From assembly GCA_965200785.1 (NCBI GenBank), contig CBDAVA010000003.1:2594605-2658604 (forward strand): a stretch of DNA of 64,000 bases. The letters run 5' to 3'. Below, piece after piece: positions 1 through 64,000 of this stretch (within the stretch, counting starts at the first letter, position 1; each line of letters opens with the position of its first letter). The DNA comes from Alphaproteobacteria bacterium (GTDB lineage: Bacteria; Pseudomonadota; Alphaproteobacteria; Bin95). A program made the translations under genes and the position numbers. The notes beneath the pieces are model-generated. The model worked only from the letters and a program-made list of their open reading frames with translations, was not told where the DNA came from and made no database searches.

Positions 1-20
1 CGCGGGGAGTTAAGGGACGA

Positions 21-1424
21 TCAGAAGCCGATGGCGATGCCGGTCACGAAGCCCGTGCCCGAATCCATGCCGTCATCGGCCTGGAAGATCGAGGTCTTGG
101 AGTTGATGCCCGGCGCCAGCGTGTAGCGGAAGGAAGCCATCACCGCCTCGGTCTCCATGCCGTTGCCCGCCTCATTGAGCAGGTAGCCGAGGCTGGCGGC
201 CATCGGCCCGTCCGAATACATCACGCCGACGGTCGTTATATCAGCGTCCTTGGATGCGTCCTTGACGACCATCGATCGTTGCTTGTTGTCATTCGAGAAG
301 GGCATGCCGTTGGCATTCAATTCGGAGGCCGGAAGTGCTTTGCCATCGGCGTCAACGTAATCACCGGCCGCGTTCATCACATAACGCTCTTCCGGCATCA
401 TGCCCAATTGTCCGTCCATACCAGGATCGACATACATATCTGTCATGTATGCACCGCTGTCCTTGGCGGCATAGGCGACATTGAAACTGACCGGCCCGAA
501 GCCGACCTGCAAGCCGACATTGGTAAAGGTGGAGTCGCCACCCGCCATGACCTTCGTCGCCATGGCAGTCCCGAGCGCGGTCCTGGCCGCGGCTGCGTCG
601 CTGGCAAGCCCTTGCAGGTCTGCGGCCGCCATGTAGTGCCCATTGTCATCCATCTCAAGCGCGGCGTCGAACGCCATGAGATCGGCTTTTCTGTTCTTGA
701 ACCCCTTCGGATGCAGATCGCCCATTACCAAATCATTACCCATGGCATCCATTCCGGTCATCGTCATGAACGCAGTCTGCGGTTTACTTGCGGTGTAGTG
801 GCCGACGGAGAAAGCGACATTGGCGTCGCCCACGGACTGCGTGACATTCGCCGCGATGCCCCAGGCGGACATATCGTTGTTCACAGGGTCGATATTCTTA
901 GTCTCGCTATTCATGTCCGGGGCGTAGGACATGCCAAGCTGCACGCCTGCCATGCGCGGCGTGTAGTAGGAAATCCTCTTGGCGTCGGCAACCCAGCCAT
1001 TGGTGCCGCCGGTGGAGATGCCGGAGATCCAGCCGACATCGCCGTGGTTGAGGCCAATACCGACATCCTGATGGCCTTTGTGCATGAGCGGGACGACATC
1101 GTCCTCTGCGCCAAGGACGATCTGGCCGAAGCTGCCGCTGACGGTTGCCTGCGACTCGTCGATATCGCCGCCGCCGTTGCCCTCGACCTCGATCTTGACG
1201 CTGAACTTGAGGCCGTTATCGGCTTCGAGCGAGCCTCTGACGTTGAACTCGGTGTCCGACCACACGCCGATGCCGCCGTCGCCATTGTCGAGATTGGTCA
1301 TGCCGACCCACTGTTCCATGTAGCCGCCAAGGCTGACGCTCAGCTTGTCGGCAGCGACAGCCTGTCCGGCGGCCATCGCGCCTGCGAAGGCGAGTGCGCT
1401 TGTTGCGAGGAGAGTCTTTTTCAT
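21..1424 (-). CDS. Outer-membrane porin (Gram-negative porin family) with large loop insertions
   Basis: Start trimmed to ATG 1424 (MKKTLLATSALAFAG signal peptide). Alphaproteobacterial porin-like N-terminus (LSVSLGGYMEQWVG, DTEFNVRGS..DNGL, IDES, GSFGQIVLG, RISYYTPR). C-terminal beta-strand ends in Phe (GFVTGIAIGF). Confidence 0.88.
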   Translation of the reverse strand: MKKTLLATSALAFAGAMAAGQAVAADKLSVSLGGYMEQWVGMTNLDNGDGGIGVWSDTEFNVRGSLEADNGLKFSVKIEVEGNGGGDIDESQATVSGSFGQIVLGAEDDVVPLMHKGHQDVGIGLNHGDVGWISGISTGGTNGWVADAKRISYYTPRMAGVQLGMSYAPDMNSETKNIDPVNNDMSAWGIAANVTQSVGDANVAFSVGHYTASKPQTAFMTMTGMDAMGNDLVMGDLHPKGFKNRKADLMAFDAALEMDDNGHYMAAADLQGLASDAAAARTALGTAMATKVMAGGDSTFTNVGLQVGFGPVSFNVAYAAKDSGAYMTDMYVDPGMDGQLGMMPEERYVMNAAGDYVDADGKALPASELNANGMPFSNDNKQRSMVVKDASKDADITTVGVMYSDGPMAASLGYLLNEAGNGMETEAVMASFRYTLAPGINSKTSIFQADDGMDSGTGFVTGIAIGF

Positions 1425-1490
1425 TGTTCCGGTGATCCCGTTGTTGGCTTTCTGCGCCGGTGCTGCGAATGCGCTTTGGCGCGGAACGGA

Positions 1491-1517
1491 ACCATAGACG
1501 GGGGGGGGGGGGGTCAA
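1491..1517 (-). promoter_or_regulatory. Putative sigma70 promoter of the porin, with a C14 homopolymer between -35 and -10
   Basis: Minus strand reads TTGACC-CCCCCCCCCCCCGTC-TATGGT (15-nt spacer). G run at 1500-1513 on the + strand, about 70 nt upstream of the porin ATG. Confidence 0.6.
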
Positions 1518-1552
1518 TGGAAGACAGAGCTTTTGGTGTAGAAAACTGATGC

Positions 1553-1572
1553 CTGTTGCATCCGTGCAACAG
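1553..1572. promoter_or_regulatory. Perfect palindrome CTGTTGCA-N4-TGCAACAG, candidate transcription-factor site
   Basis: 8-bp inverted repeat in the porin/msbA divergent intergenic region, about 35 nt upstream of the predicted -35 box. Confidence 0.5.
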
Positions 1573-1673
1573 AAGCGCGGCGGTGCCGGTGGAAAGAAAT
1601 CCCTTGGGGGAGCGGGAAAGAGGCTCCTTCACCGCTCCCGTCCGGGGCCGGGCCGTGTTATCAAGCGGGCCTT

Positions 1674-3443
1674 ATGGCTCCCCCGCAGGCTCCTTCCGCC
1701 CGTTCGGTGCTTCGCCGTCTCTGGCGCAGCCATATCCGTGCGAATCTGCGCGGCCTCCGCACCGCCATGCTGGCCATGGCCGTCGGCGCCGCCGCGACTG
1801 CCGGCTATGTGCGCGTGGTTCAGAATCTGGTGGACGACGTGCTGGTCGCGCATGACGAGGGGTTGATCCTGGCGGTGTCGCTGACAATCGCCGCGCTCGG
1901 TCTGGCGCAGGGCTTCTCCGCTTATTTCTCGGCCGTCATCCTCGCCAAAATCGGCCAGGGTGTGCTTGCGTCCTTCCAGTCCGCCATGTTCGGCCATCTG
2001 GTCCATGCCGACCTGGCTTTTTTCGACAACAGCCGCACGGGCGAGTTGATCTCGCGTTTCACCAATGACGTAAATCTGATACGCCAGTCCCTGTCCACGG
2101 CGCTGGTCGCGCTGGTGCGGGACAGCCTGACTGTCACCTTCCTGCTCGGCCTGCTGTTCTATGAGGACTGGCTGCTGACCTTGATCGTGCTGTTCGTCTT
2201 CCCGACTTCCCTGATGCTGGTGCTGCGCATCGGCCGGCGCATCCGCCGGATCACGCAGTCCACACAGGCAAGCTGGGCCGAGTTCACCGCCAATCTCGAA
2301 CAGACCTTTGTCGGCATTCGCCACATCAAGGCCTACAGGCTGGAGGAACGCGAGCGCATACAGGCCGACGCGACCATCCAGCGCATCCGCCACCTTGCCG
2401 TCAAGGCCGTCCGCACCCAGGCGCTCTCCCGCCCGATCATGGAGTTTCTGGGTGCCGTGGCGATCTCCGCAGCCATCTATTACGGCGCTGCGCAGGTCGC
2501 GGCGGGCGCGATCACGCCGGGCACCATCGTCGCCTTCCTGCTGGCGTTCATCATCGCCTACCGCCCGGTCAAGAATCTGGTCGCGGTCAACGCCGTGCTG
2601 CAGCAGGGCCTGGTCGGGGCGCAGCGCTGTTTCGAACTGCTGGACCGGAAGCCGGAGATCGTCGATGCGCCGGGCGCCCGGCCGCTCCGCATCAGGCAGG
2701 GGGAAATCCTGTTCGAGGACGTGTCCTTCTCCTATTCCGGCGGCCCGGCGGCGCTTTCGGGCCTGTCGCTCGCCTTTCCGGCGGGCCGCACATCGGCGCT
2801 GGTCGGCGCGTCGGGCGCCGGAAAGACGACCATCCTCAACCTCGTCCCGCGCTTCTATGACGCCGCCTCCGGCCGCATTTCGATCGACGGGCAGGCGTTG
2901 CAGAGCGTCACCCTCGCTTCGCTGCGCAGCCATATCGCGCTGGTGAGCCAGGAGGTCGCGCTGTTCGACGACACGGTGCACGCCAATATCGCTTGCGGAC
3001 GGCCAGGAGCCGGGGACGCGGAGATCGCCGCCGCCGCACGCGATGCCGGCGCGCATGACTTCATCACCGCGATGCCCAAGGGCTACCATACGCGGGTCGG
3101 CGAGTTCGGCGTCCGTCTTTCGGGCGGCCAGCGCCAGCGTATCGCCATTGCGCGCGCCATATTGAAGGACGCGCCGATCCTGCTCCTCGACGAGGCGACC
3201 TCCGCGCTCGACACCGAGACCGAGCGGATGGTTCAGGCCGCGCTGGAGCGTTTGAAGCAGGGGCGCACCACCGTGGTGATCGCACACCGCCTGTCGACCG
3301 TCGCCAATGCCGATGTCATTCATGTCATCGACAAGGGGCGGGTGGTCGAATCAGGCGCTCACGGCGCGCTTTTGAAACGAAGCGGCGCCTATGCCCGGCT
3401 CCACGCGCTGCAATTCGCCGATGCAGGCCTTCGCATTGCCTAG
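1674..3443 (+). CDS. msbA: Lipid A ABC exporter (fused TMD + NBD)
   Basis: N-terminal TM domain, Walker A GASGAGKT, LSGGQRQR signature, LLLDEATSALD. Lies upstream of DUF374-waaA-lpxK. Confidence 0.8.
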   Translation: MAPPQAPSARSVLRRLWRSHIRANLRGLRTAMLAMAVGAAATAGYVRVVQNLVDDVLVAHDEGLILAVSLTIAALGLAQGFSAYFSAVILAKIGQGVLASFQSAMFGHLVHADLAFFDNSRTGELISRFTNDVNLIRQSLSTALVALVRDSLTVTFLLGLLFYEDWLLTLIVLFVFPTSLMLVLRIGRRIRRITQSTQASWAEFTANLEQTFVGIRHIKAYRLEERERIQADATIQRIRHLAVKAVRTQALSRPIMEFLGAVAISAAIYYGAAQVAAGAITPGTIVAFLLAFIIAYRPVKNLVAVNAVLQQGLVGAQRCFELLDRKPEIVDAPGARPLRIRQGEILFEDVSFSYSGGPAALSGLSLAFPAGRTSALVGASGAGKTTILNLVPRFYDAASGRISIDGQALQSVTLASLRSHIALVSQEVALFDDTVHANIACGRPGAGDAEIAAAARDAGAHDFITAMPKGYHTRVGEFGVRLSGGQRQRIAIARAILKDAPILLLDEATSALDTETERMVQAALERLKQGRTTVVIAHRLSTVANADVIHVIDKGRVVESGAHGALLKRSGAYARLHALQFADAGLRIA

Positions 3444-4107
3444 CCGCCTCGGTAAACGATTGTTGCGCAGCCAGGCAGCCTGGCGCCTCGCCCGGCGGCT
3501 TCTCGTCGGATATGTCCGCCTGGTCGCCGCCACCACGCGCTGGCATGTCGAGGGGCGCGAGCATCTCGACGCCGTCCTCCGGGAAGACGGCGGCACCGTG
3601 GCATGTTGCTGGCACGGGCGGCTCATCCTGTTCTCCGCAGCATGGCCGCTGCCCGACCGCACCTATGTGCTGGCGTCGCGCCATCGGGACGGGCAGCTCG
3701 CCGCCGCCATAGCAGAAGGCTTCGGCCTCAGAACCGTTTCCGGCTCGACCGAGCGGGGCGGCGCGCCGGCGCTGCGCCGTCTGGTTCGGCTGGCGCGCGC
3801 CGGCAATATCGTCGCGCTTACCCCGGACGGGCCGCGCGGGCCGGGCCGCGTGCCGCACCCGGGGGCAGCGGCGCTGGCGCGGCTCGCCCGGATGCGCGTC
3901 CTCCCGGTCGCCTGGTCCGTCCGCCGGCGCGTCCTGCTCCGCAGCTGGGACCGCCTGCTGCTGCCGCTGCCGATCAACCGGGGCGCCTATCTGTTCGGGG
4001 AAGCCCTGCCGATGACGGATGAAAACGCTCTCGACCGCCTCAAGGAGGCCCTGGACAGCCTGACCGACCGCGCCGACAGGCTTTGCGGACATAGCCCGGC
4101 CGCCTGA
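3421..4107 (+). CDS. DUF374 / lysophospholipid acyltransferase family protein
   Basis: Motifs WHGR, SRHRDG, GSTERGG, TPDGPRGP, SWDR. Usual position between msbA and waaA. Start uncertain (3421 ATG or 3436 TTG). Confidence 0.8.
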   Translation: MQAFALPSRLGKRLLRSQAAWRLARRLLVGYVRLVAATTRWHVEGREHLDAVLREDGGTVACCWHGRLILFSAAWPLPDRTYVLASRHRDGQLAAAIAEGFGLRTVSGSTERGGAPALRRLVRLARAGNIVALTPDGPRGPGRVPHPGAAALARLARMRVLPVAWSVRRRVLLRSWDRLLLPLPINRGAYLFGEALPMTDENALDRLKEALDSLTDRADRLCGHSPAA

Positions 4108-5375
4108 TGATGCACCTTGCCTACCGGGCGGCGACCGGCCTGATGACGCCCCTCCTGCCGGTCTATCTCGCCCACCGCCGGCGGCACGGCAGGGAGGATC
4201 CGGCGCGTCTCGGCGAACGGCGCGGCCATGCCGGGGCGGCGCGCCCGTCCGGCCCGCTGATCTGGTTTCACGGGGCGAGCATCGGCGAGACCGCCTCCGT
4301 CCTGCCGCTGATCGACCGGCTGGCCGCCATGCGCCCGGACGCAACCGTGCTCGCGACCTCCGTCACCAAGACTTCAGCCGCATTGCTGGCGCGGCGGCTG
4401 CCGCACTGTGCGATCCATCAATACTACCCCATGGACAAGGCCGCGTGGGTGCGCCGTTTCCTCGACCACTGGCGCCCCGACCTGGCGCTCTGGATCGAGT
4501 CGGAACTCTGGCCCAACATGCTGCACGAGCTTCGCGTGCGGCGCGTGCCCGCAGCATTGCTGAATGCGCGCATGTCCCCGACCTCGTTTCAACGCTGGCG
4601 CCGGTTTCCCGATTTTTCCCGGCGGCTGCTCGGCGCCTTCCACATGACGTTTGCGCAGGATGTCGAACATGGCGACCGGTTTCGCGCGCTCGGCGCGAAC
4701 CCCGTCCATGTCTTCGGCAATCTGAAATACGCCGCTGCGCCGCTCGGCGTCGATGAGAGGGCGCTCGAAGACGTGCTGGACGCCGTTGCCGACCGGCCGG
4801 TCTGGCTCGCCGCCTCGACTCATCCCGGCGAGGAAGCGGCGGTCGGCCAGGCGCATGAAGCGCTGCGGCGCAGCCATGCGGGCATCCTGACGCTGCTGGC
4901 GCCGCGCCATCCGGAGCGGGGCGACGAAATCGAAGCGCTGCTGGCCGCGAAGATGGGCCTCGCCGTTGCGCGGCGGTCGCGCGGCGAACTGCCCGGCGCG
5001 GCGACCGAAGTCTATCTGGTCGATACGCTGCACGAGCTCGGCCTGTTCTACCGCGTGGCGGAGGCGGCTTTCGTCGGCGGCTCCCTCGTGCCCCATGGCG
5101 GGCAGAACCCGCTGGAGCCGGCCAGGCTGGGCGCGGCTCTGGTGCACGGGCCCGCAATGTTCAACTTCACCGAAATCGTGGCCGAACTGGCGGCAGCCCG
5201 CGCCGCCCGCCAGATCTCTGACGGGAACGAGCTTGTCGAGGCCATCCATCTGCTGCTCTCGGACAACACGGTCCGGCGGGAGCAGGCGGCGCGGGCGGCA
5301 ATGGTGGCCAATGCCCGGAGCAATGTGCTCGACGAGGTGGTCGGCGCGTTGGATCCGTTGCTTGCCCGGCTCTGA
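4107..5375 (+). CDS. waaA: 3-deoxy-D-manno-octulosonic acid (Kdo) transferase
   Basis: IWFHGASIGE, ESELWPN, GNLK, AASTHPGEE, APRHPER, GGQNPLEPA motifs. Confidence 0.93.
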   Translation: MMHLAYRAATGLMTPLLPVYLAHRRRHGREDPARLGERRGHAGAARPSGPLIWFHGASIGETASVLPLIDRLAAMRPDATVLATSVTKTSAALLARRLPHCAIHQYYPMDKAAWVRRFLDHWRPDLALWIESELWPNMLHELRVRRVPAALLNARMSPTSFQRWRRFPDFSRRLLGAFHMTFAQDVEHGDRFRALGANPVHVFGNLKYAAAPLGVDERALEDVLDAVADRPVWLAASTHPGEEAAVGQAHEALRRSHAGILTLLAPRHPERGDEIEALLAAKMGLAVARRSRGELPGAATEVYLVDTLHELGLFYRVAEAAFVGGSLVPHGGQNPLEPARLGAALVHGPAMFNFTEIVAELAAARAARQISDGNELVEAIHLLLSDNTVRREQAARAAMVANARSNVLDEVVGALDPLLARL

Positions 5376-5377
5376 CG

Positions 5378-6337
5378 ATGCGCCCGCCGGCGTTCTGGGA
5401 CGACGCGCACGCGCCTGGCGGCCGGCTGCTGTCTCCGGTCGGCTGGCTCTATGCGCGGCTTGCACGGCCCCGGCGCCGCACAGGGCGCCGGGCGCCGGTT
5501 CCGGTGGTGTGCATCGGCAATGCAGTGCTGGGCGGGGCGGGCAAGACGCCGGTCGCCCTTGCCGTGGCGGCCAGGCTCGCCGAGTCCGGACACCGCCCGC
5601 ATTTCCTCTCGCGCGGCTATGGCGGAAGGCTCCGGGGGCCGGTCCGCGTCGATCCGGTTGCGCATGACGCGCGCGATGTCGGCGATGAGCCGCTGCTTCT
5701 CGCCCGCGCAGCGCCGACCTGGGTTGCGCGCGACCGCCATGCCGGCGCATTGGCGGCGGGGCGGTCGGGCGCCAGCGTCATCGTGATGGATGACGGCTTC
5801 CAGAACAGCAGCCTCGTCAAGGACACCGCCCTGCTGGTCGCGGACGGAACAGCCGGATACGGCAATGGGCGCGTGTTCCCCGCCGGGCCGCTGCGCGAAC
5901 CGGCGGAAGCCGCCCATGCGCGCGCTGATGCGCTCGTGGTTGTGGGCGCCGCCCGGCGCGCCTTGCCGAACGGCCTGCCCCGCCTTGAGGCGCGCCTGGC
6001 GCCGGAGCCCGGCAGCGAGCGGCTTGCCGGCGAAACCGTGTTCGGCTTCGCGGGGATCGGCCGGCCGGCCAAATTCGCCGAAACGCTGCTGGACCTGGGC
6101 GCAAAGCTGGCCGGTTTCCAGGCATTTGCCGACCACCATCCCTACCGGCCCGACGAGGTCGCGATGTTGCTGGAACACGCGGCGGCGCTCGGCGCACGCT
6201 GCGTCACCACAGAGAAAGACGCCGTGCGGCTGCCGGCGGACATCCGCGCAGCGGTCGAAACCGTGGCCGTTTCGCTCGAATGGCGCGACCCCGGGGGCCT
6301 CGACTCCCTGCTGCAAGAAAAGGGGCTGATTGCATGA
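5378..6337 (+). CDS. lpxK: Tetraacyldisaccharide 4'-kinase
   Basis: VVCIGN..GGAGKTP, SRGYGG, GDEPLLL, MDDGFQN, PAGPLRE, FAGIGRP, TTEKD motifs. Confidence 0.93.
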   Translation: MRPPAFWDDAHAPGGRLLSPVGWLYARLARPRRRTGRRAPVPVVCIGNAVLGGAGKTPVALAVAARLAESGHRPHFLSRGYGGRLRGPVRVDPVAHDARDVGDEPLLLARAAPTWVARDRHAGALAAGRSGASVIVMDDGFQNSSLVKDTALLVADGTAGYGNGRVFPAGPLREPAEAAHARADALVVVGAARRALPNGLPRLEARLAPEPGSERLAGETVFGFAGIGRPAKFAETLLDLGAKLAGFQAFADHHPYRPDEVAMLLEHAAALGARCVTTEKDAVRLPADIRAAVETVAVSLEWRDPGGLDSLLQEKGLIA

Positions 6338-6900
6338 CCGCACCACAAACCGTGCTCGACTTCTGGTTCGGGCCGCCCGACAGCCGGGATTTCGGCTGGT
6401 TCTGCGACAGCTGGTTCCGCGGCGGGCCGGCGTTCGACACGCTGTGCCGGCAGTTCGAGCCGGCCGTCGAGGAAGCCATCGCCGGGGGCTTTGACAATTG
6501 GCGCTGGCGGGCGCGCCATTGCCTCGCGCTCATCCTACTGCTCGACCAGTTCCCCCGGAACATCTACCGGGGCACCGCCCGCGCCTTCGCCGGCGACGCC
6601 CGCGCCCGCATGCTTGCGCATTTCGCCCTTGAGCGCGGTTACGACCGCGGAACGCCGGCAGTTCTGCGGACATTCTTCTACCTGCCGCTGGAGCACAGCG
6701 AGGCGCTGGCCGACCAGGAACTGGTGGTGCAATTGTTCGACGCCTATGGCAGCGCCGGCAACCGGGAAGCCGGACGCCGGCACCGCGACATCATCCGCCG
6801 CTTTGGCCGCTTCCCGCACCGCAACGCCGTGCTCGGCCGGCCTTCCACACCGGAGGAAGAAGCGTTCGCCGCCGACCCGGAAAACCGCTTCGGGCAGTGA
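6334..6900 (+). CDS. DUF924 family protein
   Basis: VLDFWFG, LDQFPRN, FFYLPLEHSE, FGRFPHRN motifs. ATGA overlap with the lpxK stop. Confidence 0.88.
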   Translation: MTAPQTVLDFWFGPPDSRDFGWFCDSWFRGGPAFDTLCRQFEPAVEEAIAGGFDNWRWRARHCLALILLLDQFPRNIYRGTARAFAGDARARMLAHFALERGYDRGTPAVLRTFFYLPLEHSEALADQELVVQLFDAYGSAGNREAGRRHRDIIRRFGRFPHRNAVLGRPSTPEEEAFAADPENRFGQ

Positions 6901-6921
6901 ACGCCTGCTGACTCCCGGCCG

Positions 6922-7692
6922 CTACCGCCAGCCGCCGCCGCCGCTTACATAGACCGTGTCGGCGGTCATGAATTCGCAGGCGTCGGAGCACATGAACAGC
7001 ACCAGCTCGCCGATTTCCTCCGGCTTGCCGAAGCGGCCCATCGGCACATCCGAGAGAAAGGTCGCCATGGTTTCCGGCGTTGTTGCCGCAGCCGCCTGGA
7101 ACGGCGTCTCCACCGGACCCGGCGAGATCGAAAGGCAGCGTATGCCGCGGCTCGCGAACTCCCGCGCCACGCCGAGCGTCATGGTCAGCACCGCCCCCTT
7201 GGCGGAGGCGTAATGGACCGACGTGCCCGGCCCGCCCCGCTTGTGCGACATCGAGGCCACATTCACGATCACACCCTTGCCGTTCTCCAGCATGTGCGGC
7301 AGCACGGCCTGCATTCCGTGGAACACGCCGTCCACATTGATCGCCCAGGTCCGGCGCCACAACTCGTCGTCGATATCGAGAAAAGTGGACCGGCGCACGG
7401 CCGCGCCGGCGCAGTTGAACATGAAGTCGATCCGCCCGAAGGCCCGGAGAGCTTCCGCAACCGCCGCCTCGACATCCTCGCGGCGCGTCACATCGGTTGC
7501 GACAGCCAGCGCCCGGCCGCCGGTCTGGCGGATGATCTCGACCGTCTGCGCATTGCCTTCCTGGTTGACATCGCAAGCGACGACATGGGCGCCCTCGCGC
7601 GCGAAGATCTGCGCCGTCGCTCGCCCGATACCGCTGGCAGCCCCGGTGATGACGATCGTCTTGCCCTGAAAGTAGCCCGGCGTTCCGGTCAT
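6922..7692 (-). CDS. SDR family NAD(P)-dependent oxidoreductase
   Basis: TGAASGIG Rossmann motif, YASAK catalytic motif. Confidence 0.88.
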   Translation of the reverse strand: MTGTPGYFQGKTIVITGAASGIGRATAQIFAREGAHVVACDVNQEGNAQTVEIIRQTGGRALAVATDVTRREDVEAAVAEALRAFGRIDFMFNCAGAAVRRSTFLDIDDELWRRTWAINVDGVFHGMQAVLPHMLENGKGVIVNVASMSHKRGGPGTSVHYASAKGAVLTMTLGVAREFASRGIRCLSISPGPVETPFQAAAATTPETMATFLSDVPMGRFGKPEEIGELVLFMCSDACEFMTADTVYVSGGGGWR

Positions 7693-7956
7693 TTCAGCAC
7701 CTGCCTCCCGATTACAACCGCGCCGGCCAGAAGGGACATTTCCGCCGCAGGCTGCACGCCTGCAGACCGGGCCGGCAATATTTCTTCTATGAGATTACCT
7801 CATGCGTTGCACCGGACAATCGCGAGGCCAGAGATCACCCTCCGTCCAGCCCCGAAACCGCCGGAAGATGTCCGAATGACAGAACCCGGCACAGGCGATC
7901 CCACGCCTTAACACCGAGTTGGCCTCGCGCATATGCGTCCACCTGCGGCCCCGGCG

Positions 7957-8880
7957 CTATGCCTTCGGCGCGGCGATCAGGCCGTAATGCTGCGGCTGGC
8001 GGTGCAGTGCGAAGTCGAAAATCTGGCGGCGGATTTCATTGCAGCGGTCGAGGTCGCAATCGGCGACGACGACCTCGTCGCCGACGCCCTGGGCCATGGC
8101 GACGATCTCCCCGGTGGGCGCGACAATGGCGCTCTGGCCAATCAGATCGCAGCCTTCCTCCCGCCCCGCCTTGGCCACGCCGACCACCCAATTGCCGTTC
8201 TGATAGGCGCCCGCCTGCATGGAGAGATGGTTGTGAAACCACATCAGATGGTCGTGTTCGGGCACCGGCGGATTATGGGTCGGGGTGTTGTAGCCGAGCA
8301 TGACCAGCTCCACGCCCTGCAACCCCATGACGCGATAGGTCTCCGGCCAGCGCCGGTCGTTGCAGATGCACATGCCCATCTTGCCGCCGAAGGCCTCGAA
8401 TACCGGGAAACCCAGATCGCCCGGCTCGAAATAGGCTTTCTCCAGATGCTGGAAGGGCCGCCACGGCTCGTGTTCGCTATGCCCCGGCAGATGGACCTTG
8501 CGATATTTGCCAACGATCGCGCCCGCGCCGTTCACCAGAATCGATGTGTTGAAGCGCCGCCTTGCGCCGTCCGCCGCGCGCGCCAGTTCCGCATAACCCA
8601 GATAGAAGCCGACGCCGAGTTCCGCCGCCAGATCGAAAAGCGGTCGTGTGGTGGCATTCGGCATTTCGGTTTCATAGAAGGCGTCGAGTTCCGCCTCGTC
8701 CTCGAAATGCCAACGGGGAAAGAAACTGGTAAGCGCGAGCTCCGGGAAGACAACCAGCCTTGCGCCCTTGGCATGGGCCTCACGCATCATGGCCGCCATG
8801 CGCGCAACGCAGGACTCGCGCGATTCCTCCCGGCCGACCGGCCCCATCTGCGCGGCGGCGACGCCTAGTCGTCGGGGCAT
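7957..8880 (-). CDS. N-carbamoyl-D-amino-acid hydrolase (nitrilase superfamily)
   Basis: FPELALT (Glu), YRKVHLPGH (Lys), ICNDRRWPE (Cys), QAGAYQN. Confidence 0.88.
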   Translation of the reverse strand: MPRRLGVAAAQMGPVGREESRESCVARMAAMMREAHAKGARLVVFPELALTSFFPRWHFEDEAELDAFYETEMPNATTRPLFDLAAELGVGFYLGYAELARAADGARRRFNTSILVNGAGAIVGKYRKVHLPGHSEHEPWRPFQHLEKAYFEPGDLGFPVFEAFGGKMGMCICNDRRWPETYRVMGLQGVELVMLGYNTPTHNPPVPEHDHLMWFHNHLSMQAGAYQNGNWVVGVAKAGREEGCDLIGQSAIVAPTGEIVAMAQGVGDEVVVADCDLDRCNEIRRQIFDFALHRQPQHYGLIAAPKA

Positions 8881-8899
8881 GGAAACCTCCTCACGGCCT

Positions 8900-9892
8900 T
8901 CACTCCGGGCCGGCGCCCGGCACCAGATGGCAAGCCGCCTGGTGTCCAGGCGCGACGCGGCGCATCAGCGGCTCCTCGACGCGGCAGCGCGCCTCGGCCA
9001 CCGGGCAGCGCGTATGGAAGCGGCAGCCAGCCGGCGGATTGATCGGACTCGGAATATCGCCCTTGAGGATGATGCGCTCGCGCCGGGCGCCGGGCTCCGG
9101 CACAGGCGCGGCGGAAAGCAGGGCGCGGGTATAGGGGTGGCGCGGGTCGGCGAACAGCGTTTCGCGGTCCGTCAACTCGACGATCTTGCCGAGATACATG
9201 ACCGCCACGCGGTGGCTGATATGCTCGACCACTGCGAGGTCGTGGCTGATGAAGAGATAGGCGAGGTCGAGTTCGTCCTGCAGGTCCATCAGCAGGTTCA
9301 GCACCTGAGCCTGGACCGACACATCGAGCGCGGACACAGGCTCGTCGGCGACGATGAGACCGGGCTCCAGCGCCAGCGCCCGCGCGACGCCAAGGCGCTG
9401 GCGCTGGCCGCCCGAAAACTCATGCGGATATTTCGCCATCTGGTCCGGCCGCAGTCCGACCCGGCCGAACAGCGCGCGCACGCGGTCGTCGATCTCCGTG
9501 CGCGGAATCTCGCTGTAGTTCTCGAGAGGCTCCGCAACAATGCGCCGCGCCGAAAGCCGGGGATTGAGCGAGGCATAGGGGTCCTGGAACACCATCTGCA
9601 TCTGGCGCCGAAGGGTCCGCATCCGCGCCGCGCCGGCGCGGGTCACATCCTCTCCGCGGATCAGGATCTCGCCCGAGGTGGGGTCGATCAACCGCATGAC
9701 GGTCTTGCCCACCGTGGATTTGCCGGAGCCGCTCTCGCCGACGAGTCCCAGCGTCTCGCCCCGCCGGATCTCGAAGCTGACGCCGTCCACCGCCAGGACC
9801 GAGCCCACTTTCCGCCGCAGAAGACCAGACTGGACCGGAAAGTGCTTCTTCAGATCGCGCACCTCCAGGACGGTGTCGCCGCCGCTGCTCAT
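8900..9892 (-). CDS. Peptide/nickel ABC transporter ATP-binding subunit (DppF/OppF-like)
   Basis: [29 protein letters not shown]. Start trimmed to MSSGG, overlapping the upstream stop. Confidence 0.9.
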
Positions 9893-10899
9893 GCCGCCTG
9901 CTCCGCCAGCCGTTCCCATTCCCAGCACGCCACAAGCCGGCCCTCTCCGCGTTGCTCCAAATTCGGCGTCTCGACCCGGCACCGCTCCCGCACGAAGGGG
10001 CAGCGCGGCGCGAAGGTGCAGCCTGGCACCTCCCGCCGGAGCGACGGCACGACGCCCGGAATCTCCGCCAGACGGCCCCGCCCGCGCGAAAGCGCACGGG
10101 CCGCGAGCTTGGGAATCGACCCCATCAGCCCCAGGGTGTAGGGATGCAGCGGCCGGGCAAAGAGGTCCGCCACCGCCGCCTCCTCGACCTTGCGGCCGGC
10201 ATACATCACCACCACGCGCTGCGCCGTCTCCGCCACGACGCCCAGATCGTGGGTGATGAACACGATGGCGGCGCCGATCTGCTCCTTCAACTGAAGCATC
10301 AGGTCCAGAATCTGCGCCTGGATCGTGACATCGAGCGCGGTTGTCGGCTCATCCGCGATCAGGATCGACGGATTGCAGGCAAGCGCCATGGCGATCATCA
10401 CCCGCTGGCGCATCCCGCCGGACAGCTGGTGGGGATATTCCTCCGCCCGGCGCCGCGGCTCGGGAATCTGCACCAGATCGAGCATTTCCACCGCCCGGTC
10501 GGCAGCGGCGCGGCGGTTGAGCGCCTGATGCAGCTCCAGCGATTCCGCGATCTGCCGGCCGACCGGCATGACCGGATTGAGCGAGGTCATCGGCTCCTGG
10601 AAGATCATCGAGATATGGTTGCCCCGGATCTCCCGCATCCGCTCCTCGGTCGCCAGCAGCAGGTCTTCGCCGTCGAACAGGATGCGCCCGCCTTCGATGC
10701 GCGCCGGCGGAACCGGCAGCAGCCGCAAAACGGACATCGCCGTCACGCTCTTACCGCAGCCGGACTCGCCGACGATGGAGAGCGTCTCGCCGCGGTCCAC
10801 CCGGATAGAAACGCCGTTCACGGCCCGCACAATGCCGTCGCGGGTGTGGAAATGGGTCTTGAGGTCGTCGATCTCGAGGATTGCGCCGCTCTTTGCCAT
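9889..10899 (-). CDS. Peptide/nickel ABC transporter ATP-binding subunit (DppD/OppD-like)
   Basis: [38 protein letters not shown]. Confidence 0.9.
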
Positions 10900-10903
10900 A
10901 GCA

Positions 10904-11803
10904 CTACATCCGCCGGGCGATGCGGGGGTCGAGCGAATCGCGAAGGCCGTCCCCCAGCATGTTTACGGCCAGCACGGTGACGGCCAGAAAGACGCCGGGG
11001 AAGAAGATCATCCACGGTGCGAACTGAAAATAGGTCCGGCCCTCGGCCATGATATTGCCCCAACTCGGAATCTCGGGCGGCGTGCCCGCCCCGAGAAACG
11101 ACAAGATCGCCTCGATAACGACGGCCGATGCGCAGACATAGGTCGCCTGCACGATCAGCGGCGCGAGCGTGTTCGGCAGAATGTGCTTCAACAGGATCTT
11201 GGGCAGCCGCGTGCCGACAGAGACAGCCGCCTCGACATAGGGCTGCTCGCGCACCGTCAGCACCACCGCGCGCACCAGGCGCACAACGCGCGGAATCTCG
11301 GGAATGGTGATCGCAATGATCACATTCGTTATGCTCGCGCCGGCCAGGCTGATGAGCGCAATCGCCAGCAAGACGCCGGGTATGGCCATCAAGCCGTCCA
11401 TGATCCGCATCACGACCGCATCCACCCACCGGATATAGCCCGCGAGCAGGCCTATCGCGAGCCCGATCGCCGTGCTGATCGCCGCCACGGCCAGCCCGAC
11501 CATGAGCGAAATCTGACCGCCATAGACGGTGCGGGCATAGACATCCCGCCCGAGGAAGTCGGCGCCGAACCAGAATGCCTCGCTCGGCGGTTTCAGCCGG
11601 TTGATCGGGTTGAGCCGCAACGGGTCCGGCGCGATCCAGGGGGCGGCGACGGCGATGACGGCCATGGCGAACAGGAGGCCGCCGCCGACCACCACCGTCG
11701 GATGGCGGCGCCAATATTCACGGAAGCGGCCCCAGGCGCCGGGACGGGCGCTTTCCTCCTCGACCTCTCCGGGGAATGCAGCGACTTCCGGCGCATCGGC
11801 CAT
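10904..11803 (-). CDS. Peptide/nickel ABC transporter permease (DppC-like)
   Basis: [12 protein letters not shown] loop, HILPN, LSFLGAG, PSWG. Confidence 0.9.
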
Positions 11804-12744
11804 CAGTAGCGAATCCTGGGGTCAAGAACGGTATAGGAGAGGTCTATGGCCAGATTCACGATCACATAAGCGCCCGAGAAAATAAGAATGACTCCCTGGA
11901 TGATGGGATAATCGCGTCTCAGCACCGCGTCGATGGTGAGCCGCCCGAGGCCGGGAATGTTGAAGACGCTCTCCGTCACCACCACGCCGCCGATCAGGAG
12001 CGCGATGCCGATGCCGATAATGGTGACGATGGGCACCGAAGCGTTGCGGAGCGCGTGGCGGATCAGCAGCGCCTTGTTGTCCAGGCCCTTGGCCCTGGCC
12101 GTGCGCATGTAGTCCTCGGTCAGCACTTCCAGCATGCTGGCGCGCGTGATCCGGGCGATCAGCGCCACATAGATGATGCCGAGCGCCGCTGTCGGCAGCG
12201 CGATCGAACGCAGGAACGGCCAGAACCCGTCGCCTATCGGCTTGTAGCCCTGCACCGGGAACCATCCCAGCGTGATCGAGAAAAGCCACATCATGGCGTA
12301 GCCGATGACGAACACCGGCACCGAGAAACCCAGCACGGCGAAGACCATGATGACCCGGTCTGTCAGCGTGCCGGCCTTCCAGGCGGCGATGACGCCCATG
12401 GGCACGGCGACCAGAATGGCGAAGACGATTGTGGCGACGGCCAGAGCGAGGGTCGGCTCAAGCCGCTGACCGATCAGCTTGGAAACCGGGAGATTGGAGA
12501 AGATCGAGGTGCCGAGGTCGCCCGACAGGACGGCGCCCACCCAACTGAAGAACTGGATATGGAGCGGCTCGTTCAGGCCGAGGCGCTCGCGGATCTTTTC
12601 GATATCCTCGGGGCGCGCATAGTCGCCCGCAATCACGACGGCCGGGTCGCCCGGCGTCAAATGCAGCAGCATGAAAACGGCGATGCCGACGACCGCCATG
12701 ACAGGCAAGGTCGCCAGCAGCCGACGGGCGATATAAGCATACAT
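11803..12744 (-). CDS. Peptide/nickel ABC transporter permease (DppB-like)
   Basis: [41 protein letters not shown]. Confidence 0.9.
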
Positions 12745-12807
12745 TCGCGTTGCGCCAGGAAAAGAGCGCCGCCGGACGGTAACCGATCCGCCCGGCGGCG
12801 CCGGCAA

Positions 12808-14415
12808 TCAGCCAGGCTTGTCAGTGATGTTCCAGAAGAACGGCACCGGCGAGACCACGACGCCGGCCAGCCCCTTGCGCCATGCCATCGGCTGGAACCA
12901 CTGGCCGTAGTTCACATAGGGCACCAGATGGTCGAAGAGGCGGCCCTGCAGCTTGTCGATGATGGCCTTCTTCTTGACCGGGTCCGGCTCGCGGGCGAAC
13001 GCGTCGCGCAGCATCTCGGTCTCTTCATCGGTCGGCCAGCCGAACCAGGCCTTTTCCACGCCGCCGCCGGAAACGCCGATATTGGCGATCGGCGAGGTCG
13101 CGTCGGCGCCCGTCGCATAGGTGTGGAAGATATTCCAGCCGCCGTCGGCCGGGCTCTTCTTCTCGGCGCGGCGGGAAGTGAGCGTGGACCAGTCCATCGC
13201 CTGCACCTCGACGTCCATGCCGATGTCCCGCAGCACCTGCGCCGTCACCAGCGCGGCATTGTTCAGCACCGGAATGTCCGTGGATTGCATCAGGATGATT
13301 TTCTCACCCTTGTATCCCGCCTCGGCCAGGAGCTGTTTGGCCATCTCCGGGTCGTGTGACTGAAGCGCCTCGACCCCGACATCCGACTCGTTCGGCGTGC
13401 CGCAGATGAAATAGGCGGCGCATTCCTTGTAGAGCTTCGGATCGCCGACGATCGCCTGCAGATACACCGCCTGATTGACAGCGTAGAGCAGTGCGCGGCG
13501 GGCCTTCGGATTGTCAAAGGGCGGATGCAGGTGGTTCGGCCGGAGCCAGCCCTGTGTGCCGAGCGGATCGATGACCGCCAGTTCGACATTCTCGCTCTGC
13601 TCGAGCAGCGGCACCATATCGACGGCCGGGGTCTCCCAGAAATCGACCTCGCCGTTGATCAGCGCGTTCATCGCCGTTGCGGGATCGGGAATGTAGAGCC
13701 ATTCGACCCGGTCGAAATGCACGACCTTGCCGCCGGCGGCGCCCGAAGCCGGCTCACTGCGCGGCACGTAGTCCGTGTTCTTGGCATAGACGACCTTGGA
13801 ACCCGGCACCCACTCATCCTTGACGAACCGGAAGGGGCCGGAGCCGACGACTTCGGAAACCTGCTCGAAAGCGTCCGTCTCGGCGTGCTCCTTCTTCATC
13901 ATGAAGGGCGTGTTGGAACTGATCTTGCCGAGCGAGTCGAGAACCAGGCCGTATGGCTCGTTCAGGGTCAGGGTGAAGGTGTTGTCATCGACCGCCTGCA
14001 GCTCTTTGGTAAAGTCCATCAGCTTCTGGCCCATGCCGTCGCGCTTGCCCCAGCGCAGGATCGAGGCAACGCAATCCTCGGCCTTCACCGGGTCGCCGTC
14101 ATGCCATGTGAGGCCTTCGCGCAGCGTGAAGGTATAGACGAGGCCATCGTCGCTGACGGAATACTCCCCGACCATCTGCGGATGCACATTCAGCTTTTCA
14201 TCCTGGGCGAAAAGCGTGTCATACACCATGTATCCGTGGTTGCGGGTGATGTAGGCGGTGGTCCAGATCGGGTCCAGGTTCTTCAGGTCGGCATGGGGCA
14301 CGATGCGCAGCACTGATTCCGCCGCCGCCGGCCCGACGCCAAGACCCAGCGCCATTGGCGCCGCCGCCAGCGCGGCGAGCGCGGAGCGTCTCGTAGCGGT
14401 CCATAGTCGTGACAT
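12808..14415 (-). CDS. ABC transporter substrate-binding protein (family 5), Tat-like signal
   Basis: TRRSAL twin-arginine leader, LDPIWTTA, YDTLF, GSGPF. AGGAGG upstream of ATG 14415. Confidence 0.9.
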   Translation of the reverse strand: MSRLWTATRRSALAALAAAPMALGLGVGPAAAESVLRIVPHADLKNLDPIWTTAYITRNHGYMVYDTLFAQDEKLNVHPQMVGEYSVSDDGLVYTFTLREGLTWHDGDPVKAEDCVASILRWGKRDGMGQKLMDFTKELQAVDDNTFTLTLNEPYGLVLDSLGKISSNTPFMMKKEHAETDAFEQVSEVVGSGPFRFVKDEWVPGSKVVYAKNTDYVPRSEPASGAAGGKVVHFDRVEWLYIPDPATAMNALINGEVDFWETPAVDMVPLLEQSENVELAVIDPLGTQGWLRPNHLHPPFDNPKARRALLYAVNQAVYLQAIVGDPKLYKECAAYFICGTPNESDVGVEALQSHDPEMAKQLLAEAGYKGEKIILMQSTDIPVLNNAALVTAQVLRDIGMDVEVQAMDWSTLTSRRAEKKSPADGGWNIFHTYATGADATSPIANIGVSGGGVEKAWFGWPTDEETEMLRDAFAREPDPVKKKAIIDKLQGRLFDHLVPYVNYGQWFQPMAWRKGLAGVVVSPVPFFWNITDKPG

Positions 14416-14537
14416 GTTCGCTTGTCCTCCTCTTGGCATCACCCGAGCGGGCTGCCTTCCCCGAAAGACGGCCTCTGAACTCGCACGGGTCGATCAGACG
14501 CGAATGTAGGCACGATTGCGCGTGCTTGTCACCTTCG

Positions 14538-14810
14538 GGTCGTGCCTCAGTGTGCAACGAAGGCCCGTACCGACGGGTTTTTCGGAACGCGCCTCCGTGC
14601 CGCGCCGCTTCTATCGCTTCCCTTTCGTCACCCCGGCCGGAGCGGAGCGGAGAGCCGGGGTCCATCCTCCGCCGTTTCGGCCCTGCGGAAGGATCGGAGG
14701 CTGGGCCCCGGCTCAAGGCCGGGGCGACAGTAGGGGGTCCGGAGCGGCGGGACGGGCCTCTCAAGCCCCTGGCTCAATCTGCCAGAGGAGTGCGACTGTC
14801 AAACGGAGAC
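14538..14810 (+). repeat. Composite structured intergenic repeat (copy 1; REP/MITE-like)
   Basis: Matches the reverse complement of 63119-63428, including the identical block TCCTCCGCCGTTTCGGCCCTGCGGAAGGATCGGAGG. Contains GTCACCCCGGC..GCCGGGG palindromic units. Confidence 0.85.
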
Positions 14811-14929
14811 ACGACCCACCTTCATTGCCCCGGCCCGGTCCCGCAGCGGCGTGTATCGGACGGGAGGGCGGCAATGTCGCGGATACGGAACATTGCGCGG
14901 CGGTGCGGCTGCGCTATGGTCCCGCGCTT

Positions 14930-16567
14930 ATGACAGACAGCTTCGACTATGTAATCGTCGGCGCGGGTTCGGCCGGCTCTGTTCTGGCGAACCGGCTCTC
15001 GGCTGGCGGCATCCATTCCGTCTGCGTGCTCGAGGCCGGCCCCCCGGACCGCCACCCGTTCATCCACATCCCGGCCGGCTTCATGAAGACGCTGACGAAC
15101 CCGGCCGTCAACTGGCTCTATTCCGCCGAGCCGAGCGAATGGACCGGCGGCCGGCGCATCCACGCGCCGCGCGGCAAAACGCTCGGCGGATCGAGTTCGA
15201 TCAACGGCCATATCTACAACCGCGGCCAGCGCCTCGACTATGACGGCTGGGCCCAGCTCGGCAACCGCGGCTGGGGCTATGCCGATGTGCTGCCCTATTT
15301 CAAGCGCAGCGAGAAACGCATCGGCGAAGGCGACGATACTTTCCGCGGCCGCGACGGCAGTCTGGTCGTGACCGACAACGACTACCGCCACCCGCTTTGC
15401 GAGGCCTTCATCGAGGGCGCCGTCGGCCTCGGCATCCCCCGCAATCCGGACTACAACGGCGCCGACCAGGATGGTGTCGGCTATTTTCAGCGCGCCATTT
15501 ACAGGAATCGGCGGGTCGGCGCTGCACGGGCCTTTCTGCACCCCGCCATGCGCCGGCGGGGCGCCATGCTGGATGTGCGCACCCGCGCCCATGCCACGCG
15601 CATCCTGTTCGACGGCCGGCGCGCGACCGGCGTGCGCTACCGCACGGACGGCAACCCTTATGAAGTCCGCGCGCGGCGCGAGGTCGTGCTTTGCGGCGGC
15701 TCGGTCAACTCGCCGCAACTGCTCCAGCTTTCCGGCATCGGGCCGCCGGAACTGCTCGGCAGGCTCGGCATTCCCGTCCTCCACGCGCTGCCCGGCGTCG
15801 GCGAGAACCTGCACGACCACTATGCCGTGCGGCTGGTCGCGCGGGTCAAGGGTTCGGAGACGATCAACGAGCGCGTCCGGGGGGCGGCCTTCCTTGCCGA
15901 GCTGGCCCGTTACTTCACCGGGGGCACGAGCGTGCTCGGCCTCGCGCCGTCGCTTGTGCATGTGTTCTGGAAGTCCGACCCGTCGCTCGACAAGGGCGAC
16001 CTCCAGATGACCTTCACCCCGGCAAGCTACAAGGAGGGCGTGCAGGCGGCGCTGGACGATTTTCCTGCCATGTCGGTCGCTCCCTGGCAGCAGCGGCCGG
16101 AAAGCCGGGGCCATGTCCGTATCGTGTCTGCGGACCCCTTTGCGCCGCCGGAGATCCAGCCCAACTATCTGTCGCACGAGATGGATCGGCAGGTGCTGCT
16201 CGGCGGGCTGCGCCTTGCGCGGCGGTTGCTGCACACCCCGCAAATGGCGCCCTATCACGCCGGCGAGGACCATCCGGGCGAGGCGGTCGCGAGCGACGAT
16301 GAGTGGCTCGACTTCGCCAGACAGCGGGGCACAACGACCTTCCACCTGGTCGGAAGTTGCCGTATGGGGCCGGACACCGACCCGTTCGCAGTGGTGGACG
16401 ACCGGCTGCGTGTGCGCGGGATCGACGGCCTCAGGGTTGTGGACGCCTCCACAATCCCGAGAATGCCGTCCGCCAATACCAATGCCGCCACAATGATGAT
16501 TGCAGAGAAAGCGGCAGACCTGCTGCTCGACAGGCCGGCGCCAATGCCTGTCTCCCTGCCCGGCTGA
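14930..16567 (+). CDS. GMC oxidoreductase (choline dehydrogenase-like)
   Basis: FDYVIVGAGSAG, RGKTLGGSSSING, SPQLLQLSGIG, LRVVDAS, NTNAA. Start trimmed to ATG 14930. Confidence 0.9.
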   Translation: MTDSFDYVIVGAGSAGSVLANRLSAGGIHSVCVLEAGPPDRHPFIHIPAGFMKTLTNPAVNWLYSAEPSEWTGGRRIHAPRGKTLGGSSSINGHIYNRGQRLDYDGWAQLGNRGWGYADVLPYFKRSEKRIGEGDDTFRGRDGSLVVTDNDYRHPLCEAFIEGAVGLGIPRNPDYNGADQDGVGYFQRAIYRNRRVGAARAFLHPAMRRRGAMLDVRTRAHATRILFDGRRATGVRYRTDGNPYEVRARREVVLCGGSVNSPQLLQLSGIGPPELLGRLGIPVLHALPGVGENLHDHYAVRLVARVKGSETINERVRGAAFLAELARYFTGGTSVLGLAPSLVHVFWKSDPSLDKGDLQMTFTPASYKEGVQAALDDFPAMSVAPWQQRPESRGHVRIVSADPFAPPEIQPNYLSHEMDRQVLLGGLRLARRLLHTPQMAPYHAGEDHPGEAVASDDEWLDFARQRGTTTFHLVGSCRMGPDTDPFAVVDDRLRVRGIDGLRVVDASTIPRMPSANTNAATMMIAEKAADLLLDRPAPMPVSLPG

Positions 16568-16584
16568 TTGGGGAAACACAGGCC

Positions 16585-17949
16585 ATGGCCGCCGTCGATC
16601 TCCTGCCGCTGTTCATGTTCGCGGCGCTCGCCGCATTCCTGTTCACCGGCTTCCCGGTGGCGTTCGGGCTTGCCGGGCTGACGATCCTGTTCGGCATTGT
16701 CGGCAACCTGCTGGGCGTCTTCGAATATATCGAGTTCACCAACATGGTGTACCGCATCTGGGGCGGCGTGGCCGAGAACCTGGTGCTGACAGCCGTGCCC
16801 ACCTTCGTCTTCATGGGCGTGATGATGGAGCGCAGCGGTATCGCGCAGGATCTGCTCTACTGCCTCCAGGTGATCTTGAAGCGCGTCCCGGGCGGCCTCG
16901 CGCTGTCGGTGACGGTGATGGGCACCATCATGGCGGCCATGACCGGCATTATCGGCGCATCCGTCACCTTGATGAGCGTGCTCGCCCTGCCGCATATGCT
17001 GAAGGCGAAATACGACCATGCGCTCGCCTGCGGGACGATCTGCGCCGCCGGCACGCTCGGCATCCTGATACCGCCCTCGATCCTGCTGGTCATCATGGGC
17101 GACCTCATGGCGGTCTCGGTCGGCAATCTCTTCCTCGCCGCACTGTTCCCGGGCCTGCTGCTTTCCGGCCTGTATTTCCTCTACATCTCGTCGATCTCCG
17201 CCATACGCCCGCAAATGGCGCCGCCGCTGTCTTCGCTGGAAACGCCGCAGACCATTCCGGCCCTGGCGGTGATGCTGCTCCGGGGTTTCATCCCGCCCGC
17301 CGTGCTGATCCTGCTCATCAAGGTCGCCATCTTCGGCGGCTGGGCGACGCCGACCGAGGGCGGCGCTGTCGGCGCCTTCGGCGCAACGCTGCTGGCCCTC
17401 GCCAACGGGCGGCTGACCCTGGAGCTGATGAAGGACTGCTGCGACCGGACCGCGCTGACGGTGGCGATGATCTTCTTTGTCTTCGTCGGCGCCACCGGCT
17501 TCTCCTATGTCTTCCGCTCGCTCGGCGGCGACGAGGTGGTGGACCATCTCATCCTGTCGGTCGGGCTCGGAAGCTGGGGCCTGCTCATCATGCTGATGGC
17601 GATCGTCTTCCTGCTCGGCTTCTTCCTTGATTGGGTCGAGATCACGCTGATCGTGCTGCCGGTCTTCCTGCCGATCGTCGAAACGCTGGTCTTCGGCGCC
17701 CATGTGCCGAAGCATGAGGTCGTCTATTGGTTTGCCATCCTGATTGCGGTCAACCTGCAGACCTCTTTCCTGACACCCCCGTTCGGCTTCGCCCTGTTCT
17801 ACATGAAGGGCGTGGCACCGCCCGAGGTGAAGCTGACATCGATCTACCGGGGCATCGTGCCCTTCGTGCTCCTGCAGGTGATCGGCCTCGCAACAGTCAT
17901 CGCATGGCCGGACATCGCCCTCTGGCTGCCGCGCCAGCTGCTCGACTGA
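16585..17949 (+). CDS. TRAP transporter large permease (DctM family)
   Basis: GFPVAF, GTLGILIPPSI, ATPTEGGAVG, SFLTPPFGFALFYMKG. Confidence 0.9.
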   Translation: MAAVDLLPLFMFAALAAFLFTGFPVAFGLAGLTILFGIVGNLLGVFEYIEFTNMVYRIWGGVAENLVLTAVPTFVFMGVMMERSGIAQDLLYCLQVILKRVPGGLALSVTVMGTIMAAMTGIIGASVTLMSVLALPHMLKAKYDHALACGTICAAGTLGILIPPSILLVIMGDLMAVSVGNLFLAALFPGLLLSGLYFLYISSISAIRPQMAPPLSSLETPQTIPALAVMLLRGFIPPAVLILLIKVAIFGGWATPTEGGAVGAFGATLLALANGRLTLELMKDCCDRTALTVAMIFFVFVGATGFSYVFRSLGGDEVVDHLILSVGLGSWGLLIMLMAIVFLLGFFLDWVEITLIVLPVFLPIVETLVFGAHVPKHEVVYWFAILIAVNLQTSFLTPPFGFALFYMKGVAPPEVKLTSIYRGIVPFVLLQVIGLATVIAWPDIALWLPRQLLD

Positions 17950-18035
17950 CCGCCGGGGTCCGGGGTGACAACAGGGGTTCCACGCCTGCCAGGGGGAATG
18001 TGGATTTCAAAGCGGATTTGGATGAAAATGGGCGG

Positions 18036-19094
18036 ATGAGCGACGCTCCGGATTCCGACGAAGCCGGGGGCGAACCGACGGGCCGCCCGGAAGGCGAGGC
18101 GCCGGCATCCACGCGCCGGGAAACCGTGCCGGCGCTCGAGGCGATTCTGAGCCGCGAATTCCCGGTTCTGGATCATGGTTTCGTGCGTGTCGTCGATTAC
18201 ATGGGCAGCGACAACGCCATCGTGCAGGCGGCGCGCGTTTCCTACGGCAAGGGCACGAAGCGCCGGTCCGCCGATGCGGCGCTCATTCGCTATCTGCTGC
18301 GCCGCCGGCACACCACGCCCTTCGAGATGTGCGAAATCAAGCTGCACGTCAAACTGCCGATCTTCGTCGCCAGGCAATGGCTTCGCCACCGGACGGCGAA
18401 TGTGAACGAGCATTCCGCCAGATATTCCAAGATGGGCCGGGACTACTACATTCCCGATCCGGACTATCTGCAGGCCCTGCGCGAGGAGCGCAACCAGCGG
18501 CGCCGCGAGAAGGAAGCATGGCCGGACCTGTTCGAGCCGAGGCGGCCGGATGCGGCACCCGCGGTGCTCGCGGCGCAGTCCGACTCCAACAAGCAGGGCC
18601 GGGAAGCGGTCTTGCAGCAAGCGGCCGAGATCGACGACACGCTCTCGCGGCTGGAATGGGTGTCCAGCCGCTCCTACGGCGTGTACCGCAATCTGTTGAA
18701 CGAGGACGATTCTGGCGCAAAGATCCGGGAGAATCGGCTGGGAATCGCGCGCGAGCTCGCCCGCTCTGTGCTGCCGGTCAATTACTACACCGAGTTCTAC
18801 TGGAAGTGCGACCTGCACAACCTGCTGCATTTCCTCTCGCTCCGCGCCGACAGCCATGCGCAACACGAGATGCGCGCCTATGCCGAAATCATCCTCGACG
18901 AGATCGTGAAGCGCTGGGTTCCCGTGACATACCGGGCCTTCCGGGACTATGTGCACCATGCCGAGACCCTGTCGGCCGCCGCTCTCGATGTCGTTCGGCG
19001 CATGATTCGGGGCGAGCGGGTCTCACCGGACGACAGCGGCCTGAGCGCGCGTGAATGGCGCGAGCTGATGGCGGTTCTGGACCGCGAGCCATAG
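18036..19094 (+). CDS. thyX: FAD-dependent thymidylate synthase
   Basis: VQAARVSYG, HTTPFE, RHRTANVNEHSARY (RHRx7S), ARELAR, DLHNLLHFL, HAQHE. Confidence 0.92.
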   Translation: MSDAPDSDEAGGEPTGRPEGEAPASTRRETVPALEAILSREFPVLDHGFVRVVDYMGSDNAIVQAARVSYGKGTKRRSADAALIRYLLRRRHTTPFEMCEIKLHVKLPIFVARQWLRHRTANVNEHSARYSKMGRDYYIPDPDYLQALREERNQRRREKEAWPDLFEPRRPDAAPAVLAAQSDSNKQGREAVLQQAAEIDDTLSRLEWVSSRSYGVYRNLLNEDDSGAKIRENRLGIARELARSVLPVNYYTEFYWKCDLHNLLHFLSLRADSHAQHEMRAYAEIILDEIVKRWVPVTYRAFRDYVHHAETLSAAALDVVRRMIRGERVSPDDSGLSAREWRELMAVLDREP

Positions 19095-19176
19095 GCGGCC
19101 GGGGGGGCCGCGGGGGCCGGACACGGGGCCGGCATCTGCCTATACTGCGGCCGTCTTCACTCGGGATATCCGCACA

Positions 19177-20121
19177 ATGCAATTTCGCAAGCTCGGCCGC
19201 TCCGGCCTCCAGGTTTCGCTTGTCGGCGTCGGCTGCAACAATTTCGGCCAGCGTCTGGACCAGGCCGGGACGGACGCGGTGGTCCATGCGGCGCTGGACG
19301 CCGGCGTTTCGCTGTTCGACACCGCCGACATCTATGGCGGACGCGGCGGATCGGAGGAGCTGCTCGGCAAATCGCTGGGGCCGCGCCGCAAGGACATCGT
19401 GCTCGCCAGCAAGTTCGGAATGCGCATGGCCGACGGGCCATACGGCATCGGCGCATCGCGGCACTACATCATGGCCGCGGTCGAAGCCAGTCTCCGGCGC
19501 CTCGGCACGGACTGGATCGACCTCTATCAGATTCACCAGCCCGACCCCCTGACGCCGATCGAGGAGACGCTGCGCGCGCTCGACGACCTGATCCGCCAAG
19601 GCAAGGTTCGCTATATCGGCCACTCCAATTTCACGGCCTGGCAGACCGTCGAGGCGGAACTGACCGCCCAACTGCACGGCCTCAACGCTTTCGTCTCGGC
19701 GCAGGACGAATACAGCCTCGCCGTTCGCAGCCTCGAAGACGACCGCATGGCCATGCTGGAGAAATACGACCTGGGCCTGCTGCCGTTCTTCCCGCTCGCC
19801 AGCGGGCTGCTCACCGGCAAGCATGGCGACAAGCCCATGCCCGGCACGCGCATGGCCGATACCAGCCGCTTTACAGACCGCTACTGGACAGACGCCAACC
19901 TCGCCATGATCCGGGAGCTTACCGTTTTCGCGCAGGAACGCGGCCGCACCATGCTGGAGCTCGCAATGTCCTGGCTGGCGGCCCGCCCGCAGGTCTCCAG
20001 CGTTATCGCCGGCGCGATGACGGCTGAGCAGATCCGGGTCAACGCGTCCGCCGCCGACTGGGCGATGACTGCGGATGAGCTTGCCGCCATCGACGAAATC
20101 TGGAGCCGCACCCACCCATGA
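19177..20121 (+). CDS. Aldo/keto reductase
   Basis: LGRSGLQVS, FDTADIYG, SLRRLGTDWIDLYQIH, PLASGLLTGK. Confidence 0.92.
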   Translation: MQFRKLGRSGLQVSLVGVGCNNFGQRLDQAGTDAVVHAALDAGVSLFDTADIYGGRGGSEELLGKSLGPRRKDIVLASKFGMRMADGPYGIGASRHYIMAAVEASLRRLGTDWIDLYQIHQPDPLTPIEETLRALDDLIRQGKVRYIGHSNFTAWQTVEAELTAQLHGLNAFVSAQDEYSLAVRSLEDDRMAMLEKYDLGLLPFFPLASGLLTGKHGDKPMPGTRMADTSRFTDRYWTDANLAMIRELTVFAQERGRTMLELAMSWLAARPQVSSVIAGAMTAEQIRVNASAADWAMTADELAAIDEIWSRTHP

Positions 20122-21299
20122 ATCGACCGCGCACATCCGGGCGTCCGCTTATGGCTCTGCCGGGGCCGACCAACATTCCGGAGCCGATTCTGCGGGCGAT
20201 GGACCGCCCGACCGAGGACTTCAACAGCCCCGCCTTCGAGGCGCTCGCGGCAAGCTGCTACCGGGACCTGAAGCAGGTTTTCAAGACCAAGGGCACCATC
20301 CTTTGCTGGGCGTCCTCGGGCCACGGCGCATGGGAGAGTTCGATCGTCAACCTGTTTCAGGCGGGCGACGCAATCGTCATCCCGACGACCGGCGCCTTCT
20401 CGACCTGGTGGGCGGAGATGGCGAGCCTGTTCGGGGTCGAGGTGATTTCCCTGCCGGGCGACTGGCGCAGCGCCGCAGACCCGAACGCCGTCGAAGACGT
20501 GCTGCGCAAGGATGCCGGGCGGCGGATCAAGGCTGTCGGCGTCGTGCACAGCGAGACCTCGACGGGCGTGCTCAGCGATATTGCGGCGGTGCGCCGGGCC
20601 ATGGACGCCGCCGGCCATGACGCGCTGCTGATGGTCGATACGATTTCCTCGCTGGCCTCCATGGACTACCGCATGGACGAGTGGCGCGTGGACGTCACCG
20701 TCGGCGGCTCCCAGAAGGGGCTGATGCTGCCCACCGGCCTCGGCATTGTGGGCCTGAGCGACCGCGCGCTGGCGGCGGCCAGGGAAGGCGGGTCGCCGCG
20801 CCGCTACTGGAGCTGGCAGCGTATGCTGGACCTTGGCGGCGACCTGCCGAAATTCCCCGGCACCGCCCCGACGCAGATTTTCTCCGGGATGCGCGTTTCG
20901 CTCGACATGCTGTTCGACGAAGGCCTCGACAATGTCTTCCGGCGCCACCGACGGCTGGCGGACCTCGTGCGGCTGGCTGCGGAGGCATGGGGGCTTGAAC
21001 TCAACGCCCGCAAACCGGAAGAACGCTCCGACACCGTGACCGCCATTCGCTGGCCGGAAGGCCGCGACCCCAATGCCTTCCGCGACAGCCTGCGGGAGCG
21101 CTTCAATGTCTGCATCAGCCACGGCCTGCTCGACCTTGCCGGCAAGATCGTCCGTATCGGCCATCTGGGCGATTTGAACGAAACGATGATACTGGGCCTG
21201 CTGGGCGCGGTGGAAGCCAATCTCGCCATAGACGGCGTGCCTCACACGCCGGGCGGCGCGCGCGCGGCCGTCAAGCGGGTTGCAGCGGATATGGCTTGA
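20118..21299 (+). CDS. Class V PLP aminotransferase (alanine/serine-glyoxylate aminotransferase-like)
   Basis: PGPTNIP, HSETSTG, DTISS, GSQKGL (PLP Lys), RIGHLG. Confidence 0.88.
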   Translation: MNRPRTSGRPLMALPGPTNIPEPILRAMDRPTEDFNSPAFEALAASCYRDLKQVFKTKGTILCWASSGHGAWESSIVNLFQAGDAIVIPTTGAFSTWWAEMASLFGVEVISLPGDWRSAADPNAVEDVLRKDAGRRIKAVGVVHSETSTGVLSDIAAVRRAMDAAGHDALLMVDTISSLASMDYRMDEWRVDVTVGGSQKGLMLPTGLGIVGLSDRALAAAREGGSPRRYWSWQRMLDLGGDLPKFPGTAPTQIFSGMRVSLDMLFDEGLDNVFRRHRRLADLVRLAAEAWGLELNARKPEERSDTVTAIRWPEGRDPNAFRDSLRERFNVCISHGLLDLAGKIVRIGHLGDLNETMILGLLGAVEANLAIDGVPHTPGGARAAVKRVAADMA

Positions 21300-21304
21300 C
21301 GGGC

Positions 21305-22462
21305 CTATGCGACGCCGAGCCGCCCGCTGGCGAGGCGGGCGCCCTCGGCCATTGTCCGGAGCTTCGCCCACACCACATCCTCCGGCACCCGGCCCATGCC
21401 GGCGGACGTATCGAAGCCGCAATCGGTGCCGGCCTGGATGCGGGAGGGGTCGCCGACGACGCGGGCGGCGCGCTCCAGCCGTTCCGCCACCGTCTCGGGA
21501 TGCTCGATATAGTTGGTTGTGGTGTCGATGACGCCCGCAACCAGATACTGGTCGGCCGCCAGCGGAAAGCGGGCCAACTCCCGGACCTCGTGCTGGTGGC
21601 GCGGATTGGCGAAGGGCAGCACCAGCCCGCCGACATCGGCTTTCAGCAGCAGCGGCAGCACATCGCCAAGGTCCACATCCATGTCATGCGGCCCCTCGTA
21701 ATTGCCCCAGCAGACATGCAGCCGCACCTGTTCGCGGGGCACATTCGCAAGCGCATCGTTGAGTGTGGCGACCACCAGCTCGACCCATTCCTGAAAGACG
21801 CGCAGCGGTTCGTCGGCGAACAGGAAGTGGCGCTCCATGGCGAGGTCGGGGGCGTCGATCTGCAGGATCCAGCCGCGCGCTGCGACGGCCTCATACTCCA
21901 CCTGAAGCGCCCGCGCGGTATCGGCGAGATAGGCCTCGCGGTCAGCGTAATGGCTGCTCTTCATCGCCGAGACCACGATGCCGGGCGAAGGCACGGTCAT
22001 GAAGGGGCGCGCAAAGCCGCCTGCGGCGCTGTCGAGCGCGCGGCGGAAGGTGTCGCATTCGTCGTCCAGCAGCGTCCGGTCGAGATAGCGCACCGCGCCC
22101 TGGTTCATCGGCGGCTCCATGTTGGAAACCGCCTCGCCGCGCACGCGCAGGAATGTCTCGAACTCGCGCACCAGCCCCGGATAGCGGAAGACATCCCGGC
22201 GGCCGGGCCGCTTCCAGGTCCCGCCGAATCCGCTCATGCGATGCTGGACATAGAGGAAGAAGCCTTCGCGCTGCTGCTCCCCGTTATTGCCGACCGTAAT
22301 GCCGGCTTCGAGCTGCCGGGCGACGACCCGGTCGGTCGCTTCGCGCCCCGCCGCCGCCAGGGCGTCGGCGTCCACCGCGCCGCCTTGCGCGCGGCGGGCA
22401 TAGAGGCCGGTCAATTCCAGCGGCCGGGGCAGGCTGCCGGCATGGGTTACGGGGATTGGCAT
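21305..22462 (-). CDS. Cobalamin-independent methionine synthase II family protein (single barrel)
   Basis: THAGSLPRP, LQIDAPDL, HVCWGNYEGPH, NPRHQHE, AGTDCGF. Start trimmed to ATG 22462. Confidence 0.88.
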   Translation of the reverse strand: MPIPVTHAGSLPRPLELTGLYARRAQGGAVDADALAAAGREATDRVVARQLEAGITVGNNGEQQREGFFLYVQHRMSGFGGTWKRPGRRDVFRYPGLVREFETFLRVRGEAVSNMEPPMNQGAVRYLDRTLLDDECDTFRRALDSAAGGFARPFMTVPSPGIVVSAMKSSHYADREAYLADTARALQVEYEAVAARGWILQIDAPDLAMERHFLFADEPLRVFQEWVELVVATLNDALANVPREQVRLHVCWGNYEGPHDMDVDLGDVLPLLLKADVGGLVLPFANPRHQHEVRELARFPLAADQYLVAGVIDTTTNYIEHPETVAERLERAARVVGDPSRIQAGTDCGFDTSAGMGRVPEDVVWAKLRTMAEGARLASGRLGVA

Positions 22463-22548
22463 GGCGGCAAACCTTCCGGGCAGCGTATCGACAGGGCGGC
22501 CAGCGCATTCTCCCCGAAGCCGCGGCGGCCGCCAAGCAGACGCGCCAA

Positions 22549-23661
22549 TCAGGCTTGCGGGAAATAGTCCTCGCAACCGCCCTCGCGGCGCACATCCGCC
22601 GTCGCGCAGTGGAGGCCGCCGCCAAAAGCGTAGGCGTCGCGAAACGGAACAGGGACGACCTCCAGACCCAGCTTGTCGATCTGGTCCATCTGATGCACCT
22701 CGCTTGCCTCGACGCACACTGTCTTGGGGTCGAGCACCAGCACATTCATCGACAGCCACACGCTCGAATAGCAGAGCGGCGGCGGATTGTTGTGGGCCGG
22801 CCGGGCGGAATCGACGATCTCCCAGCCATTGCGGTTGAAGATCCTGCGCTGCTCGTCCGGCAGGCGGCGGTCCGGATTGTTGAGGATGAGGCCCGGCCGG
22901 AGCGGCGTGAAGGTCGCGTCGATATGTATCGGATAGGGGTCTCCCGGAAAGTTGAGCGCATGGATGCGATGCTCCGGAAAATGCCGGCGCAGCCATTCGA
23001 TCCCGGTCAGATTGGTTGTGAAGCCGTGCTGCACGAAGAGGTCGCGCCCGAAACGCAGCACATCGGCTGCATCGAAGAGCGGCTCCGCCTCGGTGGTGAC
23101 GAAATCCCTGGCGGCCACCATCTGCAGCCGCTCTTCGATCGTAATGTCGTCGGAAAGATAGTCCGGCTTGTAGGACGCGTCGGTGAGGCGGGGCTTGGGC
23201 GCCGCTTCATGGCGCATATGCGGGTCTTCGTCCCAGTAACGCTTCAGCAGAGGCCGGTAACAGAGATATTCGAACCAGCGCGAACGGTAGGACATGGTGG
23301 CTTCGAGCATCTCGGAGCCGACCGTCAGCAGCACATCGCGCGGCGGCTGGCACCCGAACATCGAGCCGTGGCGCCAGTCCGGCGTGGCGATGGGCTGGGA
23401 GAAGTCGATGGGGTCCGGGCGGTCCACCCGTACGCCGCGTTTCTCCAGCATGGCGGCGAAGGCGTCCAACTGCTCATTGGCCCGGTCCACCGTCTCCTGA
23501 GACCGGGGCCCGTGGACGCCGCGCATATCGCTGTCCACCGGAATTTTCGGGTCGCTCGCCGGCTCCGGCGGCGGGATGCAACAGCCGTCCGCCCGCCCGA
23601 CGATGACATGACGCAACGGGTCCCACTCGTTCCAACTATTGACGACAGTATTCACTCTCAA
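22549..23661 (-). CDS. Amidinotransferase (glycine/inosamine-phosphate amidinotransferase family)
   Basis: NEWDPL, PRD, FDAAD (Asp), HIDAT (His), GGGLHCAT (Cys). TTG start. Confidence 0.88.
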   Translation of the reverse strand: MRVNTVVNSWNEWDPLRHVIVGRADGCCIPPPEPASDPKIPVDSDMRGVHGPRSQETVDRANEQLDAFAAMLEKRGVRVDRPDPIDFSQPIATPDWRHGSMFGCQPPRDVLLTVGSEMLEATMSYRSRWFEYLCYRPLLKRYWDEDPHMRHEAAPKPRLTDASYKPDYLSDDITIEERLQMVAARDFVTTEAEPLFDAADVLRFGRDLFVQHGFTTNLTGIEWLRRHFPEHRIHALNFPGDPYPIHIDATFTPLRPGLILNNPDRRLPDEQRRIFNRNGWEIVDSARPAHNNPPPLCYSSVWLSMNVLVLDPKTVCVEASEVHQMDQIDKLGLEVVPVPFRDAYAFGGGLHCATADVRREGGCEDYFPQA

Positions 23662-23679
23662 CCCCCGCTTCGCCTGAAG

Positions 23680-24444
23680 TCACCGGCCGCCGGTTACATC
23701 AAGCGTTGTGCCGCTGACATAGGCGGCGTTCTCCGACATCAGCCACGATGCTGCTTCGGCGACTTCGCCGACCGTGCCGAACCGGCCCATCGGCACCCCC
23801 GGCAGCAGCTTCTCTATCTGGCGCCCCTCGGCCATGTCCGTCGGGATCAACCCGGGCGCCAGCGTGTTCACACGCACCCCCTCGGCCCCGAGTTCGCGCG
23901 CCAGCCCGATGGTGAGCGATGCAATCGCCCCCTTGGTCGCGGCATAGGCAACCAGCTCGCCCGGATTGCCGAGCCGGGATGCCGGCGAGCCCAGATTCAC
24001 GATGACCCCTCCCGCGCCGCCGCGCGAGCGCATCATGCGCCGGGCCGCCTCGCGGGCCACCAGCATGGCGCCGGTGACATTGACCGACACCACGCGCGCC
24101 ATCGCCGCATCGTCGATATCCGTGAAATTGCCAAGCGGCGACACGACGCCGGCATTGTTGACCAGCCCCTCAAGACGCGGCATTTCACGGTCGATCTCGG
24201 CGAACAACCGATGCACATCCTCCGCCCTCGACACATCGGCGCCGATGATGCGCACCATGCCGCCCGCCGACCGGATGCGGGCGGCGACCGCCTCCGCCGC
24301 AGCTGCGCGGGCGGCGTAGTTCAGCGCGACCGCCCAACCGTCGCGCGCCAGCCGCTCGGCAACCGCAGCGCCTATGCCCCGGCTGGCGCCGGTAACGAGG
24401 ACCGTCCGCGCCGTCGGTCGGCCCTGTGAAACACTGGACAACAT
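23680..24444 (-). CDS. SDR family oxidoreductase
   Basis: TGASRGIG, NNAG, YAATK. Confidence 0.88.
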   Translation of the reverse strand: MLSSVSQGRPTARTVLVTGASRGIGAAVAERLARDGWAVALNYAARAAAAEAVAARIRSAGGMVRIIGADVSRAEDVHRLFAEIDREMPRLEGLVNNAGVVSPLGNFTDIDDAAMARVVSVNVTGAMLVAREAARRMMRSRGGAGGVIVNLGSPASRLGNPGELVAYAATKGAIASLTIGLARELGAEGVRVNTLAPGLIPTDMAEGRQIEKLLPGVPMGRFGTVGEVAEAASWLMSENAAYVSGTTLDVTGGR

Positions 24445-24495
24445 GCCTTCTCCGTTTGCTGCACAGCCATTCTCACGCGCAGCGCAACAGCCGGG

Positions 24496-25386
24496 TCAGC
24501 GGCCGGCGCGCACCAGCTCGACAATCGAGGAGAAGTCGCGCGGACCGTTGCCGGCTGCGGTATGGAGAGCCATCAGCGCCTCGGCCAGCGCGCCCATCGG
24601 CGTGCCGGTTCCGCTCTTCATGGCGGCTTCCTTGGCCAGCCGCAGGTCCTTGACCATCATGTCGGCGGTGAACCCCGGCTGAAAGCCGTTATTGGCCGGA
24701 GAAGCCGGCACCGGGCCGGGAACCGGGCAGTAGCTGCTCACCGCCCAGCTCTGCCCGGACGAGTTGGTGACGACGTCGAACAGGGTCTGGCGGTCGAGGC
24801 CCAGATTATCGGCGAGCGTGAAGCCCTCGGCGACGCCAAGCATGTTGACCGCCAGCATCATGTTGTTGCAGATCTTCGCCGCCTGGCCGTTGCCGGCTGC
24901 GCCGCAATGGACGATGCGCGCGCCCATATGCTCCAGAATCGGCCTTGCCCTCTCGAACGCCGCCTCCGGGCCGCCGACCATGAAGGTCAGCGTGCCGGCA
25001 ATCGCGCCGCCGGTGCCGCCCGAGACCGGCGCATCGACCATGTCAAGCCCCTGCCCCGCCGCCGCAGCGGCGACCTCGCGCGATGTTGCGACATCAATGG
25101 TGGAGCAGTCGATCAGCAGCGTCCCCGGCCCTGCAGCCGCGAGAACGCCGCCGGAGCCGGCATAGACCTCGCGCACCTCCGGCCCCGCAGGCACCATGGT
25201 GACAACCGCCTCCGCGCCCTCCACCGCGGCGGCCGCCGATGCCGCCGGCGAGGCCCCGGCCTCGACAATGCCTGCAAGCGCCGCCTCCACCGGATCGAAC
25301 GCGGTCACCACATGCTGCGCCTTCATCAGATTGCGGGCCATCGGCCCGCCCATATTGCCGATACCGATAAATGCAATCCGCGCCAT
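24496..25386 (-). CDS. mmsB: 3-hydroxyisobutyrate dehydrogenase
   Basis: FIGIGNMGGPMA, DAPVSGG, AAKICNNM, YCPVPG. Confidence 0.92.
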   Translation of the reverse strand: MARIAFIGIGNMGGPMARNLMKAQHVVTAFDPVEAALAGIVEAGASPAASAAAAVEGAEAVVTMVPAGPEVREVYAGSGGVLAAAGPGTLLIDCSTIDVATSREVAAAAAGQGLDMVDAPVSGGTGGAIAGTLTFMVGGPEAAFERARPILEHMGARIVHCGAAGNGQAAKICNNMMLAVNMLGVAEGFTLADNLGLDRQTLFDVVTNSSGQSWAVSSYCPVPGPVPASPANNGFQPGFTADMMVKDLRLAKEAAMKSGTGTPMGALAEALMALHTAAGNGPRDFSSIVELVRAGR

Positions 25387-25398
25387 TCCGTCAGCTCC

Positions 25399-26490
25399 TC
25401 ATATCCGGGCGAAACGGCGGACGGGGTCGTCGAAGGTCAACTCCTCATCCGCCGGGGAGAAATAACCTGCAACCGCCTCCGCAGTCACCTCATCCAGCGC
25501 CGCCGGCTGCCAGGCGGGCCGGTTGTCCTTGTCCAGGATCAGCGCGCGCACGCCTTCAAAGAAGTCGTGGCCGCGCATGAATGCCTGTGACATGCGGTAT
25601 TCGAGCGCGAGCGCGGCGTCGAAATCGAGTTCGCCGCCGCGCCGGTATTGCTCGAATGCAACCTTGAGCGAAGTCGGCGCCTTGGCGAGCATGGCCTTGC
25701 GGGTCTTTCCGGCCCAGTCGCCGCCCTCGCGCTCCAGCGCCTCAAGCACCCCCTCGACCGATGCCGCCGAGAAGCACCGCTCGATTGCAGCCCGGATCGG
25801 CGCAACCGGCGGCGGGCCCGGGTTTTCCGAAAAGCGGTCGAGCACCGCGCTGACTTCGGCGTGATTGACCTCGATATCCTCTCCGTCGAGGGGAGCGGCG
25901 GCCAGCGCCGCCTTCAATCCGTCAAGGCGCTCGCTCGGCACATAATGGGTTGCGACGCCGGCATGATAGCTGTCCGCCCCGCCAAGCCGCGCCCCCGTCA
26001 GGGCGAGATAGAGGCCGAGCCGGCCAGGCAGCCGGGGCAGAAACCAGGTGGCGCCCACATCGGGGAAGAACCCGATGCCCGTTTCCGGCATGGCGAATAC
26101 GGTGCGTTCGGTCGCAACGCGGTGCGAGCCGAGCACCGACACGCCGACGCCGCCGCCCATGACGATGCCGTCGACAAGCGCGACATAGGGCTTCGGATAG
26201 TGGAAGACGCGCCAGTCGAGGATGTATTCATCCCAGAAGAAGGCGCGGGTATAGGGGTCGCCCGCCCGACCGGCGTCGTAAAGCCGCTGGATGTCGCCTC
26301 CGGCGGCGAAGGCGCGCCCGCCCGCTCCTTCCACGATGACGGTGCGAACCGCATCGTCCGCCGCCCAGGCCAGCAATTGCCGGTCAAAGGCGTCCACCAT
26401 TTCCAGAGTCAGGGCGTTCAACGCCTGCGGGCGGTTCAGGACAGCGGCGCCGAGGCCCCCGGCGCGGTCGAACAGAATGTCGTCGGTCAT
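25399..26490 (-). CDS. 3-hydroxyisobutyryl-CoA hydrolase-like (crotonase family)
   Basis: [44 protein letters not shown]. Sits between isobutyryl-CoA dehydrogenase and mmsB. Confidence 0.88.
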
Positions 26491-27626
26491 CGATCCAGCA
26501 GCTTGCGCGCGATAATCAGGCGCATGATTTCATTGGTGCCTTCGAGTATCTGATGCACCCGCGTGTCGCGCAGGAAGCGTTCCAGCGGATAGTCCTTGAG
26601 ATAGCCGTAGCCGCCGTGAATCTGCAGGGCGGCATTGCAGATCTCGAAACCGGCATCGGTGGCGAAGCGCTTGGCCATGGCGCAGTAGCGCGTGGCGTCC
26701 GGGTCTCCGGCATCGAGCGCTGCGGCGGCGCGGTGGGTCATCAGGCGTGCTGCATCCAGATCGGTCGCCATGTCGGCGAGTTTGAACTGCAGCGCCTGGA
26801 AATCCGCCAACGGACGGCCGAAAGCCTTGCGCTCGCCCATATGCCCGAGCGCCAATTCCATCGAAGCCCGCGCAGCGCCGATTGAGCAGGCGGCGATATT
26901 GATCCGCCCGCCGTCAAGCCCGGCCATGGCAATACGGAAACCCTCGCCTTCCCTGCCGATCCGGTTCGCCGCGGGCACCCGGCAATCGTCGAACAGCACC
27001 ATCGCGGTCGGCTGCGAATTCCAACCGAGCTTCTTTTCCTGCGTTCCGTAAGACAAGCCCGGCGCATCCGCTTCAATGGCAAGACAGGTGATGCCGCGCG
27101 GCCCTTCATCCCCGGTGCGCACCATGCAGACGATGACATCGGTCTCCGACGCGCCGGAAATGAAGGCTTTGGAGCCATTGAGCACATAGTCGCCGCCATC
27201 GCGGACGGCGCGGGTGGCAAGCGCCGCCGCATCCGACCCGGAGCCCGGCTCCGTCAACGCATAGCTTGCCAGCCTCTGCATCGAACAGAGGTCCGGCAGC
27301 AGCCGCTCCCGCAACGCGTCGCCGGCATACCGGTCGATCATCCAGGCGGCCATGTTGTGAATCGAGATATAGGCCGCCGTGGAGGTGCATCCCGCCGCCA
27401 GCTCCTCGAACACGACCGCTGCGTCGGTGCGCTGCAACCCCGAACCGCCGACATCCTCCCGCACATACAAGCCGCCGAAGCCGAGCGCCGCCGCCTCGCG
27501 CAGCGCCTGCTTGGGAAACAGGCTTTCAGCGTCCCAGCGCGCCGCATTGGGCGCGAAAACATCCTCGGCAAAGCGGCGCGCGACAGCCTGAAACGCGCTT
27601 TGATCTTCAGACAGCGAGAAATCCAT
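26487..27626 (-). CDS. Acyl-CoA dehydrogenase (isobutyryl-CoA dehydrogenase-like)
   Basis: [38 protein letters not shown]. Start trimmed to ATG 27626. Confidence 0.9.
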
Positions 27627-27636
27627 GGTCAGCCAA

Positions 27637-28458
27637 TCATAGCTGCGAACGAAGGACCATGGCACGGGGAATTCCGCCAAGATCAGGGCGGACTTCCTCG
27701 ACATGCAAGCCGGCCGTCTCTGCAAGCGCAGCAACGGCATCCGCCTGGCCGATCCCCAGTTCGAGGACCGCTGCGCCGCCCTGCGCCATCAGCTTCGGAA
27801 GGCCGTCCAGTATCGCGCGATATGCGTTCAGCCCGTCAGCGCCGCCGTCCAGCGCCAGGCGCGGATCGTGATCGCGGACTTCCGGCATCAGCCCTGCAAT
27901 GTCGGCGGTCGGAATGTAGGGCGGATTCGAGACCACCACATCGAACCGGCCTCCGATTGCCGCGCCCCAGTCTCCCGCAGCAATAACGGCCGGCAGGCCC
28001 TGCAGGTTCCTGCGCGCCATGCGGCAGGCGGCAAGCGAGCGATCAACACCAAGCCCCCAAGCAGCCGGCCGCTCCACCAGCAGCGCGGCAAGCAGGCAGC
28101 CGGTGCCGGTGCCGAGATCGAGAATGCTGCGGCAGGCCGGCATTGCGGCGAGCGCCGCCTCGACGACCGTCTCGCTGTCCGGGCGGGGGTCGAAGGTCTC
28201 CGGCGCCAGAAGAAAGTCCCGGCTCCAGAACTCGCGTCTGCCGACAATGCGGGACAGCGGCTCGCGGGCCGCCCGGCGCATCGCCAGCGCCGCCAGATCG
28301 GCGTGCAGCTGGTCGGGCCAGTCGGCGAGCGATGCCGGGCCGCCGGCGCTGGCCTGCAGCAGCCGCAACTCACGCCGGGGCTCCGCTATGCCGGCCGCAG
28401 CCAGTCGTTCCGACAGCGCCGCCAGGCCGGCGCCGCCTTGCAGGGTCCTTGCATTCAC
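27637..28458 (-). CDS. prmC: Release factor glutamine methyltransferase
   Basis: [23 protein letters not shown]. Follows prfA. Confidence 0.92.
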
Positions 28459-29513
28459 GACAATTGCGCGATTCTCGCCGCCTCATCTTCAGTCGCGAGG
28501 GCTTCGATCAGCTCATCCAATTCACCCTGGATCACCCGGTCCAGCTTGTAGAGCGTCAGGTTGATGCGGTGATCGGTGACCCTGCCCTGGGGAAAGTTAT
28601 AGGTGCGTATCCGCTGGGAGCGGTCGCCGGTGCCAATCTGGTTGCGGCGCTCCGTAGCCCGCTCGGCATCCGCCAGGGCGCGCTGATGCTCGTAGAGACG
28701 CGCGCGCAGCACCTTCATCGCCCGCGCGCGATTCTTGTGCTGCGACTTTTCATCCTGCTGCTGCACGACGATCCCGGTCGGCAAATGGGTAATCCGGACC
28801 GCCGAGTCGGTGGTGTTGACATGCTGGCCGCCGGCGCCCTGCGCACGGTAGGTGTCGATCTTCAGGTCCTTGTCGTCGACATGCACATCGACTTCTTCCG
28901 CTTCCGGCAGCACCGCGACAGTAGCGGCGGAGGTGTGGATGCGGCCCTGGCTTTCGGTGTCCGGCACGCGCTGAACGCGATGCGCGCCCGACTCGTATTT
29001 CAGCCGCGCAAACACGCCCTTGCCGGCAATCGACATCACCGCTTCCTTGCAGCCGCCAAGCGGCGTCTGCGAATGCGCCAGCATCTCCACCTTCCAGCGC
29101 CTGGCATCGGCATAGCGGCGATACATCGTCAGCAGATCGCCGGCGAACAGCGCCGCCTCGTCGCCGCCGGTGCCGGCGCGCACCTCGATGATGGCGCTGC
29201 GGTCATCGGCCTCATCGCGCGGCAGCAGCAGCACCTGCAGCGCCCGCTCGGCCGCGGCCAGCCGCGTGCGCAGCGCCGGCAGTTCCTCCGCCGCCAGCTC
29301 TCCCAGTTCGGCGTCCGCCAGCATCGCCTCCAGGTCGGCCGCCTCGCTCTGCAACTCCCGGACAGCGCCGATAGCGGCCGTCACAGCCGTCAGGCCGGAA
29401 TACTCCTTCGACAGCGCCACCAGCGACTCGGACGGCACGCCGCCGGACGACAAGAGCGCCCCGATCTCTTCATGGCGGGAGAGGATCGCATCCAGCTTCT
29501 GGTCGAGGCTCAT
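28455..29513 (-). CDS. prfA: Peptide chain release factor 1
   Basis: [17 protein letters not shown] (PxT), [13 protein letters not shown]. Start at ATG 29513. Confidence 0.96.
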
Positions 29514-30748
29514 TGCAGCAACGCATCCGCCAGGCGGTCCATCGCGACTTCCCGCTGCTCTCCGGTCGCCATGTCGCGGACGGTTGCAACCCCCTTGGCG
29601 AGTTCGTCGCCGCCGAGCAGCACCACCGACCGGGCGCCGATGCGGCCGGCGCGCTGCATACGCCGCTTCAGCGTGCCGGCATAGCCGAGATCGACAGCGA
29701 CGCCCGCGCGGCGCAGCGCATCGGCCAGCCGCAATGCCTGCGTCTGCGCTTCCGGCCCGACGGGCACCAGCGACACGACCGGCGGCGCCTCCGGATAGCA
29801 CTCCGTCAGCATGGCGAGCCGCTCTATGCCGCCGGCCCAGCCAATGCCCGGAGTCGGCGGCCCTCCCATCGCGGCGATCAGGCCGTCATACCGCCCGCCG
29901 GCAATGACCGCGCCCTGGGCCCCGAGCGCTTCGGTGGTGAATTCGAAGGCTGTGTGGCCGTAATAGTCCAGCCCGCGAACCAGGCGGGGATTGCACAGAT
30001 AGGAGATTTCGAGCGCATCAAGCCCCGCGCGCACTTCAGCGAAGAAGTCGCGGGAGAGGGGGTTGAGATAGGTGTCATAGCTGGGCGCATCCCGCGAAAC
30101 CGCCCGGTCGCGCTCGTCCTTGGAGTCGAGCAGACGGAGCGGGTTGCGCCGCAGGCGAGCCTGTCCATCCTCCGAAAGCTCCGACTCGCGGTCGGAGAAA
30201 TACTCCACCAGCGCAGCACGGTAGGCGTTGCGGCTTTCAACATCGCCGAGGGTATTCAACTCCAGGCGCGTGAGATTGCGTATTCCGAGCGCCTCCAGCA
30301 CATGGGCGCCGGCCTGGATGATCTCGACATCGGCCGCCGGCCCCGCCACGCCCAGATTCTCGATGCCGATTTGATGGAATTGCCGCAGCCGGCCCTTTTG
30401 CGGGCGCTCGTGGCGGAACATCGGCCCGCTGTAGAAATATTTGAGCGGCAACTGCTGCTGGAGATTGCCGGAAATGAATGCCCTCGCCACACCTGCCGTG
30501 TTTTCCGGACGCAATGTCAGGCTGTCGCCGCCCTTGTCGGCGAAGGTGTACATTTCCTTGGTGACGACGTCCGACGTCTCTCCGAGAGTGCGCGCAAAGA
30601 CTTCGGTGAACTCGAAGACCGGCGTCGCCACGCTGCGATAGTTGAACAGGCCGGCCACTTTCCGCGCCGTCTCTTCGACATGGCGGTGCCGGCTCCATGC
30701 CTCGGGCAACAGATCCTGGGTGCCGCGAACGGCACGGAGTTTCGCCAT
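29510..30748 (-). CDS. hisS: Histidine--tRNA ligase
   Basis: [36 protein letters not shown]. Start at ATG 30748. Confidence 0.95.
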
Positions 30749-31863
30749 CAGGCCCGCTCCTGCGCCCGCTCGGCCTCGATTTCCCCGGCCTTCTGCTCGA
30801 TCAACTCGACGAGATGATCCACGACGCTGGTATTCTGGATGCGGTGATGAGGCAGGCCCGCCACATAGACCATATGCGTGCCCTTGCCGCCGCCGGTAAG
30901 CCCGATGTCGGTTTCGCGCGCCTCGCCCGGCCCGTTCACCACGCATCCGATAACCGACACGGTCATCGGCGTCGTGATATGGGCAAGCCGGCTTTCCAGC
31001 ACCGACACCGTCTCGATCACCTCGAACTGCTGGCGGGCGCATGAAGGGCAGGACACGATGCTGACGCCGCGATGGCGAAGCCCGAGCGCCTTGAGGATCT
31101 CGAACCCGGCCCGCACCTCCTCGTCCGGGTCCGCAGAGAGCGACACGCGCACCGTGTCCCCGATCCCCGCCCAGAGCAGCGAGCCCAGGCCGATTGCGGA
31201 CTTCACCGTCCCGGTGCGCAGCCCGCCCGCCTCGGTAATGCCGATATGCAGGGGGTAGTCGCAGGCTTCGGCCAGGCCGTTATAGGCCGCTGTCGCCAGG
31301 AAGATATCGGAGGCCTTGACGCTGATCTTGAACTCGAAGAAATCGTTGTCTTCGAGGATGCGAGCATGTTCCAGGGCGCTTTCGACCAGCGCTTCGGGAC
31401 AAGGCTCGCCATATTTCTCCAGGAGATGGCGCTCCAGACTGCCGGCATTCACGCCGATGCGCATCGAACATCCGTGGTCCCTCGCCGCCTGGACCACCTC
31501 GCGCACCCTGGCCGCCGAACCGATATTGCCCGGATTGATGCGCAAACACGCCGCACCCGCCTGGGCCGCCTCGACAGCGCGCCGATAGTGAAAATGGATG
31601 TCGGCAACGATCGGCACGCCAACCTCGGGCACGATCTTCGCCAAGGCCGCGGTGCTTTCCTCGTCGGGGCAGGATATGCGGACAATATCGGCGCCGGCGC
31701 GTGCGGCCGACCGCACCTGCGCAATCGTCGCGGGCACGTCCACGGTGGGTGTATTGGTCATCGTCTGGACACTGATCGGCGCATCGCCGCCGACCTCCAC
31801 CGCACCCACCCGGATTTTCCGGGAAGACCGGCGGTAAATGTCCCGATACGGACGAACGCTCAT
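30748..31863 (-). CDS. ispG: 4-hydroxy-3-methylbut-2-en-1-yl diphosphate synthase
   Basis: [36 protein letters not shown]. Confidence 0.96.
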
Positions 31864-31925
31864 GGAGCACCTTCCAGATAGCGGCCCCTGCAGGCTGACG
31901 GCGGGTTCGGGACGGCCCTTCCCGG

Positions 31926-33011
31926 TCAGCCTCCGGCCCGACCTTGCAAAAGCAGGTCGCGGTTTATCGGGATATCGCGCATCACCTCGCCCGATGCGCC
32001 AAGACGCGGAACCGAAATCCCGTCGACCGTAATCTCCAGCCCGCCTGCATTGCCAACGCTCAGGACAAGACCGCCGCGGTCCGGCGCCCTGTATCGTTCG
32101 TCCTTGCGCAGCAACCGCTCCAGCAGCACTTCGTTCGTCTCCAGAGACCGGACTTCGATATAGGTCGGCTCGACAGCATGGAATATGATCCCGTTCGGCG
32201 CAAAGACAACATCGCCTGCTTCTTCCAGGGCAGCGCGGCGCTGCGCCGACGGTTCCTGCGGAACCGGCGCAGCCACTGCGGGCAAGCCGGGCCGCACATC
32301 GCCGGCGGCCCCTCCGCCGGCTTCGTCCGGCGTCGGCCCGGCCGATTGCGCAATGTCCTGCTCCGGGGACGCGGCGCCATTGGCCGCCGGGGCCTCGCGC
32401 TCGGTTGCGGGCAGCGGCGTATCGACGTCTGCGGCTGGAAGCGGGGAATCGATAACCGGCGACTCGCGCACCAATCGGCCGTCGGATGAAAAATCTGTCA
32501 TCAGCCGGTCCGGCAACGCCGCAACGACACGTTCATCGCGCAACCGCTCCACGCTGAAATAATACCACCCGGCATAGGCAGCGATCGCGAGAAGCACAGA
32601 AGCGCCCACAAGCGCGCCGCCGGGAAGCGACCGGTCCCGGACGGGCAGCGGCGGCAGCGGCGTATCGGGGCCCGGCCTGGAGTCGAGCACGGCTTCCGCC
32701 CTCTTCAACACCTGCTCGGGGTCCGCTTCGACATACACGGCGTAACTACGGAGAAATGCCCGCGCATAAACCGAATTCGGCAGAGCGCGCCAATCGTCTT
32801 CTTCTATCGCCCTGAGATAAGGCGCCCGGATGCGCAACGCCTGCGAAACATGAAACAGTGTTTCATGCCGCGTTTCCCGGCATCGGCGCAAAAAGGCGCC
32901 TACAGTTTCCTCTTTGTGAGGTTCATGCACTGCCGATGGCGAGTTGCGGCGCTTCTTCGCCCGGATGCGAACAGCGCGCAAACGCGCATGCCATCCACCT
33001 GAATTCTGCAT
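31926..33011 (-). CDS. rodZ: Cytoskeleton protein RodZ (HTH + TM + DUF4115)
   Basis: [25 protein letters not shown], one TM segment, C-terminal GNAGGL. Directly upstream of ispG. Start uncertain. Confidence 0.8.
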
Positions 33012-33085
33012 CGACGCGTGAACTTCCTTTCCGCTGGTGAAATATGTCAGAGGCAGCCTCGGTAAATCAAGCGTGAAGTGCGGAT

Positions 33086-35341
33086 TCAGAGCGGGATTTG
33101 GTGATCGAGCGCATAGGCGCGCAATTTATCGCGCACTGTGCGGTCCGCCCGGCCGGCCAGGGAGCGGACATAGCGGGACAACGGCGCGACATCGGTTGCA
33201 CGCAGCATCGCCTTGACCGGGCCGATGGATGCCGGCGCAACCGATAACTTGCGAAAACCCAATCCGATCAACGTCATAGCCTCCAGAACGCCTCCCGCCA
33301 TTTCCCCGCAGAATGTGATCGGCCGATTCGCACCCCTGGCGCTGTCCACGATGTAGGCAAAGAACGCGAGGACCGAAGGGGACAGGACGTCATAGCGCGT
33401 TGCGACCTTGTGATTGGCCCGGTCAGCGGCGAAGAAGAACTGCAGCAGGTCATTGCTGCCGACCGAGATGAAATCCGTCCGCCGCAGCAGAGTCGGCAGT
33501 TGCCAAACCAGCGCCGGAACCTCCAGCATCGCCCCGGCTGCAACCGAAGACGGGGTCTCGTTCCCCCGCCTGCGCTCCCGCTGGATCTCGGCATCGAGAA
33601 TCGCCCTGGCGCGTTCGAATTCGGAGACTTCGGCCACCATCGGAAACATGACATGCAAATCCCGGCCGGCAGCCGCGCGCACCATGGCCCGAAGTTGATG
33701 GCGCAGCATCTGCGGGCGGTCGAGGGTTAGCCGCAACGCCCGCCAGCCCATCGCCGGGTTTTCCTCCTCCGCAAGCCGCCAATAGGGCAGCACCTTGTCG
33801 CCGCCGATATCGAGCGTGCGGAACACCAGCGGGCGCCCCTCCGACAGGTCCAGAGCCCGGCTGTAAAGGCGCTGCTGGTCGCCAACATCGGGGAAACGCG
33901 ACCGGACCATGAACGGAATCTCGGTCCGGTACAGCCCGACGCCTTCTGCGCCCACATCGGCGACCTGCTGAATGTCGATCAGCAGGCCCGCATTGATGTT
34001 CAGCGATACCTCCACACCGTCTCGCGAGCGGGCCGCCTTGTCCCGGAGCACGGCGAATTGCGCCCGCCGCTCCGCCCGAATCTGCATGGCATGGTGAAAA
34101 TTCACCTCGACCTGCCCGCCGGGCCTGACAAAGACCTGCCCGTTCTCGCCGTCCACCGCGACCCGGTCCCCGACCTCCGCTATGGTGGAAATGTCCTTGA
34201 GATTACCCAGGACAGGAATATCCAGAGCGCGCGCCACGATCACGACATGGGCGGTGTGCGACCCTTCTTCCAGAAGCAAGGCGCGCAGCCGTTCCCGCGG
34301 ATAGTCAAGCAACTCCGCCGGCCCCATCTGCCGGGCCACCAGCACCGCATCTGTAGGCAGCATGTCCCTTTGCATCCGGCCGGTCTCTCCGGCCAAGTGC
34401 TGCAGCAACCGGTTGCTGAGATCGTCGAGATCGTGGAGACGCTCGCGGAAGAACGGATCGCGCAGCTTGCGCATACGGGCGCGCATCTGCTCCTGAATGC
34501 GCACCACTGCGCCTTCGGCGGTCAGTCCGCTGCGCACAGCCGTGTGAATCCGGGAGAGCCAGCCCCGGTCCTCGGCAAACATCCGATAGGCTTGCAGGAC
34601 TTCCCGGTGCTCGCCTTCGCCGGCCAGGTCGGCAGCATGGAACCGGTCGTCGAGCGCGCGGTGCATCTGCTCCAACGCGTCATCGACGCGCGTGATCTCC
34701 TCGGCGGCGTCACCGCCCGACACCATGCTTTGCACGGGCAGTCGGGCCTCGTGCATGTAGGCTGTCCCGAGCGCAACGCCGGCGTTCAGCACCCTGCCTT
34801 CCAGGCGCACGGGGCGCGCATCGCTGCTGGGCTCGTCGCTTGGCGTCTCCTGCGCGGCGACAACCTCCGCAACCAGCATCGCGACGGTCTGGAGCGCATC
34901 CACCTCGTCTCTGGCATACAGGCGGGGCCGGACATTCTGCACCGTCAACACGCCGGAAACGCGCCCGCCGCGCAGCAGCGGCACGCCGACGAAGGAATGG
35001 AACGCATCCTCGCCGGTTTCCGGCCTCCAGGCGAAATTCTTGTGCGCCGCCGCCTCCGGCAGATTCACCGGCCGGGCGTTCTCCGCAACCAGGCCGACCA
35101 GGCCCTCGCCGACCGCCAGCGTCGTATTGTGCACAGCCTTCGGATTGAGCCCCCTCGTCGCCGTAAGCAACAGGCGGTTCTCTTGACTCCGGATGTAGAT
35201 GGAGCAGACCTCCGCCCCCATCACGTCGGCGATCTCGGCCGAGATGGCGTCCAGACGGTCCTGCCTGTCCACGACCGTTGCCGCCACCTCGCGGACCCGC
35301 TGCAGCAGGAGCCGCGATGTATCCGGGTCGCCGGCCTGCAT
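33086..35341 (-). CDS. ptsP: Phosphoenolpyruvate-protein phosphotransferase EI(Ntr)
   Basis: N-terminal GAF domain (EVCSIY, GEGLVG), HTAHV phospho-His region, GLYRTE, DIGGDK, EENPAMGWR, GSNDL, CGEMAG. Confidence 0.94.
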   Translation of the reverse strand: MQAGDPDTSRLLLQRVREVAATVVDRQDRLDAISAEIADVMGAEVCSIYIRSQENRLLLTATRGLNPKAVHNTTLAVGEGLVGLVAENARPVNLPEAAAHKNFAWRPETGEDAFHSFVGVPLLRGGRVSGVLTVQNVRPRLYARDEVDALQTVAMLVAEVVAAQETPSDEPSSDARPVRLEGRVLNAGVALGTAYMHEARLPVQSMVSGGDAAEEITRVDDALEQMHRALDDRFHAADLAGEGEHREVLQAYRMFAEDRGWLSRIHTAVRSGLTAEGAVVRIQEQMRARMRKLRDPFFRERLHDLDDLSNRLLQHLAGETGRMQRDMLPTDAVLVARQMGPAELLDYPRERLRALLLEEGSHTAHVVIVARALDIPVLGNLKDISTIAEVGDRVAVDGENGQVFVRPGGQVEVNFHHAMQIRAERRAQFAVLRDKAARSRDGVEVSLNINAGLLIDIQQVADVGAEGVGLYRTEIPFMVRSRFPDVGDQQRLYSRALDLSEGRPLVFRTLDIGGDKVLPYWRLAEEENPAMGWRALRLTLDRPQMLRHQLRAMVRAAAGRDLHVMFPMVAEVSEFERARAILDAEIQRERRRGNETPSSVAAGAMLEVPALVWQLPTLLRRTDFISVGSNDLLQFFFAADRANHKVATRYDVLSPSVLAFFAYIVDSARGANRPITFCGEMAGGVLEAMTLIGLGFRKLSVAPASIGPVKAMLRATDVAPLSRYVRSLAGRADRTVRDKLRAYALDHQIPL

Positions 35342-36381
35342 CACACGCGGTCCCTTTGCGCCAGCATGGCGGTTGCCTGACTGCAGAGCTCGTCGAGAAT
35401 GGCGGAGACCGGCTGGATTCGTTTCACCATGCCGACGCTCTGGCCGGCCATCACCGAGCCGTTCTCGACATCCCCCTCCAGAACGGCGCGGCGCAGCGCG
35501 CCGGCCCAGAAGTGCTCGATTTCCAACTGCGCCGCCTTGAGGTCGAGTTCGCCGGCCCGGTAGCGGGCGATGACCTCATGCTGGAACAAGCCGAAACGCC
35601 GCGACGCGTCATTGGCGAGGGCCCGCACCGGAACGACCGGAAATCGCGGGTCCACCTGTTGGGAGAGCACGGCGTCCCGGGCTTCGCCGCGCAGGAACGC
35701 CTGCTTGAAACGCGGATGCGCGATGGACTCCTCCGCAGCAGCAAAGCGCGTTCCGATCTGGCAGCCGGACGCCCCCATCTCCAGAAAGGCCAGGATCGCC
35801 TCGCCCCGACCGATGCCGCCGGCAACAAACACCGGAACCTCGCGAACCAGCGGCAGGATTTCCTGGGCCAATACAGCGGTGGCGACGGGTCCGGTGTGCC
35901 CGCCCGCCTCTGCGCCCTCGACGACAAGCGCATCGGCGCCGTCGCGAACCAATTTGCGCGCCAGCGTCAGCGCCGGCGCAAAGCACAGCAGTCTGGCGCC
36001 CCACCCCTTGACACGGCGCATCGCCGCCCGCCCCGGCAGCCCGCCGGCAAGCACGACATGGCTGACGCCCATTTCGCCGCAAACATCGATCAACGCATCC
36101 AGCCGGGGGTGCATGGTGATGAGATTGACCCCGAAAGGCTTGTCCGTCAGCGCAAAGGTGCCGGCAATCTCCAACGCCAGACGGTCCGGCTCCATCGCGC
36201 CGCAGGCGATAACCCCGAACCCGCCGGCGTCGGATATCGCCGAGACCAGATTTCGCTCCGAAACCCAGGTCATCGCGCCGCCCATAACGGCGGTCCTGCA
36301 GCCCAGGAACTCCCGGCCGCGCGCCCAGAGGCGGTCGAGCCGGGCCCTGGATCCGGCGTCAGTCGCTGTGGTCGAGGCCAT
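35341..36381 (-). CDS. Nitronate monooxygenase / FabK-like flavin oxidoreductase
   Basis: GGAMTWVS, EGAEAGGHTG, VAGGIG, GTRF, GSVMAGQS. Located between lysC and ptsP. Start trimmed to ATG 36381. Confidence 0.85.
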   Translation of the reverse strand: MASTTATDAGSRARLDRLWARGREFLGCRTAVMGGAMTWVSERNLVSAISDAGGFGVIACGAMEPDRLALEIAGTFALTDKPFGVNLITMHPRLDALIDVCGEMGVSHVVLAGGLPGRAAMRRVKGWGARLLCFAPALTLARKLVRDGADALVVEGAEAGGHTGPVATAVLAQEILPLVREVPVFVAGGIGRGEAILAFLEMGASGCQIGTRFAAAEESIAHPRFKQAFLRGEARDAVLSQQVDPRFPVVPVRALANDASRRFGLFQHEVIARYRAGELDLKAAQLEIEHFWAGALRRAVLEGDVENGSVMAGQSVGMVKRIQPVSAILDELCSQATAMLAQRDRV

Positions 36382-37576
36382 AGGCCGTGTGCAGCGCCCG
36401 CGCTGCAAGCTCCGCATATTCCTCGGCGATAAGCACGCTGATCTTGATCTCGGATGTGGAAATGACTTCGATATTGATGCCGCGCGCGGCCAGTGTCGCG
36501 AACATTCTCTGGGCGACGCCGGCATGGCTGCGCATGCCGATGCCGACGACCGAAACCTTGGCGACATTCCGGTCCGGCACAAGCGCATTGAACGCCAGAG
36601 AGGCCGCTCTCAGCAAGGCCGCGGCGCGGTCGAGATCGGCCTTCGGCACGGTAAAGGTGATGTCTGTATGCGCACCGCCGTCGGCGACATTCTGGACGAT
36701 CATATCGACATTGATCTCGGCATCCGCCAGCGGACCGAAAATGGCGGCGGCAACGCCCGGGCGGTCCTCCACGCCGGTCAGCGTCATCTTTGCATCCTCG
36801 CGGGAGACCGCCACTCCGGTAACGACCTGCTCTTCCACTATCTCATCCTCGCCGACAATCATCGTTCCCGGCGCATCCTGGAAACTCGACAGCACCTGGA
36901 GCCGCACGCCGCACCGCATCGCCATGGCCACGGAACGCGTCTGCAACACCTTGGCGCCCTGGCTTGCCATTTCCAGCATTTCCTCGAAGGTGATACGGCT
37001 GATCTTCTGCGCCCGCGGGACAACTCTGGGGTCGCAAGTATAGACGCCGTCCACATCGGTATAGATATCGCAGCGATCCGCCTCCAGCGCAGCAGCGAGC
37101 GCCACTGCCGTCGTGTCCGATCCGCCCCTTCCAAGCGTGGTGATCCGTCCTTCGGGTGAAAGCCCCTGGAATCCCGCGACCACGGCGACCTGCCCCGACT
37201 CCGTCACCGCCCGCAGCGCGCCGCTTTCGATATGCCGGATGCGCGCCCGTCCATGCGTCCGATCTGTCCGAATCGGGATCTGCCAACCCTGGAAGGACCG
37301 CGCCGGCACGCCCATCTTCTGCAATGTCAGCGCCATAAGCCCGCTCGTCACCTGCTCGCCGGAGGCAACGACCGCGTCATGTTCGGCCGCGTCATAGAGA
37401 GGCGAGACGGCGGCCACCTGATCGACAAGATCATTGGTGACACCCGACATTGCCGATACCACCACCGTCACCTCGTGCCCTGCCGCAGCTTCTGCGGCCA
37501 CACGCTCGGCGGCGCTGCATATCCGCGCCCGATTCGCGACCGATGTGCCGCCGAATTTCAATACAAGACGCGCCAT
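36359..37576 (-). CDS. lysC: Aspartate kinase
   Basis: KFGGTSV, VVSAM, TTLGRGGSD, YTDVDG, two ACT domains (INVDMIVQ, ISTSEIKIS). Confidence 0.95.
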   Translation of the reverse strand: MARLVLKFGGTSVANRARICSAAERVAAEAAAGHEVTVVVSAMSGVTNDLVDQVAAVSPLYDAAEHDAVVASGEQVTSGLMALTLQKMGVPARSFQGWQIPIRTDRTHGRARIRHIESGALRAVTESGQVAVVAGFQGLSPEGRITTLGRGGSDTTAVALAAALEADRCDIYTDVDGVYTCDPRVVPRAQKISRITFEEMLEMASQGAKVLQTRSVAMAMRCGVRLQVLSSFQDAPGTMIVGEDEIVEEQVVTGVAVSREDAKMTLTGVEDRPGVAAAIFGPLADAEINVDMIVQNVADGGAHTDITFTVPKADLDRAAALLRAASLAFNALVPDRNVAKVSVVGIGMRSHAGVAQRMFATLAARGINIEVISTSEIKISVLIAEEYAELAARALHTAYGLDHSD

Positions 37577-37659
37577 GAATATCCTTCAACCGCCGGCGGC
37601 CGCTTGCCGCCGGCGGGCGGGCGCAACATATTCCGGGCTTCTGGATGGAACAAGTTCCG

Positions 37660-38709
37660 ATGACAGAGTTCGGCGCGACCGTGGACCCGGAAGAAACCCG
37701 CCGCTTCGCCGCGATCGCGGATGAGTGGTGGGATCCGAACGGCCAGTTCAGGCCGCTGCACGCCATGAACCCGGTCCGGATCGGCTGGCTGCGGGACCGC
37801 ATTGCCGCGCATTTCGGCCGCAACCCTCTGGCGCTGCGGCCGTTGCAGGGGCTTGCCGTTCTGGATGCCGGCTGCGGCGGCGGCCTCGCCGCGGAACCGT
37901 TCTTTCGGCTTGGCGCCCGGGTGACGGCCATTGATGCCGAATCCGAAACAGTGAAGGTCGCGCGCGCCCACGCGGCGGCGGCCGGGCTCCACATCGATTA
38001 CCGCTGCGGCGCCGTCGAGTCGCTGACTGCCGAGCGCTTCGATGTGGTTCTTGCCCTGGAGCTCGTCGAACATGTCGCCGACCTCGGCGCCTTCGTCCGT
38101 GCGGCGGCGGCGGTGCTCAAACCAGGCGGGATCATGCTGATCTCGACAATCAACCGCACGGCGGCAAGCCTGGCCGCGGCAAAGATCGGCGCGGAATACG
38201 TGCTGCGCTGGCTACCGGTCGGCACGCATCGTTTCTCGCGCTTCGTCAAGCCGTCCGAACTCGTCCGCGCAGCCCGTGCCGCGGGTTTGCGTCCCTCCGC
38301 CCTTTCGGGCATGAGCTACAGGCCGCTCTCCGGCGCCTGGTCCCTCTCCCGCGACCTTTCGGTGAACTACATGATGGCTGCAACCTCCCCTCGCGACCCC
38401 GGCCTTGTCAGTGATTACGGCGGCCGGAACGCCGGTCCCGTCGAGCGCGACGAGACGCCGCCGGACGCCTTCGGCAAGCGCGTGGACGCCATGAAGGTGC
38501 TGCTTCAGAGCCACGATCCGCGCCTCACCAGCGACAGCAGCCGGCGCGGCCAGGAGGATCTGTCCCAGGCGCTCTATGACGGGCTGAGCTACTATGACCG
38601 CTGGCTGCTGGCCCTCAAGGCCAACATTGTCGAGCTCGGCATTCTCCGGGAGGAGGAAATCGCCGAGCGTCTTGCACGATATCGAGAAAAGGACTCTTCC
38701 GAGATATGA
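37660..38709 (+). CDS. ubiG: Ubiquinone O-methyltransferase UbiG with a C-terminal nitrile-hydratase-beta/ScnB-like extension
   Basis: WWDPNG..PLHAMNPVR, LDAGCGGG, ELVEHV, STINRT, AEYVLRWLPVGTH, VNYM, then about 105 extra in-frame residues. Alternative start 37645. Confidence 0.88.
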   Translation: MTEFGATVDPEETRRFAAIADEWWDPNGQFRPLHAMNPVRIGWLRDRIAAHFGRNPLALRPLQGLAVLDAGCGGGLAAEPFFRLGARVTAIDAESETVKVARAHAAAAGLHIDYRCGAVESLTAERFDVVLALELVEHVADLGAFVRAAAAVLKPGGIMLISTINRTAASLAAAKIGAEYVLRWLPVGTHRFSRFVKPSELVRAARAAGLRPSALSGMSYRPLSGAWSLSRDLSVNYMMAATSPRDPGLVSDYGGRNAGPVERDETPPDAFGKRVDAMKVLLQSHDPRLTSDSSRRGQEDLSQALYDGLSYYDRWLLALKANIVELGILREEEIAERLARYREKDSSEI

Positions 38710-39554
38710 AAACCGGCGTCTTCATCTTTCCGACCGACTACAGCATCGGCATTGCGGAACTCGCGCGCGCCCTGGAAGACCGAGGTTTCGAAGCGCTGTT
38801 CGTTCCCGAGCACACGCATATTCCTGTCAGCCGGCGCTCGCCCTTCCCGTCCGGCGGCGAGTTGCAGAAGCGTTATGCGCACACCCACGATCCGTTCGTG
38901 GCCCTCGCCTTCGCGGCGGCGGCGACCGAGAAACTCACCATCGGCACCGGCATCTGCCTGCTGGCGCAGCGTGATCCGATCGTCACCGCCAAGGTGGTGG
39001 CCAGCCTGGACCAGCTCTCCGGCGGCCGCTTCTTGTTCGGTATCGGGGGCGGCTGGAATGTCGAGGAGATGGAGGACCATGGCGCGACATACCGGACGCG
39101 CTTCGCGATCGTGCGCGAACGTGTGCTCGCGATGAAGAAACTCTGGACCGAGGATGAGGCTTCGTTCTCGGGCAAGCATGTATCCTTCGAGCCGTGCTGG
39201 TCCTGGCCGAAGCCGGCCCAGACCCCGAACCCGCCGGTGCTGATGGGCGGGGAGACAGACTACACGCTGCGCCGGGTTGTCGAATATTGCGACGGCTGGC
39301 TGCCGCGCCCGCGCCCGGGGTTCGATCCGAAAGCGGAGATGGCGCGCTTGCGCGCCCATGCGGACGCCGCCGGCCGGGACATGGCCGACTTGCAGGTCAC
39401 CTTGTTTCGCGCGCCGCCGGACAAGGATGCGCTCGCGGCCTGCGAGGACGCCGGCATCGACCGCGTATTGCTGGAAGTGCCGGACGTCAGCCGCGACGAA
39501 GCGCTCAGGCTGCTGGACGACTACGCGCCGCTTGCGGCGGGGTCCTCGCGATAG
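38706..39554 (+). CDS. Luciferase-like monooxygenase, probable F420-dependent oxidoreductase (Rv2161c-like)
   Basis: PEHTHIP, DPFVAL, AKVVASLDQLSGGRF, GWNVEE, DGWLP. Confidence 0.82.
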   Translation: MKTGVFIFPTDYSIGIAELARALEDRGFEALFVPEHTHIPVSRRSPFPSGGELQKRYAHTHDPFVALAFAAAATEKLTIGTGICLLAQRDPIVTAKVVASLDQLSGGRFLFGIGGGWNVEEMEDHGATYRTRFAIVRERVLAMKKLWTEDEASFSGKHVSFEPCWSWPKPAQTPNPPVLMGGETDYTLRRVVEYCDGWLPRPRPGFDPKAEMARLRAHADAAGRDMADLQVTLFRAPPDKDALAACEDAGIDRVLLEVPDVSRDEALRLLDDYAPLAAGSSR

Positions 39555-39629
39555 CCCGGCCCGCCGCCGGCAAACACCGGGTGCAATCCGCGTTTTTCGG
39601 GAAGCGCAAGACGGGTCCGGCGCGGCGAG

Positions 39630-40853
39630 ATGAACCGCACACGCAAAGCCGCCCCGCCGCATAGCGCCGGGTCTTTCGTGCCGCGCCTGTGCAACCGGGC
39701 CGCCCGCCGGCTGTTCCTGGACCGGCACGGCCTCGGGCGCCCGCCGCAGGGGGAAGACCTGGCCGGGCTTGTCGAGCGCATCGGCTTCGTGCAGATCGAC
39801 AGCATCGCCACTGTCGAACGCGCTCATCACATGATCCTGGCGGCCCGCCGGCGCAGCTATCGACCGGGGCAGCTTGCCGGCCTGCTGGAACGCAGGCGGG
39901 TGTTGTTCGAGCACTGGACCCATGACGCCTCGGCGATCCCCACGGCGTTTTACCCCTATTGGCGGCTCCGGTTCCGGCGGGACGCGGAGCGCCTGAGAGC
40001 GCGCTGGAGAAGCTGGCGGCGGGCGGGCTTCGAGGAACGGTTCGAGGATGTGCTGAAGCGCATCCGGGAAGGCGGGCCTGTCATGGCGCGCGAGTTCGGC
40101 AGCGGACAACGGCCTGCATCCGGCTGGTGGGACTGGCATCCCTCGAAGACGGCGCTGGAGTTCCTCTGGCGCACCGGCGCGCTCGCCATCGACCGGCGCG
40201 AGGGCTTCCAGAAAGTGTTCGACCTGGCCGAGCGCGTCATTCCCGAACCTTTCCGCATCCCGGCGCCGAGCGATCAGGAAACGATCGACTGGGCATGCGC
40301 AGGCGCTCTTGACCGCCTCGGTTTCGCCACGCCGCGCGAGATCGCGGCCTTCTGGGCCACCGCCTCCCTGGAAGAGGCGCAAACCTGGTGCGCCGACCGG
40401 GATGCAGGGGAGCTCCTTGAGGTGGAGGTGGAAGGCGCCCGGCCCGGCAACACCCGCCGCCTGTTCGCGCGCCCCGACATTTGCGAGCAGGCCGGCCATG
40501 TGCGGGACCCGCCCGGCGGGGTGCGGGTGCTCAGCCCCTTCGACCCGGCATTGCGCGACCGCAAGCGGGCCGAATGGCTATTCGGTTTCCGCTACCGCAT
40601 CGAGATCTATGTGCCGGAAGAAAAGCGCGAATACGGCTATTACGTCTTTCCGCTGCTGGAGGGCGACCGGCTGATCGGCCGTATCGACATGCGCCGCCGG
40701 GAGGGCCTGCTGCGCGTGCGGGCGCTTTGGGCCGAGACAGGCGCGCGCCTCGGCAAGGGGCGGCTGGAGCGCATCGAGCGGGAACTGGGTCGTATCGCCC
40801 GCTTCGCCGGCTGCGAGAACATTGTCTTCGAGAACGGATGGCTTCGGGGATAG
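39630..40853 (+). CDS. YcaQ/AlkZ-family winged-helix DNA crosslink-repair glycosylase (HTH_42)
   Basis: FVQIDSI (QxD), FEHWTHDA, LSPFDP, YRIEIYVP..REYGYY. Start uncertain (39630 or 39678). Confidence 0.85.
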   Translation: MNRTRKAAPPHSAGSFVPRLCNRAARRLFLDRHGLGRPPQGEDLAGLVERIGFVQIDSIATVERAHHMILAARRRSYRPGQLAGLLERRRVLFEHWTHDASAIPTAFYPYWRLRFRRDAERLRARWRSWRRAGFEERFEDVLKRIREGGPVMAREFGSGQRPASGWWDWHPSKTALEFLWRTGALAIDRREGFQKVFDLAERVIPEPFRIPAPSDQETIDWACAGALDRLGFATPREIAAFWATASLEEAQTWCADRDAGELLEVEVEGARPGNTRRLFARPDICEQAGHVRDPPGGVRVLSPFDPALRDRKRAEWLFGFRYRIEIYVPEEKREYGYYVFPLLEGDRLIGRIDMRRREGLLRVRALWAETGARLGKGRLERIERELGRIARFAGCENIVFENGWLRG

Positions 40854-40885
40854 CGGCAGGACGACCGCCGCTGGCCCGGCTTCGC

Positions 40886-41398
40886 TTATCCCGCGCCGAA
40901 ACCCGCCGGTCGCCGCGATGCGCCGGTCTGCAGCGCCACCGCGTCCTCAAGCCATGCCCGCACATAGGCGGCAAAGGAACGGCTGACGAAGAGCCGCCAA
41001 ATGCCGCCTTCCCGCGGCTCCAGAAGCGCATTGGCGCGCGCCAGCGCAGTCTGCGCGCACGCCCCCGGCCGCAGCGCCTCAAGATCGACTCGGCAACCGG
41101 AGGCCAGAATGTCGCATGCGCCGGGGCCGGACAGCTCCAGCACCGCGCGTGCCTCGCCAATGTCAACAATCGCGCAATGCTGCCCTGCCAGCGCCTCTTC
41201 CAGCGCGCCTGTCATGTCGGCCTCTGATACCAGCAGCCATTCGTCGGGGCCGAGCCACAAGGCCCGCCCCGCAGCGACCGTATTCGGCGTATCGGGCAGG
41301 TCGAGGCCCAGCACACCGGAGACGGCTGCCCGGAACGCCGGCCCGTCGCCGCGCAGCACCGCCAGATACAGCCCGTCGATCTCGCGCACCTCAACCAT
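40886..41398 (-). CDS. soxG: Sarcosine oxidase gamma subunit
   Basis: ALWLGPDEWL, CAQT, RSFAAY. Last gene of soxBDAG. Confidence 0.85.
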   Translation of the reverse strand: MVEVREIDGLYLAVLRGDGPAFRAAVSGVLGLDLPDTPNTVAAGRALWLGPDEWLLVSEADMTGALEEALAGQHCAIVDIGEARAVLELSGPGACDILASGCRVDLEALRPGACAQTALARANALLEPREGGIWRLFVSRSFAAYVRAWLEDAVALQTGASRRPAGFGAG

Positions 41399-44318
41399 CG
41401 CGCCTCGCCCCGTCGCGGTCGTAGAAGACCGGATCGACGATCTGCGCCCGGCTGTCCCCCGTCGTCGCGGACACCCAGACCCAGTCGCCGCAGCGCGCCC
41501 GCCCGCCCTTGACGAGCGCAAGCGCGAAGCCCCGTTCCAGGGCCGCGCTCCAGTAGCTGGAAGTCACATGGCCCAGCATCGGCACGGGCGGCTCGGCGCG
41601 CGGCGCCTCGACGATCTGTGCGCCTTCCTGCAGCACCTCCAGGGTGTCCTCCGGCAGCAGGCCGACCAGCTGCTTGCGGTCCGGCCTCCGGCTGTCCGGA
41701 CGGGCGAGGGAACGGCGGCCGATGAAATCCTTGCGCGAGGAAACCATGCGCTCCATGCCCAGGTCGAGCGGCGTCACCGTGCCGTCGGTCTCATGGCCGA
41801 CCACGATGAAGCCCTTTTCGGCGCGCAGCACGTGCATCGCCTCGGTGCCGTAAGGCACGGCGCCGGCCTCGACCAGCCGCGTCCAGACCGGCAGGCACCG
41901 GCGCCAGGGCAAGTTGACCTCATAGGAAAGCTCGCCGGTGAAGGCGATGCGGCAGATACGGCCCGGTATTCCGCAAATCCGCCCCTCGCGCATCGACAGG
42001 AAAGGAAATGCCGCCGGGTCCAGGTCGACCTCCGCAACCAGCGGCTCCAGCAGCGCCCTCGCCTGCGGTCCGGACACCGTGATCGTGCCCCACTGTTCCG
42101 TGACCGAGGTGCAATAGACGCGCAGATCCGGCCATTCGGTCTGCAGCCATTCCTCCAGCCAGTCCAGCACGGCCGCTGCGTTGCCGCTGGTCGTGGTCAT
42201 CAGGTAGCGGTGCTCGCCGGTGCGCATCGTCACCCCGTCGTCGAACACCATGCCGTCCTCGCCCAGCATCAACCCGTAGCGGCAGCGCCCGATTCCGAGC
42301 GTCTTCCAGCCATTGGTATAGATGCGGTTCAGGAACTCGGCGGCATCGGGGCCGCGAATGTCGATCTTGCCGAGCGTGGAGGCGTCAAGGATGCCGGCCG
42401 CCTCGCGCGCCGCGCGGCATTCCCGCGCCACCGCCTCGCGCATCGTCTCGCCGGCCTTCGGGTAGTAGCGCGCCCGGCGCCATTGGCCGACCGGCTCGAA
42501 GACCGCCCCCTGCGCTTCCTGCCAGTCCTGCATCGGGGTGCGGCGAACCGGGTCGGCAAGCGCCGCGATATTGCGCCCTGCAAGCGCCCCGAAGGGCACC
42601 GGCGTGTAGGGAGGCCGAAAGGTCGTATGTCCGACCGCCGGCGGCGGCACACCGAGCCCCGCAGCCATCAGCGCCAACCCGTTGACATTGGAGGTCTTGC
42701 CCTGGTCGGTCGCCATGCCGAGCGTCGTCCAGCGCTTCAGATGCTCCACCGAGTGCATGCCCTCGCGCCGCGCAAGCGCGATGTCGGCGGCGGTGACATC
42801 GTTCTGGAAATCGACGAATGCCTTGCCGCGGCCGGCGGGCGGGACAAGCGGCGCAGGAGGCGGGCGCGGCGGCGGTTCGGACGGCGCCGGCGGAGCAGGG
42901 GCGGAGAAACCGAGCTCGCGTGCGAACGCCGCGCCTGCTCCGGCCCCGTCGGCAATGCAGCCTTCAAGATCGAACCGCCCGGCCGCAGCGCCTGCCGACC
43001 GCGCCGCCTGGGCCGGCTGGCCGGGAACGAAGGTTTGCAAGCCGGTGTCCCAGCGCAACAGGCCGCGGGACTGGCTGAAGAGATGCACAGCCGGATTCCA
43101 GCCGCCGCCCATCGCGATGAGATCGCAAGCGATGCGCTGGACCGCGCCGCCGCCGGCCGCGGCAATCTCGATCCCGCGAACCTTTCCGCGCCCGAGGCTT
43201 CGCACCGGCATTGCGCTGCGCATGACGGGCAGCCCGTCGCCGACCGCCGCGCTTTCGGAGCGCAGATCGACGAGCGCGGCCACCTCTCCGCCATGCTGCG
43301 CGAACTCGCGGGCGGCGGTATAGACGGAATCGTCATTGGCCAGAAAGACCGCGCGGCGGCCGGGCAATACGGCATAGCGATGAATATAGGCCGTGACGGC
43401 GCCCGCCAGCATGACGCCCGGCCGGTCATTGCCGGCAAATGCGAGCGGACGCTCGAGCGCGCCGGTCGCCAGCACCACCCGCCGGGCGCGGACATGCCAG
43501 ATGCGCTGGCGGGGCAATCCGGCGCGCTCCGACGGGGCGAGGCCGTCGGTCGGGCGCTCGGCCAGCGCAAGGTAGTTATGGTCGTAATAGCCGAAGGCGG
43601 TGGTGCGCGGCAGCAGCCGCGCGCTTGTCCCGGCAAGCATCCGCTCCACCCATGCCGGGCCTTCCTCGCCGGCAACGCACCCCGGCCCGTCAAGCAGCGA
43701 GCCGCCGAAATGCGGGCGCTCGTCGGCCAGCATGACGCGCGCGCCGGCCGCGGCCGCGGCATGGGCCGCCGCAATGCCCGCCGGCCCGCCGCCCACCACC
43801 AGAATGTCGCAATGGGCGTGCCGGTGCTCATATACCTCCGGGTCCGGCTCGCCCGGCGCGCGCGCCAGACCCGCCATCCGCCGGATCGCCGGGGCGTAGA
43901 TGCGGTTCCACCAGGAAGGCGGCCACATGAACGTCTTGTAGTAAAAGCCGGCGACGAACAGCCCCGACGCCAGACCGACCGCTGCTCCGAGATCGAGCCG
44001 GAGCGACGGCCAGCGGTTGACGCTCTCGGCGGCCAGCCCGTCATAGAGCTCGATTTCGGTGGCGCGCAGATTGGGTTCGGCGAAGCGTCCCGGCTCCAGC
44101 AGGACGAGAGCGTTCGGTTCCTCCGGCCCGGCGGCCATGACGCCGCGCGGCCGGTGATATTTGAAGCTGCGGGCGACCAACCTCACGCCATTGGCGAGCA
44201 GGGCCGAGGCCAGCGTATCGCCGGGGTGGCCGGTGTAGCGTCTTCCGTCGAAGCGGAAGACAAGCTCGCGCGACCGGTCGATCCGGCCGCCGGACGGCAG
44301 GCGGAACCGTGGGGTCAC
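41391..44318 (-). CDS. soxA: Sarcosine oxidase alpha subunit
   Basis: GDTLASALLANG, RSFKYHRPRG, GFYYKTF, DFQNDV, GMATDQG, DASTLGKI, LRAEKG. Confidence 0.94.
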   Translation of the reverse strand: MTPRFRLPSGGRIDRSRELVFRFDGRRYTGHPGDTLASALLANGVRLVARSFKYHRPRGVMAAGPEEPNALVLLEPGRFAEPNLRATEIELYDGLAAESVNRWPSLRLDLGAAVGLASGLFVAGFYYKTFMWPPSWWNRIYAPAIRRMAGLARAPGEPDPEVYEHRHAHCDILVVGGGPAGIAAAHAAAAAGARVMLADERPHFGGSLLDGPGCVAGEEGPAWVERMLAGTSARLLPRTTAFGYYDHNYLALAERPTDGLAPSERAGLPRQRIWHVRARRVVLATGALERPLAFAGNDRPGVMLAGAVTAYIHRYAVLPGRRAVFLANDDSVYTAAREFAQHGGEVAALVDLRSESAAVGDGLPVMRSAMPVRSLGRGKVRGIEIAAAGGGAVQRIACDLIAMGGGWNPAVHLFSQSRGLLRWDTGLQTFVPGQPAQAARSAGAAAGRFDLEGCIADGAGAGAAFARELGFSAPAPPAPSEPPPRPPPAPLVPPAGRGKAFVDFQNDVTAADIALARREGMHSVEHLKRWTTLGMATDQGKTSNVNGLALMAAGLGVPPPAVGHTTFRPPYTPVPFGALAGRNIAALADPVRRTPMQDWQEAQGAVFEPVGQWRRARYYPKAGETMREAVARECRAAREAAGILDASTLGKIDIRGPDAAEFLNRIYTNGWKTLGIGRCRYGLMLGEDGMVFDDGVTMRTGEHRYLMTTTSGNAAAVLDWLEEWLQTEWPDLRVYCTSVTEQWGTITVSGPQARALLEPLVAEVDLDPAAFPFLSMREGRICGIPGRICRIAFTGELSYEVNLPWRRCLPVWTRLVEAGAVPYGTEAMHVLRAEKGFIVVGHETDGTVTPLDLGMERMVSSRKDFIGRRSLARPDSRRPDRKQLVGLLPEDTLEVLQEGAQIVEAPRAEPPVPMLGHVTSSYWSAALERGFALALVKGGRARCGDWVWVSATTGDSRAQIVDPVFYDRDGARRDG

Positions 44319-44605
44319 GTCTCCGCCTCCCGCTGCTCCGGCCGGGATGCGCCCATCGGATAGACCGCCGCGAAGTCGTGACTGACCGTATGGCGAAGCG
44401 CATTGAACCAGCGCCGGCAGCCCTGGGCGTGCATCCAGCGCTCGGCGTGAACGCCCTTGGGGTTGGCGCGCATGAACAGATAGTCGGCCCAGGCTTCGTC
44501 GGAGAGCGCATCAGGGTCAGCGGGCCGCGCGATATGCGCCTCGCCGCCATAGTGGAATTCGGTCTCGGCGCGCGGGCCGCACCAGGGACACTCGATCTGC
44601 ATCAT
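44315..44605 (-). CDS. soxD: Sarcosine oxidase delta subunit
   Basis: CPWCGPR..EF, NPKG, WMHAQGCRRWF Zn ligands. Confidence 0.92.
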   Translation of the reverse strand: MMQIECPWCGPRAETEFHYGGEAHIARPADPDALSDEAWADYLFMRANPKGVHAERWMHAQGCRRWFNALRHTVSHDFAAVYPMGASRPEQREAET

Positions 44606-44619
44606 GCCGGCATCCCCCT

Positions 44620-45870
44620 TCAGTGCGCCACGGCGGCTGCGCCGTGTTCGTCGATCAGCGCGCCGGAGACGAAGCGGTCGAGCCGGAAGGGCGCGTTCAG
44701 CGGATGCGGCTCGTCGCGCGCGACGGTATGGGCGAAGGTCCAGCCCGAACTCGGCGTCGCCTTGAAGCCGCCGGTGCCCCAGCCGCAATTGATATAAAGA
44801 CCCTCGACGGGCGTCTTGGAGACGATCGGCGAGGCGTCGGGGCAGACATCGACGATGCCGCCCCAGCTCCGAAGCAGCCGCACGCGGCTGAAAGCCGGAA
44901 ATAGCTGCATCAGCGCGGCCAACTGGTCTTCCAGCACATGCAGCCCGCCGCGTTGTCCATAGCTGTTGAAGGGGTCAATGCCGGCGCCCAGCACCAGCTC
45001 GCCCTTGTCGGACTGGCTGATATAGACATGCACGGCGTTCGACATCACCACGCAGTCGAGCACCGGCTTCAGCGGCTCGGAGACCATGGCTTGGAGCGGG
45101 TGGCTCTCCACCGGCAGGCGCAGGCCCGCCATTTCGGCCAGAACGGATGAATGGCCGGCCGCCACCAGCGCCACTTTCCTTGCGCCGATGAAGCCGCGGG
45201 TCGTTTCGACGCCCGTGACGCGCCCGCGCGCGCGCCGGATGCCGGTGACCTCGCAATGCTGGAGAATATCGACACCCCGCGCATCGGCCCCGCGCGCATA
45301 GCCCCAGGCCACGGCATCATGCCGGGCGACGCCGCCGCGCCGCTGCAGGGTTGCGCCGAGGACGGGATAGCGGACCGACGGCGAGATCGAGATCGGCGGG
45401 CAGAACGCCTTGACGCCCCTCGCGTCCAGCCATTCCGCATCGACCCCGTTCAGGCGGTTGGCGTTCACCCGACGGATCGACTCGCGCACATCATGCTCGG
45501 TATGGGCCAGATTCAGCACGCCGCGCTGGCGCAGCATGATGTTGAAATTGAGTTCGCGGGAGAGGCCTTCCCAGAGCTTCAGCCCGTGCTCGTAGATCGC
45601 CGCGCTTTCATCCCACAGATAGTTGGAACGGATGATGGTGGTGTTGCGCGCGATATTGCCGCCGGCCAGCCAGCCCTTTTCCAGCACTGCGACATCGGTG
45701 ATGCCGTGTTCCCTGGCGAGATAATAGGCCGTCGCCAGCCCGTGCCCGCCGCCGCCGACGATGACGACATCGTAGGACGGCTTGGGCGCCGGCGAACGCC
45801 AGAGCTCCTGCCACCCTCGGTGGCCGGTGAGCGCGTTGCGCGCAAGGGAGAAGATCGAGTAGCGCGCCAT
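44620..45870 (-). CDS. soxB: Sarcosine oxidase beta subunit
   Basis: [50 protein letters not shown]. Confidence 0.95.
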
Positions 45871-45942
45871 GCAATCACGCCTACGCTGTCATTTCGGTGC
45901 TCATAACCCAGGCGGGCGCCGGACTCCAGAAGATTGCCTCGC

Positions 45943-45972
45943 TTGACAGTCTGCCGCACTGCCTCCTGTAAT
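45943..45972 (+). promoter_or_regulatory. Putative sigma70 promoter of the second ABC operon
   Basis: TTGACA-N18-TGTAAT about 55 nt upstream of ATG 46027. Confidence 0.45.
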
Positions 45973-46026
45973 GTTGGCGATGGTGTTCTTGGAACGCCCG
46001 GAACTGCAGGGAGGAGTTGGAGTCCG

Positions 46027-47658
46027 ATGCTTCGTCGAAATCGCATTCTCGCAGGTTTGGCTGCGTCGGCTGTCATCGCGTTCTCCGCCGCACATGCGGC
46101 GGATCAGGAGGGCACCCTGGTGGTGGCTCTGGAGACGCTGGGCGGCCAGACCATGGACCCGATCCTGGAAGACAGGGCGCCCCACGCCCACTACCAGGCG
46201 CCGATCTACGATGCCCTGATCGGGTTCAACTACAAGGAAGGCGGCCTCGGGCCGGGCGTGACCGAACGCTGGGAACTCGCCGAGGACGGGTTGAGCTGGT
46301 TTTTCCATCTTCAGAAAGACCTCAAATGGCATAACGGCGACCCGCTGACCGCGCATGATGTGAAGTTCAGCCTCGAACGCACGATGTCGGAGGAGTCGCT
46401 GTCGTCACGCGCTGCGGCCTTGCGCCGGAATGTGAAGAGCATCGAGGTCGTCGACGACCACACGGTGCGTGTCTATACCAACGGCGTCCAGGTGCACTTC
46501 CCGGCCGGCTTGAGCCGCGCTGTGTTCCAGGAAGGGCAGTTGATGCCCAAAAACTACATCGAGACGGTTGGCGTCGAGAAGTTCCGCAGCGAACCCGTCG
46601 GCAGCGGCCCGTGGAAGTTCGTCGAGAGCGTTCCGGGCGACTATATTGAATTCGAGGCCGTCGAGGGTCCGCACTGGCGCGGCACGCCGAATTTCAAGCG
46701 CCTGCGCATTCTGCTGGTCCCGGAAGAGAGCACGCGCGTTGCGATGGTGCGCACGGGAGAGGCCGCGATCGCAAGCATCAGTCCCGAGTCCATCCAGGAA
46801 GTCCAGGCGGCGAACCTGAAGCTCGTGACTGTGCCGGCGACCATGCAGGCAATCTATCAGTTCTGGGGCACCTACAAGGAAGGTCACAAGGATTCGCCGC
46901 TGGCGGACAAACGCGTGCGCGAGGCCCTGTCGCTCGCGATCGACCGCCAGCAGATCATCGACCATGTGATGTACGGGCAGGCGCGCTGGCCGATGCCGTT
47001 CGCAACCTTCCCCTATGCCGTGGATACCGATATCGCGAAATGGCAGGCCTGGGGCCGCGAGGCGCTGCGCTACGACCCCGAACGCGCCAAGGAGCTGCTG
47101 GCTGAAGCAGGCTATCCGGACGGGTTCGAGATGACCTTCGCGAACACCGCCCTGCCGGGCACGCCCTACATGGTCCAGATCGGCATCGCCGTCGCAGACT
47201 TCTGGTCGAAAATCGGCGTCAAGGTGAACCTCAAGCATTATGAATGGGGCGCCTTCCGGCTGCTTTACCGGGGAGAGCAAAAGGCGCTCGCCGGCGCAGC
47301 CTCGATGTTCCGCACGGCCGGGCGGCCGGTCGCCGTTGCGCGCTATTCAGGCGGCTTCACGAGCAAGGGAGGCCACCACCTGTTTGGCGACGAGAAGGAA
47401 TGCGACGCCTTCTGCCAGGCCTATGACAAGCTGCATCAGGAGGTCGTAACCGCGCAGGATGCGGCGGTGCGGGCGCAGAAGACCGACGACATGCTCACGA
47501 TGGTGGCCGACTCATGGATGGCTGTGCCAATCATCGAGGGCATGGGCTACTGGGCCGTTAATCCGGAAGAGGTTGGCGCGTTCGAGACCATCCCGGGCCG
47601 CCATGAGCTTGGCGACGTGTTCGAGCGTATGCCAAGGCCGGAGCAAAAGCCCTGGTAA
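46027..47658 (+). CDS. ABC transporter substrate-binding protein (family 5)
   Basis: Signal peptide, WHNGDPLTAHDVKFS, VGSGPWKF, VREALSLAIDR, LLAEAGYPDGF. GGAGG upstream. Confidence 0.88.
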   Translation: MLRRNRILAGLAASAVIAFSAAHAADQEGTLVVALETLGGQTMDPILEDRAPHAHYQAPIYDALIGFNYKEGGLGPGVTERWELAEDGLSWFFHLQKDLKWHNGDPLTAHDVKFSLERTMSEESLSSRAAALRRNVKSIEVVDDHTVRVYTNGVQVHFPAGLSRAVFQEGQLMPKNYIETVGVEKFRSEPVGSGPWKFVESVPGDYIEFEAVEGPHWRGTPNFKRLRILLVPEESTRVAMVRTGEAAIASISPESIQEVQAANLKLVTVPATMQAIYQFWGTYKEGHKDSPLADKRVREALSLAIDRQQIIDHVMYGQARWPMPFATFPYAVDTDIAKWQAWGREALRYDPERAKELLAEAGYPDGFEMTFANTALPGTPYMVQIGIAVADFWSKIGVKVNLKHYEWGAFRLLYRGEQKALAGAASMFRTAGRPVAVARYSGGFTSKGGHHLFGDEKECDAFCQAYDKLHQEVVTAQDAAVRAQKTDDMLTMVADSWMAVPIIEGMGYWAVNPEEVGAFETIPGRHELGDVFERMPRPEQKPW

Positions 47659-47673
47659 CGCGGCACTAGGACG

Positions 47674-47717
47674 GACGACCGGTTCCTGGCTCCGGCCGGG
47701 AACCGGCGTCTTTTTTT
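47674..47717 (+). terminator. Intrinsic terminator / stoichiometry hairpin after the SBP gene
   Basis: Long GC stem GACG(A)CCGGTTCCTGGC-tccg-GCCGGGAACCGGCGTC followed by T7. Confidence 0.75.
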
Positions 47718-47748
47718 GGCCCCGAACACGCCGAGCAGGGCAGGCCCC

Positions 47749-48666
47749 ATGCAGCGTTACATCTTGCAGCGTTTCATCCAGGGCGCAGTGCTGCTCGTGG
47801 TCGTGACCTCGATCGTGTTCTTCGTGGGCCGGATGACCGGCAACCCGGTCGATATGATGCTGCCGGAGGATGCGACCGAAGAAGACCGGCAGGACATGAT
47901 CAAGCGCCTCAAGCTTGACGGGTCGGTTATCGACCAGTTCGGGGTGTTTCTGGTCGATGCCGTCCAAGGCGATCTCGGAACGTCGATCCGCTACCGGCAG
48001 CCGGCAACCGACATCTTCTTTTCGCGCCTTCCGAACACGATGGCGATGATCCCGCCTGCGATGATCCTGGCCATTGTGATGGCGGTGCCGCTGGGCATTC
48101 TGTCGGCGCTGCGCCGAGGCGGGCTCATCGACCGGATTTCGGCCGGCATTGCGGTCCTGGGCATATCCACGCCGAATTTCTGGCTTGGAATTGTGCTCAT
48201 CTACCTGTTCAGCGTGTCGCTCGGCTGGCTGCCGTCGAGTCGGATGGGCGGCGCGCTGCACTATGTCATGCCGACGATCACGCTCGGGACCTTTCTGGTC
48301 GCCGGGTTCATGCGGTTGATCCGTTCAAGCATGTTGGAAACCCTGGACAGCGAGTTCGTGAAGCTGGCCCGGATCAAGGGCGTGAGCGAAACCGTCGTGA
48401 TCTGGAAGCACTGTCTGCGCAATGCGCTCATTCCGGTGCTGAGCCTCTGGGGTGTCTTCATGGGCGGCCTGGTGACCGGCGCCATCGTGACCGAAACCGT
48501 CTTCGCCTGGCCCGGCATCGGCCGGTTGACCTATGAGGCCGTCATCTTCCGGGACTATCCGCTGCTTCAGGCCGTCATCATCATGGACGCCATCTTCATC
48601 CTCGCCATCAATCTGCTGGTCGATATTCTCTACGCCTATGTCGATCCCAGAATCCGGTTCGAGTAG
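47749..48666 (+). CDS. Peptide/nickel ABC permease (DppB-like)
   Basis: GDLGTS, PNFWLG, LARIKG, HCLRNA, RDYPLLQ. Confidence 0.9.
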   Translation: MQRYILQRFIQGAVLLVVVTSIVFFVGRMTGNPVDMMLPEDATEEDRQDMIKRLKLDGSVIDQFGVFLVDAVQGDLGTSIRYRQPATDIFFSRLPNTMAMIPPAMILAIVMAVPLGILSALRRGGLIDRISAGIAVLGISTPNFWLGIVLIYLFSVSLGWLPSSRMGGALHYVMPTITLGTFLVAGFMRLIRSSMLETLDSEFVKLARIKGVSETVVIWKHCLRNALIPVLSLWGVFMGGLVTGAIVTETVFAWPGIGRLTYEAVIFRDYPLLQAVIIMDAIFILAINLLVDILYAYVDPRIRFE

Positions 48667-48674
48667 ATTAGGCG

Positions 48675-49499
48675 ATGCGGCGGCTCCCCCTCATATCCTT
48701 CGCGATCATCGGCGCCATGATCTTCGTTGCCGTGTTCGCGCCGTGGCTGACGCCGCATTCACCCATCGAGCAGTCCCTGCCAAACAAGCTGCTGCCTCCG
48801 TTCTGGGAGGAAGGCGGCTCGACGAAATATCTGCTCGGCACAGACATTTTCGGCCGCGATCTGCTGACCCGGCTGTTCTACGGGGCGCGCGTCAGCCTGG
48901 CGGTTACGGCGCTGGCGCTTACGGCCGGCGGCGGCGTCGGCCTGTTTCTCGGCATCGTCTCCGGTTATGTGGGCGGCAAGCTGGATGCGTTCCTGATGCG
49001 GGTCGTCGATGCCGCATTCGCCTTTCCGACCATCCTGTTCGCGCTGCTGCTGGCAGTGACCATGGGGCAAGGCATGGACACGCTGGTGATTGCGCTGAGT
49101 CTCTTCCTGTGGGCCGGCTTCGCGCGCGTGATCCGCGGAGAGGTGCTGGCGATCAAGCAACGCGATTTCGTCGCGCTCGCCAGGGTTCACGGCAGCTCGC
49201 CGGCACGGATCATGTTCGTCCATATCCTTCCCAATGTGCTCAACACCTTCATGGTGCTGCTGACCCTGAATGTTGGCGTCATTATCGTGGCAGAGGCTTC
49301 GCTGAGCTTTCTTGGCGCAGGCGTGCCGCCGCCAACGCCCTCCTGGGGCCTCATGGTGGCCGAGGGCCGGGGCAAGATTACCAGCGCGTGGTGGCTGTCG
49401 CTCATTCCGGGCATCGCCATCACGCTTGTTGTGCTTTCCTTCAACCTCTTCGGCGACTGGCTGCGCGACCGGCTGGACCCGAAGCTGCGCCAGCTCTAG
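48675..49499 (+). CDS. Peptide/nickel ABC permease (DppC-like)
   Basis: LGTDIFGRD, HILPNV, EASLSFLG, PSWG. Confidence 0.9.
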   Translation: MRRLPLISFAIIGAMIFVAVFAPWLTPHSPIEQSLPNKLLPPFWEEGGSTKYLLGTDIFGRDLLTRLFYGARVSLAVTALALTAGGGVGLFLGIVSGYVGGKLDAFLMRVVDAAFAFPTILFALLLAVTMGQGMDTLVIALSLFLWAGFARVIRGEVLAIKQRDFVALARVHGSSPARIMFVHILPNVLNTFMVLLTLNVGVIIVAEASLSFLGAGVPPPTPSWGLMVAEGRGKITSAWWLSLIPGIAITLVVLSFNLFGDWLRDRLDPKLRQL

Positions 49500-49517
49500 C
49501 GGGAGCCCGAGAATTCG

Positions 49518-50489
49518 ATGGACGCGCCCCCGGTTCTCGAAGTCCAGAACCTGCATACGCACTTCTTTCTGCGGCGCGGCGTCGTCAAGGCGGTGGACGG
49601 CGTGTCGTTCTCGCTCCGGCGCGGCGAGGTGCTGGGCCTTGTCGGCGAATCCGGCTGCGGCAAGAGTCTGACAGCGCTCTCGATATTGCGGCTGCTGCCG
49701 CAAGCGGCCGCGCGGACGATCGAGGGCCGCGTGCTCCTCAATGGCGAGGACCTGCTTGCCAAGTCTCCGGGCGAAATGCGGACCCTGCGCGGGCGGCGGA
49801 TCGCGATGATCCTGCAAGACCCGCAGACATCGCTCAACCCGGTGTTCAGCATCGGCAACCAATTGCACGAGGCGCTCGCCAGGAGGCCCGACGACAGCGG
49901 CCGCTCCTTGCGGCAACGGGCCGTCGATGTGCTGCGCCGGGTGCGGCTGGCGGCGCCGGAGCAGCGGGTCGGGCAATATCCGCATGAGTTGAGCGGCGGC
50001 ATGAAACAGCGCGTCGTCGGCGCCATCGCAATAAGCTGTGCGCCCGAGGTGATGATCGCCGACGAACCGACGACCGCGCTGGACGTCACCATTCAGCTTC
50101 AATATCTGGACCTGCTCAAGGAGCTGCAAGCCTCGCTCGGCATGGGCATCCTCTTCATCACCCACGACTTCGGCGTCGTCGCCCGGATGTGCGACCGTGT
50201 CGCGGTGATGTATGCAGGGCGGATCGTGGAAACAGGGCCGGTGCGCGAAATCTTCGACAACCCGGTGCATCCCTACACCCAGGCGTTGATTGCGTCGGTG
50301 CCGAAGCTGCGGCGCAAGACCGGGCGGCTGCGCGCCATCGAGGGGCAGCCACCGGCGCTTTCCGACCTGCCTGCCGGTTGCCGGTTCGCGGACCGCTGCC
50401 CCCATATGGAGCCGCGCTGCCTGGAGCACTATCCGGAAACCGTCTCTGTCGGCGACAACCACACCGCCACTTGCTGGCTGGCGGCATGA
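49518..50489 (+). CDS. Peptide/nickel ABC ATP-binding subunit (DppD-like)
   Basis: [28 protein letters not shown]. Confidence 0.9.
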   Translation: MDAPPVLEVQNLHTHFFLRRGVVKAVDGVSFSLRRGEVLGLVGESGCGKSLTALSILRLLPQAAARTIEGRVLLNGEDLLAKSPGEMRTLRGRRIAMILQDPQTSLNPVFSIGNQLHEALARRPDDSGRSLRQRAVDVLRRVRLAAPEQRVGQYPHELSGGMKQRVVGAIAISCAPEVMIADEPTTALDVTIQLQYLDLLKELQASLGMGILFITHDFGVVARMCDRVAVMYAGRIVETGPVREIFDNPVHPYTQALIASVPKLRRKTGRLRAIEGQPPALSDLPAGCRFADRCPHMEPRCLEHYPETVSVGDNHTATCWLAA

Positions 50490-51460
50490 GCGCCGCGCCG
50501 GTTCTCGAGGTCCACGACCTCAGCAAGCACTACCCGGTGCGCAAGGGCATCCTGTTTTCGCGGGAGGTCGGACAGGTCCGGGCCGTGGACGGCATCAACT
50601 TCTCGATTGGCGAGGGTGAAACGCTGGGCCTTGTCGGCGAGTCCGGCTGCGGCAAGACAACAACCTCCCGGCTGGTGCTCGGCCTCGAAACCCCGACGGC
50701 CGGCGATGTGCTGCTGGAAGGCCGGTCGTGGCAGAACCTGTCGGGCCGGGACCGGCAGGACTATCATGCCAAGGTGCAGGCGGTGTTTCAGGATCCCTGG
50801 TCGTCGTTGAACCCGCGAATGCATGTTGGCGACATTGTTGCGGAGTCGCTTCGGATCGCAAAATGGGGCACGCGGGCCGAGATCGCGGAGCGGGTCGCGT
50901 TGCTGATGGTTCAGGTCGGCCTGCGCCCGGAACATGCGCGGCAATATCCGCATGAGTTCAGCGGCGGCCAACGCCAGCGCATCGCGCTTGCCAGCGCGCT
51001 GGCCATCGGCCCCAGGCTGATTGTGCTGGACGAGCCCGTGTCGGCGCTGGATGTGTCGATCCGCGCCCAGATGATGAACCTTCTGAAGGATGTCCAGGAA
51101 CGCGACAATGTCGCCTATCTTCTGGTCGCCCACGATCTCGCCACGGTGCGCCACATGTCCGAGTGGACCGCGGTGATGTATCTCGGCCAGATCGTCGAAT
51201 ATGCGCCGACAGAGAGCCTGTTCGAGCATGTGCGCCACCCCTATACGCGGGCGCTGTTCTCGGCCGTGCTGCCGGACCATCCGGACCGGCAGGAGGAGGG
51301 GATTGTCCTTTCCGGCGAGGTGCCCTCGCCGCTCGACCCGCCCGGCGGATGCCGGTTCCACACGCGCTGCCCGTTCGCCATGGACATCTGCTCCCGGGTC
51401 GCGCCGCCGCTCACAGAGTCCGGGTCGGGCCATCTGGCGGCGTGTCATCTCGAGGAGTAA
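50486..51460 (+). CDS. Peptide/nickel ABC ATP-binding subunit (DppF-like)
   Basis: [29 protein letters not shown] overlap at 50486. Confidence 0.9.
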   Translation: MSAAPVLEVHDLSKHYPVRKGILFSREVGQVRAVDGINFSIGEGETLGLVGESGCGKTTTSRLVLGLETPTAGDVLLEGRSWQNLSGRDRQDYHAKVQAVFQDPWSSLNPRMHVGDIVAESLRIAKWGTRAEIAERVALLMVQVGLRPEHARQYPHEFSGGQRQRIALASALAIGPRLIVLDEPVSALDVSIRAQMMNLLKDVQERDNVAYLLVAHDLATVRHMSEWTAVMYLGQIVEYAPTESLFEHVRHPYTRALFSAVLPDHPDRQEEGIVLSGEVPSPLDPPGGCRFHTRCPFAMDICSRVAPPLTESGSGHLAACHLEE

Positions 51461-51510
51461 ACCGGGGGCGGCGCTCTTCTGATCGTTCCACAACACTGCG
51501 AGGCCAGGAC

Positions 51511-52323
51511 ATGGCATTTGTCGAAACGGAGATTCACGGCCAGACCATGGTTGTCCGGCTCAACCGGCCGGAGCGTCTCAACGCGCTCAGCGCGGTCATC
51601 CGCCAGGGCATGGCGGAAGCGTTCTCGGAGTTCCGGGACAATGACGGCCTGGAGGTCGCGATACTGACCGGGACCGGGCGGGGCTTCTGCGCCGGCGAGG
51701 ACATGAAGGAGTCGATCGAGCGGGGAGGCGTCGGCTCGCCGGACGACGATCTCGACGACCCGTTTGCGGACGGAACCCTGCAAAAGCCTGTCATTGCGGC
51801 CGTCAACGGTTTCGCAATGGGCGGCGGGTTCATGCTGGTGGAGCGCACCGATCTCCGCGTCGCGGTCAAGGGCGCCCTGTTCGAGATTTCCGAAGCGAAA
51901 CGCTGGCTGCTCGGCGGCTACAATCACGGCTTCATCGCCAACCTGCCCTATCCGGTGGCGATGGAAATGGCATTCGGCTTCCGTTTCACGGCCGAGCGGT
52001 TCCACGAGCTCGGCTTCATCAACCGGCTGGTCGAACCGCAGGATCTGATGCCGACCGCCATGGAGATGGCCGACCATCTGCTGAGCCTGCCGCCGGCGTC
52101 GCGCGTCAATACCCTCTACATGATGCGCCAGATGCGGGCCCAGGTGTCGCCGCCCCTGGAGCGGCTGGCTGCAGCACTGCATCAGCACGGCTGTCTGGAG
52201 GACCGGATGGAGTCCCGCCGGGCCTTTGCCGAGAAGCGGAAACCCGACTTCAAGGGCTGGAACGACCCGGCCGACCGGTACCGGATGCCGACCCTCGAAT
52301 CCGTCATGGCCGGGGACGACTGA
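51511..52323 (+). CDS. Enoyl-CoA hydratase/isomerase family protein
   Basis: LNRPERLNALS, FCAGED, KPVIAAVNGFAMGGG, AFAEKRKP. Confidence 0.85.
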   Translation: MAFVETEIHGQTMVVRLNRPERLNALSAVIRQGMAEAFSEFRDNDGLEVAILTGTGRGFCAGEDMKESIERGGVGSPDDDLDDPFADGTLQKPVIAAVNGFAMGGGFMLVERTDLRVAVKGALFEISEAKRWLLGGYNHGFIANLPYPVAMEMAFGFRFTAERFHELGFINRLVEPQDLMPTAMEMADHLLSLPPASRVNTLYMMRQMRAQVSPPLERLAAALHQHGCLEDRMESRRAFAEKRKPDFKGWNDPADRYRMPTLESVMAGDD

Positions 52324-52369
52324 TCCGGGCCGCCCCCGCACCGCAACACTGAAGCAAGGAACAGACACC

Positions 52370-53581
52370 ATGACCGACCGCCCCGGCCCGCTCGCGGGCG
52401 TCAGGGCCGTAGCCTGCTCGACCGCACAGGCGGGCACGGTGCCCTATATGCTGATGGCCGACCTGGGCGCGGAAGTCATCAAGATCGAAGTGCCGGGCGC
52501 CGGCGACAATTCGCGCGTGGCGGGCGAGCTTGTGGGCGGCGTCAGCTCCTTCTTCGAGACCAACAACCGGGGCGTCAAGAGCCTGACGCTCAACCTGAAG
52601 TCGGACGAGGGCCGCGCGATACTCCACAGGCTGGTCGCGGATGCGGATGTTTTCGGCCAGAATTTCCGCCCGGGCGTCGCCGAGAAAAACGGCTTCGACT
52701 ACGAGACGCTCAAGGCGATCAATCCGGCGCTGGTGTATGTCTCCATTTCCGGATACGGCCAGGCCGGGCCGCACGCGCATCTGCCGGGCACGGATGCGGT
52801 CGGGCAGGCGCTCGGCGGGGTAACGGAGGCCTATGCGGGGCCGGGCGAATCCATGCGGACAGGCATTGTCTCGGTCGCCGATGAATCTTGCGCGCTGCTC
52901 GCTTTCGGCGGGCTTCTGGCGGCGTTGCATTGCGCCAGAACGACAGGGGTGGGCCAGAAGGTCGAGACCTCGCTGGTCGCCGGCGTTGTCCGGTTGATGG
53001 GCTGGACGCTGACGACGACCATGTGGCGCGGGCGCAATCCGATTACCGGGACACGTATCAACGGCACGCGGGAGCGGCCCGGCATTGCCGCCAGCTTCGA
53101 TGATGCCGACGGGCGGCCGCTCGTCTTCCAGCTCGGCCATCGCGACTGGAAGCGCGCCATGGAGGCGCTCGGCTTCTATGAGACGCTTCGGGAGCGCGGC
53201 GCGGACGATCTCGGCCTGGCGCTGGTCTCGGAGGAGAAGAAGTCGCTGATCCTGTCCACTCTGGCGGAACTGTTCGCCACAGACAGCCGCGACCGCTGGG
53301 TGGAGCAGCTTCGCGCGGCGGATATTGTGTCCGCGCCGATCAACACCCTTCTTGAAGCGTCGAACGATCCGGATGTGCTGGCGAACGGGTATGTCACCGA
53401 GGTGGACTATCCGGAAGCCGGCGGGGCGCTGAAAGTCCACGGCACGCCCTGGCGGTTCTCGGAGACGCCGGCCCGGATCGGGGTTGCGCCGCAACTCGGC
53501 CAGCATAATGCCGAAATCCTGGGGCGGCTGGGCTATGACGATGCCGCGCTGGACGATCTGCGGCAGCGCAGGGTTATCTAG
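52370..53581 (+). CDS. CaiB/BaiF (family III) CoA transferase
   Basis: ADLGAEVIKIE, NRGVKSL, NFRPG, SISGYGQ, PQLGQHN. Confidence 0.88.
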   Translation: MTDRPGPLAGVRAVACSTAQAGTVPYMLMADLGAEVIKIEVPGAGDNSRVAGELVGGVSSFFETNNRGVKSLTLNLKSDEGRAILHRLVADADVFGQNFRPGVAEKNGFDYETLKAINPALVYVSISGYGQAGPHAHLPGTDAVGQALGGVTEAYAGPGESMRTGIVSVADESCALLAFGGLLAALHCARTTGVGQKVETSLVAGVVRLMGWTLTTTMWRGRNPITGTRINGTRERPGIAASFDDADGRPLVFQLGHRDWKRAMEALGFYETLRERGADDLGLALVSEEKKSLILSTLAELFATDSRDRWVEQLRAADIVSAPINTLLEASNDPDVLANGYVTEVDYPEAGGALKVHGTPWRFSETPARIGVAPQLGQHNAEILGRLGYDDAALDDLRQRRVI

Positions 53582-53617
53582 GATGCCGGCTTTGTCCGGC
53601 CCGCTTGGCGCTATGCC

Positions 53618-54814
53618 ATGACGGGCCCGCTTTCCGGCGTTACGGTGCTGGACTTCACGCGCGTGCTGGCCGGGCCCTGGTGCACGCTGGCGCTTGCCGA
53701 TCTGGGCGCGGAGGTTCTCAAGATCGAGAATCCGCGGGGCGGCGATGATACGCGGCGCTTCGACGTCCGCGAGGAGCTGGCGGGGGAGAGCGCCTATTTC
53801 GTGTTCGCCAACCGCAACAAGAAGAGCCTGGCGCTGAACATTGCCGCCCCGGAGGGCCGGGCGATCGCCCGGCGGCTCGCGGCGCGCGCCGATATTCTGG
53901 TTGAAAACTTCCGACCGGGCGTCATGGCGCGGCTCGGGCTCGATTTCGAGACCCTCCGCCAGACCAATCCCGGCCTGATCTACTGCTCGATCTCCGGATA
54001 CGGCCACCACAGCCCCTTGCGGGAAGTCGCGGGCTACGACCCTGTCGCACAGGCCGAAGGCGGCATGATGGCGATCACCGGCGAGGCGGATGGCGGCCCG
54101 CTGCGCACGGGCATTTCCTATGCCGACATCTTCGCCGGCTACAATGCGCTGCAAGGCGTGCTCGCCGCTCTCTACCACCGCGCCCGCACCGGCGAGGGCC
54201 AGGCCATTGACATAGCCCTGCTGGACGGCGCCGTCGCCTCGCTCGCCAACCAGGCGCAGGTGACGCTTGCCACCGGCCGGGATACGGGGCGATACGGCAA
54301 CTACCACCCGTTCCTGGAGCCGTTCGGCCTGGTGGAAGCCGCGGACGGCCCGCTCTATCTGGTCATCGGCAATGACCGCCAATGGGAGCGCTTCTGTCTG
54401 GACGTGATTGCGCGTCCGGACCTGCTGGACCACCCGCAGTTCAGGGACAACGCCGCGCGCCTCGCCCATCGGGAGACAAACCGGGCGCTGATGGCCGAGA
54501 TTTTCGCCCGTGACACGCGCGACAACTGGATGACGAAATTCCGCGCCGCAGGCGTGCCCGCCGGCGCGGTCCGCACCATCTCGGAGGCGCTGGCGGCTCC
54601 GGAGGTTCGCGCGCGGGGCATGGTGCAGGAAGTCGATCATGCCAAGGCGGGCCGCTTCGAGGTCGTCGCCTCGCCGGTTCGCCTCTCCGCAACCCCGACC
54701 GCCATGCCGGCCGCCGCCCCGCTGCTCGGCGAACACACCGACAGCGTGCTCACCGCCTTCGGCTACGACACGGAAGAAATCGCGTGTCTTCGCGCCGACG
54801 GCATTATCAAATGA
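53618..54814 (+). CDS. CaiB/BaiF (family III) CoA transferase
   Basis: DFTRVLAGP, NRNKKS, ENFRPG, SISGYG, TGEGQ, PLLGEHT. Confidence 0.92.
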   Translation: MTGPLSGVTVLDFTRVLAGPWCTLALADLGAEVLKIENPRGGDDTRRFDVREELAGESAYFVFANRNKKSLALNIAAPEGRAIARRLAARADILVENFRPGVMARLGLDFETLRQTNPGLIYCSISGYGHHSPLREVAGYDPVAQAEGGMMAITGEADGGPLRTGISYADIFAGYNALQGVLAALYHRARTGEGQAIDIALLDGAVASLANQAQVTLATGRDTGRYGNYHPFLEPFGLVEAADGPLYLVIGNDRQWERFCLDVIARPDLLDHPQFRDNAARLAHRETNRALMAEIFARDTRDNWMTKFRAAGVPAGAVRTISEALAAPEVRARGMVQEVDHAKAGRFEVVASPVRLSATPTAMPAAAPLLGEHTDSVLTAFGYDTEEIACLRADGIIK

Positions 54815-54826
54815 GTAGCCTCAGTG

Positions 54827-55375
54827 TTACTTGCTTTCCGAAAACTCTTGGATAAACGCGCGAATTGTTTCGGGGAACCAATCTACGAATTTGTTCGCGG
54901 ATCGATACAAGCGATAGACATCATCATGGGTCTTGTCCATTACATAATTTCCAAAATCTTCATGGACAAGAAGATTCCTAGTTCGCCCAATATCGATGAA
55001 ATCAACGATTGCATCAGATAATTCCTCATCACTTCTTACCTGAGCAATCGCATATTGCGAGAATTCTTTACCAAACATCTGAAAGAAATGATTCGCATTT
55101 GTTGCTTTCCAATCAAACCAAGTATGATATTGTCTACGGATTACTCTTGCGTTGATTAGATGTAACAGTAAGTGATTACTACCAACAATTTCTTCGACAA
55201 GCCTTGCAACCTCCTGGGCCATCCTGGCTTCAAAATGGCTCGCTGCTGCTACAAGAAGGGCCTTACCTAGGTATTCATCTATCACCAATCTAAGAGATTC
55301 TTCCTGCTCTCTATTCAGAATTTCTGATATACAACCAATATTACGATAGAGTTGCTCAACGGAATTCTCGGGCAT
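54827..55375 (-). CDS. HEPN domain protein (RiboL-PSP-HEPN/MAE_28990-like)
   Basis: Helical 182-aa protein with LLVAAASHFE and the Rx4H motif RNLLVH. AT-rich codon usage. Confidence 0.75.
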   Translation of the reverse strand: MPENSVEQLYRNIGCISEILNREQEESLRLVIDEYLGKALLVAAASHFEARMAQEVARLVEEIVGSNHLLLHLINARVIRRQYHTWFDWKATNANHFFQMFGKEFSQYAIAQVRSDEELSDAIVDFIDIGRTRNLLVHEDFGNYVMDKTHDDVYRLYRSANKFVDWFPETIRAFIQEFSESK

Positions 55376-55387
55376 CGAAGAAGCACC

Positions 55388-56542
55388 TTAGGCCAAGATA
55401 GCTTTGGCTCTATCGATTCTTACTCTCACACTCGATGCATGAGTAGTTCTTTTCTGAGAAGCTTCAACAAATTTTGCATCTTCCTTTAAAATGGCCAATT
55501 TATTGACGTCAATTCTTCCCTGAACCAATTCGTCTCTATTATGTGCAAGCTCGCATATTGCACTAAAGACGGCTTCGTAAAGTGAGACACTGAAGCGACC
55601 GGACGTCATGGCAAACATGCTTTCAGGAAACTCCGATGTCGCACTAATGAACGAAATGAATAATTTCTCCAGATAGTTATTCCTTTCATTATCATTATTT
55701 TCACATTTTCTTGAAAAAGCGTTAAGAAATTTTACCATAGAAGATCGATAGTTGTCGTGGTCAATCAGCATTGCAAATCCGCGCAACAAGATCTCCACAT
55801 CCTTCATCCGTAGATCTGCATTTTGTCTTCCAAGCAATCTTCTCCACCCTTCATGCAAATTAATTCTGTTCAACATGCTCAGAAACTCCGAATGATACAT
55901 GCTTGCTCTAATCTCCTGCGGCGTAAGTTTCGTGCCACCCGAGTTGAGCCTATTGAATATCTCGTACATCGAGGAATCATCCCCTTCAGGCATATTTTGC
56001 CTTACAAAAATACACCTTATCGTCCTCAGATCGAGACGAGATTTTTGATCGTCATTTAAATCCTCGTACTTTACTCCATTCAAATCACTTAGACTATCGC
56101 TGCGTGTGGGCTGATTTTTGGGCAACTGCAGAGTAAAATCCTGAAAGTACTCCTCATTCTCAATCATGCCATTTGGCAATCGACCATGTTTATCAAAAAT
56201 TCTCCGGATTTCTGGCCTTCGATCATTGCGCGGAAAGCGTTGTTCCATAAAGTAATAAATGGACATCAATCTCTGATGCCCATCTATCAATATATTTCTA
56301 TTTTGTTCTTTCTGATACAGGAACAATTGTGGGACAGGTAATCCCAATATAAGAGATTCGATTAGCCAAGACGCTTGCTTGATTGACCAAACGTAATTTC
56401 TTTGAAAACCAGGAATTTGGACCCACTTCCTGTCCACAAGAGACTTCAATGTCATCACATTGAAGTCACTGGGTACGATCGTGATATCATATTCTGATAT
56501 TGCCCGGTGTTCTTCACCTTCAGCGTAGTCATGATACTTCAA
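55388..56542 (-). CDS. DUF262 (GmrSD N-terminal / ParB-like) domain protein
   Basis: IPGFQRNYVW, LIESLILGLPVP, IDGHQRL, EIFNRLNSGG..LTPQEIR. TTG start 7 nt after AGGGAG. AT-rich. Confidence 0.88.
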   Translation of the reverse strand: MKYHDYAEGEEHRAISEYDITIVPSDFNVMTLKSLVDRKWVQIPGFQRNYVWSIKQASWLIESLILGLPVPQLFLYQKEQNRNILIDGHQRLMSIYYFMEQRFPRNDRRPEIRRIFDKHGRLPNGMIENEEYFQDFTLQLPKNQPTRSDSLSDLNGVKYEDLNDDQKSRLDLRTIRCIFVRQNMPEGDDSSMYEIFNRLNSGGTKLTPQEIRASMYHSEFLSMLNRINLHEGWRRLLGRQNADLRMKDVEILLRGFAMLIDHDNYRSSMVKFLNAFSRKCENNDNERNNYLEKLFISFISATSEFPESMFAMTSGRFSVSLYEAVFSAICELAHNRDELVQGRIDVNKLAILKEDAKFVEASQKRTTHASSVRVRIDRAKAILA

Positions 56543-56627
56543 TTCATTACTCCCTAATTAGTGAGGCTGCTAGTATGTCACAGGGTAGGGTAACCTGTAA
56601 ACTCTAGTTCGCATTTTGTTTCCTGAG

Positions 56628-57299
56628 CTACGCCACGATTGGCAGTGTGACCGTTTCGTAGTCGAGCGTGAGCACGCGCCCCGTGTCGTCGTCGGCGAGG
56701 CGGGCGGCGAATGTCTTGCCGGGGCGCACGCCGCCGAGCGCCGGCAGCGTGCCGAGGAACAGGGCGAATTCGGGCGGGACAGTCTTGTAGCCGTGGAAAT
56801 AGTCGGCGATGAGGTCGATTGGCGGGCGCACTGCCGCCATGACGCCGCGCTGATAGCCGCCGCCGTCCATATCGCTTTCCAGCCGCAGTCGGTCCCAATG
56901 CGGCGCGACATCGCTGTAGCGCCAGACATCGCGCCCCAGAGGCTTGGGGCACATTTGCTTGGAAACCGCGACGGACTGCGCCTCGAATTCCCGGTCAGTA
57001 TGGTCCGAGCCGACGGCGACCAGCATTCCATGCTCGGCGGAGCCGATCAGCACCGCCTCGGCCTCTCCGGAGCTTCCATTGCCCAGGACCTGAATGCGCG
57101 CGGCCTGGCTCAGCAAGGAGGCGCCGACCCGGTAGTAGAGCGGCGTCCGGGACGGGGGCGCCACGCCGAGCGCAGCAAGCTCCTCGACATGCTCCTGCAC
57201 CGCCGCCGCATCACGGCCCGACCAGCCGGCGATGACAACCACCGAGACCGGAACCTCTATCTCGCGGGCGCCCGCCCCGTCGTGAAGCCGAAAGCGCAT
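56628..57299 (-). CDS. DUF2848 family protein
   Basis: IAGWSGRD, HVEEL..LGV, SSGEAE, GSDHTDR, SKQMCPKP. Confidence 0.82.
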   Translation of the reverse strand: MRFRLHDGAGAREIEVPVSVVVIAGWSGRDAAAVQEHVEELAALGVAPPSRTPLYYRVGASLLSQAARIQVLGNGSSGEAEAVLIGSAEHGMLVAVGSDHTDREFEAQSVAVSKQMCPKPLGRDVWRYSDVAPHWDRLRLESDMDGGGYQRGVMAAVRPPIDLIADYFHGYKTVPPEFALFLGTLPALGGVRPGKTFAARLADDDTGRVLTLDYETVTLPIVA

Positions 57300-57310
57300 T
57301 GGTGACCTCC

Positions 57311-58669
57311 TCAGCCTGTTCGGCGCCAGGCCGTGCCGTCCGGGCCGTCCTCCAGCGCGATGCCGCGCGCCGACAGCGCTTCCCGGATCGCATCGGCCCG
57401 CGCGAAATCCCGCGCCTGTCGGGCCTGGAATCGCTCCAGAACCAAAGCCTCGATCTCCTCCGCATCGTCACCCCCGCCCTGCAGCCATGCCGTCGGGTCG
57501 GCCTGAAGCAGGCCCAGCAGCCCGCCTGCGCCGAGCAATGCGCCGGCGAGCGCCGCCTTCTCGTCCGGATCGCCGGACCGGTTGAGTTCGGTTGCGGTCT
57601 CGTGCAGCGCCGCTATGGCGGCGGGCGTGTTGAGATCATCAAGCAAGGCCGCCAGCACGGCCGGAGCAGGCTCGCCCGGCTCGCGAACGCCGGCATCCCG
57701 GAGCGCACGGTAGAGCCGGTCAAGGCTGCTTTTCGCTTCCGCCAGCGCGCCGCGGGTGAAGTCGAGCGGCGCCCGGTAGTGCGCCTGGAGCAGCGCCAGC
57801 CGAATCGCCTCGCCCGGCGCGTGCTCCAGCAGGTCGCGTACGGTCAGCACATTGCCGAGCGATTTCGACATCTTCTCACCGTCCACCACCAGATAGCCGT
57901 TATGCATCCAGTAGCGCACGAAAGGCGTCCCGTGGGCGCAGACGCTCTGAGCCAGTTCGTTTTCGTGATGCGGGAAGATCAGGTCGGCGCCGCCGCCGTG
58001 AATATCGAAGGTGTCGCCCAGATAGGCGCGCGACATGGCCGAGCACTCGATATGCCAGCCGGGACGGCCCCGGCCCCAGGGGCTCGGCCAGCCCGGCTGG
58101 TCGCCGGCGCTCGGCTTCCAGAGCACGAAATCCGCCGGATCCCGCTTGTAGGGCGCCACATCGACGCGCGCGCCGGCAATCAGTTCCTCGCGGGAATGGC
58201 GCGAGAGCCGCCCGTAATCCGCCATGGACGGCACGTGAAACAGCACATGCCCGTCCGCCTCATAGGCATGTCCGCCGGCGATCAGCCTTTCAATCATCTC
58301 GATCATCGGGCCGACATGCTCGGTTGCGCGCGGCTCGACATCCGGCGTCAGAGTGCCGAGCGCCGCCATATCGGCATGGAACGCCGCCGCCGTCCGCGCG
58401 GTGATGCTGCTGATCGGCTCGCCCGTTTCGCGCGAGCGCGCGTTTATCTTGTCGTCCACATCCGTGATATTGCGCACATAGGTGACGCGCGGATAGAACC
58501 GCCGCAGCAGGCGGTAGAGGACGTCGAACACGACGAAAGGACGCGCATTGCCGATATGCGCCAGATCATAGACCGTCGGCCCGCATACATAGAGGCGCAC
58601 ATGCTCCGGATCGAGCGGCTCGAAAGGCTGCTTGGCGCGCGCCAGCGTGTTGTGGACGGTGAGAGTCAC
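57311..58669 (-). CDS. cysS: Cysteine--tRNA ligase
   Basis: [43 protein letters not shown]. Confidence 0.96.
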
Positions 58670-59003
58670 AGGATTGTCTCCGGCTCCATGCGGTCGTGTC
58701 GTATCGGCAGCGGGATATAAGGCAAGCGAACGCCCGCGTATATCTCCTTGACGGAGCCAGGCAGCGCCTCGGTTTGCAGCGATGGCAGGGGCCGTCGGCC
58801 TTCGGGGCGTATTTCCGCTTTACTGCCCCGTATAGCGCGCGCAAAAAAATCAAAGCGAGACACTACCCGAAGACAGGTCTAGCCGAGCGCCGGAAGCGCT
58901 GTAGAGTATCATGGCCCGGTCCGGGTCCCGCCATGACGGCCTGGGCTATGCGAGGCTTTCGGGCCGCACACGGGACACCAGCGATATTCGAGAGGGTGAA
59001 ACG

Positions 59004-60137
59004 ATGACGAAACGAACCGCCCCTTGCAGCTTGTTCGCGCTGATTCTGATTCTGCTCGCCGGTTGCGTCACGACAGAGGAGGGCGCGGACCTTGCCGCGG
59101 CAAGGAGCGTCGACAAGACAGCGGCGATTACGCCGGTCGTCATGCCCGGGGCGCGCAGGGCCGCGCTGGCGAAACTTCCGTCCGGCGAACGCAACCAGTA
59201 TTGCAGATTCGGAGTGACAGGCGCCATTCTTGACGTCGAGGCGCGCATCAGCGGGCCGATAAGAAGGCAGCACTCGAACGCCCAGTCTGCCGGGAACGCA
59301 ATTCTGGAAACTGTCGAAGGCTGGTATGCCGGCCATCCATTGGCCTTTGGGTATCTCCGCAACGCGCTCGAGGAGGGCGCCAGGATCGGGGCGTTCACGA
59401 AGATCATGCCGTATTCCCCGCCCGAATTTTCGGGCTACAACCCCATGAACGAACCGATCTTTCAGGTCGGCAATTTCTTGCTCGCGCTTTCCCACGGCTA
59501 TCTGATCCTGAAGGAGGAGCTGCCCGTCGAGACGGAATTGCTTGCCGCCGTCAGGCGATGGGGCGACCGGTTGTTCGAGCTTACCAGCAACGCCAGCGAT
59601 ACATTCGGCGGACGCAGCAAAGGCGTGGACCGCCGTTTCCTGATTGCGCAGGGATGGGCGCATTGGGGCAACGCCACCGGTAACCGCAAGGCGCTGGACG
59701 CGGCTTACCGCTACTATCTCCGTGGCATGAGCGTCGTCGGCCGCAATGGCGAGGACAGACTCTGGCACCGCGTGTTCCCTAAGCGGCGTATCTATTACGC
59801 GAACATGACCTATAGCGCGGCCCAGGCGGCGGCTTATGCCCTTTCCCGCTCCGGCGCCGGAGATGTGTATGACGTTGCACCCGGGGGCGGTTCCCTGGTC
59901 GAAGGCGCAGCCTGGCTCTGGGATGTGCTGGTTGAAGAGCAGCCCGGCGAACTTATGAAAGGCCGGGGCAAGGGGAGCCGGACGGTGGCCTGGACGGAGT
60001 TGTTCGTCCACGAATTTCCCGATCATCCGGCGTCCGGCGAAATGAACGCATGGCTTGCCGACCAATGGCAACCAAGATACGGCTACACTGGCAGCGGCGG
60101 CCCCACAACCTGCCTCTATCGCCGGATCGGGGTGTAA
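59004..60137 (+). CDS. Hypothetical lipoprotein, possible alginate-lyase-like (alpha/alpha) toroid
   Basis: Lipobox LAG-C after a hydrophobic stretch. The aromatic-rich helical C-terminal half loosely recalls PL5 lyases, but there is no NNH motif. Confidence 0.6.
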   Translation: MTKRTAPCSLFALILILLAGCVTTEEGADLAAARSVDKTAAITPVVMPGARRAALAKLPSGERNQYCRFGVTGAILDVEARISGPIRRQHSNAQSAGNAILETVEGWYAGHPLAFGYLRNALEEGARIGAFTKIMPYSPPEFSGYNPMNEPIFQVGNFLLALSHGYLILKEELPVETELLAAVRRWGDRLFELTSNASDTFGGRSKGVDRRFLIAQGWAHWGNATGNRKALDAAYRYYLRGMSVVGRNGEDRLWHRVFPKRRIYYANMTYSAAQAAAYALSRSGAGDVYDVAPGGGSLVEGAAWLWDVLVEEQPGELMKGRGKGSRTVAWTELFVHEFPDHPASGEMNAWLADQWQPRYGYTGSGGPTTCLYRRIGV

Positions 60138-60175
60138 ACGTAACGGCGCCAGCTTCGTTGCTGCTGTTTCCAACG

Positions 60176-60224
60176 CCGGTTTTCCATACCCGCCCCGGAC
60201 ATCCTTGAGAAAACGGAACCGGTT
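60176..60224 (-). pseudogene. Degenerate remnant of a dipeptidase 3' end
   Basis: 36/49 nt ungapped match to 60508-60556. Translates NRFRFLKDVRGG versus NWLRVLKEVWGG. Confidence 0.5.
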
Positions 60225-60517
60225 GCGGCGATTGCGCCGGTCATCGCTCCCGGGCGCGCGCAGAACTATGTGTCACGGGCGGCCGCGACGGGAGCCGCAC
60301 ATGCTCGCCGGGGTAGTAACGCGGAAACGCACCCCAAACGCCGGCAGCCCTTGCCAGCGTTTCATGCCGACCCGCTGCAATTTATTCCTTTACTACCCGC
60401 TGCCTCTGCTCGCCGCAGAACTGCTGCAGTCAGAAAATACGGTGGAATCAACGGGTTGATTTGCATCCGGCTGGATTACCTCCAGGCCAGTCAAGCGTGT
60501 CGTTCCCCCGGTCTGCC

Positions 60518-61492
60518 CTATCCGCCCCACACCTCCTTGAGGACGCGAAGCCAGTTTTCGCCGGCGATCTTTTCGATCCGGGCTTCGGGCCAGCCGGCGC
60601 GGTCCATGGCGGCGATGAGATTGGGGTAGTCGCGCATGCCGTTCAGACCCTTGGGGTTGGGCGGGCGTTGCGCCATGGGCGGTGACAGCGCCCGGCCCCG
60701 GCCCTTGTCGGCGCGCAGATATTCGAAGAAAGCGACGCCGTGGCCCTGGGTGAAATCGGTGCCGATGCCCACGCTGTCCTCGCCGACCACCCCGATCGTG
60801 TGGTCGAGCAGCCCGACCACATCGTCCACAGTCGCATTGCCCTGCTGGGCCATGAAGGGCGTATAGGCCACGACGCCCACGAAACCGCCATTATCGGCGA
60901 TCAGCTTCAGCATCTCGTCCGGCTTGTTGCGCGGGTGGTCGTAAAGCGCGTTGGGGGCGCAATGCGTATAGGCGACCGGCTGGCCGGAGTGCAGGATCGC
61001 GTCGCGGCTCGTCTCGTCGCCCACATGGCTGAGATCGACCAGGATGCCGAGCCGGTTCATTTCGTCAATGACATCGCGTCCGAAGTCGGACAGGCCGCTG
61101 TCCCGGCTCTCCCAACAACCCGAACCGACGAGATTCTGCGTGTTATACGTCAACTGGATCACGCGAACGCCAAGATCGTGGAACAGCGGCAGATAGTCCA
61201 CCCGATCCTCAATCGGCCAGCTATTCTGCCAGCCGAGGAAGATCGCGACCTTGCCCGCCTCCTTCGCGGCCCGGATATCGGCAACCGAGCGCGCCTGGAC
61301 CAGAATGTCGGCATGGTCCCGGAAGCGGGCCTTCCAGTCCGCGATATTGTCCATCGTCTCGCGGAAATTTTCCCAGACCGCGCAGGTGCAGTTGGCGGCA
61401 GACAGGCCGCCGTCGCGCATTTCCTCGAAGACCTCTCGGCTCCAGTCGGAAACGATCAGCCCATCGACGATCACAGGGTTGTCAAGCGGCAT
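60518..61492 (-). CDS. Membrane dipeptidase (peptidase M19) family
   Basis: QLTYN, DSGLSDFG, EMNRLGILVDLSH, HPRNK, GIGTDF, GENWLRV. Confidence 0.9.
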   Translation of the reverse strand: MPLDNPVIVDGLIVSDWSREVFEEMRDGGLSAANCTCAVWENFRETMDNIADWKARFRDHADILVQARSVADIRAAKEAGKVAIFLGWQNSWPIEDRVDYLPLFHDLGVRVIQLTYNTQNLVGSGCWESRDSGLSDFGRDVIDEMNRLGILVDLSHVGDETSRDAILHSGQPVAYTHCAPNALYDHPRNKPDEMLKLIADNGGFVGVVAYTPFMAQQGNATVDDVVGLLDHTIGVVGEDSVGIGTDFTQGHGVAFFEYLRADKGRGRALSPPMAQRPPNPKGLNGMRDYPNLIAAMDRAGWPEARIEKIAGENWLRVLKEVWGG

Positions 61493-61518
61493 GGCAAGGG
61501 TCCTTCCCTTATATCCGT

Positions 61519-61989
61519 TCAGCAGTCCGGCCTTGCGCCGGCGGCCATATCCGCCAGTGCAGACGGAGACATCATGGCAGCCGGCGTCCAGCGTAGCCGG
61601 CGCCGCGCAAGGCGTTCACCGCCGGTTTCATCGTCATAATGCGCCGGCACCGGTTCGGGAAACCCGTGCTGCGGCAGGTCGAGCGTATTGACGACAAGCG
61701 TCGCCAACAAACCGTCCGGCTCTTCCACCAGCGCGCACACATAGACGCCGCAAACCCGGCAGACGAGAAAATCGGTGATCCCCAAGCCAAACCGATAACG
61801 GCTGACATTGCGCTCATCAGCGACAGCTATCCCGATGCTGCCGTCAGGGTCGCTGGTCGCGCGAATGCCGTGCTTGCGGCAGAACGTGCATTGGCACGCC
61901 CGGACGGCCCATTCCGACACCGGCCTGGACGTGCGGTAGGCCACACGGATATTGCCGCAATGACAACCGCCGTCATAGGTGTCGGTCAT
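61519..61989 (-). CDS. GFA family (aldehyde-activating) Zn protein
   Basis: GGCHCG, CQCTFC, CRVCG. ATGA overlap with the upstream gene. Confidence 0.85.
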   Translation of the reverse strand: MTDTYDGGCHCGNIRVAYRTSRPVSEWAVRACQCTFCRKHGIRATSDPDGSIGIAVADERNVSRYRFGLGITDFLVCRVCGVYVCALVEEPDGLLATLVVNTLDLPQHGFPEPVPAHYDDETGGERLARRRLRWTPAAMMSPSALADMAAGARPDC

Positions 61990-63041
61990 GTGGTGTCCTT
62001 TCCGGCGTCGGGGCGTCCTGCCCCGCGGAGGATGGGCAGAACGCGGTCGGCAAGCAAGTCGATGCTCCGCATGACCAGGCGGTGGTCCATGCCGAGCCAC
62101 TGCAGGCGTGCGATGATACGGTTGCACCCGGTCCCCTCCGCCAGTTGCAGCAGTTCTTCGGCGACCTCCTCCGGCGCACCCATCACAATCCGTCCGGCCA
62201 GCAATTCGTCGAGATCGAGTCGGTCCTTGTCGGTCCCGACAATGTTCCTGAACAACCCCTGCTGGCCAAAGACGCGATAGCTCGCTTCCAGGAACGGCCC
62301 GACCTCGCGGACCGCCGTCTTCCGGTCGGGCGCAACGACGATATTGCGGAGCATCGGAAAGCGCGCCGGCGCAGGCTTGCCCAGCGCCTCCAGGGCGTCG
62401 AGGAAGCATTGCGCCTGCCGCCTGACAACATCGCCGACCAGATGCGACGAGGCGACCCAGCTGTCGCCCAGCCGGGTATCGGCAAGCCTGGCCGCGCGCT
62501 CGACCGCTGCTTCCACGCTGCCGCCGAACCACATCGGAGGCCGCGGACGGCGGGCCGGCTTCAGGGCGAGCGACAGACCGTCGGCGGTGAAATGCCGGCC
62601 GGCGAAGGACACCTTCTCTTCAGTGAACAGTCGGCGGACGAGATCGACGCCTTCCAGATAGCGGCCGATACGGCGGTTGAAGTCTATCCCCATTAGCTCG
62701 AATTCGTCCTGCTGCCAGCCGGGCGCCACGCCGAGCGTGAACCTGCCGCCGGAGACCGCATCAAGCAGCGCCGCCTGCTCGGCCACCTGCAACGGATGGT
62801 AGAGCGGCAGGATCATCATGCAGGTGGCAAGCTGCATTCCCCTTGCCTCGCCTGCGAGATGCAGCAGCGTTTCAAGCGGCGGGAACCACGCCGCAGCGCC
62901 GTAGGAGAGGTGATTGCCGATCGCCGCGCCTTCAAAACCGCCCTGACGCGCGAGGCGAAGCTGCTCGACATGCTCGGCCATCTTTTCGCCCATATGCGCA
63001 TCCGGGCGATGTTCGGCGCAGATAAAGAGATACAGGTCCAT
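61986..63041 (-). CDS. LLM class flavin-dependent oxidoreductase
   Basis: PLYHPLQVAEQAALLDAVSGGRF, PRPPMWFGG, AVERAAR, GAPEEV. Confidence 0.85.
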   Translation of the reverse strand: MDLYLFICAEHRPDAHMGEKMAEHVEQLRLARQGGFEGAAIGNHLSYGAAAWFPPLETLLHLAGEARGMQLATCMMILPLYHPLQVAEQAALLDAVSGGRFTLGVAPGWQQDEFELMGIDFNRRIGRYLEGVDLVRRLFTEEKVSFAGRHFTADGLSLALKPARRPRPPMWFGGSVEAAVERAARLADTRLGDSWVASSHLVGDVVRRQAQCFLDALEALGKPAPARFPMLRNIVVAPDRKTAVREVGPFLEASYRVFGQQGLFRNIVGTDKDRLDLDELLAGRIVMGAPEEVAEELLQLAEGTGCNRIIARLQWLGMDHRLVMRSIDLLADRVLPILRGAGRPDAGKDTT

Positions 63042-63103
63042 GGGCGGCAAGACTGGCCCAAAGCGCCGCCGAGCGCCATAGCCTCAGCAGCGTCTGGGGC
63101 CCA

Positions 63104-63562
63104 CTAAACGAAGGGAGCGTCTCCGTTTGGCATTCGCGTTCCTCTGGCAGAGTCAGCCAGGGGCTTGAGAGGCCCGGCCATCCGCTCCGAACGCCCCGGC
63201 GCCGGCTCGGACCCCCTGTTGCGGCCCCGGACGCCCTGTTGTCGCGCCGGACGCCCTACTGTCGCCTCCGATCCTTCCGCAGGGCCGAAACGGCGGAGGA
63301 CGGCCCCCGGCGCTCCGCTCTGCTCCGCCCGGGGTGACGACAAGGGAGGCGGCATAAGCGGCGCGGCACGGAGGCGCGGTCCGAAAAACCCGCCAGCACG
63401 GGCCTTCATTGCACACTGAGACACGACCGAAACGAAATCGGGCGCCTTGCGGCGCCCTTTGCGAGTGTAGGTTTTCCGGTTTCGGATTCGCTGCGGACGA
63501 AGGTTGCGCAACGTCCGGGCGACCGGGTTGCGCCGCTTTGGCGGCGGCTTTTGTCGAGACAT
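63104..63562 (-). CDS. Small basic ArfA-like protein (conserved part ~44 aa, 63562-63431; frame stays open through the repeat to 63104)
   Basis: AGGAGG upstream of ATG 63562. Sequence MSRQKPPPKRRNPVARTLRNLRPQRIRNRKTYTRKGRRKAPDF. Confidence 0.6.
   Translation of the reverse strand: MSRQKPPPKRRNPVARTLRNLRPQRIRNRKTYTRKGRRKAPDFVSVVSQCAMKARAGGFFGPRLRAAPLMPPPLSSPRAEQSGAPGAVLRRFGPAEGSEATVGRPARQQGVRGRNRGSEPAPGRSERMAGPLKPLADSARGTRMPNGDAPFV
63119..63428 (-). repeat. Composite structured intergenic repeat (copy 2), with three internal ~20-bp tandem units
   Basis: Reverse-complement homolog of 14538-14810. Tandem units at ~63209-63268: GGACCCCCTGTTGCGGCCCC / GGACGCCCTGTTGTCGCGCC / GGACGCCCTACTGTCGCCTC. 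Confidence 0.85.
63430..63457 (-). terminator. Terminator-like hairpin inside the ArfA-like ORF
   Basis: GGGCGCC-GCAA-GGCGCCC followed by GATTTCGTTT on the minus strand. The U-tract is imperfect. Confidence 0.55.
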
Positions 63563-63600
63563 GACGCCAGCCCTCCTGGCCGCCCGGCGTGATGGATATA

Positions 63601-63675
63601 TGGTGGGCGCGGCTGGGTTTGAACCAGCGACCCCTGCCGTGTGAAGACAGTGCTCTCCCGCTGAGCTACGCGCCC
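63601..63675 (-). tRNA. tRNA-Val (anticodon CAC)
   Basis: GGGCGCG acceptor stem, TAGCTCAGCGGGAGAGC D-arm, CTGTC-TTCACAC-GGCAG anticodon arm, GGTTCAAACC T-arm, encoded CCA. Confidence 0.97.
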
Positions 63676-63686
63676 GTGTCCCGGAC

Positions 63687-63715
63687 CGTCTAGGCTTGGC
63701 CCTCCCGGCTGTCAA
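63687..63715 (-). promoter_or_regulatory. sigma70 promoter of tRNA-Val
   Basis: TTGACA-N17-TAGACG ending 11 nt before the tRNA 5' end. Confidence 0.7.
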
Positions 63716-64000
63716 GCACTGCCCCATGGGTCATCCAGCTCGAGCACGGCATTATCGGCGCCGAGGGCGGGGGCGGGCGCCCGGACCGCCGGACGCCGGC
63801 CGTCGAAAGAAATCGGCAGCGCGATGGCCTGCATCCCTTCCCGGTCCGGCACATCCACAATCTGGTCGAGCGCCTGCACCTGCGGCTCCTGCAGCGCCTC
63901 GACCAGATTGTTGACCGGCGAGGCCGGCACGCCGGCGGCTTCAAACAGCTCCATCCACTCACGGACAGTGCCTTCGGCAAGAACCGCCTGAATGTCCCGG
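63712..64000 (-). CDS. C-terminal part of a CaiB/BaiF CoA transferase (runs off the window edge)
   Basis: WMELFEAAGVPASPVN...PQV...PAPALGADN, a typical family III C-terminus. Confidence 0.75.
   Translation of the reverse strand, partial: RDIQAVLAEGTVREWMELFEAAGVPASPVNNLVEALQEPQVQALDQIVDVPDREGMQAIALPISFDGRRPAVRAPAPALGADNAVLELDDPWGSA

Follow-up and report, generated by a model that had tools for sequence, protein, structure and literature searches.

A probable divergent ArfA homologue with an in-frame hairpin behind tRNA-Val in an alphaproteobacterial genome

We analyzed a window of 64,000 nucleotides of an alphaproteobacterium of the GTDB lineage Bin95 (assembly GCA_965200785.1, contig CBDAVA010000003.1, positions 2,594,605 to 2,658,604), and all coordinates below are those of the window. 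Toward its end, a tRNA-Val gene is directly followed by a small open reading frame (ORF), and the features of this locus are as follows.

63687-63715, minus strand: candidate promoter for the tRNA, and perhaps for the small gene as well, by our own reading (TTGACA 63715-63710, 17-nt spacer, TAGACG 63692-63687)
63601-63675, minus strand: tRNA-Val, anticodon CAC (ARAGORN; Rfam tRNA, 64.6 bits), directly upstream of the small gene
63572-63577, minus strand: Shine-Dalgarno AGGAGG, 9 nt before the ATG, as read from the sequence
63431-63562, minus strand: conserved coding core of 44 codons, MSRQKPPPKRRNPVARTLRNLRPQRIRNRKTYTRKGRRKAPDFV, a putative ArfA-like peptide (conservation, synonymous variation, family-profile matches to ArfA)
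63440-63457, minus strand: in-frame hairpin, codons 36-41, seven G-C pairs and a GCAA loop, dG -15.8 kcal/mol
63430-63439, minus strand: U-rich tract GAUUUCGUUU (D42, F43, V44 and one base), predicted 3' end of a stop-less transcript
63431-63439, minus strand: sub-span GAUUUCGUU of the U-rich tract
63113-63429, no strand assigned: inserted copy of a dispersed repeat, about 310-317 nt, supplying 108 non-conserved read-through codons
63104-63112, minus strand: target-site duplication TTCGTTT, second copy (63112-63106), and the displaced native TAG that overlaps it (63106-63104)

The start of the gene was found as a sequence-only reading of this DNA had described it, with AGGAGG at 63577-63572 and an ATG at 63562-63560 that lies 38 nt after the CCA end of the tRNA; relatives carry AGGA or GGGA at a similar distance from the start. 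The translation contains 17 K/R and no D or E in its first 41 residues, and the perfect 7-bp GC stem with its GCAA loop (63457-63440; codons GGG CGC CGC AAG GCG CCC) is followed by GATTTCGTTT. In the ORF list, the small ORF is visible only inside a 207-aa frame (63104-63727); both this frame and the 152-aa frame that runs from the ATG are artefacts. The tRNA was the sole match in an Rfam scan of 62800-64000. A consensus promoter scan gave no sites at 63687-63715, so the candidate promoter would be a weak element, and its cctagac stretch is kept in the relatives with an intact tRNA. Because the terminator scan found no terminator-like site between tRNA-Val and the ORF, co-transcription of the ORF from the tRNA promoter is plausible.

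The 3' end of the frame has been altered by a mobile sequence. The repeat insertion suspected at 63428 was confirmed as a dispersed repeat that lies directly after the U-tract and is flanked by a TTCGTTT target duplication; it has 51 matches in its own genome at 70-94% identity (conserved part 63119-63428) and is absent from all 14 genus relatives. The two TTCGTTT copies, at 63436-63430 and 63112-63106, are 324 nt or 108 codons apart. The downstream copy reads TTC GTT TAG, and the sequence past it matches the tail of P0013, the closest metagenomic relative. Judged by this comparison, the insertion is shown to have moved the native TAG, originally placed directly after V44, 324 nt away. The first in-frame stop is indeed the TAG at 63106-63104, 152 aa from the ATG, while the lack of an earlier stop, which the sequence-only reading had noted, is not native. 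With the stop moved 324 nt and the core intact, the insertion would do no damage so long as the mRNA stops short of it. Contigs of run X8 have loose ends at 63119 and 63425-63429; their depth (up to about 9255 in the insert vs about 31.6 in the flanks) and their lack of cover at 63446-63586 were not used as evidence.

We sought to establish whether the small ORF is a gene at all. Of the 16 other genus genomes, 14 gave close matches free of internal stops (E <= 1.1e-14, 75-84% identity), so that, with its own genome included, the gene is present in 15 of 17. Among codons 2-35, synonymous variation was seen in 23 of 33 degenerate codons, with the residues staying fixed, and by this substitution pattern the ORF is shown to be a real gene under purifying selection. 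A protein search of 5.8 billion sequences returned 31 matches at E <= 0.01, and a cluster search of 1.84 billion representatives returned 1381 matching clusters at E <= 0.001, of which the best 150 listed were all 35-135 aa long. A survey of 401 alphaproteobacterial genomes located family members in 30 of them. From the 31 family places in these genomes, L070 (contig end, TGA inside), L074, L079 (TAG inside) and a second match in G398 (no locus) were left out, as was L080 at a later step; L078 (no Y.R motif) was left out before the terminator comparison of distant homologues, L060 (194-aa ORF) was kept in that comparison and left out of alignment A3, and the ArfA set A4 was assembled without L040, which has no ATG.

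An intact tRNA-Val occupies the same upstream position in 10 of the 14 genus relatives, and only a 3' tRNA fragment precedes the ORF in the other four; in the one such relative checked, an integrase gene adjoins the fragment. Adjacency to a tRNA was ruled out as a trait of the family, with 21 of 23 other loci having no tRNA within 1.5 kb. The frame might in principle be a chance opening in the GC-rich trailer of tRNA-Val, its conservation being that of an RNA element or of the att site of an integrative element. GC-rich genomes do yield long spurious ORFs, of which the 207-aa and 152-aa frames here are examples, and an integrase-bearing element uses the site in some relatives. We consider this reading extremely improbable and rejected it on the 30 genomes, the 1381 clusters and the protein-like pattern of synonymous substitution; the presence of a ribosome-binding site and the alphaproteobacterial loci that stand away from any tRNA also speak against it.

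The sequence-only reading had proposed that the hairpin lies inside the gene, and this was examined in the relatives. Of the 15 genus loci, 14 have the hairpin and U-tract within the reading frame, 27-48 nt before the stop; in each of the 14 genus relatives, the stop codon comes 27-48 nt past the stem and never ahead of it. The hairpin nucleotides are nearly invariant in these 14 loci, with one variant pairing through G-U and two carrying a mismatch. Synonymous variation was recorded in 3 of 9 hairpin and U-tract codons vs the 23 of 33 degenerate codons upstream, and mean codon entropy was 0.15 vs 0.52 (one-sided Mann-Whitney test on sequences that are not independent; p = 0.009). At the U-tract, GAT makes up 10 of 12 Asp codons and GTT all 14 Val codons in the genus. 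The kept codons are disfavoured ones, with GGG serving for 16% of Gly, GAT for 28% of Asp and GTT for 7% of Val, as counted from 16 long ORFs of the window. Residues beyond V44 are not conserved in the relatives, unlike the nucleotides of the hairpin and U-tract. From the comparison of these loci, the hairpin is shown to be constrained at the nucleotide level.

The hairpin has its weak points as a terminator, namely a stem of 7 bp and 5 U in 8 positions of the U-tract. A terminator scan recorded 4 sites in 1.1 kb vs 0.6 expected from shuffles; our own looser scan recorded 389 sites in 128 strand-kb of the GC-rich window, and at about 3 sites per kb the hairpin of the window taken alone is not beyond chance. 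Comparison with the relatives sets it apart from chance: the hairpin is kept in 14 of 15 genus loci, synonymous change is suppressed there and the codons kept are disfavoured. Outside the genus, the expectation that homologues keep the in-frame hairpin was borne out in part, being clear in only 7 of 23 distant alphaproteobacterial homologues. These seven possess clear intrinsic terminators within the ORF (an A-tract, a GC stem and a U-tract; dG -12.5 to -24.6), 25-436 nt before the stop, and these terminators lie well inside long, non-conserved ORF tails, as in arfA. A weak site overlapping the stop was found in 4 of the 23 homologues, and 12 had no terminator-like site in or at the end of the ORF, so the non-stop layout is not universal in the family.

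Canonical arfA loci were passed through the same script, and the strongest terminator-like hairpin was in the ORF in 22 of 28. In one arfA subgroup, the hairpin lies 9 nt after the Tyr codon and is followed by a UUCGCUUCUG-type tail, with the stop another 16 nt on; the window locus has this same layout. The non-stop logic of arfA is described in the section of PMC8012679 that was consulted. In one metatranscriptome study, Logan contigs of three runs extend without a break from the tRNA across the ORF and beyond the hairpin (X1, 63294-63675; X2, 63380-63650; X3, 63274-63656). If these contigs derive from RNA, they would represent read-through transcripts; contigs carry no information on the start, end, strand or amount of a transcript, and libraries of this kind may contain some DNA.

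ArfA (alternative ribosome-rescue factor A; Pfam PF03889; E. coli YhdL) is the known protein to which the peptide had been aligned. Taken by itself, the window peptide does not reach it: PF03889 (gathering threshold 25.5 bits) gave no match at E <= 10 to the 44-, 57- or 152-aa forms, a six-frame scan of its own genome with this model returned none save an unrelated 11.2-bit match elsewhere, and no NCBIfam model matched the peptide. Our own ArfA HMM scored it at 0.7 bits, a value equalled by 379 of 2000 shuffles, and BLASTP against enterobacterial-type ArfA gave E = 1.2. A profile built from the genus alone found no ArfA in the PDB and matched solely the C-terminal tail of uS9 (E 6.8, not significant); the resemblance to this tail (RK.Y..KG.R.AP.F) was noted and is not relied on.

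Profiles of the wider family do reach ArfA. Compared by hhalign with 28 canonical ArfA sequences, a 39-sequence family profile gave 83.9% probability (E 7.7e-6) and a 146-sequence profile gave 93.6% (E 2.1e-7, 41 columns). In hmmsearch against 177,635 PDB sequences (E <= 10), the family profiles matched ArfA chains alone, six of six, with best E values of 0.0015 and 4.4e-5 for the 39- and 146-sequence profiles, respectively. The real score of 39.4 compares with 17.2-17.8 for the reversed ArfA alignment and with a mean of 8.3 and a maximum of 14.1 over 60 column shuffles, and a score of 23.1 remains when only the 25 members least like ArfA are used. Removal of the five most ArfA-like intermediates brought hhalign down to 40.5% (P 2.9e-4), and the closest relatives only gave 6.6-7.7%. 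In six-frame genome scans, the 146-sequence profile also found two canonical arfA loci (E 8.6e-6 and 2e-5).

Several single sequences bridge the two groups. The intermediate L075 passes PF03889 with 27.3 bits against the cut-off of 25.5, and L058 reaches 24.3 bits on the same model and also matches DUF7230. A stepping stone is provided by P0071, which shares 39% identity with the window peptide (E 3e-6) and 57% with enterobacterial-type ArfA (E 2e-12), the sole gap in the latter alignment being three residues at GKG. By way of the family profiles and these intermediates, the gene is shown to be homologous to ArfA at the profile level. The ArfA alignment of the sequence-only reading, which noted the missing KGKGS, was therefore correct as to this absence and to the three-residue gap at GKG, and its direct alignment of the two proteins is not significant. 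Its broader suggestion of an unrecognised alphaproteobacterial ArfA-like factor with an in-frame hairpin gains support from the profiles, the intermediates and the conservation of the hairpin.

The window peptide and ArfA are both small and share, in order and register, an N-x-x-x-A-L-type N-terminus, an (F/L)R-x-R-V middle and a Y-x-R-K-G-(K/R) tail, which in the window peptide is YTRKGRRK (residues 32-39). NPVARTL aligns with NAIEALL of ArfA, and N12 and A15 hardly vary across the family. Y32 and R34, aligned to Y39 and R41 of ArfA, do not vary in either family alignment (39 and 146 sequences). The KGKGS motif (K34 G35 K36 G37 S38) is invariant in the 28 ArfA sequences, whereas a gap falls there in the window protein and in most family members. 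Members of the family lack the GKG of this motif, and the window sub-branch also lacks two mid-region residues, those aligned to D22 and P23, where many family members have '..P.FR'. The parts of PMC5378476 consulted assign structural roles to the N-terminal strand of ArfA, which contacts RF2, and to its mid-region with Pro23 in the A site; individual tail residues of ArfA are given as not essential for activity in a passage of PMC6299226. Further differences are the Pro/Lys/Arg-rich N-terminus of the window protein, which in ArfA is of the MSRYQHTKG type, and its product of about 44 aa vs 52-55 aa for mature ArfA (as stated in a passage of PMC6299226). The tail of the ORF past the hairpin is only seven codons long and not hydrophobic. 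A complex prediction for RF2 (13-row alignment A6, which excludes the truncated L102 and those 11 of 24 RF2 loci whose match contained a stop) and residues 1-44 (146-row alignment) scored 0.02 vs a mark of 0.32 and was counted neither way.

The sole Pfam family touched by the window peptide is DUF7230 (PF23876), at 14.4-14.7 bits (E 0.03-0.04) and thus below the cut-off of 27. All 15 genus members match it weakly (best E 0.0012), the distant relative L067 passes it with 39.2 bits, and the pattern RNPVA...R-x-x-V...K-x-Y-x-R-K is common to DUF7230 and the window peptide. Among the 146 relatives found by profile, 104 match DUF7230 at E <= 0.01 and 11 match ArfA. The Pfam model itself is narrow and useless for mapping the distribution of the family, since just one of the 301 genomes sampled from the phylum gave a match. 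No mention of DUF7230 was found in the literature searched.

Release of ribosomes from non-stop mRNA is held to be essential in bacteria, and we assessed which systems the host possesses for it. Its genome (100% complete) carries an alpha-type tmRNA and SmpB, a setting that, together with RF2, is shared with ArfA. ArfB (YaeJ), with an RF-1 domain (PF00472) and its own GGQ hydrolase, usually backs up trans-translation in Alphaproteobacteria; it would share the physiological niche of the window peptide and differs from it in its unrelated fold and in carrying a hydrolase of its own. The genome holds only two genes with an RF-1 domain, which are RF2 (with SPF) and RF1 (with PDT). ArfB was not found in it, and no ArfB-sized RF-1 frame was found in any of the 17 genus genomes. 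Three or more RF-1 matches were recorded in about 123 of 401 alphaproteobacterial genomes vs 3 of 30 family-positive ones (Fisher exact test; p = 0.012, overstated because the genomes are related); these are manual counts, which include the unpublished genomes G361 and G546 and could be slightly in error. To our knowledge, surveys place ArfA solely in Gammaproteobacteria, some Betaproteobacteria and a few Bacillus species.

For the Alphaproteobacteria, Table 1 of PMC11633108 lists ArfB in 2,022 of 2,376 genomes and arfA in none of the 2,376, which sets the window gene apart from surveyed arfA, and a passage of PMC4235212 describes Caulobacter as being without an arfA homologue. Two other short peptides offer comparison. 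According to the consulted part of PMC6299226, ArfT of Francisella has 40 aa, uses RF1 or RF2 and resembles ArfA solely in a KGKGS-like patch, and BrfA of Bacillus subtilis is reported in PMC6881298 to be made from a non-stop mRNA. Both are release-factor-dependent rescue peptides with basic tails by the same sources. Neither appeared in any similarity search here, and we regard ArfT and BrfA as analogues and not as demonstrated relatives.

Taken together, we propose that the locus probably encodes a very basic, divergent ArfA homologue of about 44 aa, belonging to a large family that overlaps DUF7230, and that its expression is under non-stop-mRNA control. The gene would be transcribed with or just behind tRNA-Val, and transcription would end at the in-frame GC hairpin and U-rich tract, so that most of the mRNA would be without a stop codon. 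By homology to ArfA, ribosomes stalled at this 3' end would be rescued by tmRNA-SmpB as long as that system is active, and the peptide tagged and degraded; once trans-translation is saturated, untagged peptide would accumulate, bind ribosomes and recruit a release factor.

The same observations could describe a small basic protein of an ordinary kind, such as a DUF7230-like binder of ribosomes or nucleic acid, made from a normal mRNA with its stop, in which case the hairpin would be a terminator shared by tRNA-Val and the gene that overlaps the end of the coding sequence, and the kinship with ArfA would extend to neither function nor regulation. The missing KGKGS would fit such a protein, as would scores below the cut-offs of both PF03889 and PF23876. 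The same is true of the stops present in all 14 genus relatives and, before the insertion, directly after the U-tract in the window allele, and of the 12 distant homologues that are short ORFs without an in-ORF terminator; the weakness of the terminator against a high scan background and the contigs from RNA libraries that span the hairpin point the same way. However, a terminator that acts 27-48 nt before the stop would still keep the stop off the transcript, and it is the nucleotides of the hairpin and U-tract that are conserved while the residues after V44 vary. The structure-database matches of the family profiles, which go to ArfA only, the seven distant homologues whose strong terminators lie inside long, arfA-like tails and the absence of ArfB from the 17 genus genomes further argue against this account, and we regard it as rather unlikely.

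It is more doubtful still that the protein descends from ArfA as a rescue or ribosome-binding factor and works in another manner, such as with both RF1 and RF2 as in ArfT or by sensing an empty mRNA channel through a shorter linker, with partial non-stop control or none. Its mid-region is two residues and its tail three residues shorter than in ArfA, the in-ORF terminators are heterogeneous across the family, and, in the part of PMC6299226 consulted, a 40-aa ArfT suffices with either release factor and the tail residues of ArfA are individually dispensable. Against this, the arrangement of hairpin, U-tract and later stop matches that of canonical arfA loci.

Returning to the preferred reading of a divergent ArfA homologue under non-stop control, we consider it an evenly balanced proposition that the KGKGS-less ArfA clade (at least 1381 clusters at 50% identity, with most of those sampled being DUF7230) is the missing back-up of ArfB-less Alphaproteobacteria and is switched on when trans-translation fails. 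If so, the window would be a natural experiment, in which a mobile repeat has landed at the predicted 3' end of the mRNA and carried the stop 324 nt off with the gene unharmed, and it would show that the stop codon is unneeded for function. Part of the gap would be filled for lineages without a known back-up to trans-translation, and DUF7230 would gain a testable function. The non-stop-mRNA autoregulation of arfA would be older and wider spread than thought, and natural variants without KGKGS would become available for work on the mechanism by which the tail detects an empty mRNA channel. As a practical lesson, non-stop genes of the ArfA type escape gene callers and nucleotide-profile surveys because their annotated ORF end is arbitrary.

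The features on which the sequence-only reading had built its case for an ArfA-like rescue factor were all found on the minus strand (tRNA-Val, AGGAGG, ATG, stem, loop, tail and stop), together with a peptide carrying 17 Lys/Arg and no acidic residue in its first 41 residues. The locus was laid out as follows.

63712-63999, minus strand: end of a CoA-transferase family III gene (neighbour)
63675-63601, minus strand: tRNA-Val(CAC)
63577-63572, minus strand: AGGAGG, within the 38-nt spacer between tRNA-Val and the ATG
63562, minus strand: start codon ATG of the small ORF
63457-63440, minus strand: hairpin over codons 36-41, a perfect 7-bp G-C stem with a GCAA loop, then GATTTCGTTT
63113-63429: inserted dispersed repeat, conserved part 63119-63428
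63106-63104, minus strand: first in-frame stop, TAG, giving a frame of 152 aa from ATG 63562
61986-63050, minus strand: luciferase-like monooxygenase (neighbour)

It was noted that a perfect TTGACA stands 17 nt before TAGACG (63687-63715, minus strand), where it overlaps the CoA-transferase gene end and lies some 11 nt ahead of the 5' end of the tRNA; this element was absent from the sites given by a consensus promoter scan.

We assessed the small ORF by a six-frame scan of 40 relatives. Strong matches free of stops were found in 14 of the 16 other genus genomes (E ≤ 1.1e-14, 75-84% identity), the two genomes lacking one being fragmented into 250 and 730 contigs, and only chance-level matches were found outside the genus. 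The ORF measures 50-58 aa in all 14 relatives and retains its synteny with the monooxygenase gene. Among the 15 genus sequences, 23 of the 33 degenerate codons between codons 2 and 35 vary synonymously while the residues are fixed, a pattern that marks a translated gene. The small ORF is thus a genuine gene and the long frame is spurious, as had been proposed for the 207-aa frame within which the ORF listing places it.

The long frame was traced to an insertion. The gap between the small ORF and the monooxygenase gene is about 320 bases longer in the window than in the relatives, and the extra bases are a dispersed repeat, for which scoring 40 of 236 candidates in the window's own genome gave at least 51 matches (70-94% identity); contig depth reached about 9255 over the repeat vs about 31.6 in its flanks (run X8). 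Copies of TTCGTTT flank the insert at 63436-63430 and 63112-63106, exactly 324 nt or 108 codons apart. Because the downstream copy reads TTC GTT TAG, the pre-insertion ORF ended ...DFV-stop, at 44 aa, and the sequence past the displaced TAG matches the tail of P0013, the closest metagenomic relative. The repeat insertion at 63428 described by the sequence-only reading is therefore present, but its stop-less frame down to 63104 is not native: the stop is the native TAG, shifted by the insertion, and the 152-aa frame results from the landing of a repeat at the predicted mRNA end. That reading had also named homologues stopping ahead of the hairpin as evidence against itself; in all 14 relatives, conservation reaches ...KGRRKAPDFV and the stop follows after about 7 variable codons.

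The repeat itself, of about 310 nt, is MITE- or REP-like, with internal direct repeats and its own hairpin and U5 at about 63384-63404 on the minus strand. It is flanked at the window site by the 7-nt TTCGTTT duplication, matches at no fewer than 50 further places in the window's genome, and has several copies in tandem clusters (e.g., G000:C3:1327767-1328815).

Kinship with ArfA was not apparent from the peptide alone. It matched neither PF03889 (ArfA) nor any NCBIfam model, scored 14.4-14.7 bits on DUF7230 (PF23876) against a cut-off of 27, gave E = 1.2 in BLASTP against enterobacterial-type ArfA, and reached 0.7 bits on an HMM of 28 canonical ArfA sequences, a score equalled or bettered by 379 of 2000 shuffles. 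A genus-only profile found no ArfA among PDB sequences. Its only PDB matches, which were not significant (E 6.8), were to residues 100-128 of the uS9 C-terminal tail (3j9w_AI, 9fy1_i), covering window peptide residues 16-44 with the pattern RK.Y..KG.R.AP.F; this odd likeness, between two basic tails extending into the decoding region, may be purely compositional.

The family profiles gave a different result. Against 5.8 billion proteins, the genus profile returned 31 small proteins, the more distant of which bear DUF7230, and a widened profile placed the ArfA-like family in 30 of 401 alphaproteobacterial genomes (24 of 307 genera). Among these loci, L075 passes PF03889 (27.3 bits vs 25.5), L067 passes DUF7230 (39.2 bits), L058 scores 24.3 bits on ArfA while also matching DUF7230, and L064 matches both weakly; L058 and L075 carry a 3-residue, GKG-like insertion in the same place as the KGKGS of ArfA. 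A 39-sequence profile aligned to the ArfA alignment in hhalign at 83.9% (E 7.7e-6), and at 40.5% (P 2.9e-4) in an unchanged register after removal of the five most ArfA-like members. At E ≤ 0.001, 1381 clusters were found among 1.84 billion representatives, and a 146-sequence profile aligned to ArfA at 93.6% (E 2.1e-7, 41 columns). Searched against 177,635 PDB sequences, the 39- and 146-sequence profiles recovered ArfA chains only (6 of 6; best E 0.0015 and 4.4e-5), and the latter also recovered two canonical arfA loci in genome scans. The hhalign score was 39.4 for the real alignment vs 17.2-17.8 for the reversed ArfA alignment and a mean of 8.3 (maximum 14.1) for 60 column shuffles; the 25 least ArfA-like members alone scored 23.1.

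At E ≤ 0.01, 104 of the 146 members match DUF7230 and 11 match ArfA. One database protein, P0071, serves as a stepping stone, sharing 39% identity with the window peptide (E 3e-6) and 57% with ArfA (E 2e-12), with a sole gap of 3 residues at GKG. The pairwise ArfA alignment first put forward was thus not significant, but the homology it proposed stands through P0071 and the profile comparison with ArfA that had been suggested. The KGKGS of ArfA is indeed missing from the window protein; passages of PMC6299226 report that no ArfA tail residue is individually essential for activity. These comparisons point to a divergent ArfA homologue whose family bridges PF03889 and PF23876, although the protein falls outside the defined bounds of PF03889. 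That the gene is genuine and homologous to ArfA we consider very probable.

We examined whether the in-frame hairpin is itself conserved. Only 3 of the 9 codons 36-44 (stem, loop and U-tract) vary synonymously among the 15 genus sequences, with a mean codon entropy of 0.15 vs 0.52 for codons 2-35 (one-sided Mann-Whitney test on related sequences; p = 0.009). The frozen codons include GGG, GAT and GTT, which make up 16%, 28% and 7% of their own codon families in 16 long window ORFs. One stem variant keeps pairing via G-U, and two genomes have a mismatch. This reduced variation indicates selection on the hairpin and U-tract as an RNA element, over and above that on the protein. Such a hairpin would be unremarkable in one sequence by itself, because terminator-like sites turned up at about 3 per strand-kb when the window's genome was scanned loosely; stricter scanning of 1.1 kb yielded 4 sites vs 0.6 expected.

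The same terminator script was applied to three locus sets. Among 28 canonical arfA loci, the site lay inside the ORF in 22, over the stop in 4 and after it in 1, with none in 1. The 15 genus loci carry an in-ORF hairpin in 14 cases (the strongest site in 10) and lack it in 1. In one canonical arfA group the hairpin lies 9 nt past the Tyr codon, its tail is weak and of the UUCGCUUCUG type, and the stop comes 16 nt further on; the genus layout is near-identical, with the hairpin 12 nt past the Tyr codon, GAUUUCGUU, and the stop 27-30 nt later. Of 23 distant alphaproteobacterial family loci, 7 have the site inside the ORF, 4 have a weak one over the stop, none has it after the stop and 12 have none, so the layout is common in the family and not universal. 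The seven combine an A-tract, GC stem and U-tract (dG -12.5 to -24.6) 25-436 nt ahead of the stop, and their ORF tails are long and unconserved. It was also noted that several alignment members from different clusters (e.g., P0033, P0034, P0063 and P0163 in A5) share a near-identical C-terminal read-through tail, ...SAASR..MISMISAAAAGMLVPGP, past the basic core. This suggests that the ORFs run on into a downstream sequence or repeat that is conserved and shared, and it again shows the annotated C-termini of the family to be arbitrary.

For arfA, a passage of PMC8012679 describes transcripts cut short at a stem-loop, by early termination or by RNase III; tmRNA deals with the non-stop mRNA so formed, and ArfA builds up only if trans-translation fails. 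The window's genus has the predicted non-stop layout in conserved form. Against its operation stand the short stem and interrupted U-tract of the window and metatranscriptome contigs, from three runs of a single study, which are unbroken across tRNA, ORF and hairpin. If RNA-derived, these contigs would imply some read-through; DNA carry-over is possible, and contigs are blind to transcript ends and abundance.

The link to tRNA-Val varied. In 4 of the 14 relatives (L006, L007, L011, L014) tRNA-Val is reduced to its 3' half ahead of the ORF, with no intact tRNA within 1.5 kb, so the gene there cannot depend on a tRNA promoter. In L006, the one checked, a phage-type integrase gene (PF00589, E 8e-15) adjoins the fragment; an integrative element thus appears to use tRNA-Val as its attachment site, with the ArfA-like gene at the edge of the element. 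In 2 of 23 distant loci (L062:2925-2999 and L063:491-565; CAC, GAC), a same-strand tRNA-Val also stands some 0.9-1.3 kb ahead of the ORF, which may be a remnant of old linkage or chance.

The window's genome, which is 100% complete, encodes an alpha-type tmRNA and SmpB. Exactly two RF-1-domain genes were found, RF2 with SPF and, within the window, RF1 with PDT; no gene of ArfB size was found. No RF-1-domain frame below full release-factor length was found in the 17 genus genomes, barring G002, where RF2 is split between contigs, and G007, with a second RF2-like copy. This copy (G007:C3:5228617-5228946), present besides RF1 and RF2, has an open frame of 363 aa and is about 70% identical to the RF2 of the window's genome. 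In a tally made by hand, including the unpublished G361 and G546, at least three RF-1 hits, a proxy for ArfB, occurred in about 123 of 401 genomes and in 3 of 30 family-positive ones (odds ratio 0.23; Fisher exact test, p = 0.012, overstated because the sampled genomes are related).

In the passages concerned, a survey of 15,259 genomes reports arfA in 0 and arfB in 2,022 of 2,376 Alphaproteobacteria (PMC11633108); its nhmmer nucleotide profiles would miss so divergent a gene. Caulobacter is likewise described, in passages of PMC4235212, as without an arfA homologue. No paper on DUF7230 was found in a full-text search mostly confined to non-subscription journals, and among the matches listed, no paper on ArfA-like or divergent ArfA proteins concerned Alphaproteobacteria by title or abstract. 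The sequence-only proposal is upheld in essentials, as a putative new KGKGS-less ArfA variant with a conserved in-frame terminator in an ArfB-less alphaproteobacterial genus, and we lean towards the view that it acts in back-up rescue under regulation by a non-stop mRNA.
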